Of a stretch of 32,075 nt of DNA, positions 1 to 32,075 are shown piece after piece. The DNA comes from Bacteroidota bacterium (GTDB lineage Bacteria > Bacteroidota > Bacteroidia > J057). Both the position numbers and the translations under genes were made by a program. The notes under the pieces were generated by a model. The model saw nothing but the letters and a program-made list of their open reading frames with translations. It ran no database searches and had not been told where the DNA came from. Position 1 is the stretch's first letter, and each line of letters begins with the position of its first letter. The stretch spans positions 1 through 32,075 of the forward strand of contig RFHL01000743.1 of assembly GCA_003696875.1 (NCBI GenBank). The letters run 5' to 3'.

Positions 1-343
1 GCAATTAATTTTATTATTTTAATTTTTTATTGATTTTTATGGAACGACTTTTTATTTTGTTGTTAATACTTCATTAATGTCTGGGTTTGTTCGCCTCCAA
101 GCAGATAGCCATTGTGCTTTCGTGCCTCCCTTTTCGCCCCAATTGGGCTTGTAAGGGTTGAGGTTTGATCCGTTGGTAGACCATAGGTAAGCACCTGGGC
201 ATAAGTAGGAGGGTGGGATAAGGCTGTTATAGGGATGATAATCAGCCGCTTACTCTCTTAGATTTCGGTTCTGTCCATCTATCAAAGCCGGTGGGCAGAA
301 TGAAACGAGCACTTACAAACTGTCATTGAATCAGTCACGGCAA

Positions 344-371
344 GTTCTCCTCTGACTTCTCCCCTCTGCTT
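344..371. repeat. Pyrimidine-rich heptad array (gttctcc tctgact tctcccc tctgctt)
   Basis: Four consecutive 7-nt units of TCTNNNN type, read directly. The style matches the arrays at 23664-23705 and 24596-24630. Confidence 0.4.
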
Positions 372-549
372 GAATCCCGAGTATCGGGGACTTCTGGCCT
401 CTCGCATAAGGGTTGAAGGGAAGCGTGGTTTAGTCGCTTGCCGTTGTGTAAGAAGTTCAAATGAACAAGGTTTTGTGTTACGCCAAGGAGGTTTTCTGCA
501 CGTTATTCAAAACATTTCATTTTCAATTTTTACCTTTAATCCTTGTCCT

Positions 550-1371
550 ATGAAGCATGCGACGTTTGTATGTGCCTTGCTCGCGTTTGCTTGGGGGTGT
601 CAGCCTGTCTCAAGCCCCTCTCCACAAGGGGGGGCGAGTCCAGAGGTACAGGCCCTGATGGAATTACCTGTGATGACCGGGGGCGATCAGGTGGGTTCCC
701 TCAAGTTGCCTCAGGGAACCCGGGTAGAGGCCGCTGAAGACCGGCAGTCGGCCCGCTTTTTCCTGCCTTCGGGCTATGTCTTTATGTATACCGATCCCTC
801 GGGAACACTGGTCGAACTTGAGCAGGTCGTGTACACCTGTGACTGCAGTGGCGCGGGGGGATGCAATGTGTTTAAGTTTGGCACCGATTATGGATGTCTG
901 CAGGGGAGTTGTTTGGGGGCTTGCACCGGGGCTTTTCGGGATCCAGGAGACCCCGATCCAGAAGCACGCATTGCCGGAGAGGTAGCGATCGCGGATCTCA
1001 AAGGGGGAATCTCCTTTTTGACGGCGGATGCCTCAGATGCAGACCTGTTAAAACCGAGTCCTCTGTTGTTACAGAATCCTGTCATCCAGGAAAAATTGGC
1101 GCGCTTTCAGGCGGAGCGCCAGGCCGCAGATGCCTATGCCCGCTATCAAGGCTTATATGAAGAAGGGGCATACTTGTGGGCAATGGTGGATTTTTTTGGC
1201 ACGAAGCTGGCGTATCGAACCCCTTCCTACCTGGAGGTAACCAACGGGAACCCGCTGCGGGAAGTTCGCTGTCGTTGCAATTCTGGTCAGCCCGGTTGTA
1301 CATTGGTAGACTTTGGCGGTGGGGGTGGGTTTTATATCTGCGACGGTGGAGAATGTACCTCTGTTCTATGA
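550..1371 (+). CDS. Cys-rich secreted protein or putative lipoprotein, family not recognised
   Basis: Frame of tracked ORF 370..1371, which has a TTG start. The first ATG at 550 gives MKHATFVCALLAFAWGC, a hydrophobic signal peptide ending in Cys. All 11 Cys of the mature part lie in two similar modules (829-927 and 1264-1368). Confidence 0.7.
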   Translation: MKHATFVCALLAFAWGCQPVSSPSPQGGASPEVQALMELPVMTGGDQVGSLKLPQGTRVEAAEDRQSARFFLPSGYVFMYTDPSGTLVELEQVVYTCDCSGAGGCNVFKFGTDYGCLQGSCLGACTGAFRDPGDPDPEARIAGEVAIADLKGGISFLTADASDADLLKPSPLLLQNPVIQEKLARFQAERQAADAYARYQGLYEEGAYLWAMVDFFGTKLAYRTPSYLEVTNGNPLREVRCRCNSGQPGCTLVDFGGGGGFYICDGGECTSVL

Positions 1372-1425
1372 TTGATGGCTCGGGACCACCGCCGGGGGAA
1401 GATTAGGCAATAGGTGGGAAACCAG

Positions 1426-1462
1426 AACTCCCTGGGGCAGCAGGCGGCTGCCCCGGGGAGTT
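1426..1462 (+). terminator. GC-rich hairpin downstream of CDS 550..1371
   Basis: aactccctggggcagc (1426-1441), loop aggcg, gctgccccggggagtt (1447-1462). This is a 16-bp stem with one G-U pair, about 55 nt after the stop. There is no clear U-tract. Confidence 0.4.
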
Positions 1463-1880
1463 TGCTCATGATTTCCAAATTTCACAGTCTGCGCTTTTCG
1501 CATATTCCAAAATTTCTCCCGTAAAATAGTCTGATTTTCATGTGCCCTTGAGTCCTGGCTCAGAAAGGCTCCTGGCCGGCCATGGCCTTCTGGGGTTTTC
1601 GTTCAGGGGCGTTGGCCCGGCCATGAAGGCCGGGGGGGTAACGTCAGATTTCATTTTTTCGGGGCTTCGACGGGCTCACTTCGGCGAGCTCAGCACAGGC
1701 AGCCACCGAAAGAATGTTCCGATGCATCGGGAAGCCCGTCGAAGTGCCCGCATTTTTTAGCCATGGAAAGTTGACGTACATCCGACCGGGGTACCGCGGG
1801 CGTTTGGCTTGACAAAACCCTTGTCGGTCAGAGCAAAAGCGTGTATTTTTTCTTCCCCAAACGCGACAACCCCAAGACCC

Positions 1881-2342
1881 ATGACGCCCGCTCCCGAACT
1901 CCTGTTCAGCCTGCTGTCCTACAGCCCCGGCCCTTTTTGGCTGCTGATCCTCTTTCTGCCAACAAACCGCAAGGCCATGCTGGCCGTAGATGGATATCTG
2001 CTCCTTCTCAGCCTGCTCTTCGTCATCCAGACCCTCCCGGCCCTGGGCCACATTATTGGCATCATCTTCCAACCCGAATTTGAAGAGATGCGCGCCTTTA
2101 TCGGGTCGGAAGCGGGCTTCCTGGGTGCCTGGAACCACATGATCCTCGGCGACCTGTGGATCGGGCGCTGGGTGGCCCATGACTCGCTGCGTTTTGAACG
2201 TGCCTGGCTGATCCGCCTTCTTTTCATTCCCGTGATCCTGGTAGTGGGGCCTTTCGGGCTCTGCTTCTACCTCATCTTCCGCATGATCGCGACACGGAGT
2301 TTTGGTTTTCATACCTTATCGGATGCTGCCAAAGCCCCGTGA
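1881..2342 (+). CDS. DUF4281 (ABA4-like) family integral membrane protein
   Basis: Frame of ORF 1809..2342, with an ATG at 1881 (MTPAPELLFSLL...). It has several hydrophobic helices. The motif AWNHMILGDLWIGRWVAHD resembles the W-x-H-x-L-x-x-D-L-F/W-x-G-R-W signature of DUF4281. Confidence 0.65.
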   Translation: MTPAPELLFSLLSYSPGPFWLLILFLPTNRKAMLAVDGYLLLLSLLFVIQTLPALGHIIGIIFQPEFEEMRAFIGSEAGFLGAWNHMILGDLWIGRWVAHDSLRFERAWLIRLLFIPVILVVGPFGLCFYLIFRMIATRSFGFHTLSDAAKAP

Positions 2343-2389
2343 GAGGCTTTGGGCAACCCAAGTCCTTTTTTACGCCTAATCCCTGGTCC

Positions 2390-3280
2390 ATGCCCCCCAG
2401 CTTGCCTGCCCGCCTGACGGCGTCCCTGCTGAAAATCGTTGGCTTCAAGAAAATGGTTGAGAAGCAGGTGAAAAAGCCGATTTCCCGCTCGAAAAAGCCC
2501 TTTGCCCCGACGAAAATTGCGCGAAAATATGTCTGCGCTGTTCAGGAGATTCGGGGCAAAGACATCGCGACCTTCTCTCAGTCTGAGCAAGAGGGCCTGC
2601 CGCACCTGTTTTTCCTGCACGGTGGGGCCTACGTATTTGAGGCCTCTGGCCTCCACTGGGGCCTGGCCGAGAAGCTCGTGCAGGCCCTGGGCTGCCGGCT
2701 GACGCTGGTGGACTATCCCCTGGCGCCCGAGCACACGTACCGGGATACCTTTGCCATGGTGGAGGCGGCCTATGCGTATGTGCGGGAGACCTATCCCGCG
2801 GACCGGTTTGGGTTCCTGGGGGACTCGGCCGGAGCGGGCCTGGCGCTGGCGCTGGCCCAGAAACTGGCCCGATCCGGGCAGGGCCCACTACCCGAGCAAC
2901 TGATCCTGCTGTCTCCCTGGTTGGATATCACCATGCGCAATCCGGAGGCCCGGGCCCAGGAGGCAACGGATCACATCCTTACGCTGGAGATGCTCCGCCA
3001 TACTGGCCACTTGTATAGCGGAGGCGATGACCCGCAACAATATCTCCTCTCGCCCTTGCAGGGCGAGTTGGGAGGACTCCCCCCTACCCAAGTGTTTTAT
3101 AGCACGGAGGAGGTGTTCTATGCTGATTGCCGGGAGCTCGCCCGGCGGGCTGAGGCCGCCGGTGCCGACTTCACTTTTCATGAATATGCGGGCATGCCGC
3201 ATGATTGGGCGGTATTGCCCATCCCGGAGCGCCAGCGGACCGTTGCGGATATCAAGGCCTTCGTGCAGGCCCGCCTATAG
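2390..3280 (+). CDS. Alpha/beta hydrolase, hormone-sensitive-lipase-type esterase (fold-3)
   Basis: Contains the HGGAY oxyanion motif, the GDSAGAG nucleophile elbow and a C-terminal GMPHDW His. The start is uncertain: ATG 2390 is preferred, and GTG 2339 would overlap the upstream stop as GTGA. Confidence 0.85.
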   Translation: MPPSLPARLTASLLKIVGFKKMVEKQVKKPISRSKKPFAPTKIARKYVCAVQEIRGKDIATFSQSEQEGLPHLFFLHGGAYVFEASGLHWGLAEKLVQALGCRLTLVDYPLAPEHTYRDTFAMVEAAYAYVRETYPADRFGFLGDSAGAGLALALAQKLARSGQGPLPEQLILLSPWLDITMRNPEARAQEATDHILTLEMLRHTGHLYSGGDDPQQYLLSPLQGELGGLPPTQVFYSTEEVFYADCRELARRAEAAGADFTFHEYAGMPHDWAVLPIPERQRTVADIKAFVQARL

Positions 3281-4153
3281 GCGGTAGAGGGTATAGGTCC
3301 GGGACCAGGTCTGCCGTTCGCCTGGCGCCAGATTGATCTCGCAAAACAGCTCCGGGCTGATTACATGGCCCACGCCCCAGAGGTTGACCTTGGCGGCGTC
3401 GAAATCGCCTGCTTCGCGGATGCCGATCCCCTGGCGGACATTTTCCAGGCTCCAGGCCGCCTGTACCGGTGCCTCCCCCCCGAGCAGGCTGAAGAAAAAG
3501 GGTGTTTCGGGTGTGTGTTTGAATGAGATCTCCCTGGCCCCAAAGGTAACGACTTCGTGAGGGTTAAGGGCCTCGCCGTACGCACCGGGCTGCAGATCAA
3601 AAGGGAGGCGCAGCCGGTAGGCCGGGCCGGCGGGATCGCCGCCGGGCGCGATGAAATTATGGGTATACTCCTGGGTACGAAGCGGCCGGGTGCCGGTATT
3701 TTCCAGCTGATAGGCAATCCGAAAGCCGCTTTCCAGTAGGGAAATCTGTTTTTGCAGCCGGTAGGCATAGCCATTGACCGGCGCGGCGACAGCCCGGAGG
3801 CTGAGCCGGTCGGCGGCGGATTCGACCTGAAAATCGGCGGGCCGTATGGGATAGGGCTGGTAGAAGCGGTAGGCTTCCTGGTCCCTTTGCAGGGCCCCGA
3901 TCCCGATTTTGGGAAACCAGTCGCCGGGGGCGACGGCATCGTAGCCGATGGGTGTATCCAGCCCAAACTCATTGTAAAACCCCTGCCCAAAGCGGGGATC
4001 AGGCCCGCTCGGCTGTTCGCTGGTGGTGATAGGCAGTCCCTGGAAGCTCAGGTGGGCAATCTTGCCCGTCCAGTCGAAACGAGGCTGCTGGTAGCCCTCC
4101 CGGGGGAGATCAAGGGTCAGGCTTAGCTGGGCGTTGTGGAGTGTGTGGGGCAT
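3275..4153 (-). CDS. Hypothetical protein, family not recognised (possibly an all-beta carbohydrate-binding or mutarotase-like fold)
   Basis: A clean 292-aa ORF with an ATG start and ordinary composition. It lies 84 bp downstream of the anti-sigma-like gene on the same strand. The function is a guess. Confidence 0.7.
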   Translation of the reverse strand: MPHTLHNAQLSLTLDLPREGYQQPRFDWTGKIAHLSFQGLPITTSEQPSGPDPRFGQGFYNEFGLDTPIGYDAVAPGDWFPKIGIGALQRDQEAYRFYQPYPIRPADFQVESAADRLSLRAVAAPVNGYAYRLQKQISLLESGFRIAYQLENTGTRPLRTQEYTHNFIAPGGDPAGPAYRLRLPFDLQPGAYGEALNPHEVVTFGAREISFKHTPETPFFFSLLGGEAPVQAAWSLENVRQGIGIREAGDFDAAKVNLWGVGHVISPELFCEINLAPGERQTWSRTYTLYRL

Positions 4154-4237
4154 GAGGCAGGGGATTGGAACGCCAATATACAGCAGCGGGGGCGTTTCCC
4201 CAGCGATCAGCCGGGCCTGGTGCGCATCCCGGCGGGT

Positions 4238-4951
4238 TTATTCGGCCAGCTCCTCCAGCAGGCTACTGGCACCCGGGCCGTAGGTATCATCGGCGGCGAG
4301 CGCCTGGAAGACGGTACGGGCTGCCGGCAATTGCCCCAGCTTCAGGTAGGCCAGGCCCAGGTACCAAGCGGCATCCGTCTGGTAGGCCGATCCTTCTTTC
4401 TGGGTCAGGGGGGTAAGGTAATCGGCCGCGGCCGCCGCATTGCCCTGACCTAGCTCCGCTACTCCGGCAAAAAAACGGAGGGTATCGCTGGCGGTTTCCT
4501 GGGCCAGCAGGGGCTGCCAGTAGCTCAGGGCGCCGGCGTAGTCGCCCCGCTTATAGGCCACCATGCCTTCGGCCTGGCGCAGCGCGTCGGTCTCGCCCAG
4601 GGTGGTGGGCAGCCCGGGAGCCGGGCTGTAATGGGTCTCAAAGAGGGAGCGGTGCGGGGTCTGCCGCGGCCAGGCCCAGACCATGAGCAAGCAGATCGCC
4701 GCAGCGACGGCGAGGTAGGGCGTCGCCCGCGCCCAGAGGGGCCGCACCTGGGGCAGAGGTTTTGCCATCACCGCCGCCAGGGTTTGGCGGGCGCCCTCCA
4801 GCTCGATGGCCCCCAGCAATTGGCGGTGGGCCTCGAAGGTGACCCGCAGGGCATCATCGGCCGCGAGCTCGGCCTCAAGAGCCTGCCGCTCGGCCGGAGA
4901 GAGTTCTCCCCGCAGATAGGCGTCGATCCGTTCCATCAGTTCCTGTGTCAT
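4238..4951 (-). CDS. Putative single-pass anti-sigma factor with C-terminal TPR repeats
   Basis: The start overlaps the sigma gene stop (tcat at 4948-4951, which is ATGA on the minus strand). The N-terminus MTQELMERIDAYLRGELSPAERQALEAEL is typical of anti-sigma N-terminal helices and has no Zn ligands. There is one TM helix (YLAVAAAICLLMVWAW), followed by TPR-like repeats (AYKRGDYAGALSYW..., AWYLGLAYLKLGQL...). Confidence 0.75.
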   Translation of the reverse strand: MTQELMERIDAYLRGELSPAERQALEAELAADDALRVTFEAHRQLLGAIELEGARQTLAAVMAKPLPQVRPLWARATPYLAVAAAICLLMVWAWPRQTPHRSLFETHYSPAPGLPTTLGETDALRQAEGMVAYKRGDYAGALSYWQPLLAQETASDTLRFFAGVAELGQGNAAAAADYLTPLTQKEGSAYQTDAAWYLGLAYLKLGQLPAARTVFQALAADDTYGPGASSLLEELAE

Positions 4952-5520
4952 GGTTGTGTGTTTGCTTCGGGAAAAAGCTTCTTGAGGCGCTGCATGCAGC
5001 GATATTTTTCATTTTTGGCCGAGGCCTCTCCCAGCTGAAACGCCTCGGCGATCTCTTTCATCGACTGTTTCTCATAGTAAAAGCGCCGGAGGATCTCTTG
5101 GCAGCGCGCCCCCAGCTGGCCGAAACGCGCCTGGAAGGCAGCTTGTTCTTCCCGCTCAATCCAGTGGCTGAGCACATCATCCCCCTGACCGGTTTCGGGC
5201 AGGGTCTCCGGGAAGTACTCATAGCGGGTGCTGGCTTTCTTTTGCTGGTCCATCCATCGGCGTTTACAGATTTCGATCAGATAGGTGCTGAGTTTGGTGT
5301 GCTGGTGGAGGGTGTAGCGGCCCTCCCGGGCATTTTTCCACAAAGCCAGCACCCCTTCCTGGAAGACATCCCGGGCATCGTCCTCGTTGCCCCGGAAGCT
5401 TTTTACCTGCTTGCGTACGGCCGGGTACACCTGCCGGTACAAGTATTCGAAGGCTTGCCGGTTTCCCTTTGGGTCCAGTAGCCGGTCCATGATTTCCTGG
5501 TCCGAAAGCGCCTTTTGCAT
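4948..5520 (-). CDS. ECF-type RNA polymerase sigma-70 family factor
   Basis: Region 2 (YLYRQVYPAVRKQVKSFRGNEDDARDVFQEGVLALW) and a region 4 HTH (EKQSMKEIAEAFQLGEASAKNEKYRCMQRLKKL). At 190 aa it has no regions 1 or 3. Confidence 0.9.
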   Translation of the reverse strand: MQKALSDQEIMDRLLDPKGNRQAFEYLYRQVYPAVRKQVKSFRGNEDDARDVFQEGVLALWKNAREGRYTLHQHTKLSTYLIEICKRRWMDQQKKASTRYEYFPETLPETGQGDDVLSHWIEREEQAAFQARFGQLGARCQEILRRFYYEKQSMKEIAEAFQLGEASAKNEKYRCMQRLKKLFPEANTQP

Positions 5521-5624
5521 AGGGGCAAAAGATACGCTCCTTTTGACAGAGGAAAAAATAGGGCTGGCCAGTGCCGGGCCTTAACGGTAGATCGAGGCCG
5601 GCGGCAGAAGGTCATCACGTGGGG

Positions 5625-8600
5625 TCAGATTTTTTTTCTCCGGATGAGAAAGGCACCGGCCAGGGCCGCGATGGCCAGCAGGCCCAGACTCCACCACAGC
5701 CAGGTATAAGCGGGGCCGATCACAGCCGTATTCTGGCCGGTGAGGACGAGGCCTCCCCAGAAATACGGGGCAAGGCGGGATTCCGGGCTGTTTTGGAGAA
5801 AGGCCAGCTTGGCCTCCCGCAAGGCGGCAGCGGGGGGGGAGCCTGCCCGCAGGGCCGCATAGAAGGGCGTCAGCAAAAGCTGGGATTGCTCATCGTCGAT
5901 GGACCACAGGCTGTGGACCACACTGGGGCAGCCCGCATAGCGAAAGCCGTGGGCCAGAGAGAGCAGGCCCTCGCCCGGCTCGAAGGGGCCCAGGCCGGTC
6001 TCACAGGCGGTGAGAACGGCCAGCTGAGCCGGGAGCAGTTGCTGGTACAGCTCGTAGGTGTGCAGATAGCCATCGGATTCGCCCAGGGTATCGGGCGTCA
6101 GGGCGAGAAAGCTCATGAGCGGGTCGTCGTTTTGCAGGCGGGCATGGGTGCCAAAGTGGAGAATGGCGGCCCCGTAGGCCTCGGTCATGACGGCGGCCTC
6201 GGTGGCCTCGAAGCCGGTGAGGCCTTTGCCCCAACCCCGGTCGGCGAGCCCCTCCACAAAATCAAGCGACCAGGGGGTGGATAGCCAGTGGAGAAAGAGG
6301 GAATCCGGAGCTTGCCTCCCGGCGAGCCGGGCTTGATAGCGGGCCTTAAGCTCGGCGGTAAAGCCCGGCGCAATGCCGAGGATGCCGGTTCCCTCGCCGG
6401 AAAGGGGGCGCGGCGAAGGAAAAAACTGGTGGGCATAGTACAGCGCATGTTGCTGCAGCAGGTAGGCCGGTGACCCGCCAGAGGCGGGGGATTCGGTGAG
6501 CAGAAGCTCAAAGTTGAGGGTATAGAGGGGGCCGTCGGGCAGGATGCGCACGGTCTCGGGTAGGTCCCCATCCAGAGGCGCCCAGAGCCGCTGATGCAGG
6601 TAGTAGGCTAGCGGTTGCAGGCGGGCCGGTGGGGCAGGCTGGCGCAGCATGGCCACATAGCTCTGGAGGGAATCCCGAAAACCCGCTCCCAGCGGGAGGC
6701 TGTAGGTTTGGAAGCGGTCTGCATCGACCCGGAGGACCAGACAGGTCGAGTCGAGGTAGAGGTAGGCCAGCAAGGCCTCGTCGGGCAAGCTGTGCCGGAG
6801 ACTGGCGGGGTCCAGATCGGGGAGGGCATAGCGGGCCTGATGGTAGCCGGGAAAATCCCGCCGGAGCTGTCGCTGGTAGGCTTGCCAGGCCTCGTACACT
6901 GCGGTGCGCTGTGCCGGAGCCATGGCCTTGCCCTCTACTTCGCTACTCTGGTACATATACCGCAGTTGCTCCTCCAGCCGCTCACCGCGCCGTACCAGCG
7001 TGTCGGGGATGCCCGCAAATTGCATGGCCTCCCGCCGCTGCAGGGCGGCGCGGATGCTGCTGCCCCGCACGGCCTGCATGGCGTGCAGCAGGATTCGACG
7101 CCAGCTCGACACCTGGACCGGCTCTTCGGAGCTTAGGGCGAGGTGGGCCAGCCAGGCCAGCCGCCGGTACAAGCGCTGTACCTGAGGACTCCGCCCCTGC
7201 TGGCGGCTGCCCGGGGCAAAGAGTTGGAGATAATCGGGTAGCCAAAGCAGCCAGGCCTGAGCCAGCTGCTCGTAGCGGGTCCAGGCCGCGGCATGGTCGG
7301 GCATGCCAGGGCCAGCAGCCAGTTCCAACTGCAGGTCGATCAGGTCCAGAATGGGCGGCACCAGGGGCTCGATCCGGCCGTTGGCCTGGTTCCCGTCCAG
7401 GCCAACGGCGGCCCAGCCTTGGTCCAGATATGCCTGGGCACTATCCCGCCGGCCCAGTTCGGCAAAGGCCTGAGCCAGCTGGTGCAGGTTTTCCAGGGTA
7501 TGGGCATGGGTGGGGCCCCGGCGGGTACGATAGACGGACAGGGTTTGGCGCCACTGGGACAGGGCGGCCGGAAAGTGGCCCTGGCTCCAGTTGAGCTCGG
7601 CGAGCTCATAGGTGGCATCGGCCCACTTGCCCGACTGGGGGCCCAGAAGCTCGGTATACAGGGCCTGGGCCCGTTCCAGGGCGGGGCGGGCAGCGTGCTC
7701 CCGTCCTTCCTCCCGTGCGATGAGCCCCAGGTTATAGTAACTTTGGGCGATCGTCGCATGGGACTGCCGAAAGTAGGCCTGCCGCTCGGTCAGAGCCAGC
7801 CGAAACAGGGAGTCCGCCGCCTGATATTGTCCCATACCATGGTAGGTAGCACCGAGGCCGTCGAGCAAGTCGGCATACTCGGCGCTGGGCCGGTCCAGCA
7901 GGCTGTCGGCCATGGCCAGGGCCCGGCGGTTGTATACCGCTGCATTGGCCCAGTCCTCCAGCTTGACATAGAGGTAGGCGAGGTTGTAAAAGTTTTGGAT
8001 CAACAAACGGTGGCGGCCACCGGCCTGGTTGGCGGCCACCGCCTGCTGCAGGTAGTAGCGCGCTCCCGGGGCGTCACCCATATCCCCCCGGCTGACGCTG
8101 AGGTTGTTGGCGATGACGGCCCGGTGAGGATGGTCGGGCGGCAGGTTCCGGTTGAAGATCCGCCAGGCCTGGCGGGCCGCCGCGTCGGCTCCGGGGAGGT
8201 CCTCCAGCCCGTCGAGGACGATGTAGAGGGTATTGGCACCGTAGCCGAGCTCGAGGTCCAGGGAGTCAAAGAAAGCTGTACGCAGGGCATGGGCATACTC
8301 AATGGCCTGCCGGGCCGCTTGGCGCTCGTTTTGCTGGAGGTGCAGGAAGGCCTTGAGATCATAGGTCTTCCCCAGGAGGAGGGTATCGGCCAGGGCCGCT
8401 TCCTGCTGGACGGCCAGACTCTGGTCGATGAAGAACATGGCTGAATCGACCGTGCCGGTCTGGGCGTAGGCCAGGGCCAGGGTCTGTGCGCTCTGGGCGG
8501 TGAGCCGGGGGTAAGGCCGGGCGGCCCATATCCGGCGCAGGCGTGCTCGCGCCGGCGCAAAGTTTCCCATCTGTACCTCGCACAGCGCGACCTGGTACCG

Positions 8601-8792
8601 ATAGCGCCACAGGCTATCCGGCTTTTGCCGCGCCTCGAAGCGCTCAGCCAGCCGGGCATAGGCGCTCCGGGCACCCTCAAAATCCCCCTGGGCATAGCTT
8701 TCGATGGCCTGTGCCCGGAGCGTGTCTGGGGATTGCGCCGGTAGGGTGTGGGCAAAGAGGAAAAACAGGCAGGCATTCAGCAGGCGAAGCAT
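5625..8792 (-). CDS. Secreted, C-terminally membrane-anchored TPR-repeat CHAT-domain (caspase-fold) protease
   Basis: Frame of ORF 5625..8846. The ATG at 8792 gives the signal peptide MLRLLNACLFFLFAHTLPAQS. A long TPR-like helical array precedes the CHAT domain. The CHAT domain has ILHFGTHA (His codon 6144-6146) and LAVLTACETG (Cys codon 6003-6005). The C-terminus carries the TM helix WLWWSLGLLAIAALAGAFLI followed by RRKKI. Confidence 0.9.
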   Translation of the reverse strand: MLRLLNACLFFLFAHTLPAQSPDTLRAQAIESYAQGDFEGARSAYARLAERFEARQKPDSLWRYRYQVALCEVQMGNFAPARARLRRIWAARPYPRLTAQSAQTLALAYAQTGTVDSAMFFIDQSLAVQQEAALADTLLLGKTYDLKAFLHLQQNERQAARQAIEYAHALRTAFFDSLDLELGYGANTLYIVLDGLEDLPGADAAARQAWRIFNRNLPPDHPHRAVIANNLSVSRGDMGDAPGARYYLQQAVAANQAGGRHRLLIQNFYNLAYLYVKLEDWANAAVYNRRALAMADSLLDRPSAEYADLLDGLGATYHGMGQYQAADSLFRLALTERQAYFRQSHATIAQSYYNLGLIAREEGREHAARPALERAQALYTELLGPQSGKWADATYELAELNWSQGHFPAALSQWRQTLSVYRTRRGPTHAHTLENLHQLAQAFAELGRRDSAQAYLDQGWAAVGLDGNQANGRIEPLVPPILDLIDLQLELAAGPGMPDHAAAWTRYEQLAQAWLLWLPDYLQLFAPGSRQQGRSPQVQRLYRRLAWLAHLALSSEEPVQVSSWRRILLHAMQAVRGSSIRAALQRREAMQFAGIPDTLVRRGERLEEQLRYMYQSSEVEGKAMAPAQRTAVYEAWQAYQRQLRRDFPGYHQARYALPDLDPASLRHSLPDEALLAYLYLDSTCLVLRVDADRFQTYSLPLGAGFRDSLQSYVAMLRQPAPPARLQPLAYYLHQRLWAPLDGDLPETVRILPDGPLYTLNFELLLTESPASGGSPAYLLQQHALYYAHQFFPSPRPLSGEGTGILGIAPGFTAELKARYQARLAGRQAPDSLFLHWLSTPWSLDFVEGLADRGWGKGLTGFEATEAAVMTEAYGAAILHFGTHARLQNDDPLMSFLALTPDTLGESDGYLHTYELYQQLLPAQLAVLTACETGLGPFEPGEGLLSLAHGFRYAGCPSVVHSLWSIDDEQSQLLLTPFYAALRAGSPPAAALREAKLAFLQNSPESRLAPYFWGGLVLTGQNTAVIGPAYTWLWWSLGLLAIAALAGAFLIRRKKI

Positions 8793-8951
8793 AGGAGACA
8801 CAGACGGTTTGCAGAGGGTAGGGGAAAGGTACAAAAAAGCCTTCAAAAAGGGGCTTGCTTCCTATAACCTGCCAGACAAGGCCTTTTCGTCCTTTTGCTC
8901 AAAAATCCGTATCTTCAGGCATCAGATCTTGTGTATCATACCTTTCTCCTT

Positions 8952-9527
8952 ATGCCCCATCAACCCGCTGTCTTTACCCTCACCGTCGAGGCATATCATC
9001 GCATGCGCGAGGTGGGCATTCTCACCGCCAACGATCGGGTGGAGTTGCTCCGCGGCCAGATCATCCCTATGAGCCCCAAAGGAAGTAAGCACAGTAATGC
9101 TGTAAATCGGCTTGCCAAGGCCTTTACCCTAGGCCTTGATGGCATGGCTGAGGTGCATAATCAAAATCCTATCCATTTGTTGGACGATAGCGAGCCAGAG
9201 CCTGATTTGGCGCTCCTGATTCCTCCGTTAAGCCGCTATGATCACCGGCTGCCGGTCCCTGAAGACATCCTCCTCGTCGTCGAGGTCGCCGACAGTTCGC
9301 TGCGGCAGGACCGGTACGACAAAGCCCCTCTCTATGCCGAGGCCGGCATCCCCGAATACTGGATCGTCAACCTCGCCGATCGCGAGGTGGAGGTCTATCA
9401 GCAGCCGCGCCAGGGCGGCTATAAGGTCTGCACCCGCTACCTGCCAGGTGAGCAATTGCCGGTTGCGCAATTGGATTTTTCCCTGGCGGTAGCCGACATC
9501 CTGGGGGAGGAAGCTCCCGCTGAGTAG
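8952..9527 (+). CDS. Uma2 (DUF820) family restriction-endonuclease-fold protein
   Basis: An ATG at 8952 within ORF 8895..9527. Typical Uma2 pattern: ...RVELLRGQIIPMSP..., EPEPDLALL, LVVEVADSSLRQDRYDKAPLYAEAGIPEYWIVNLADREVEVY. Confidence 0.85.
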   Translation: MPHQPAVFTLTVEAYHRMREVGILTANDRVELLRGQIIPMSPKGSKHSNAVNRLAKAFTLGLDGMAEVHNQNPIHLLDDSEPEPDLALLIPPLSRYDHRLPVPEDILLVVEVADSSLRQDRYDKAPLYAEAGIPEYWIVNLADREVEVYQQPRQGGYKVCTRYLPGEQLPVAQLDFSLAVADILGEEAPAE

Positions 9528-9533
9528 GCCTCC

Positions 9534-10481
9534 TTATGGGGCCAGGGCAAAGGTCGTCATCACCAGGCCATGATCGGAAGGGTAGGGGATGGCCCGCTCG
9601 CCGATCCGCAAGCTGTCGCCCAGAAAAGCCTGATAGGATTCCGAGGCCAGCGCCTGGAGCCCTTTTCCCCGATAAAAAATGTAGTCGATCCGATGCTCGT
9701 CCGTGCGCCCGGGGCTGTCCCAGGTGATGCCGGGATGGGTACCTGGATCGGGATGGATCTCCCGATAGCTGTCCCGCATGCCCAGCTCCGCCAGGTTTTT
9801 GGTGGCGTACCAAGGCACAACCAGCCCCGCATGCTGCGCCCGGGTGTTGGGTCCCCAATCCAGGTGGGAGGGCGAATTCATGTCCCCGCCCAGGATGAGG
9901 GGAATGCTGTCGGCCTCGGCGGCCCAGGCTGTCAGCACGGGTCGCACCTGCCGGATCATCTCGTAGCGCCGCCCGCTATCCTGCTCCCAGGCCAGGAGTT
10001 CGGCGGCGCTCAGGCCCATGGTCTCGGGCGCGTCGTGCCAGGGCAGGTAGTGAAACCAGTTGCTGAGCAGGCGCACCCGCTGGTTGCCGATCAGGATCTC
10101 CCGTCCCCCCAGGTAAAAGGGGTGCTCGCTATCCAGCCGCTCCCCAAAGGGGAAGCGCGAAAAAACGGCCAGGTTGACGCTGGGATCATCTGGGGCCGTG
10201 CCGGCCGGCGCCACCAGGTGCAAGTGATAGCCGAGCGCCTCGGCGATCATAGGGCCCGAACCGTAGGTCTCCACCATCAGCACCACATCCGGGTCCAGCG
10301 CCCGGATAATCTCGATGACATGGGCTGGCCCCTCGGGGATGTCGCGGCCGCCATGCAGGATGTTCCAGGCCATGACCGTGAAGGTTGGGGCGGGAGGAGG
10401 CGTTTTTTCGGTACAGCCAGAACCGCTGAGGCCGATAAGCCCCAGGACCAGGAATAGCAAGGGACGAGGAAGCAGATTCAT
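9534..10481 (-). CDS. Endonuclease/exonuclease/phosphatase (EEP) family lipoprotein
   Basis: Signal peptide with lipobox (LIGLSGSGC). EEP motifs are VMAWNILHGG, VVLMVETY, GGDMNSPSHLDW and YPSDHGLV. Confidence 0.85.
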   Translation of the reverse strand: MNLLPRPLLFLVLGLIGLSGSGCTEKTPPPAPTFTVMAWNILHGGRDIPEGPAHVIEIIRALDPDVVLMVETYGSGPMIAEALGYHLHLVAPAGTAPDDPSVNLAVFSRFPFGERLDSEHPFYLGGREILIGNQRVRLLSNWFHYLPWHDAPETMGLSAAELLAWEQDSGRRYEMIRQVRPVLTAWAAEADSIPLILGGDMNSPSHLDWGPNTRAQHAGLVVPWYATKNLAELGMRDSYREIHPDPGTHPGITWDSPGRTDEHRIDYIFYRGKGLQALASESYQAFLGDSLRIGERAIPYPSDHGLVMTTFALAP

Positions 10482-10512
10482 CCTGCATGTTACAGATCTC
10501 GGGGCAAAATGG

Positions 10513-11577
10513 CTATTCGTACAGTGCCCGAATCAGCATTTCCCGCAGGTTGCCCTCGTCTCCGAAGGAGTCGGGATTGAAGCGATCATCATGGCTCAGA
10601 ATGATGAGGGTATGTTTGTCGTCCATCATCCGGACCAGGACCACATTGGCCCCCAGGATGCCGCCCCGGCGCTCCATGATGGTGGGCTGGGCTTCTACAA
10701 AGGGGTAACGGTAGTTCCAGACCCCGTACCCGGCGTAGTTGTATTCCGGATAGGATTGGGCCAGGCACTGCCGACTTTCGGCGCTGAGGAGAGCCTCGCC
10801 ATACAGGGCCTGGTCCAGCTTGAGCAGGTCCCCGGCGGTGGCGTACATGCAGCCGGCCGAGCCAAAATTTTCGATATGGATGAGCGGGTCCTGCTTTAGC
10901 TGCTTCCCTTTTTTTCGATAGGTAAAGGCAAAGTGGCGGGGGTATTGGCCATAGGCCAGGAACCCACTCTGGGTCATGCCGAGGGGCTCCAGGATGTGCT
11001 GGCGGATGTTTTCCTGCCAGCTTTTACCCGTCACGGCTTCGATGATCAGGCCCAGCAGCAGGTAGTCTACATTGTTGTAGTGAAAGGTGCCGACGGGGCC
11101 GGCGGGGCGGCCCGTGAGGGCCTTTTGGACCATCTCTTCAGCGGAGAGGTGCCGGCGGTATAGCCGGTTTTTTTCGTTGGGGAGGCCCGAGAGGTGGAGG
11201 AGCAGGTGGTGCACCGTCACCGCGGCAGGGACCTGCGGGGCAAAACGGGGCAGGTATTGGGTGGCGGCAGCCTGCAGGTCGACCTTGCCGACCTCGGCCA
11301 GCTGGAGGATCCGGATGCTGGTGAAGAGCTTGGTCACCGAGGCGATGCTGTAAGGGGTGGTATGGGTGAGCGAATCGGGCGTTTGTCGATAAGCCAGGCC
11401 ATAGGAACGCCGAAAGATCGGCTGTCCGTGACGGGCGACCAGGATGGTGCCGGAAAAGCCGTGGGCCGCCCGATAGGTATCCACCACCGCCGCGATAGCG
11501 GCGGAGTCGGGACCCGGTTGGCTCCAGGCTGACCCTCCGGTCAGCAGCAGGATCATCAGGATGCGGAGACTGGACAT
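10513..11577 (-). CDS. Serine hydrolase, class C beta-lactamase/PBP-like family
   Basis: Signal peptide, S-x-x-K motif (SIASVTKLF) and Y-x-N motif (YNNVDY). Confidence 0.9.
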   Translation of the reverse strand: MSSLRILMILLLTGGSAWSQPGPDSAAIAAVVDTYRAAHGFSGTILVARHGQPIFRRSYGLAYRQTPDSLTHTTPYSIASVTKLFTSIRILQLAEVGKVDLQAAATQYLPRFAPQVPAAVTVHHLLLHLSGLPNEKNRLYRRHLSAEEMVQKALTGRPAGPVGTFHYNNVDYLLLGLIIEAVTGKSWQENIRQHILEPLGMTQSGFLAYGQYPRHFAFTYRKKGKQLKQDPLIHIENFGSAGCMYATAGDLLKLDQALYGEALLSAESRQCLAQSYPEYNYAGYGVWNYRYPFVEAQPTIMERRGGILGANVVLVRMMDDKHTLIILSHDDRFNPDSFGDEGNLREMLIRALYE

Positions 11578-11639
11578 AAGATGGGGGGTGAAGGGTGAGC
11601 CCCAAACATCCCCAAATTTTGTCAGGAGGCCGTACCTCC

Positions 11640-12785
11640 TCAGGGATCTGCCGGTCCCAATGCGCGTTTTGAGACCTCTTTCAGGTAATCTGCCGGGCTC
11701 TGGCCGGCGATTTTTCGGAATACCCGGTAAAAGGTAGACTTGGAATTGAAGCCTGCGGCCTCCGCGATGCCCAGCAGGCTCAGCTGCACGGCGTCCCCGG
11801 CTTCGAGCCGGGCCTTCACCGCTACGACGCGGTGCTGATTCACAAAGTCAATAAAGCTGACGCCCAGGCCTTGGTTGATCAAACGGGAGACCTCTCTGGG
11901 GGGCATGTCCAGGGCCTGGGCAAAGTCCCGGAGGGTGAGCTCTTGCCGTTGGTAGAGGGCCTGATCGACCATGATGCCCTGGAGCCGGGCCAGGGCTGCC
12001 TGATCGCCTGCGTCCACCGGGTGGGCTGAGGCGGAGGGTTCGGGCTCAGCGGGCGGTAGTGCCTCGGCTACGGATTTGAGGTCTTGCTGCAGGATCCCTC
12101 CTGCGGCGAGGAAAAGCAGGGCCGTACCGATGCTGATGGCCGAAAAGGGCGTGGCCGGGTAGTAGGCCCAGATCAGCCGACCCGCCGCCTCAACCAGCCA
12201 AAAGGCGGCCAGAAAGGCCAAAACGCCGTGGAGGCCGCTGAGCCAGTTTAGGGTGATGCGGTGCAGGCTGGAGTAATAATTATCCACCCGCTGCCGGTAT
12301 GCCTTGATTTGCCGCCATCCCAGGGTGAGATAAGTGATCAGGCTGGCGAGGCTCAGGATTAATTCGGCGTCGTAGGTGTAGGGCCGGTGGATGTGAAACC
12401 AGAAGTCCCGCCGGAAGCTGTAGCTCTGGGTTTGCAAGAAGAAGTACCCGGCTCCTTGCAAGGCTGCGGGCAGGAAGTGCCAGACCTGTCGCCAGCCGAA
12501 GCCAAAGTCAGGCTCGGTCAGGGTCCGGGTGTAAAAGTAGATCAAGGGGCCAAAGGCCAGCGAATAGTAAATCGGCAGGAAATAAAAGTCGGGGGTTTGC
12601 TGGTAGATTTCGGCCACCCTGAAAAAGGCGTCCCCCAGCCAGAGCGCCAGGAAGAAGACCAACAGGGCCAGATAGCGGTTGGCGGTGCGGTTGGCCGGCC
12701 GGAAACTGAGCAGCAAGGTCGCAAATACGCCCTGGGCCATCAGGGCCCCGAGGATGATAACGGGCAGGGTAAAGGGAATTCGCAT
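11640..12785 (-). CDS. Membrane-embedded AraC/XylS-family transcriptional regulator
   Basis: The N-terminal ~230 aa contain multiple hydrophobic helices. The C-terminus has the AraC double HTH (LTLRDFAQALDMPPREVSRLINQ..., IAEAAGFNSKSTFYRVFRKIAGQSPADY). Confidence 0.85.
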   Translation of the reverse strand: MRIPFTLPVIILGALMAQGVFATLLLSFRPANRTANRYLALLVFFLALWLGDAFFRVAEIYQQTPDFYFLPIYYSLAFGPLIYFYTRTLTEPDFGFGWRQVWHFLPAALQGAGYFFLQTQSYSFRRDFWFHIHRPYTYDAELILSLASLITYLTLGWRQIKAYRQRVDNYYSSLHRITLNWLSGLHGVLAFLAAFWLVEAAGRLIWAYYPATPFSAISIGTALLFLAAGGILQQDLKSVAEALPPAEPEPSASAHPVDAGDQAALARLQGIMVDQALYQRQELTLRDFAQALDMPPREVSRLINQGLGVSFIDFVNQHRVVAVKARLEAGDAVQLSLLGIAEAAGFNSKSTFYRVFRKIAGQSPADYLKEVSKRALGPADP

Positions 12786-12811
12786 AGAAGAGGACCGAAA
12801 GCGGTAAAGGC

Positions 12812-13216
12812 TTAGCCGAAGGCTGAAATCAGGGACTGGAGGACCTGGGTCCAGTAGGTTTTCATGTCTGCCCTTTGCTCAGCGTTGGCCAATTTTTCCT
12901 GATGAAAACTCAGGGTGGTTTTCCCCGGCTTTCCGATGACCCGGATTTGCAGGGTGGAGGGCATTTCCCAATCGGGCTTTTTCCAGGCCATGCGCAGATG
13001 AGAATAGGGTTTTAGCACCCGGAGCTGGCCCGTGATGCCTTCTCGGGTAGAAAAGGGCATCTGCAGGGTAAAGTCTGTCTCTACGTCTCCGAGCCATATC
13101 CGTAAACCTTCTCCGGAAAGCAGGAAATCCCAGACCGCACCTGCCTCGGCGGCAACGGTTCTGCGGACGCCTATCTGGAATCCGGCTGATTGGGTTTGAC
13201 CGACGGGTTTGGGCAT
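12812..13216 (-). CDS. SRPBCC (AHSA1/START-like) domain protein
   Basis: An ATG at 13216 within ORF 12812..13282. The pattern ...AVWDFLLS...W..., LRMAWKKPDW, TLSFHQEKL fits the Aha1/BPI-like SRPBCC family. Confidence 0.7.
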   Translation of the reverse strand: MPKPVGQTQSAGFQIGVRRTVAAEAGAVWDFLLSGEGLRIWLGDVETDFTLQMPFSTREGITGQLRVLKPYSHLRMAWKKPDWEMPSTLQIRVIGKPGKTTLSFHQEKLANAEQRADMKTYWTQVLQSLISAFG

Positions 13217-13229
13217 GTGTAGGACGGGT

Positions 13230-13642
13230 TTAAAGGTTTGATAGAGGTTGCCCCATATACCGGCAATGCATACCTCCTGCACTCCAGTTGAAGGGCATGG
13301 GGTTCAAGGTAACAATCCTGCGTCCCACATGGTAGCGCTTGTCGACCCAGGAGAAAAAATCACTGGGGGTGCAAAGCTCCTGACCGCCCACCTCAACGAT
13401 GACGCCGGCCTCAATGGCCCGGCGTACCTCCCGCAGCTCACCCACGAGGCTGCCCCATCCGGTGGGGCGCAGGCCCAGCGCGCCCATGTCTTCGCGCTCT
13501 TCGTACAGGGCATCCCAGCTTTTCAGTTTTGGGGTCGTGATGGCATAGTGCGCCCGGGGTACAAACAGTTTTACCCCGCTCTCACGGAGGGCCAGGTCGA
13601 GGTATTCGGCAATCGTTTTAAGTTGCTCTTCTCAGGGATCAT
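13230..13642 (-). pseudogene. Gene remnant of unknown family with a disrupted 5' end
   Basis: The main frame is open from 13631 to the stop at 13230 (EEQLKTIAEYLDLALRESGVKLFVPRAHYAITTPKLKSW...). Its only in-frame ATG is at 13487. A plausible ATG at 13642 (MIPE...) is in another frame, which implies a frameshift near the start. A palindromic repeat abuts it. Confidence 0.4.
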
Positions 13643-13716
13643 ATCTAGAGGTTTTAGGTCTGACTTTAGCGTGAGTTTTGGATAAAAATCGCTTTGAATG
13701 GCTCCCATCGATGATT

Positions 13717-13795
13717 GTCATGCTGAGCGAAGCGAAGCATCTCATGTGTCCTATTAGATCCCTCGCTGGCGCCCTTCGGGCTGGCTCAGGATGAT
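13717..13795. repeat. Palindromic intergenic repeat, copy A
   Basis: Core tcatgctgagcgaagcgaagcatctcatg (13718-13746) is identical to 15424-15452. The distal arm gctcaggatgat (13784-13795) is the imperfect inverse (10/12) of gtcatgctgagc (13717-13728). Confidence 0.75.
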
Positions 13796-13861
13796 ATTCA
13801 AACACTTGATAAACAGTCTATTAGGGGGTGTTCTTTCTCCGCTTATCCCAAACTCACGGTA

Positions 13862-13877
13862 TCTTTACCGGTAAAGA
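13862..13877 (+). promoter_or_regulatory. Perfect 16-bp palindrome, candidate TetR operator
   Basis: tctttaccggtaaaga is its own reverse complement. It ends 8 nt before the TetR ATG at 13886. Confidence 0.4.
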
Positions 13878-13885
13878 AAAAAGCT

Positions 13886-14452
13886 ATGCCCAGGGTAAAG
13901 TTGTTTGACCAGGAAGAGGCAGTCAGCCGGGCGATGGAGCTGTTTTGGGAAAAAGGCTATGAGTCGACCTCATTGAGCGACCTGACGGCGCATCTCGGCA
14001 TTGGAAAAGGCAGCTTTTATGCCACCTTTGGCAGCAAGGAACAGCTGTTTCAGCGGTGCATTGAGAAGTACACGGAGGCCAGCCTGCCCTTTCTGGATAT
14101 CGCCCTCGATGCCGATGCCGACCTCCCGGTGGCTTTGCAAAAGTTACTGGAGAGCTATGTCGAAGGCTTGATGAATGACGACAAGCGCCGGGGTTGTTTT
14201 ATGGCCAATAGCTGCGCATTGGTCAATACCCAGGGGCCAGGCATAGATAAGATTATCAACGCCCACTACCAGCGAATCGAGCGGTATCTGAGTCGCAGCA
14301 TGGCGCAGCGAGGGGTCGACCCCAGCCGGGCGCAGGGAGTTTCGGCCCTGATCATCACCTTCCTCATTGGCATGAGCCAGCAATCCAAGATCAATCGGGA
14401 CAAAGCCGCCTACCTGTCGACGGTCAAGCAGATTGTGAGCCTTTTGGGCTGA
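13886..14452 (+). CDS. TetR/AcrR family transcriptional regulator
   Basis: N-terminal HTH: AMELFWEKGYESTSLSDLTAHLGIGKGSFYATFGSKEQLF. The 188-aa length is typical. Confidence 0.9.
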   Translation: MPRVKLFDQEEAVSRAMELFWEKGYESTSLSDLTAHLGIGKGSFYATFGSKEQLFQRCIEKYTEASLPFLDIALDADADLPVALQKLLESYVEGLMNDDKRRGCFMANSCALVNTQGPGIDKIINAHYQRIERYLSRSMAQRGVDPSRAQGVSALIITFLIGMSQQSKINRDKAAYLSTVKQIVSLLG

Positions 14453-14514
14453 GGGAATAAACCGGGGGCCGATGGGCCCAGGCTCGCCTCGCCTGGGACA
14501 ATGGCGATTTGCCC

Positions 14515-15276
14515 CTACTTATAGCTCTTGATCGTGAACCCAAAGGTCAGGAAGGTATCTTCCTGATGCTGACCTTCGATCACGATGTTCTCAAAGGTGT
14601 GGCGGTAGTTGATGGTGAAGCTCAGGTATTTCCAGATGGGAAAGGACGCCCCGACGGTGGCTTGCCACCGGAAGTTGTCGCCCTGCTGCAGCGAGGGCTG
14701 CACGTAGCTCTCGTGGGTGAGCACGACCTTTTTTTCCGCCAACTGATATTTGCCCTGCACCCATAAGGTGCCCCGAAAAGTGTTGAGGTAGGCCTGCCCA
14801 TCGTAGGCATCCACATTAAAGTTGGCCTGCGTAAAGTCGGTCTGCTCGTACTCGGTGGTCACCGAGAGGCGGAGCTGGGCGGCTTCCTTGTTCAGAACCT
14901 GAAGCGACACGCCCGCTCCCAGAAGGGAGCGCAGGCGGATGGCCCGGCGGAAGCTGCTGCTGACAAAACCCAACAGCAAGGGGTGCACCCGCCGATTGGG
15001 ATAAAACTCCAGGAAGTTGAGGCTCAGGATGTCTTCGTCCGCTTTTGTCCCCCCAAAGGCCTGGTAGACATAGGAGTTCTGGGTCTTGAATACCACCTTT
15101 TCCCAGGGCCGGGCACTCACATCCGTGGCCGTCCTGAAGATGACCGTTTGGACATTGCCGCCCTGCCAGAAGCCGGTCACCGAAAGACCGGCTTTCAGAC
15201 GGAGGGTATCACTGGAGTTGACCTGGGCAAATAGACAAAAAGGGACGAAAAAGCTGCAAAACAGAAGGTGCTTCAT
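14515..15276 (-). CDS. Putative outer-membrane beta-barrel protein (DUF481-like)
   Basis: An ATG at 15276 (MKHLLFCSFFVPFCLFAQ signal peptide) within ORF 14515..15303. Alternating beta-strand patterns occur throughout. The family assignment is tentative. Confidence 0.7.
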   Translation of the reverse strand: MKHLLFCSFFVPFCLFAQVNSSDTLRLKAGLSVTGFWQGGNVQTVIFRTATDVSARPWEKVVFKTQNSYVYQAFGGTKADEDILSLNFLEFYPNRRVHPLLLGFVSSSFRRAIRLRSLLGAGVSLQVLNKEAAQLRLSVTTEYEQTDFTQANFNVDAYDGQAYLNTFRGTLWVQGKYQLAEKKVVLTHESYVQPSLQQGDNFRWQATVGASFPIWKYLSFTINYRHTFENIVIEGQHQEDTFLTFGFTIKSYK

Positions 15277-15423
15277 ATTAGGGATAATGACGTGGTGGGT
15301 CATATGTAGTAGTCCCTAATGCGCCGCGAAATTAGTGCGAGCGTCCCAAAACGCCAAAAGGTATAGATGAACGTGGGTTTGGGGTCCGATGTGTGCGCGG
15401 GCTCGCGCATCCGGTTCCTTCCC

Positions 15424-15489
15424 TCATGCTGAGCGAAGCGAAGCATCTCATGAAAGGGGCCGCCGCAGGCGAGGGATACATGAGATGCT
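15424..15489. repeat. Palindromic intergenic repeat, copy B
   Basis: Same 29-nt core as copy A (15424-15452). agcatctcatg (15442-15452) pairs perfectly with catgagatgct (15479-15489). The flank aaaggggccgcc matches copy C. Confidence 0.8.
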
Positions 15490-15521
15490 ACACGAGGGTT
15501 ACCCCATAGAGGGAAAAACCT

Positions 15522-16161
15522 TCCTTCCCCTTCCCGAAAATCACCGGTCTCGAAACCGCTCAGGGCGGTTTGCAGCGAAAGGGCGATGTCTTGGTTGGAC
15601 AGGCCCGCCCGGCGGGCCTTGGCCTCGTCGATCTGCACCACCAGCTTCTTGAGCTTGGGCCCCAGTCATCTTCGATGTAGAGGGTCCCGGGAATGCCGTT
15701 GAGGGTGCCCCGGATGTCCTCCGAGAGACGGAATAGCACGTTGGGGTCAGGACCACTCACCGGACCTGCCCCGGTATGCCCGAGCCGCCTCCCTGCTTGA
15801 GCCGCTGCGCCTTGACGCTCGCATCCGGCAGATGGGAAAAGGCAAAGTCATTGATGGCATCAATGACGGCCTGATTGTCGTCCCTCGAGGTGGTGTGGAC
15901 CAGAATGTGGGCGTAATTGGATTAGGGCTGGGATCGCTGATAACCAAGGTCGTAGCTCACGGGACCTTCCCCCACAAAGGCAGTCCAGGATTTGACTCCC
16001 TGCGACCTCTCGGCGTTCACCTCCAGATTTTCCGCCAGAAAACCTTCCAGCTCGGCCACCACGGCCTCGGTGCGCTGAATGGCCGTCCCCACCCGCCCAT
16101 CAAGGAATTTCCCGCTTTCACACCACTTATCCGCTTCGTCGGGGGCAACCTGGTGGAAATC
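15522..16161 (-). pseudogene. Internal fragment of an RND (AcrB-like) efflux permease
   Basis: The minus-strand translation gives RND-like segments: ...GTAIQRTEAVVAELEGFL...VKSWTAFVGEGPVSYDL..., NYAHILVHTTSRDDNQAVIDAINDF..., VSGPDPNVLFRLSEDIRGTLNGIPGTLYIEDDWGP and KLVVQIDEAKARRAGLSNQDIALSLQTALSGFETGDFREGE. They are interrupted by an in-frame TAA (15922-15924) and by frameshifts near 15760 and 15655. Both ends are missing, since a full gene would be about 3 kb. Confidence 0.75.
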
Positions 16162-16164
16162 CTA

Positions 16165-16389
16165 GGGGCCGAACTGGTCGACCTGGTGCGCAGCTACCCA
16201 GGCGTCTATGCCCTGAGGGGTGTGATCACCCTGAAAGGCTGGCTGGAGAAATCCCAGCTGACAGGCAGCCCGGCCGGCTTTTTCAGCGACGGGGTGCATC
16301 CCGCCCCGCCCACCTATCAGATCTGGGCGAGGGATATGGCAGAAAAGGTGGTGGCGTTGGGTCTGTTGCCGCCGGGCAAGCCAGGCTGA
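16165..16389 (+). pseudogene. C-terminal fragment of an SGNH/GDSL-type hydrolase
   Basis: The tail of ORF 15832..16389 reads ...LVRSYPGVYAL...FFSDGVHPAPPTYQIWARDMAEKV, which contains the block V D-x-x-H motif. No N-terminal GDS block is present, and the fragment abuts the RND fragment on the opposite strand. Confidence 0.45.
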
Positions 16390-16655
16390 TCATTCTGTTT
16401 TTACCAGTTGAAGCCGGCCCATCCGTCCCCCGGCTTGAACCTGGGCCACATATACGCCGGGCGCCAGCAGAAGAGAAACCCGACGATTATTTCTGTAAAG
16501 CAAAATATTTGCTATATTAGAAAAATGGAGTCACGGAAGCACCCTTCTGTGATTCTCTTTTCATTTCATTCTCCGCTTTTCCCGTCTGCTATTCTTGCTG
16601 ACCCAAGTCAGGAAGGGAGATCCTTTGTTTGGCCCCTCAATCCTACCCGCGCGCT

Positions 16656-17732
16656 ATGCCTACCGACCCGGCCTCCCCCCTCCCCTTCGCCTGCGGCGCG
16701 CGCATGAAGAACCGCTTCATGCTCGCCCCGCTCACCAATACCCAGAGCCATCCCGATGGCACCCTCTCCGACGATGAGTACCGCTGGCTCACCATGCGTG
16801 CCGAGGGGCAGTTTGGGTTGGTGATGACCTGTGCCGCGCATGTGCAGGCGCGGGGACAGGGCTTTCCGGGGCAGCTCGGCATCTGGGGCGATCATCAGCT
16901 GCCCGGCCACCGCCGGCTGGCGGCGGGCATACAGGCGCAGGGTGCCCTGGCCGTGGTGCAGTTGCACCACGCGGGCCTGCGCGCCCCCGCCGAGCTCATC
17001 GGCGAGCCCCCCGTCTCCCCCTCTGGCAGCCCCAAGCATGGGGCGCGGGCGCTCAGCCTCGAGGAGGTGGAGCAACTGCGCGAGGACTTCCTCGCGGCGG
17101 CCCGCCGGGCCCAGACCGCCGGCTACGACGGCGTGGAGATCCATGGGGCCCACGGCTACATCCTCACGCAATTCCTCTCCGCTGAAGTCAACCAGCGGAC
17201 CGACCGCTACGGCGGCAGCCTGGCAAACCGGGCCCGCCTGCTGTACGAAATCGTCGCGGACATCCGGGACGCCTGCGGCCCGGACTTTCTGCTGGGCGTG
17301 CGCCTGTCGCCTGAGCGCTTTGGCATGAAGCTGGCCGAGATGAAGACCATCGCCCAAGGGCTGATCGACGCGGGGCAGGTGGACTTTCTCGACTTCTCGC
17401 TCTGGGACTGCTTCAAGCTTCCCGAGGAGGCGGATGAGACACAAGTCCCTCTGGTTGAGCACGTTGCCCACCTGGACTTCAAGCAAATCCGATGGACGGC
17501 GGCAGGCAAGATCTATACCGGGGCCGAGGTGGCCCGGGTCCTGGCTGCCGGGGCCGACTTCGTCACCCTGGGCCGGGCGGGCATCCTGCATCACGACTTC
17601 CCGGCGCGGGTCATGGCGGAGCCTGATTTTGTGCCGGTAGGCCTACCCGTGACCGCCGAGTACCTGCGGAGCGAGGGCTTGGGCGAGGCTTTCATCAACT
17701 ATATGCGCCGCTGGCAGGGTTTTGTAGGCTGA
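16656..17732 (+). CDS. NADH:flavin oxidoreductase, Old Yellow Enzyme family
   Basis: An ATG at 16656 within ORF 16629..17732. Motifs are KNRFMLAPLTN, VVQLHHAG, GYDGVEIHGAHGYILTQFLS and NQRTDRYGGSLANRARL. Confidence 0.9.
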   Translation: MPTDPASPLPFACGARMKNRFMLAPLTNTQSHPDGTLSDDEYRWLTMRAEGQFGLVMTCAAHVQARGQGFPGQLGIWGDHQLPGHRRLAAGIQAQGALAVVQLHHAGLRAPAELIGEPPVSPSGSPKHGARALSLEEVEQLREDFLAAARRAQTAGYDGVEIHGAHGYILTQFLSAEVNQRTDRYGGSLANRARLLYEIVADIRDACGPDFLLGVRLSPERFGMKLAEMKTIAQGLIDAGQVDFLDFSLWDCFKLPEEADETQVPLVEHVAHLDFKQIRWTAAGKIYTGAEVARVLAAGADFVTLGRAGILHHDFPARVMAEPDFVPVGLPVTAEYLRSEGLGEAFINYMRRWQGFVG

Positions 17733-17789
17733 AGCCGAAGTCTTTTCTTTCTCCAGGCATGACGCCTGATTTATCCCTATCATGCGGCT

Positions 17790-18449
17790 ATGAAAATATC
17801 CCTCACGCTTCCCATTCTGATTCTGCTGCTGACCGGCCTGGCCTGTGCCCCTGCTACCGATTCTGAAAGGACTCGGACGACATCCTCGACTCCGGCCCAG
17901 GAAAGTCCTTTTCGCAACGGGGACATCATTTTCCAAACCTCCAAATCCAGCCAGAGCGAGGCCATACAGCTGGCGACGAACTCGCCCTACAGCCACATGG
18001 GCATCCTATACCAGGACAATGGCCAATGGTTTGTATATGAGGCCGTTCAGCCGGTGAAGCTCACCCCGCTGGAAGCCTGGATCAGGCGCGGGGTAGATCA
18101 GCATTATGTAGTCAAGCGGCTGGAAAATGCCGCCGAGGTGCTCAGCCCCGAGGTCCTGAAAAGGATGCGGGCGGTGGGGCAGAAATACGAAGGCAAAGAC
18201 TACGACATCTATTTTGGGTGGTCAGACGAAAAGATCTACTGCTCGGAGCTGGTGTGGAAGATTTACCAAGAAGCCGCTGGCATTGAGATCGGGGAGCTGG
18301 AGGAATTGTCCGATTTTGACCTGAGCAGTGAGCCGGTGCAGCAAAAAATGCGCGAGCGCTATGGGGACGATATCCCCTGGGACGAGCCCGTAATCTCCCC
18401 GGCGGCGATGTTTGACGCCCGGAACCTCGTGACAGTGGCTGAGGGATAA
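17790..18449 (+). CDS. YiiX/YaeF-type permuted papain-like (C92) family lipoprotein
   Basis: Signal peptide with lipobox (LLLTGLACA). Motifs are GDIIFQTSKSSQSEAIQLATNSPYSHMGILY and YCSELVWKIY. Confidence 0.8.
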   Translation: MKISLTLPILILLLTGLACAPATDSERTRTTSSTPAQESPFRNGDIIFQTSKSSQSEAIQLATNSPYSHMGILYQDNGQWFVYEAVQPVKLTPLEAWIRRGVDQHYVVKRLENAAEVLSPEVLKRMRAVGQKYEGKDYDIYFGWSDEKIYCSELVWKIYQEAAGIEIGELEELSDFDLSSEPVQQKMRERYGDDIPWDEPVISPAAMFDARNLVTVAEG

Positions 18450-18608
18450 AGCCCGTGCCTGCTGCACTCGGAACAAGCCAAGCCCTTGGTTTAAACCCCT
18501 TGCCGCCTTGTCAGTCTGAAGGCAAAGCTGGCTTGGGTTTCTTCTGGAAAAGCTGAACCTTACCCGTCATGCCAGTCCTGAGAAGATCGGCCGATGGGAA
18601 TCATCTCT

Positions 18609-19888
18609 ATGAAAAAGCTCCTCCCCCTCCTTTGCCTTGCCCTTGTTTGCAGCTGTAAGCCCGAAGCGGTCATCGAAGACCCCACGCCTACCCTGCCCAA
18701 CATCCTGCTGATCATCGCCGATGACATGGGCAAAGATGCCACCCCCGGCTTTGCCGAGGGCAGCGACAAGCCGCAGACGCCCCACCTGGACGATATCCGT
18801 AACAGTGGCCTCACTTTCAGCAACTTCTGGTCCTACCCGACCTGTTCGCCCACCCGGGCGGCGATCCTGACGGGCAAGTACGGCTACCGCACCGGGATAA
18901 AGTGGGCCAATGACTCTCTCACCACCAATGAGACCCTGCTGCCGCAATACCTCAGCGACGCCACCGGCGGGGCCTATGCCACCGCCGTGGTGGGCAAGTG
19001 GCATGTCTCGGGCGACGACAGCTCGCCCAACCCCGAGTCCTACGGCATCGACTACTATGCGGGGCTGATGCGCGGCGGGATCACCGATTACTACCTATGG
19101 CGCTTGTACGCAGGCGGCAGCCAAAGCCGGAGACCGGCTATACCAGCACCGTTTTTGCGGACCTCGCCATCGACTGGGTGCAGGCCCAGACCAAGCCCTG
19201 GTTTCTGTGGCTGGCCTTCAATGCCCCCCACACGCCCTTTCATGTGCCCCCTGAGGGCACGCATCAGCAGGGGAGCCTGCCCGCCTATACCACCGGCATG
19301 GACCCTATGCCCTACTATCTCGCGGCTATGGAGGCGATGGACTACGAAATAGGCCGCTTGCTGGACAGCCTGCCAGAGGAAACCCGTGACAATACGATCA
19401 TTCTCTTTATGGGCGACAATGGCACGCCCAGCCAGGTGGCCCAAGTCCCCTATACCGCCCAAACGGTCAAGGGGAGCCTGTATCAGGGCGGGATCAATGT
19501 GCCCCTCTTTGTCTCTGGTCCGGGGGTAAGCCGGACTGGCATAGACGCCAGCCTGATCAGTCCCACCGACCTCTTTGCCACCATCGTGGAACTCACGGGC
19601 GAAAGCCTGCCCGAAATCCATGACAGCCGCAGCTTTGCCGGTCTGCTCACGCAGGCCGGGACCCACCGCAGTTTTCAATACAGCGAGATGGACAACGGCA
19701 CCGAAGATGCCTGGGCCATCAGCGATGGGCAGTACAAGCTGATCGAGGACGCGCAAGGCGGGCAGGAACTGTACGACCTGAGCAGCGACCCCTACGAAAC
19801 GGACGACCTGCTGCAGGGCAGCCTGGGTGCCGAAGCCGCCGCCGCCCTGGCGGCGCTGGAGGCGGAATTGGGGGTGATCCGGGATTAG
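18609..19888 (+). pseudogene. Cys-type sulfatase split by a frameshift
   Basis: The N-terminal part (frame of 18594) has a lipoprotein signal, ILLIIADDMG and CSPTRAAILTGKY (C-x-P-x-R). Homology continues in the frame of 18998 from ...KPETGYTSTVFADLAIDWV, FNAPHTPFH and GDNGTP. The frame switch lies at about 19110-19125. Confidence 0.8.
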
Positions 19889-19972
19889 CCCGCATCCCAG
19901 ACTGGCCACGCCATTTTTTCTTCCCGGCGCAAATGGGTATTCTTGGGGGTCCATTCACCCTAGCCCTATCCT

Positions 19973-21124
19973 GTGAAACGCTTTCTCCGCCTCCTGCTGA
20001 AGGCCCTCCTGGGCCTCGTTGTCCTCATTGTTGTCCTCATTCTGGGCGTTGTGCTCTTTCTCAACTTTGCCCCTGCCTTTGGGGACAGCCCCAGCGGGGA
20101 GAGCCTGGCCCGGATTCAGGCTTCCCCCAATTATGACGGAGAGAAGTTTGTCAATCAGGTCGAAACCCGTCTCGATACCCGAGACCCAGAGAGCGGGCAG
20201 TCCCTGTTTACCAGTGTGTTTCGCATGTTATCCCCTCCTCCGGGCAAAACACCTGCCGTCCCGCTGCCTTCGGAGGCTTTTTCGCCAGCCGACCTCCAGG
20301 AGGGTACCTTTGTCTGGCTGGGACACTCGACGGTACTGATGCGCACCGGAGGGCTCGTCATTCTCACCGATCCGGTATTTCACCAGGCTTCCCCTTTGCC
20401 AGGCACGGTAGAGCCTTTTGCCATGGTGCACACGCCCCGGATGGAAGACTTGCCGGCGCAAATCGACATCGTCCTCATTTCTCATGACCACTACGATCAT
20501 TTGGACTACCAGGCCATTCAGGAGCTTACCCCCCGGGTGGGCCACTTTCTGGTGCCGCTGGGGGTCAAGGCGCACCTGCTACGCTGGGGGGTTCCAGGCG
20601 ACCAGATCGAAGAGCATGACTGGCACGACAGCCTGACCTACGGGGCTACCCGATTGACCATGACGCCGGCCCGCCATTTCAGCGGGCGGGGGCTTACCAA
20701 CAACTTCTCTACCCTCTGGTGCTCCTGGGTGATTCAGTCCGACAGCCTGCGCATCTTTTTCAACGGCGACAGCGGCTACTGGGGCGGCTTCCGGGAAATC
20801 GGCGACGCCTATGGCCCCTTTGACATCGCCTTTGTGGAGAATGGGGCCTATGACAAGGACTGGGCCGAGATCCACATGATGCCTGAGGAGAGCGTGCAGG
20901 CCAGCCTGGACTTGCAGGCCGAGCGGATGTTTCCCATCCATTGGGGCAAGTTTGACCTGGCCAATCATCCCTGGGATGATCCCATCCTGCGCACCGAGCG
21001 CGAGAGCGCGCGCCGGCAGGTGCAGATTGTAACGCCGCTGATCGGGCAGCCATTTACCCTGGAAAATGCCCCCCACCTCACCTGGTGGGAGGGGGTGCGG
21101 GCGCAGATGGAAGCGGGTGAATAG
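19973..21124 (+). CDS. MBL-fold metallo-hydrolase (NAPE-PLD-like) with N-terminal TM helix
   Basis: GTG start at 19973. The N-terminal helix is LLLKALLGLVVLIVVLILGVVLFL. Motifs are WLGHSTVLM and ISHDHYDHLD (H-x-H-x-D-H). Confidence 0.85.
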   Translation: MKRFLRLLLKALLGLVVLIVVLILGVVLFLNFAPAFGDSPSGESLARIQASPNYDGEKFVNQVETRLDTRDPESGQSLFTSVFRMLSPPPGKTPAVPLPSEAFSPADLQEGTFVWLGHSTVLMRTGGLVILTDPVFHQASPLPGTVEPFAMVHTPRMEDLPAQIDIVLISHDHYDHLDYQAIQELTPRVGHFLVPLGVKAHLLRWGVPGDQIEEHDWHDSLTYGATRLTMTPARHFSGRGLTNNFSTLWCSWVIQSDSLRIFFNGDSGYWGGFREIGDAYGPFDIAFVENGAYDKDWAEIHMMPEESVQASLDLQAERMFPIHWGKFDLANHPWDDPILRTERESARRQVQIVTPLIGQPFTLENAPHLTWWEGVRAQMEAGE

Positions 21125-21181
21125 GAGGCTTTGCCCAGGCTCTCCGTCGCACACATTGAATCACTGGCCGGTATAGCCGGT

Positions 21182-21305
21182 GGCGGCCCCTTCCATGAGA
21201 TGCTTCGGTGCCCTCAGCATGACAAGTGTGCATGGGACCGGAGTGTCCCCTTTTCCCATCTACACCCTGTGGGTGTCATGCTGAACTTCGTGAAGCATCT
21301 TCTTC
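21182..21305. repeat. Palindromic intergenic repeat, copy C (inverted pair)
   Basis: The reverse complement of 21194-21222 is tcatgctgagggcaccgaagcatctcatg, which matches the core at 24/29 positions. The flank ggcggccccttc is the inverse of gaaggggccgcc. A diverged forward copy, tcatgctgaacttcgtgaagcatct, lies at 21276-21300. The element sits between two convergent genes. Confidence 0.75.
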
Positions 21306-21384
21306 CCTATCATCACGTTGAAAAGAAAATCACCCAGCCAGAGCGCCTGACTGGGTGATGGGATGGAGCGCAGATCCATAAAGC

Positions 21385-23589
21385 CTATCCCAGCTCCTGT
21401 TTCTCCGAAATAAAGGGCTGATGGTAAAAACGCTTGCCGGTGGCCTTGTAGAGGGCATTGGCGAGGGCGCCTACCGCGGGGGGCAAGGGCGGCTCGCCCA
21501 GGCCGGTGGGGTGGATGTCGTTTTGGACGAAATGAACCTCGATCTTCTTGGGGGCCTCGCTGTGGCGGATCAGCCGGTACTGGTGGAAGTTGTTTTGCTC
21601 GGGCTGACCGTTTTTGAAGGTCAGGCCGCTGTACATGGCGTGGCCGATGCCGTCGATGATGCCCCCCTCGGCCATGTTGACGGCCGCGTCGGGATTGACC
21701 ACGATGCCACAGTCGATGGCACAGTAGACCTTGTCCACGACCAGCTTGCCGTCGCGGGGGACCATGTCCAGCACCTGCGCTACATAGGAGTTGTGGCAGA
21801 AGTAGGCCGACGCGCCGCGGCTCACCCCCTCCGCCGGCTGATCCCAGCCGGACTTGTCCCGTACCAGCTCCAGCACGCCCGCGTAGCGCGCGGCGTCGTA
21901 GTCGTTGCGCTCGCCCACCGGATTTTCCTGCGCCCGCTGGAGCAACTCCAGCCGGAAGGCGATGGGGTCCTTGCCGGCGGCCTCGGCCACCTCATCGAGG
22001 AAAGACTGCTCTGCCCCGGCGATGAAGTTGGAGCGGGGCGCCCGCCAGGCGCCCACGGAGATGTTGGACTCCAGGGTCCAGCCTTCGGCCAGGTAATTGT
22101 CTACCGCCCCGGCGGGGAAGCGGTTAGGGAAGACCGGCTGCTCGGGGATGCCACCGCCCTTGACATGGAAGGCAATCAGATTGCCCGCTTCGTCCAGCCC
22201 GGCCCGGTAGGTGACATAGTAGGTGGGCCGGTAGCAGCCGAAGGTCATGTCGTCCTCCCGGCTGTAAATGAGCTTGATCGGTGCCTGTACCTGCTGCGAG
22301 ATCACCGCCGCTTCGACCAGGAAGTGGCCGTAGAGCCGCCGCCCAAAGCCCCCGCCCATGCGGGTCATCTGGATATCGATCTTGTCCAGCGGCAGGCCCA
22401 GCCGCTGCGAGACCGATTTCTCCATGAATTCTGGCGTCTGGATGGGGCCGACCAGTTCGGCCTTTTCTGGCGTCACATGGGCGAAGAAATTCATCGGCTC
22501 CATGGTGTTGTGCGCCAGGTAGGGAGCAGTATAGCTCCGCTCGATGACCTGTGCGGCCCGGGCAAAGGCAGCCTCCGGATCACCGTCGCGCCGCATCTCG
22601 CGGGCGGGCTGGGCCGCCCGGGCGATCATGCGCTCCATTTGTATCTCCGTGCTTTCGGGCGTACCCGCTCCGCCCGGTAGGGGCTCCCACTCCAGTTGCA
22701 GGGCCTTCTTGGCCTGCATCACCTGCCAGGTAGTGTCGCCCACCACGGCGACCAGTTTGCGGAAAGCCGAGACATCGGACCATTGCATCTCATAATCCTC
22801 GGGATAGGCATCGACCACGATCACATCGCGAATGCCCGGCATAGCCTTGGCGGCGGTGGCATCCACCGACTTGAGTTGCAGGCCAAAGGCCGGCGGGGCG
22901 GCAATCATGGCGATGAGCATGCCCTCCTTCCGGTAGTCCAGCCCGTAGAGGGGCTGGCCGGTGACGATCTTTTGGCCGTCGACATTCTTGCGCGAGGTAC
23001 GGATGATCTTGAAGTCCTTTACGTCCTTGAGTTCCACTTCCTCCGGCACGGGAATCTGGGCCGCCGCGGAGGCCATCTCGCCGTAGCCCGCCGAGCGACC
23101 GCTCGGCTCGTGGTAGAGGACCCCGGTGGCGGTGGTGACTTCGGCCAGGGGCACGCCCCAGGCCTGGGCGGCGGCTTCGCGCAGCATGTGGCGGGCGGTG
23201 CCGCCCGCCATCCGCAGGGCCTCCCAGCTCTGCCGGATGGATTGGCTGCCCCCGGCCAACTGCCGGGTGAAGATGTCGGTGTTGAGGGGGGCTTGTTCGA
23301 CGACGACGAGGTCCCAGTTGGTGTCGAGTTCCTCGGCCACGATCATGGGCATGGAGGTCTTGACGTTTTGACCGATCTCGGGATTGGGTGACATGATGGT
23401 GGTCACACCGTTTTCACCGATTTTGAGATAGCCGTTCAGCTCAAACCACTCCTTGGGCATCTCCAAGGCCTTCTTGGGGTTGGAGACGCAGGAGGCCAGC
23501 CAACTGAAGCTGAGCATCATGCCACCCCCGGCGAGGGTGACGCTTTTCAGAAAAGAGCGCCGGTTATATGAAGTTTTGACGAGCGTCAT
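21385..23589 (-). CDS. Molybdopterin-binding subunit of a xanthine dehydrogenase/aldehyde oxidase family enzyme (IorB-like)
   Basis: Tat-type signal (NRRSFLKSVTLAGGGMML). The 734-aa length is typical for this subunit, and it lies downstream of a 2Fe-2S subunit gene. Confidence 0.9.
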   Translation of the reverse strand: MTLVKTSYNRRSFLKSVTLAGGGMMLSFSWLASCVSNPKKALEMPKEWFELNGYLKIGENGVTTIMSPNPEIGQNVKTSMPMIVAEELDTNWDLVVVEQAPLNTDIFTRQLAGGSQSIRQSWEALRMAGGTARHMLREAAAQAWGVPLAEVTTATGVLYHEPSGRSAGYGEMASAAAQIPVPEEVELKDVKDFKIIRTSRKNVDGQKIVTGQPLYGLDYRKEGMLIAMIAAPPAFGLQLKSVDATAAKAMPGIRDVIVVDAYPEDYEMQWSDVSAFRKLVAVVGDTTWQVMQAKKALQLEWEPLPGGAGTPESTEIQMERMIARAAQPAREMRRDGDPEAAFARAAQVIERSYTAPYLAHNTMEPMNFFAHVTPEKAELVGPIQTPEFMEKSVSQRLGLPLDKIDIQMTRMGGGFGRRLYGHFLVEAAVISQQVQAPIKLIYSREDDMTFGCYRPTYYVTYRAGLDEAGNLIAFHVKGGGIPEQPVFPNRFPAGAVDNYLAEGWTLESNISVGAWRAPRSNFIAGAEQSFLDEVAEAAGKDPIAFRLELLQRAQENPVGERNDYDAARYAGVLELVRDKSGWDQPAEGVSRGASAYFCHNSYVAQVLDMVPRDGKLVVDKVYCAIDCGIVVNPDAAVNMAEGGIIDGIGHAMYSGLTFKNGQPEQNNFHQYRLIRHSEAPKKIEVHFVQNDIHPTGLGEPPLPPAVGALANALYKATGKRFYHQPFISEKQELG

Positions 23590-23663
23590 AGAGTAGGGGA
23601 TTCAATGTTCAACTGTAAAAGTGGCATGTTCCATATGGGTCGTTCAGGGCGGGAGGTACAGGG

Positions 23664-23705
23664 TCTCTGCTCTGACCTCCGACCTCTGACTTCCGACCTC
23701 TCATC
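23664..23705. repeat. Heptad array (tctctgc tctgacc tccgacc tctgact tccgacc tctcatc)
   Basis: Six consecutive 7-nt units starting at the stop codon of the 2Fe-2S gene, inside the 114-bp spacer to the Mo-subunit gene. Confidence 0.6.
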
Positions 23706-24165
23706 AACTCATCGACTGCGCCGCGGTCTTGATGGCCGCTTTGATACGGGTGTAGGTCCCGCAGCGGCAGATGTTGCCGTTCATGGCGGCTTCGATGGCC
23801 TCGTCGGTGGGGTTGGGATTGTTTTTGAGGAAGGCGGCGGCATTCATAATCTGGCCGGCCTGGCAATAGCCGCATTGTGGCACATCGTGTTCAAGCCAGG
23901 CTTGTTGCACCGGATGGTCACCGGCCTCGGACAGGCCTTCGATGGTGGTGATGGCCTGGCTGCCCACCGCCGAGACCGGCAGGGAGCAGGAGCGCACCGC
24001 AACGCCGTTGAGGTGGATGGTGCAGGCTCCGCATTGGGCGATGCCGCAGCCGTACTTGGTGCCGACCAGGTTCAGGTGATCGCGCAGCACCCAGAGGATC
24101 GGGGTCGCCGGGTCTACCTCTACCTGGTGATTCTTTCCGTTGACATTCAGGTCAAAAGTCGCCAT
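23704..24165 (-). CDS. (2Fe-2S)-binding small subunit (IorA-like)
   Basis: Cys clusters [16 protein letters not shown] and NICRCGTY, in a 153-aa protein. Confidence 0.9.
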
Positions 24166-24168
24166 AGC

Positions 24169-24550
24169 TTATAGGTAATAGTTTGGAAAGCTAAATATAC
24201 CAATCTCTTTTCGGAAAAAAAGACCGCGTTTGGGAGTGCCCTCTGACAAAACCTTCTGAATCGCCACATCCTGCGGGCGGATGAGCATCGGAATCTCGGT
24301 GCAACCGAGGATGACCCCCTCGGCCCCGGCCGCCTGCAGGCGCCCGGGCTGCCTCGGCCATGCGTTCATCGAGCTGATCCCATTCGCCCGCATGCTGTAG
24401 CCGCTCAACCTCGGCAAAGTCCAGAGAATAAAGCAGGCAGGGACAAGAGGCGAGCCCGTCTTTGCGGGCCTTGACCCGCTCATTCAGTATTTGGTAGTAC
24501 AGCAGGGAAGATTCCCCGCTCATGCCGCCAATCAGGCCGATGGTTTTCAT
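24169..24550 (-). pseudogene. Aspartate/glutamate racemase family remnant (frameshift, internal deletion and 3' truncation)
   Basis: The N-terminus MKTIGLIGGMSGESSLLYYQILNERV...LLYSLDFAEVERLQHAGEWD...MAEAAR continues, after a frameshift near 24345, as RLQAAGAEGVILGCTEIPMLIRPQDVAI. That joins the N-half G-A-E-G motif directly to the C-half GCTE motif. Homology stops at about 24259. Together the recognisably homologous segments cover about 100 aa (24259-24550), whereas family members are about 230 aa. Confidence 0.75.
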
Positions 24551-24595
24551 TTGAAAGGTTAATCAGAACCTGGGTTAAGTAACCGGAGAAAGATA

Positions 24596-24630
24596 TCTCG
24601 CCTCTCGATTCTCGCCTCTATTCATCTCCC
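24596..24630. repeat. Heptad array (tctcgcc tctcgat tctcgcc tctattc atctccc)
   Basis: Five 7-nt units immediately 3' of the stop (24631-24633) of the chimeric minus-strand ORF. Confidence 0.5.
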
Positions 24631-25218
24631 TTACACCTTCTCCGCAATATAAAAGCCATAGCTGTAAAAGTCCTGGTACGTCCGGTACAGCTCGATCTCC
24701 GCGCGATGCTCGGCGACCACCTGCCGGGTCTTGTCCGACAGCCCGGCCTTTCGGGCTTTTTGCTCCAACTGCTGAGGAAAGTCCGGAAAGAAGTCCACGG
24801 CGGTGATGTGCCCGTCCAACTGCCGGGCCAGTGTGCGGGTCTGGCTGCCTGATTCACAGCCGATATCGGCTATGCGCAGGGCTTTCTGCTCGGCGATGTC
24901 CACACAGGACAGCGCTCTGAGGGTGTCGGCTTCACTGCCGGGTCCCTGCCGCTCGGCCGGCAGGTGAAGGTCGATCAGGTACTCGAGCGGGGTCATGTCG
25001 GTGAAAAAAGCGGTGGTGTGTTCTTCGCCCGCCCGCAGATAGTAGCTCCGCAGGCAACCCGACAGCACAAAGTAGCCTTCCCGGGGAAATTGGCCGGCGG
25101 CCAGCAGCACGTGGCCTTTTTCATAAGTCCGGAAGAGATCCAGCCCGATGATGGCGGCTTTCTCGGCCTCGGTCAGCTTGAGGAAAGGGGAGAGAAAAGC
25201 AAAAAGTTGGTCTTCCAT
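24631..25218 (-). pseudogene. Chimeric ORF: Crp/Fnr cNMP-binding N-terminal fragment fused to an internally deleted class I SAM methyltransferase
   Basis: An ATG at 25218 (MEDQLFAFLSPFLKLTEAEKAAI...GYFVLSGCLRSYYLRAGEEHTTAFF) encodes a cNMP-binding beta-roll with no HTH. It runs into ...PAERQGPGSEADTLRAL...LRIADIGCESGSQTRTLARQLDGHITAVD, which is methyltransferase motif I. It then jumps to a C-terminal tail, ...EIELYRTYQDFYSYGFYIAEKV. Confidence 0.55.
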
Positions 25219-25291
25219 AAAAAAGAGCGTTTTTGTCCCCAAAGACGGGCCAGCGCCAGCTGCGGTTGGTCGGCCGGCAGCTTTTTCCGGG

Positions 25292-26839
25292 CTACTTCCG
25301 TATCCATGTAGCCACACCCCGCCGGCGGCCATCGTGGACGTGTACCACATAGATGCCCTGGCTCGCGGCCGGGAGCGCAACAGAGAGGATCTGATTCCCG
25401 GGGGCGACCCATTCCTGTCGCCAAGCTACGCGCCGGCCATAGGCGTCGTAGATGGTGGCCGTTACCAGGCCATGTCGCAGGGCGCTGAAGTGGAGGTCCA
25501 ACTGCTGGGCACGGGCGTGGAGGCTGAAGGGAAGGCGACTCGGCGCCGCCAAGGCGGCGGGCTCATCCTGACGGTAGAGCTTGGCGATGAACTGGCCGGC
25601 GGGGTTTTCGCCGGTGATAAGAACGTCGGTCCGTTGGTCGCTATTGACATCGGCGCAGGCCAGCGCGCCAAAGCGAACACCGTCGAAGGGCGTATTCGCC
25701 ACCTCGGTAAACTGACCCTGGCCATCGTTGAGGTAGAGTTGGGTAACCCGTTGACCCCCCGGGTTTTGTCCGGCCATAAGGATGTCCGGATGGCCGTCGG
25801 CATTCAGGTCGGCAAAGGCCATGTCGCTGCGCCACAGGCCGGTAAAGGGCTCCCCGACCTGTTCGGTAAACTGACCCGTACCATCGTTGAGGTATAGCCG
25901 GGCGATGCCCTCGCCGGAGAGACTCCGGGTACCGGTGAGAAACACATCCGGCGAGCCGTCGCCGTTGACATCGGCCAGGGCTACGGAGCCCTCATACACC
26001 CCCGAAAAGGGGGTGCCGCTCGCCTCGACAAAGCTGGCTGTCCCGTCGTTGAGGTACAGCCGGGTGATGGGTGTGGTCAGGCTGTCTTGTCCGTTTAGCA
26101 GGATATCCGGATGACTGTCCCCATTGACGTCCCCGATGGCGAGATCGCTGAAGCGCACCCCAGCGAAGGAGTTGTCCATCAGCTCGGTAAACTGTCCCTG
26201 CCCGTCGTTGCGGTACAGCCGCGCGATGCGGCGGTCGGCACTGTCCTGGCCGGTGATCAGCACCTCCGGTCGGCCGTCCTGATTGAGGTCGGCCAGGGCG
26301 AGGGCGCCGTACCACACCCCGGCAAAAGGGGTGCCCGGCATCTGGGAAAAATTCCCCTGTCCGCCATTGAGATACAGCTGGGTGACCCGCCGGGCGGAAT
26401 CGTTCCGCCCGCAGAGGAGGACATCGGGCTGCTGGTCACCGTTGACGTCGGCGACGGCCAAGGCGCTGGCCGTCAGGCCGGGGAGTAGGGCAGTGTCCTG
26501 CTCAGCAAAATTCCCTTGTCCGTCGTTGAGGTAGAGCCGGGTGATGCCTCCCTCGTTCATGCTGTTGCCAGTGAGCAGGATATCCGCATGGCTGTCGCCA
26601 TTGAGGTCCGCTACGGCCACGCCCCCGAAGCGCACCCCCGCCAAAGGCGGGGATTGGATCGATTCGGTGAAGCGCTGGGCAAAAAGCCCCGGCCCCAGGC
26701 TGAGGAGCGTGGCCAGGAGCAGGAGCGTAGCGGTCCGATGCCAATCGCTTCCTTTCAGCCGGATGGGGTAGGGAGCAATGTCGGAAAATTCGCCCCAGGA
26801 CTGGTTGGGGTTGAAAAAATGGATGTCACTCGGGTCCAT
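25292..26839 (-). CDS. Seven-repeat FG-GAP/VCBS beta-propeller protein with T9SS C-terminal sorting domain
   Basis: Seven units of about 53 aa fit the pattern ADLNGDxxPDILLTGQ....TRLYLNDGQGxFTE...PFxGV. The C-terminal ~80 aa (...LVTATIYDAYGRRV...GIYVVHVHDGRRRGVATWIRK) fit a Por/T9SS CTD. The hydrophobic signal segment begins about 35 aa after the ATG at 26839, so the true start is uncertain. Confidence 0.85.
   Translation of the reverse strand: MDPSDIHFFNPNQSWGEFSDIAPYPIRLKGSDWHRTATLLLLATLLSLGPGLFAQRFTESIQSPPLAGVRFGGVAVADLNGDSHADILLTGNSMNEGGITRLYLNDGQGNFAEQDTALLPGLTASALAVADVNGDQQPDVLLCGRNDSARRVTQLYLNGGQGNFSQMPGTPFAGVWYGALALADLNQDGRPEVLITGQDSADRRIARLYRNDGQGQFTELMDNSFAGVRFSDLAIGDVNGDSHPDILLNGQDSLTTPITRLYLNDGTASFVEASGTPFSGVYEGSVALADVNGDGSPDVFLTGTRSLSGEGIARLYLNDGTGQFTEQVGEPFTGLWRSDMAFADLNADGHPDILMAGQNPGGQRVTQLYLNDGQGQFTEVANTPFDGVRFGALACADVNSDQRTDVLITGENPAGQFIAKLYRQDEPAALAAPSRLPFSLHARAQQLDLHFSALRHGLVTATIYDAYGRRVAWRQEWVAPGNQILSVALPAASQGIYVVHVHDGRRRGVATWIRK
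25562..26644 (-). repeat. Coding tandem repeat of about 159 bp x 7 (FG-GAP blades)
   Basis: The periodicity was read from the protein (residues ~66-426). The repeat lies entirely inside CDS 25292..26839. Confidence 0.8.
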
Positions 26840-26866
26840 ATTGTTGGCGATGGAGAAGGATTCTCC

Positions 26867-27487
26867 CTACCAACGCGAGACATTTGGGGAATGTTGGCTG
26901 GGTCGCCAATAGGCCAGGGCGACCATGAGTCCGACAAACAGGAGCGAATACCCAAGCCGCGCCGCCCGGCGACTCGGGCTCGCCGCCTCCTTTTGCCCCC
27001 AGGGGGCAAAGCGGGCTTGCTGGGGTGTCGAGATAAACCGCCCCTTGCCTGCCTGAGACAGTTGCCAGCTATGGTGGTTTTGGGCCTGATCAAAAAGGTT
27101 GAATAGCAAGCGGTTCTCGATTTCGAGATCAGGCAGGGCTCCTGCCGTGACCGGGAACAGCAGGCGCACGCTCAGGCTGTGGCTATGCTGCCCATCGCCG
27201 AGGGCGATGGTGGTGGGCTGGAGGCGGGTCTTTCCCTGCCAGACGCGGATGTTCTCGGCCAGGTATTCCCGAAAACCGTCCTCCAACTGCGCCCGGCTGG
27301 AGGCTTGCTCCAGTTCCGGGAAGCGGGCAAAGACTGCCTGGCGAAAGGCCCAGGGGAGCTCAATCTTCATCCTCAACTGATCGGCTTCCCAAATCAGCCG
27401 CGCATAGGTTTCCTGTGGGCTGTGTGCCCGGAGGGAGCCGGCCAGCAGCAGCCCCCCGAGGATCCATGACCAGAGCAGGCGGCTCAT
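26867..27487 (-). CDS. Secreted, C-terminally anchored hypothetical protein with predicted mature N-terminal His (possibly DUF6702-like)
   Basis: The start overlaps the stop of the YHYH gene (tcat at 27484-27487). The signal peptide is MSRLLWSWILGGLLLAGSLRA followed by HSPQ (His codon 27422-27424). The C-terminal TM helix is LGYSLLFVGLMVALAYW. The family call is tentative. Confidence 0.7.
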   Translation of the reverse strand: MSRLLWSWILGGLLLAGSLRAHSPQETYARLIWEADQLRMKIELPWAFRQAVFARFPELEQASSRAQLEDGFREYLAENIRVWQGKTRLQPTTIALGDGQHSHSLSVRLLFPVTAGALPDLEIENRLLFNLFDQAQNHHSWQLSQAGKGRFISTPQQARFAPWGQKEAASPSRRAARLGYSLLFVGLMVALAYWRPSQHSPNVSRW

Positions 27488-28578
27488 ATGCGGAAGTCGT
27501 TGGAGGGACTACCCTTCAGGCAGCGGGACAGGAAGGGATAGGTATCGGTGATGACGTAGTAATAAATGCCCCCCGGATACTCGGGGGTGACGCCGGTGCG
27601 GCCGTTGCAGGCATCCAGATCCCCCAGGCCGGGGGTGTACTGCCAGTCATTGGTGTAGACGCCGTTGTATTCGCCACAGGGGGCAGAGGTCCCGTCGCCC
27701 GGCCGCTCGCCGGTCTTCAGTTCGTAGCTGGAAGTGAGGGCCTCTACGCCGCTGCCGGCGTCGTCGGGGTCGGTGTAGCCATACTTGTAGTAGATCGGAA
27801 AGCCGTCGGCGGCATAGCCGACGAGGACCATTTCGTCCCCGGCAAGATTCAGGCCCTCCAGGTAGAGGGCGGGGGTGCCGTGGTAGTGATACTTGCCGTT
27901 GGGCTGGACATGGGCGTTGTTGCAGTCCAGTCCCAGGTTGATGATCATGGCATCGAGGTTCCATTCCCAATTGACGTTGGTGGCAAAGAAGCCCTCATGG
28001 GGCCAGGGCTCGGCCGCGACGGGGTCAAGCAGGACACCATTGAGCAGGACCCCAAAGGCGTAGGCGGGGCCTTGCTGGGGGTTGAGGAGTTCGGTGGGGG
28101 TACCGGCCAGGCTGGGGGAAAGAGGGACCGTATAGGTCTTTTGCACCTCGGCGATGGCATTGGGGTTCAGGGAGCCGGGGCCCTGTCCGAAGAGGCCCAC
28201 GAGGTGGGCCGGGATAGAATTGGAGGTGATCACGCGGCTGCTGCCACTTTCCGAGAGGCTGACATTGGGGGTGAAGGCCAGGCTCTGGTTGCAGGCCCCC
28301 CGCTCGCTGAGGTCGACCGGGACTAGGGTCAGGCTGCTGGGCCCGATCTGAATGGTCTGTGGGGGGCAGTCGGAGCTGTCTAAGGTGTCGTCGGGGTCGT
28401 CGGCATTGGCTACATAGCCGGACGGCTGCGCGCAGGCGGTTTCGCTGACATTGGGATTGCCCAGGCCGTCGCCATCGGCATCCTGGTACCAGACGCTGAG
28501 GCAGTCGTCTTTTTTACAGGCAGAAAATGCGATCAGGGTTCCGGCAAGGAACCAAAGGAGGAGCGGGAAGTACTTCAT
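27484..28578 (-). CDS. YHYH-domain lipoprotein with N-terminal D-x-D-G-D-G-x-G-N motif
   Basis: Lipoprotein signal (LIAFSAC). It contains YQDADGDGLGNP...C.QPSGYV.NADDPDD, and NGKYHYHG with the YHYH codons at 27880-27891. Confidence 0.85.
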   Translation of the reverse strand: MKYFPLLLWFLAGTLIAFSACKKDDCLSVWYQDADGDGLGNPNVSETACAQPSGYVANADDPDDTLDSSDCPPQTIQIGPSSLTLVPVDLSERGACNQSLAFTPNVSLSESGSSRVITSNSIPAHLVGLFGQGPGSLNPNAIAEVQKTYTVPLSPSLAGTPTELLNPQQGPAYAFGVLLNGVLLDPVAAEPWPHEGFFATNVNWEWNLDAMIINLGLDCNNAHVQPNGKYHYHGTPALYLEGLNLAGDEMVLVGYAADGFPIYYKYGYTDPDDAGSGVEALTSSYELKTGERPGDGTSAPCGEYNGVYTNDWQYTPGLGDLDACNGRTGVTPEYPGGIYYYVITDTYPFLSRCLKGSPSNDFRI

Positions 28579-28769
28579 GAAAAGGGGCTTTTACAGGGTG
28601 ATGCCCCTTAGACCAGCGGCAGACCGGAAGCATTCCCGGGCCGGGGAGTTTTTCAAGATTAGCGGCAGCAGGGCTGCCGCAGCCATCTGGTTTCCGTGTT
28701 TGGAAGCGATGAGGGCCTGGATGACCCTGTTCAGGGCAATCCGCTGCCGGGAATAGCTGTTGATCAGCG

Positions 28770-29060
28770 CTATGACCCAGGGCGCTCATAGTCCAGCTGC
28801 CGGCCTTTCACTTCGGCTTTTTTGTCCATGCCGGCCCCGATGCCCATGCCGATGACCATCCCGATGGGAATGCCGATCGCCATGAATCCCATGTTATCCA
28901 GGCTGTTCCCAAAGATGAGGCCCATCGGAACGCCAAAGATGGACATGCCCAAAGCCATCCTTTGCGCACGGTAATGGTTTTGGGGGACGAGATTCGCCTC
29001 CTTTTCGACCAGCTTTAGAATCGCCTGTCTCCGGCCGGTCGCCGGCGTTCGGATTCTCAC
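28770..29060 (-). CDS. Small membrane protein with glycine-zipper-like helices
   Basis: GVPMGLIFG...GFMAIGIPIGMVIGMGIGAGM. The tracked start is GTG at 29060 and the next ATG is at 28958, so the start is uncertain. The family is not recognised. Confidence 0.5.
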   Translation of the reverse strand: MRIRTPATGRRQAILKLVEKEANLVPQNHYRAQRMALGMSIFGVPMGLIFGNSLDNMGFMAIGIPIGMVIGMGIGAGMDKKAEVKGRQLDYERPGS

Positions 29061-29183
29061 CGGCAGGTTCTCAATTATATTTCCCCCCGCTTGGCGGGGG
29101 CGGGGGCCCCACCTTTGTCTCAGTGCCTGGCAGGATGAGTCTGTCCCCAGCCATATGTCTCACCCTCAATCAACTGAATTCTC

Positions 29184-30162
29184 ATGAAAAAGCTATGGAT
29201 CCTCGCCCTGCTCGTGCTCACCGTCGTGGGTGCAATAAGTCTGAATCAGGAAGCGGTAGACAAAGAAACCGCCATGCAGTCGATCTTGGACAAGGATCAT
29301 GCAGCTACGGGCCGAGGGGGCCCTGGAGCTGGACGATCCGATTGCCACCTATTTGGACAGCAGCCTGCTGCAGGGGCTGCATGTATACGAGGGCCAGGAA
29401 TATTCCTATGACCTCACCATCCGGCAACTGCTGGCGCACACGACCGGGTTGCCCGATTATTTTGAGGGCGAAGGCAGCAATGGGCGCAGCCTCAAGGATG
29501 AAATGGTCAGTGGGCATGACCGGTTCTTTTCCTTTGCCGATATCCTGGCCCGGACCAGGGCAATGACGCCGCATTTCGCTCCGGGTACCCCCGGTAAGGC
29601 TCATTATTCTGACACCAACTATCAGCTCCTGGGGAAGGTCATTGAGGCCCTCACCGGCGAGTCCTATGCGGCCAATGGTAAGGCGCGGATCATCGATCCG
29701 CTGGGGCTGACCCATACCTACCTCTACCAGGACAGCACAGATCAAAAGCCCTACCTGTTTTATGCCAAAAGTGCCCCGCTGCACATCCCGCAGTCTATGG
29801 TCTCCTTCGGGCCAGATGGCGGGATCGTTTCCACCTCGAAAGAGTTGCTCGCCTTTACCCGGGCCTTTTTTACCGGGCAGCTGTTCCCCACCGCCTACCT
29901 CGCCGAGATGCAAAGCTGGAATGACCTCTTTACGCCCATGCAAGCAGGCGTGGGCGTACAGCGGCTGAACCTGCCCTGGTATTTTGATCCGACTGGCATC
30001 GCACCCGAGCTGATCGGCCACGTGGGCCTCTCTGGCGTGGTGGCCTATTACAGCCCTGAGGAAGACCTGTTTATCGTAGGCACCGTCAACCAGCTCGCCC
30101 ATCCTGAGGTCGCCATACAGACCTTGCTGAAGCTGATCGGGGTGGCGAGGCGGGCGGCCTGA
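29184..30162 (+). pseudogene. Serine hydrolase (beta-lactamase family) lacking the S-x-x-K segment
   Basis: 29184 encodes a signal peptide and an N-terminal segment (MKKLWILALLVLTVVGAIS...AMQSILDKD). Homology resumes in another frame at about 29296 as (I)MQLRAEGALELDDPIATYL, which in intact paralogs such as 10513..11577 follows the SxxK helix. About 55 aa are missing, including the nucleophile. The Y-x-N motif (YSDTNY) is retained. Confidence 0.6.
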
Positions 30163-30225
30163 GGGGGCGAAGGCTGCCTCCGGAACGCTTTTCCTGAGAG
30201 GCTACTTTGTCTGGCCTCAACCGGC

Positions 30226-31188
30226 TCAGAACCACAGCGTATCCCGCCGTACGGTATAGCCTCCGAAAACTCCCAAGCCCCCCTCGGCATTGCTGTACAT
30301 GGGCAGTGGGGCCTGGCTGGCGAAGAGAATCTCCAGGTCGATAAGGCGATATGAGGAGACATGCTCGGCGTATTCCTTGGCCAGCCGGTAGGCGGGTTCG
30401 TTCCAGCTTTGCCATTCCATTGCCAGGTAGGCGGGTTCGTACAGTTCGTCCGGCTCGTTGAGGAAATCCAGAAAATCACCCTCAAATACCAGCCTTACCG
30501 ATTGGCCGTCGAAGTCGGTGTCGGGCAGGAGGTAGCCCAGGCTGGTCCAGTCCGCAGAGGGCTGCCCAAGGGGCTCCCAGGTGGTATTGATGCTGCGAGA
30601 AGGGAACTGGGTCTGACTGGTGTCCAGCGCCCGCTCACGGTAGAACCCTATGAGCCGGTAGTGATTGGCCGTATCCGGCGGGTCTTGCAACGAGGCCAGC
30701 CGCCGCTGGATGCGGTCCCCATCTTCATTGATACCTGCTTCCGGGATAAACTCAAATCCAGATACCTGCGGCAGCGAAGGCATCACCATGTCCTGCCGCA
30801 GCGCAGGGAAGTCAGGATGCGTGACGACCAGCTGGTATGAGGTGGCAGGCTCCGCCAGGTGCTCCGAGAAATAGCCATACCGGGTCCACGCATCAGAGGT
30901 CGACACCGTCACGCTGTCCCCCTGCCTCAGTTGGAGGACTTCCTCCAGTTGCCCATCCCGCCACAACTCGACCCGGGCATCAGGCAGGTAGATGTCTGAC
31001 TCGTTTACGTTTTCATTCAAGCCGAAGCTGCGCGAAACAAAGACCTGGAACACCTCGCCGGATCGTACCAGGCAATTGGCCACCAGCCGGGGCTGGTGCG
31101 TGGGCAGGGGAACCTCCAGTTCGCGCTCGCAGCTCAGCAGGGCAAGGCCACAGACGAGCATCAGGAAAGAGAGTGGGTGCTTGGTCAT
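30226..31188 (-). CDS. DUF4249 family lipoprotein
   Basis: An ATG at 31188 (MTKHPLSFLMLVCGLALLSC lipobox) within ORF 30226..31218. It lies directly downstream of a TonB-dependent receptor, which is the usual context for this family. Confidence 0.8.
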   Translation of the reverse strand: MTKHPLSFLMLVCGLALLSCERELEVPLPTHQPRLVANCLVRSGEVFQVFVSRSFGLNENVNESDIYLPDARVELWRDGQLEEVLQLRQGDSVTVSTSDAWTRYGYFSEHLAEPATSYQLVVTHPDFPALRQDMVMPSLPQVSGFEFIPEAGINEDGDRIQRRLASLQDPPDTANHYRLIGFYRERALDTSQTQFPSRSINTTWEPLGQPSADWTSLGYLLPDTDFDGQSVRLVFEGDFLDFLNEPDELYEPAYLAMEWQSWNEPAYRLAKEYAEHVSSYRLIDLEILFASQAPLPMYSNAEGGLGVFGGYTVRRDTLWF

Positions 31189-31231
31189 CGTGTTGAGTAT
31201 GAAAAATCGACCTGACAAGTAGCGAAAGGGC

Positions 31232-32075
31232 TTAAAAGGCCACGCTATAACTGATGGAGGGGGTGATGGGAAACAGGCTAAGTTGGGTTAGCACGAGGTC
31301 ACCCTGTTGGCCCAGGTTGGGGTCATAGCGCTGCCTGAGTTCGTAGTAGAAAGGGTTGCGGCGGCTGTAGGCATTGTACAGCCCCAGGCGCCAGATGCGG
31401 GTCCCCCAGCTTTTTTCCTTGCTGAAGGAGAGGCCCAGATCCAGGCGGTGAAAGGCCCGCATGCGGAAGTTGTTGCGGCCCCCTTCGTAGAGGTAGATGT
31501 CGCCCGCCACATCGCCGCCCCGGTCCCCGGGCGCTGGGAAGGCGTTGCGGTCCTGAAAAAAGCTCTCATGCCTGCCCGTGGGCATGGTGATGGCCTGTCC
31601 CGTGCTGTAAACCCAGGAAGCCGACAGCTCTATTTTGGGAGTAAACGAATACATCCCCACCAGGCTCAGATCATGGCGGCGATCGTAGCGAAAGGGGTAG
31701 CGGGCCCCCTCATTGACCCCCTCAAACTGCCGCCAGTTCCAGGCCAGGGTGTAGCTCATCCACCCACGCAGGCGTCCCTTTTGCTTGCGCACAAACAGCT
31801 CTGCGCCATAGGTCTCGCCGAGGCCACCGGCCTCGATGGCATTTTCCCAGCCATTGCGGGCCCCCTCGAAGTAGCTGTAGCCCTCGCGGCAGTCGATCAG
31901 GTCGCGCATCGGTTTGTAGTAGCCCTCCAGGGAGGCCTCCCAATCGCCCTGAGGCGATTGCCAGGCGAGTCCCGCCGCCACCTGATCGCTCTGCTGGGGG
32001 GGCACCTCGTCGGTGGCCGGGACCCACAGGTCCACCGGGATGCCCACCGACTGATTGACCAGCAGGTGCAGAAAC
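31232..32075 (-). CDS. TonB-dependent receptor, C-terminal part (5' end outside the window)
   Basis: The frame stays open to the window edge (FLHLLVNQSVGIPVDLW...). It has a beta-barrel strand pattern and a terminal ...SISYSVAF ending in an aromatic residue. Confidence 0.85.
   Translation of the reverse strand, partial: FLHLLVNQSVGIPVDLWVPATDEVPPQQSDQVAAGLAWQSPQGDWEASLEGYYKPMRDLIDCREGYSYFEGARNGWENAIEAGGLGETYGAELFVRKQKGRLRGWMSYTLAWNWRQFEGVNEGARYPFRYDRRHDLSLVGMYSFTPKIELSASWVYSTGQAITMPTGRHESFFQDRNAFPAPGDRGGDVAGDIYLYEGGRNNFRMRAFHRLDLGLSFSKEKSWGTRIWRLGLYNAYSRRNPFYYELRQRYDPNLGQQGDLVLTQLSLFPITPSISYSVAF

Follow-up and report, generated by a model that had tools for sequence, protein, structure and literature searches.

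A TPR-CHAT gene beside an ECF sigma/anti-sigma pair in a Bacteroidota bacterium: a possible unfused counterpart of Myxococcus DdvS/DdvA

In the window, i.e., the whole stretch of 32,075 nucleotides that was analysed, ORF calling gave four co-directional minus-strand reading frames, which encode a TPR-CHAT protein, an ECF sigma factor, a transmembrane anti-sigma factor and a 292-aa protein (Table 1). According to the ORF coordinates, the CHAT and sigma genes are separated by 104 bp and the anti-sigma and 292-aa genes by 84 bp, and the sigma and anti-sigma genes share the bases ATGA, a 4-bp overlap that can be read directly in the sequence (...CCATGACACAG). The CHAT gene has an in-frame TTG further upstream, at 8846; the ATG at 8792 agrees with the N-termini of the orthologues. 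The earlier note had described, with their coordinates, a CHAT protein with a signal-like N-terminus, TPRs, a His/Cys pair and a C-terminal TM helix followed by RRKKI, as well as an ECF sigma gene and an ATGA-coupled anti-sigma-like gene with one TM segment and C-terminal TPRs. ORF calling, Pfam, hydropathy and direct reading bore out this description in full.

Table 1. Coordinates of the genes and of predicted or candidate features in the window.
Feature	Position	Strand	Details and basis
TPR-CHAT protease gene (predicted)	5625..8792	(-)	1055 aa; ORF, Pfam CHAT and TPR_12, AF2 model, Foldseek, orthologues
Predicted Sec signal peptide	8736..8792	(-)	aa 1-19, MLRLLNACLFFLFAHTLPA followed by QS; hydropathy, orthologue N-termini; putative cleavage site
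CHAT (caspase-fold) domain	5733..6614	(-)	aa 727-1020; Pfam, invariant columns, profile alignment to DdvA
C-terminal TM helix	5643..5699	(-)	aa 1032-1050, then predicted cytoplasmic tail RRKKI; hydropathy 2.12
Candidate sigma-operon promoter (ECF type)	5588..5617	(-)	TGATGACCT-N14-CGATCTA, preceded by an A-tract; putative function
ECF (group 4) sigma factor gene	4948..5520	(-)	190 aa; Sigma70_r2/r4, TIGR02937, RpoE/SigW/SigL profile matches
Anti-sigma factor gene	4238..4951	(-)	237 aa; ATGA overlap, marginal zf-HC2, TPR_16/19, AF2 model
Parts of the anti-sigma factor			class-I anti-sigma domain aa 1-63; TM helix aa ~73-95; juxtamembrane linker; three-repeat TPR aa 121-236, predicted periplasmic
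GLPTTLG juxtamembrane motif	4595..4615	(-)	aa 113-119; predicted periplasmic; candidate cleavage or docking site
292-aa gene	3275..4153	(-)	ORF; no part in the cassette

The largest of the proteins combines a helical-repeat solenoid with a caspase-fold domain. Pfam assigned the CHAT domain to PF12770 (E=6e-43) and matched TPR_12 in four stretches. The AF2 model (pLDDT 89.6, pTM 0.84) shows helical repeats at residues 22-654, a TPR solenoid of ~640 aa, followed by an alpha/beta domain, and its top Foldseek matches were DdvA, separase and Csx29 with E-values of 1e-10 to 1e-14. The catalytic residues His883 (6144-6146, minus strand) and Cys930 (6003-6005, minus strand) are invariant across an alignment of seven homologues, and Cys930 is invariant across a larger alignment of 64 sequences; the CHAT-domain profile of the family aligns with the LATHG and LAACE segments of DdvA. 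Orthologues of the protein share 47-65% identity. Judged by its solenoid and its His/Cys-bearing CHAT domain, the gene product belongs to the TPR-CHAT class (separase/craspase/DdvA, clan CD) and is a predicted protease.

Topology was assigned by hydropathy and the positive-inside rule only. Comparable N-termini occur in the orthologues (e.g., VWVWA followed by QAP), and hydrophobic N-terminal segments are general among CHAT homologues. At the other end, the AF2 model places a helix at 1030-1054, and a C-terminal TM helix with a basic tail is common to most Bacteroidota homologues. From a signal-like N-terminus together with a C-terminal TM helix whose RRKKI tail would face inwards, the protein is predicted to be exported and to be held periplasmically at the inner membrane. 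As the earlier note had proposed, the predicted topology, drawing on hydropathy, homologues and AF2, puts CHAT and the anti-sigma TPR domain on the same extracytoplasmic side.

The second gene encodes a protein with matches to Sigma70_r2 (39.5 bits, cut-off 24) and Sigma70_r4 (24.2 bits, cut-off 24.1) as well as TIGR02937 (75.8 bits, cut-off 42.9), and its profile matches the RpoE structure 2q1z at E=2e-16, along with structures of SigW and SigL. With regions 2 and 4 as its only sigma regions, this 190-aa protein is by sequence an ECF (group 4) sigma-70 factor. The nearest NCBIfam subfamily is TIGR02985 Sig70_bacteroi1, matched with 72 bits, under the cut-off of 126.

In the anti-sigma factor, zf-HC2 at aa 4-27 scored just under the Pfam cut-off (22.0 vs. 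22.2), TPR_16/TPR_19 matched the C-terminus, and hydropathy gave a single TM helix. The AF2 model (pLDDT 84.5) shows three N-terminal helices at aa 3-63, and Foldseek assigned the TPR domain to generic three-repeat TPRs only, of the CTPR3/Hop/YbgF kind. The HxxxCxxC zinc motif is missing from the window protein, which has EAELAADDALR at the aligned position; distant homologues (L009, L035, L046 and P0082) retain H..C..C, and the protein thus appears to be a non-zinc member of ZAS-type descent. The HMM matches of the family span the whole model and are not TPR noise, since anti-sigma domain, TM helix and TPR are all covered. Its N-terminal helical domain and the position of its gene directly 3' of the sigma gene with the ATGA overlap mark the protein as a class-I anti-sigma factor, and binding to the neighbouring sigma factor is predicted. 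The GLPTTLG motif lies 18-24 residues past the protein's own TM helix, in an extended segment that the AF2 model places between helix 99-107 and the TPR domain. G113-G119 are invariant within the close anti-sigma subfamily, to which the motif is limited and which includes members without adjacent CHAT.

The surroundings of these three genes are those of metabolic or regulatory genes, as judged from the Pfam-scanned ORFs. A scan of the window gave no tandem or CRISPR array, Rfam including its CRISPR repeat families gave no match in the window, the PADLOC defence-system HMMs gave none for the cassette proteins, and no Cas genes were found among the PADLOC-tested proteins or the Pfam-scanned ORFs of the window, in line with the earlier note; Csx30 is absent at the locus. 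The 292-aa gene was considered as a fourth component and rejected as unrelated: none of the related loci has a homologue of it, and it belongs to a large Bacteroidota-wide family with at least 722 homologues in unrelated contexts.

A candidate promoter lies between the CHAT and sigma genes. The two-block pattern TGATGACCT-N14-CKAKNNA has a single match across the 32-kb window, at 5588-5617, and ten independent loci carry such a promoter-like element ahead of their sigma operon. The exact TGATGACCT 9-mer stands directly past the CHAT stop in L001, L003, L011, L012, L014, L016, L018 and L020, and also in CHAT-less L092 and L095, there 37-41 nt upstream of the first gene of the sigma operon. A second exact TGATGACCT at 16822 was rejected as a promoter, as it lies inside coding sequence and is not accompanied by a -10 block. 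A shared ECF-type promoter, which the earlier note had suggested looking for upstream of 8792 and of 4153, did not turn up; in the window, the two-block pattern has no match upstream of the CHAT gene, and the conserved element occurs only between the CHAT and sigma genes. Scans of 3000-9100 for sigma-70-type promoters and intrinsic terminators performed no better than shuffles.

The arrangement recurs in many independent genomes, and hence far beyond chance. Close orthologues retain the order CHAT, sigma, anti-sigma with different flanks, and the 4-bp sigma/anti-sigma overlap is kept in L001, L003, L009, L092 and L096. In distant Bacteroidota loci, the linkage persists in divergent orientation, as sigma, anti-sigma, CHAT, with tandem CHAT paralogues (up to three after one sigma pair in L022) or with short CHAT-only genes, which at some loci lie directly 3' of the TPR-bearing anti-sigma gene. 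The idea of a cassette had been made to depend on conservation of the trio and its overlap among relatives, and it came through, with the linkage surviving rearrangement. Counted on species-representative loci with adequate flanks, a member of the anti-sigma family lies within 5 kb of 23 of the 30 CHAT genes whose product has a C-terminal TM helix vs. two of the 12 without (Fisher p=0.001); linkage of the trio thus depends on topology and tracks the membrane-anchored form of CHAT. The background for such linkage is low, because class-I anti-sigmas, reported as rare in Bacteroidota, accompany only ~6% of Bacteroidetes ECFs (PMC7406223). Linkage of anti-sigma and CHAT was also seen in Acidobacteriota loci. 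It is frequent, not obligatory: in a protein search followed by inspection of four neighbourhoods, no CHAT gene was found within 5-9 kb of anti-sigma homologues at 54% and 40% identity, and no sigma pair lies within 7 kb of a 47%-identical CHAT orthologue. Beside the L006 CHAT orthologue, an overlapping 177/195-aa pair was considered as a divergent sigma/anti-sigma pair and rejected, as no sigma domains were found.

The earlier note knew of no experimentally characterised member of such a cassette and thereby overlooked DdvS/DdvA of Myxococcus xanthus, an ECF sigma factor together with a transmembrane anti-sigma factor fused to a periplasmic TPR-CHAT (PDB 8ROT/8RW5; PMC6061681, PMC11506125). 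DdvA has the architecture ZASD-TM-TPR-CHAT and undergoes RseP-dependent degradation after removal of TPR-CHAT (PMC11506125), and a model of a site-1 protease followed by RseP has already been proposed for it (PMC6061681, PMC11506125). Proteolysis by its CHAT domain is a proposal, and unstimulated cells with a mutated dyad showed no phenotype; in the fusion, the CHAT active site faces the linker of the partner protomer (PMC11506125). Fused DdvA-like proteins have been reported only from Myxococcota and one Comamonas (PMC6061681, PMC11506125). In our searches, DdvA was the top PDB match both by CHAT-domain profile (E=4.6e-10) and by fold (Foldseek, E=7.9e-14), at ~15% identity in the fold alignment. 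The profile was restricted to a CHAT-domain-only alignment because a full-length profile search was swamped by TPR proteins; single-sequence phmmer against the PDB gave no match to DdvA or DdvS.

Both systems pair an ECF sigma factor with a co-encoded single-pass class-I (ZAS-type) anti-sigma factor, feature a TPR-CHAT with an intact His/Cys dyad on the periplasmic side (predicted for the window protein), and have a flexible juxtamembrane linker as presumed cleavage site. In contrast to DdvA, however, the anti-sigma and TPR-CHAT of the window are separate polypeptides with the sigma gene between them, a split seen in all Bacteroidota loci examined; the window CHAT bears a predicted signal peptide and C-terminal TM anchor of its own, the anti-sigma, its zinc ligands lost, retains no more than a three-repeat TPR, no CBASS/CRISPR island is linked, and the host is a member of the Bacteroidota. 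We also considered the periplasmic domain of the anti-sigma as equivalent to the DdvA scaffold and found no support for this, as Foldseek gave only generic TPRs. Given that DdvA is the top match by profile and by fold and carries the same parts in fused form, the cassette reads as a split, non-defence-linked variant, and the trio looks like an unfused counterpart of DdvA/DdvS.

We regard it as about an even call that the three proteins form an envelope-signalling module of this kind, in which CHAT acts as a site-1 protease on the anti-sigma in trans. The N-terminal helices of the anti-sigma would hold the sigma factor in the cytoplasm, with the small TPR domain in the periplasm behind the GLPTTLG linker, and TPR-CHAT, exported by its signal peptide, would be tethered by its C-terminal TM helix to the inner membrane, on its outer face. 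There, a cue in the periplasm, most likely a peptide or a protein, could be sensed by the long TPR solenoid and thereby activate the His883/Cys930 dyad, upon which CHAT would cut the anti-sigma in or near the juxtamembrane linker. An RseP-type site-2 protease and cytoplasmic proteases could then complete the breakdown, and the freed sigma factor would drive transcription of its own operon, from the TGATGACCT-N14-CKAKNNA promoter, and of unlinked targets, which in relatives may include a 366-aa lipoprotein family. Cleavage of the anti-sigma by CHAT is a plausible step that we infer, and a direct cut is favoured because of the juxtamembrane geometry: ~10 residues lie between the CHAT domain and its TM helix, and the GLPTTLG motif stands 18-24 residues past the TM helix of the anti-sigma.

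An alternative that we consider unlikely is that CHAT serves as a co-sensor or partner, cleaving either itself or another periplasmic substrate (e.g., an incoming foreign protein, T9SS cargo or a lipoprotein encoded alongside), that the anti-sigma TPR senses the product or the conformation of CHAT, and that the sigma factor is freed by a conventional site-1 protease or a conformational change. Consistently, the anti-sigma TPR resembles the peptide-binding three-repeat TPRs of Hop, RPAP3 and PcrH, many loci feature additional conserved exported genes (the 366-aa lipoprotein family and Por_Secre_tail proteins), and some sigma/anti-sigma operons have no CHAT nearby, so that release of the anti-sigma may do without CHAT. 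Against this, the membrane geometry, the orientation of the active site towards the partner's linker in DdvA (PMC11506125) and the short CHAT-only genes immediately 3' of anti-sigma genes speak for a direct cut.

Slightly less likely still is the option that the sigma factor controls CHAT as an output, be it an effector or a co-regulated gene, and not the reverse, and that adjacency merely reflects regulon membership. Where the order is sigma, anti-sigma, CHAT, the CHAT gene would indeed be co-transcribed with the sigma gene, and the tandem paralogues of L022 resemble an effector set. However, the fusion in DdvA demonstrates that CHAT can belong to the sensor itself (PMC11506125), and the conserved promoter that the window and nine further loci have 3' of CHAT and 5' of the sigma operon, with no copy before the CHAT gene, fits CHAT as an input. 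Adjacency without function is very improbable: TPR-CHAT genes, like ECF pairs, are abundant in Bacteroidota and the linkage is lost in some close relatives, but the one anti-sigma family within 5 kb of 23 of the 30 membrane-anchored CHAT genes, spanning families and several arrangements, the Acidobacteriota loci and the Myxococcota fusion (PMC11506125) argue against it.

The module can also be compared with other systems. Regulated intramembrane proteolysis of anti-sigmas is exemplified by RseA/DegS/RseP of Escherichia coli and by RsiW/PrsW and RsiV of Bacillus subtilis, in which site-1 cleavage is carried out by a PDZ serine protease, a metalloprotease or a signal peptidase. The window shares with RseA-type systems a single-pass anti-sigma whose sigma-binding domain is cytoplasmic (predicted here), the principle that removal of the extracytoplasmic domain licenses site-2 cleavage (proposed here) and an ECF promoter (a candidate here) autoregulating the sigma/anti-sigma operon; the proposed site-1 enzyme differs in being a cysteine protease of caspase fold that carries a TPR sensor and whose gene sits beside that of its presumed substrate. 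In the type III-E CRISPR system craspase, Cas7-11 acts with the TPR-CHAT protein Csx29, Csx30 and an RpoE-family sigma factor (PMC10028731), and in both cases a TPR-CHAT is tied genetically to the control of an ECF-family sigma factor via cleavage (in our case proposed) of a sigma-binding protein. Csx29 structures were strong Foldseek matches, with TM-scores of up to 0.63 normalised to the target. Craspase, however, is cytoplasmic, RNA-activated through Cas7-11 and CRISPR-linked, whereas the window has no Cas gene, array or Csx30, for its protease, export and membrane anchoring are predicted, and the candidate substrate is a transmembrane anti-sigma of the classical kind. Kaur, Iyer, Burroughs and Aravind described EACC2-caspase neighbourhoods with an ECF sigma factor as well as a TPR protein (DUF1822) (PMC8195603), which likewise bring together a caspase-superfamily protease with a TPR protein and with an ECF sigma factor, and for which a protease-to-transcription output is proposed; by their description, these are set apart as other protein families in predicted intracellular conflict systems.

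Periplasmic TPR-CHAT control of an ECF sigma factor is currently known from one system, DdvA, in which protease and presumed substrate reside in one molecule. A split version separates enzyme from substrate and would thus allow simple genetic tests and in-vitro assays, and CHAT-linked anti-sigmas, so far known from a few Myxococcota, would extend to many Bacteroidota, whose ECF regulation is poorly understood; the candidate cognate promoter could be used for regulon finding. In the broadest form of this reading, to which we give somewhat less than an even chance, membrane-anchored periplasmic caspase-fold proteases of the CHAT type and, in some lineages, the Peptidase_C14 type would be dedicated, trans-acting, ligand-gated site-1 proteases of an entire family of ASD-TM-TPR anti-sigmas across the Bacteroidota, with relatives in Acidobacteriota; this would amount to a widespread signalling pathway from caspase to sigma factor and transcription, outside CRISPR and defence, and the fused DdvA would be a special case. 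At one locus (L094), a Peptidase_C14 caspase is encoded in the place of CHAT, following a homologous sigma/anti-sigma pair.

The three co-directional genes (Table) represent a split form of the DdvA-type TPR-CHAT/anti-sigma/ECF switch that is widely distributed; they do not constitute a new category. DdvA of Myxococcus xanthus is a transmembrane ZAS anti-sigma whose periplasmic part of about 900 residues is a TPR-CHAT module with the canonical dyad, and its partner is the ECF sigma DdvS (PMC11506125; PMC6061681). The earlier note had compared its proposed protease-gated sigma switch with type III-E craspases and RseA-type proteolysis and knew of no characterised member; DdvA/DdvS is a closer precedent than either, and while the observation itself was confirmed, its interpretation is supported in part only. 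The cassette has the same parts (anti-sigma, TPR-CHAT, ECF sigma) but carries them on separate polypeptides, in another phylum and without a CBASS/CRISPR regulon. DdvA-like fused proteins were reported solely from Myxococcota and one Comamonas (PMC11506125). Full-text search of a limited literature collection gave no description of a split CHAT/anti-sigma/ECF module; the EACC2-caspase and DUF1822 association from Aravind's group is a different caspase/ECF/TPR neighbourhood (PMC8195603).

Features of the cassette and of related loci (L-handles are loci from other genomes)
Feature	Locus	Coordinates	Strand	Basis or remark
TPR-CHAT ORF	window	5625-8792	(-)	ORF call
ECF sigma ORF, 190 aa	window	4948-5520	(-)	ORF call, Pfam/NCBIfam
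Anti-sigma ORF, 237 aa	window	4238-4951	(-)	ORF call, Pfam
292-aa ORF	window	3275-4153	(-)	ORF call
CHAT His883	window	6144-6146
CHAT Cys930	window	6003-6005
Candidate ECF promoter: TGATGACCT, 14 nt, CGATCTA, preceded by an A-rich tract	window	5588-5617		directly after CHAT stop codon
A-rich tract	window	5640-5660	(-)	doubles as RRKKI codons
Uma2-family gene	window	8895-9527	(+)	divergent from CHAT
Predicted lipoprotein family copies	L001; L016; L018; L092; L095	8053-9153; 10229-11398; 10186-11433, 11523-12794; 7141-8238; 4163-4993
Predicted lipoprotein family remnant	L012	6281-6514
Pair and Peptidase_C14 gene	L094	8331-11642
Second C14 gene	L094	15302-16561
Pair and three TPR-CHAT paralogues	L022	2046-12958
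Short CHAT gene	L035	6890-7684
864-aa TPR gene	L035	7684-10275
TPR-CHAT protein P0008 and neighbours	L007	8001-14247
In-between gene	L049; L025	4266-5426; 3888-4937
Uma2 gene	L095	6404-7000

All four minus-strand ORFs that had been proposed are present, the gaps of 104 and 84 bp derive from their coordinates, and the sigma stop and anti-sigma start overlap as ATGA. The absence of CRISPR likewise held, as neither a tandem array nor an Rfam family was found across the window and PADLOC defence models gave no match to the cassette proteins. The sigma protein matches Sigma70_r2 and Sigma70_r4 in Pfam and the ECF superfamily in NCBIfam (TIGR02937, 75.8 bits, cut-off 42.9); hydropathy revealed no TM helix in it or in the 292-aa protein.

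Pfam places a full-length CHAT domain (PF12770, E=6e-43) at aa 727-1020 after TPR_12 repeats, and the proposed His/Cys dyad maps exactly to residues that are invariant among homologues. Hydropathy agrees with the noted signal peptide (a short N-terminal signal-like segment, MLRLLNACLFFLFAHTLPA|QS) and, at the other end of the protein, with a strong C-terminal TM helix (aa 1032-1050) that RRKKI follows. A confident AlphaFold2 model built from 64 homologues (pLDDT 89.6, pTM 0.84) comprises a TPR-like solenoid of about 30 helices (aa 22-654) and the alpha/beta CHAT domain, which some 10 linker residues connect to a C-terminal helix (1030-1054). Its top Foldseek PDB matches are the cryo-EM structures of DdvA (8RW5 and 8ROT, E ~1e-13), followed by human and yeast separases and Csx29, the TPR-CHAT protein of type III-E craspases. 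A profile of the CHAT domain only also matched DdvA best (8ROT_B, E=4.6e-10, with LATHG and LAACE aligned), ahead of Csx29 (1e-8) and separase (0.3).

In the anti-sigma, the single TM helix and C-terminal TPRs noted earlier were recovered by hydropathy and Pfam (TPR_16/TPR_19), together with a borderline zf-HC2 match at aa 4-27 (22.0 bits, cut-off 22.2). The HxxxCxxC zinc motif of ZAS anti-sigmas is kept in distant family members, and its ligands are lost in the window protein. Three N-terminal helices (aa 3-63) open the model (pLDDT 84.5), and a low-confidence linker joins them to the TM helix (73-92), after which come a short helix (99-107), a segment in extended form (108-120) and the TPR part with its six helices (121-236). 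Fold comparison relates the TPR part to peptide-binding three-repeat TPRs (CTPR3, Hop, RPAP3, PcrH, YbgF), with no specific similarity to DdvA. The close subfamily shares a striking motif just outside the membrane, ..F/Y-x-x-x-P-GLPTTLG with G113-G119 invariant, which the model puts in the extended segment between juxtamembrane helix and TPR. With GLPTTLG 18-24 residues past the TM helix and CHAT about 10 residues from its own, the modelled geometry would suit a membrane-proximal cut.

Five full-length CHAT orthologues share 47-52% identity, against a large TPR-CHAT background at ≤30%. The expected gene order is kept in L003, L004 and L005 despite unrelated flanks, each with the 4-bp overlap; L001 has an additional 366-aa gene between CHAT and sigma, and beside a 25%-identical CHAT homologue (L009) the pair is transcribed divergently. 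When one genome per species was scanned, 80 CHAT loci emerged, mainly from Bacteroidota (Saprospiraceae, Cryomorphaceae, Emticicia, Cyclobacteriaceae, Lewinella), and HMMs built on four seeds each for sigma and anti-sigma detected a homologous pair beside CHAT in about half; the anti-sigma matches span the whole model (ASD, TM helix, TPR) and are therefore not TPR noise. The arrangements are CHAT>sigma>anti-sigma; anti-sigma<sigma with CHAT> divergent; sigma>anti-sigma>CHAT, where as many as three CHAT paralogues can stand in tandem; sigma>anti-sigma with a short gene for CHAT alone behind it (about 260 aa, C-terminal TM helix); and, in Acidobacteriota, sigma>anti-sigma>CHAT in which CHAT is without the C-terminal TM helix. 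When only loci with flanks of 3 kb or more on each side are counted, the anti-sigma family lies within 5 kb of 23/30 CHAT genes with a C-terminal TM helix vs 2/12 without (Fisher p=0.001); linkage thus follows CHAT topology.

The reverse test, starting from the anti-sigma, covered four contexts. L096 has the pair followed by a 1033-aa TPR-CHAT gene, and in L094 CHAT's position behind the pair (29% identity) is taken by a clan relative, a Peptidase_C14 caspase of 633 aa. No CHAT was found within 5-9 kb in L095 (54% identity) and L092 (40%), nor a sigma pair within 7 kb of a 47%-identical CHAT orthologue (L006/L013); the linkage is therefore strong, not obligatory.

Several loci show further variation. 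L094 contains a second C14 gene, and in L022, a Cyclobacteriaceae MAG, three TPR-CHAT paralogues, each about 1040-1066 aa long and equipped with the C-terminal TM helix, stand in tandem behind a single pair. In L035 the short gene directly after sigma>anti-sigma covers CHAT profile positions 96-288 only (the catalytic part) plus a C-terminal TM, and the 864-aa TPR protein encoded after it ends in positions 3-79; the split also occurs in L038, L040, L042, L044, L045, L048, L051 and L084, and at several such loci a weak CHAT-like TPR gene is convergent to the short one. Divergent Saprospiraceae loci carry a T9SS sorting-domain protein (Por_Secre_tail) between pair and CHAT (L049, L025; homologues in L028, L030), and Emticicia loci have a different conserved gene there (about 390-420 aa, without Pfam match). 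L007 is a different CHAT signalling neighbourhood, in which the distant P0008, without C-terminal TM, precedes an unknown gene of 302 aa and, next, a CHASE2-guanylate/adenylate cyclase.

A two-block element comes directly behind the CHAT stop codon, and its exact 9-mer and C-K-A-K-N-N-A recur at equal spacing and position in L001, L003, L011, L012, L014, L016, L018 and L020. In loci with the 366-aa gene the element stands in front of that gene; L018 has a second copy ahead of a second paralogue. The CHAT-less L092 and L095 carry the element 37-41 nt before the operon of 366-aa family gene, sigma and anti-sigma, and in L092 a 236-aa gene also has a copy in front of it. Judging by its position, its two-block form and its conservation in intergenic DNA that otherwise does not align, the element is probably the cognate, autoregulatory ECF promoter. 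Most loci (e.g., L001, L014, L016, L018, L020) also have an A-rich tract (7-8 A) 10-25 nt before TGATGACCT, perhaps an UP-like element or what remains of a terminator. The 366-aa gene belongs to a predicted lipoprotein family (about 276-366 aa, lipobox LGVAC in L001, without Pfam match); many relatives have a member inserted at the head of the sigma operon, and the window has none. Each copy is preceded by the promoter-like element, and the family is thus a likely regulon member.

A functional link among the three genes is well supported, because the linkage survives rearrangement and depends on topology, DdvA provides a Rosetta-stone fusion, and a clan-related caspase can take CHAT's place. 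The best single model, which we hold tentatively at nearly even chances, is that a ligand-gated CHAT would cut the anti-sigma in trans as site-1 protease, that site-2 cleavage would follow and that sigma would be freed onto the TGATGACCT promoter. For DdvA, removal of TPR-CHAT creates an RseP substrate, and signal-induced CHAT autoproteolysis in trans across the dimer was proposed as the site-1 step; autoproteolysis could not be triggered, and dyad mutants equalled wild type in unstimulated cells (PMC11506125). That CHAT is instead a partner or sensor cleaving something else is rather unlikely. Somewhat less probable still is CHAT as an effector under sigma control: the earlier note suggested a search for a shared ECF-type promoter upstream of 8792 and 4153, yet no copy precedes CHAT, which argues that CHAT is input rather than output of the switch in this arrangement. 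The two-block pattern has a single match in the 32-kb window even with two mismatches allowed. Adjacency without meaning is very improbable given the conserved linkage. With the parts on separate polypeptides, the hypothesised site-1 role of CHAT becomes directly testable; the cassette also points towards a mode of ECF regulation that had gone unremarked in Bacteroidota.

The 292-aa gene was ruled out as a cassette part. Neither Pfam nor NCBIfam matched its product, and none of the related loci contains a homologue; the protein is a member of a large and well-conserved family of Bacteroidota (about 294 aa, at least 722 homologues at 46-54% identity, e.g., in Maribacter, Robiginitalea, Labilibaculum and Vicingaceae, all annotated hypothetical) that occurs in unrelated neighbourhoods. 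No defence island was found in the window, whose remaining genes encode proteins of ordinary function: Uma2, EEP-family and beta-lactamase-fold proteins, AraC and TetR regulators, a molybdopterin enzyme, FG-GAP, YHYH and DUF4249 proteins. The Uma2-family gene (putative restriction-endonuclease-like) gave a hit to PDC-S03, a candidate defence family in PADLOC (E=2e-16), and in L095 a Uma2 gene abuts the anti-sigma.
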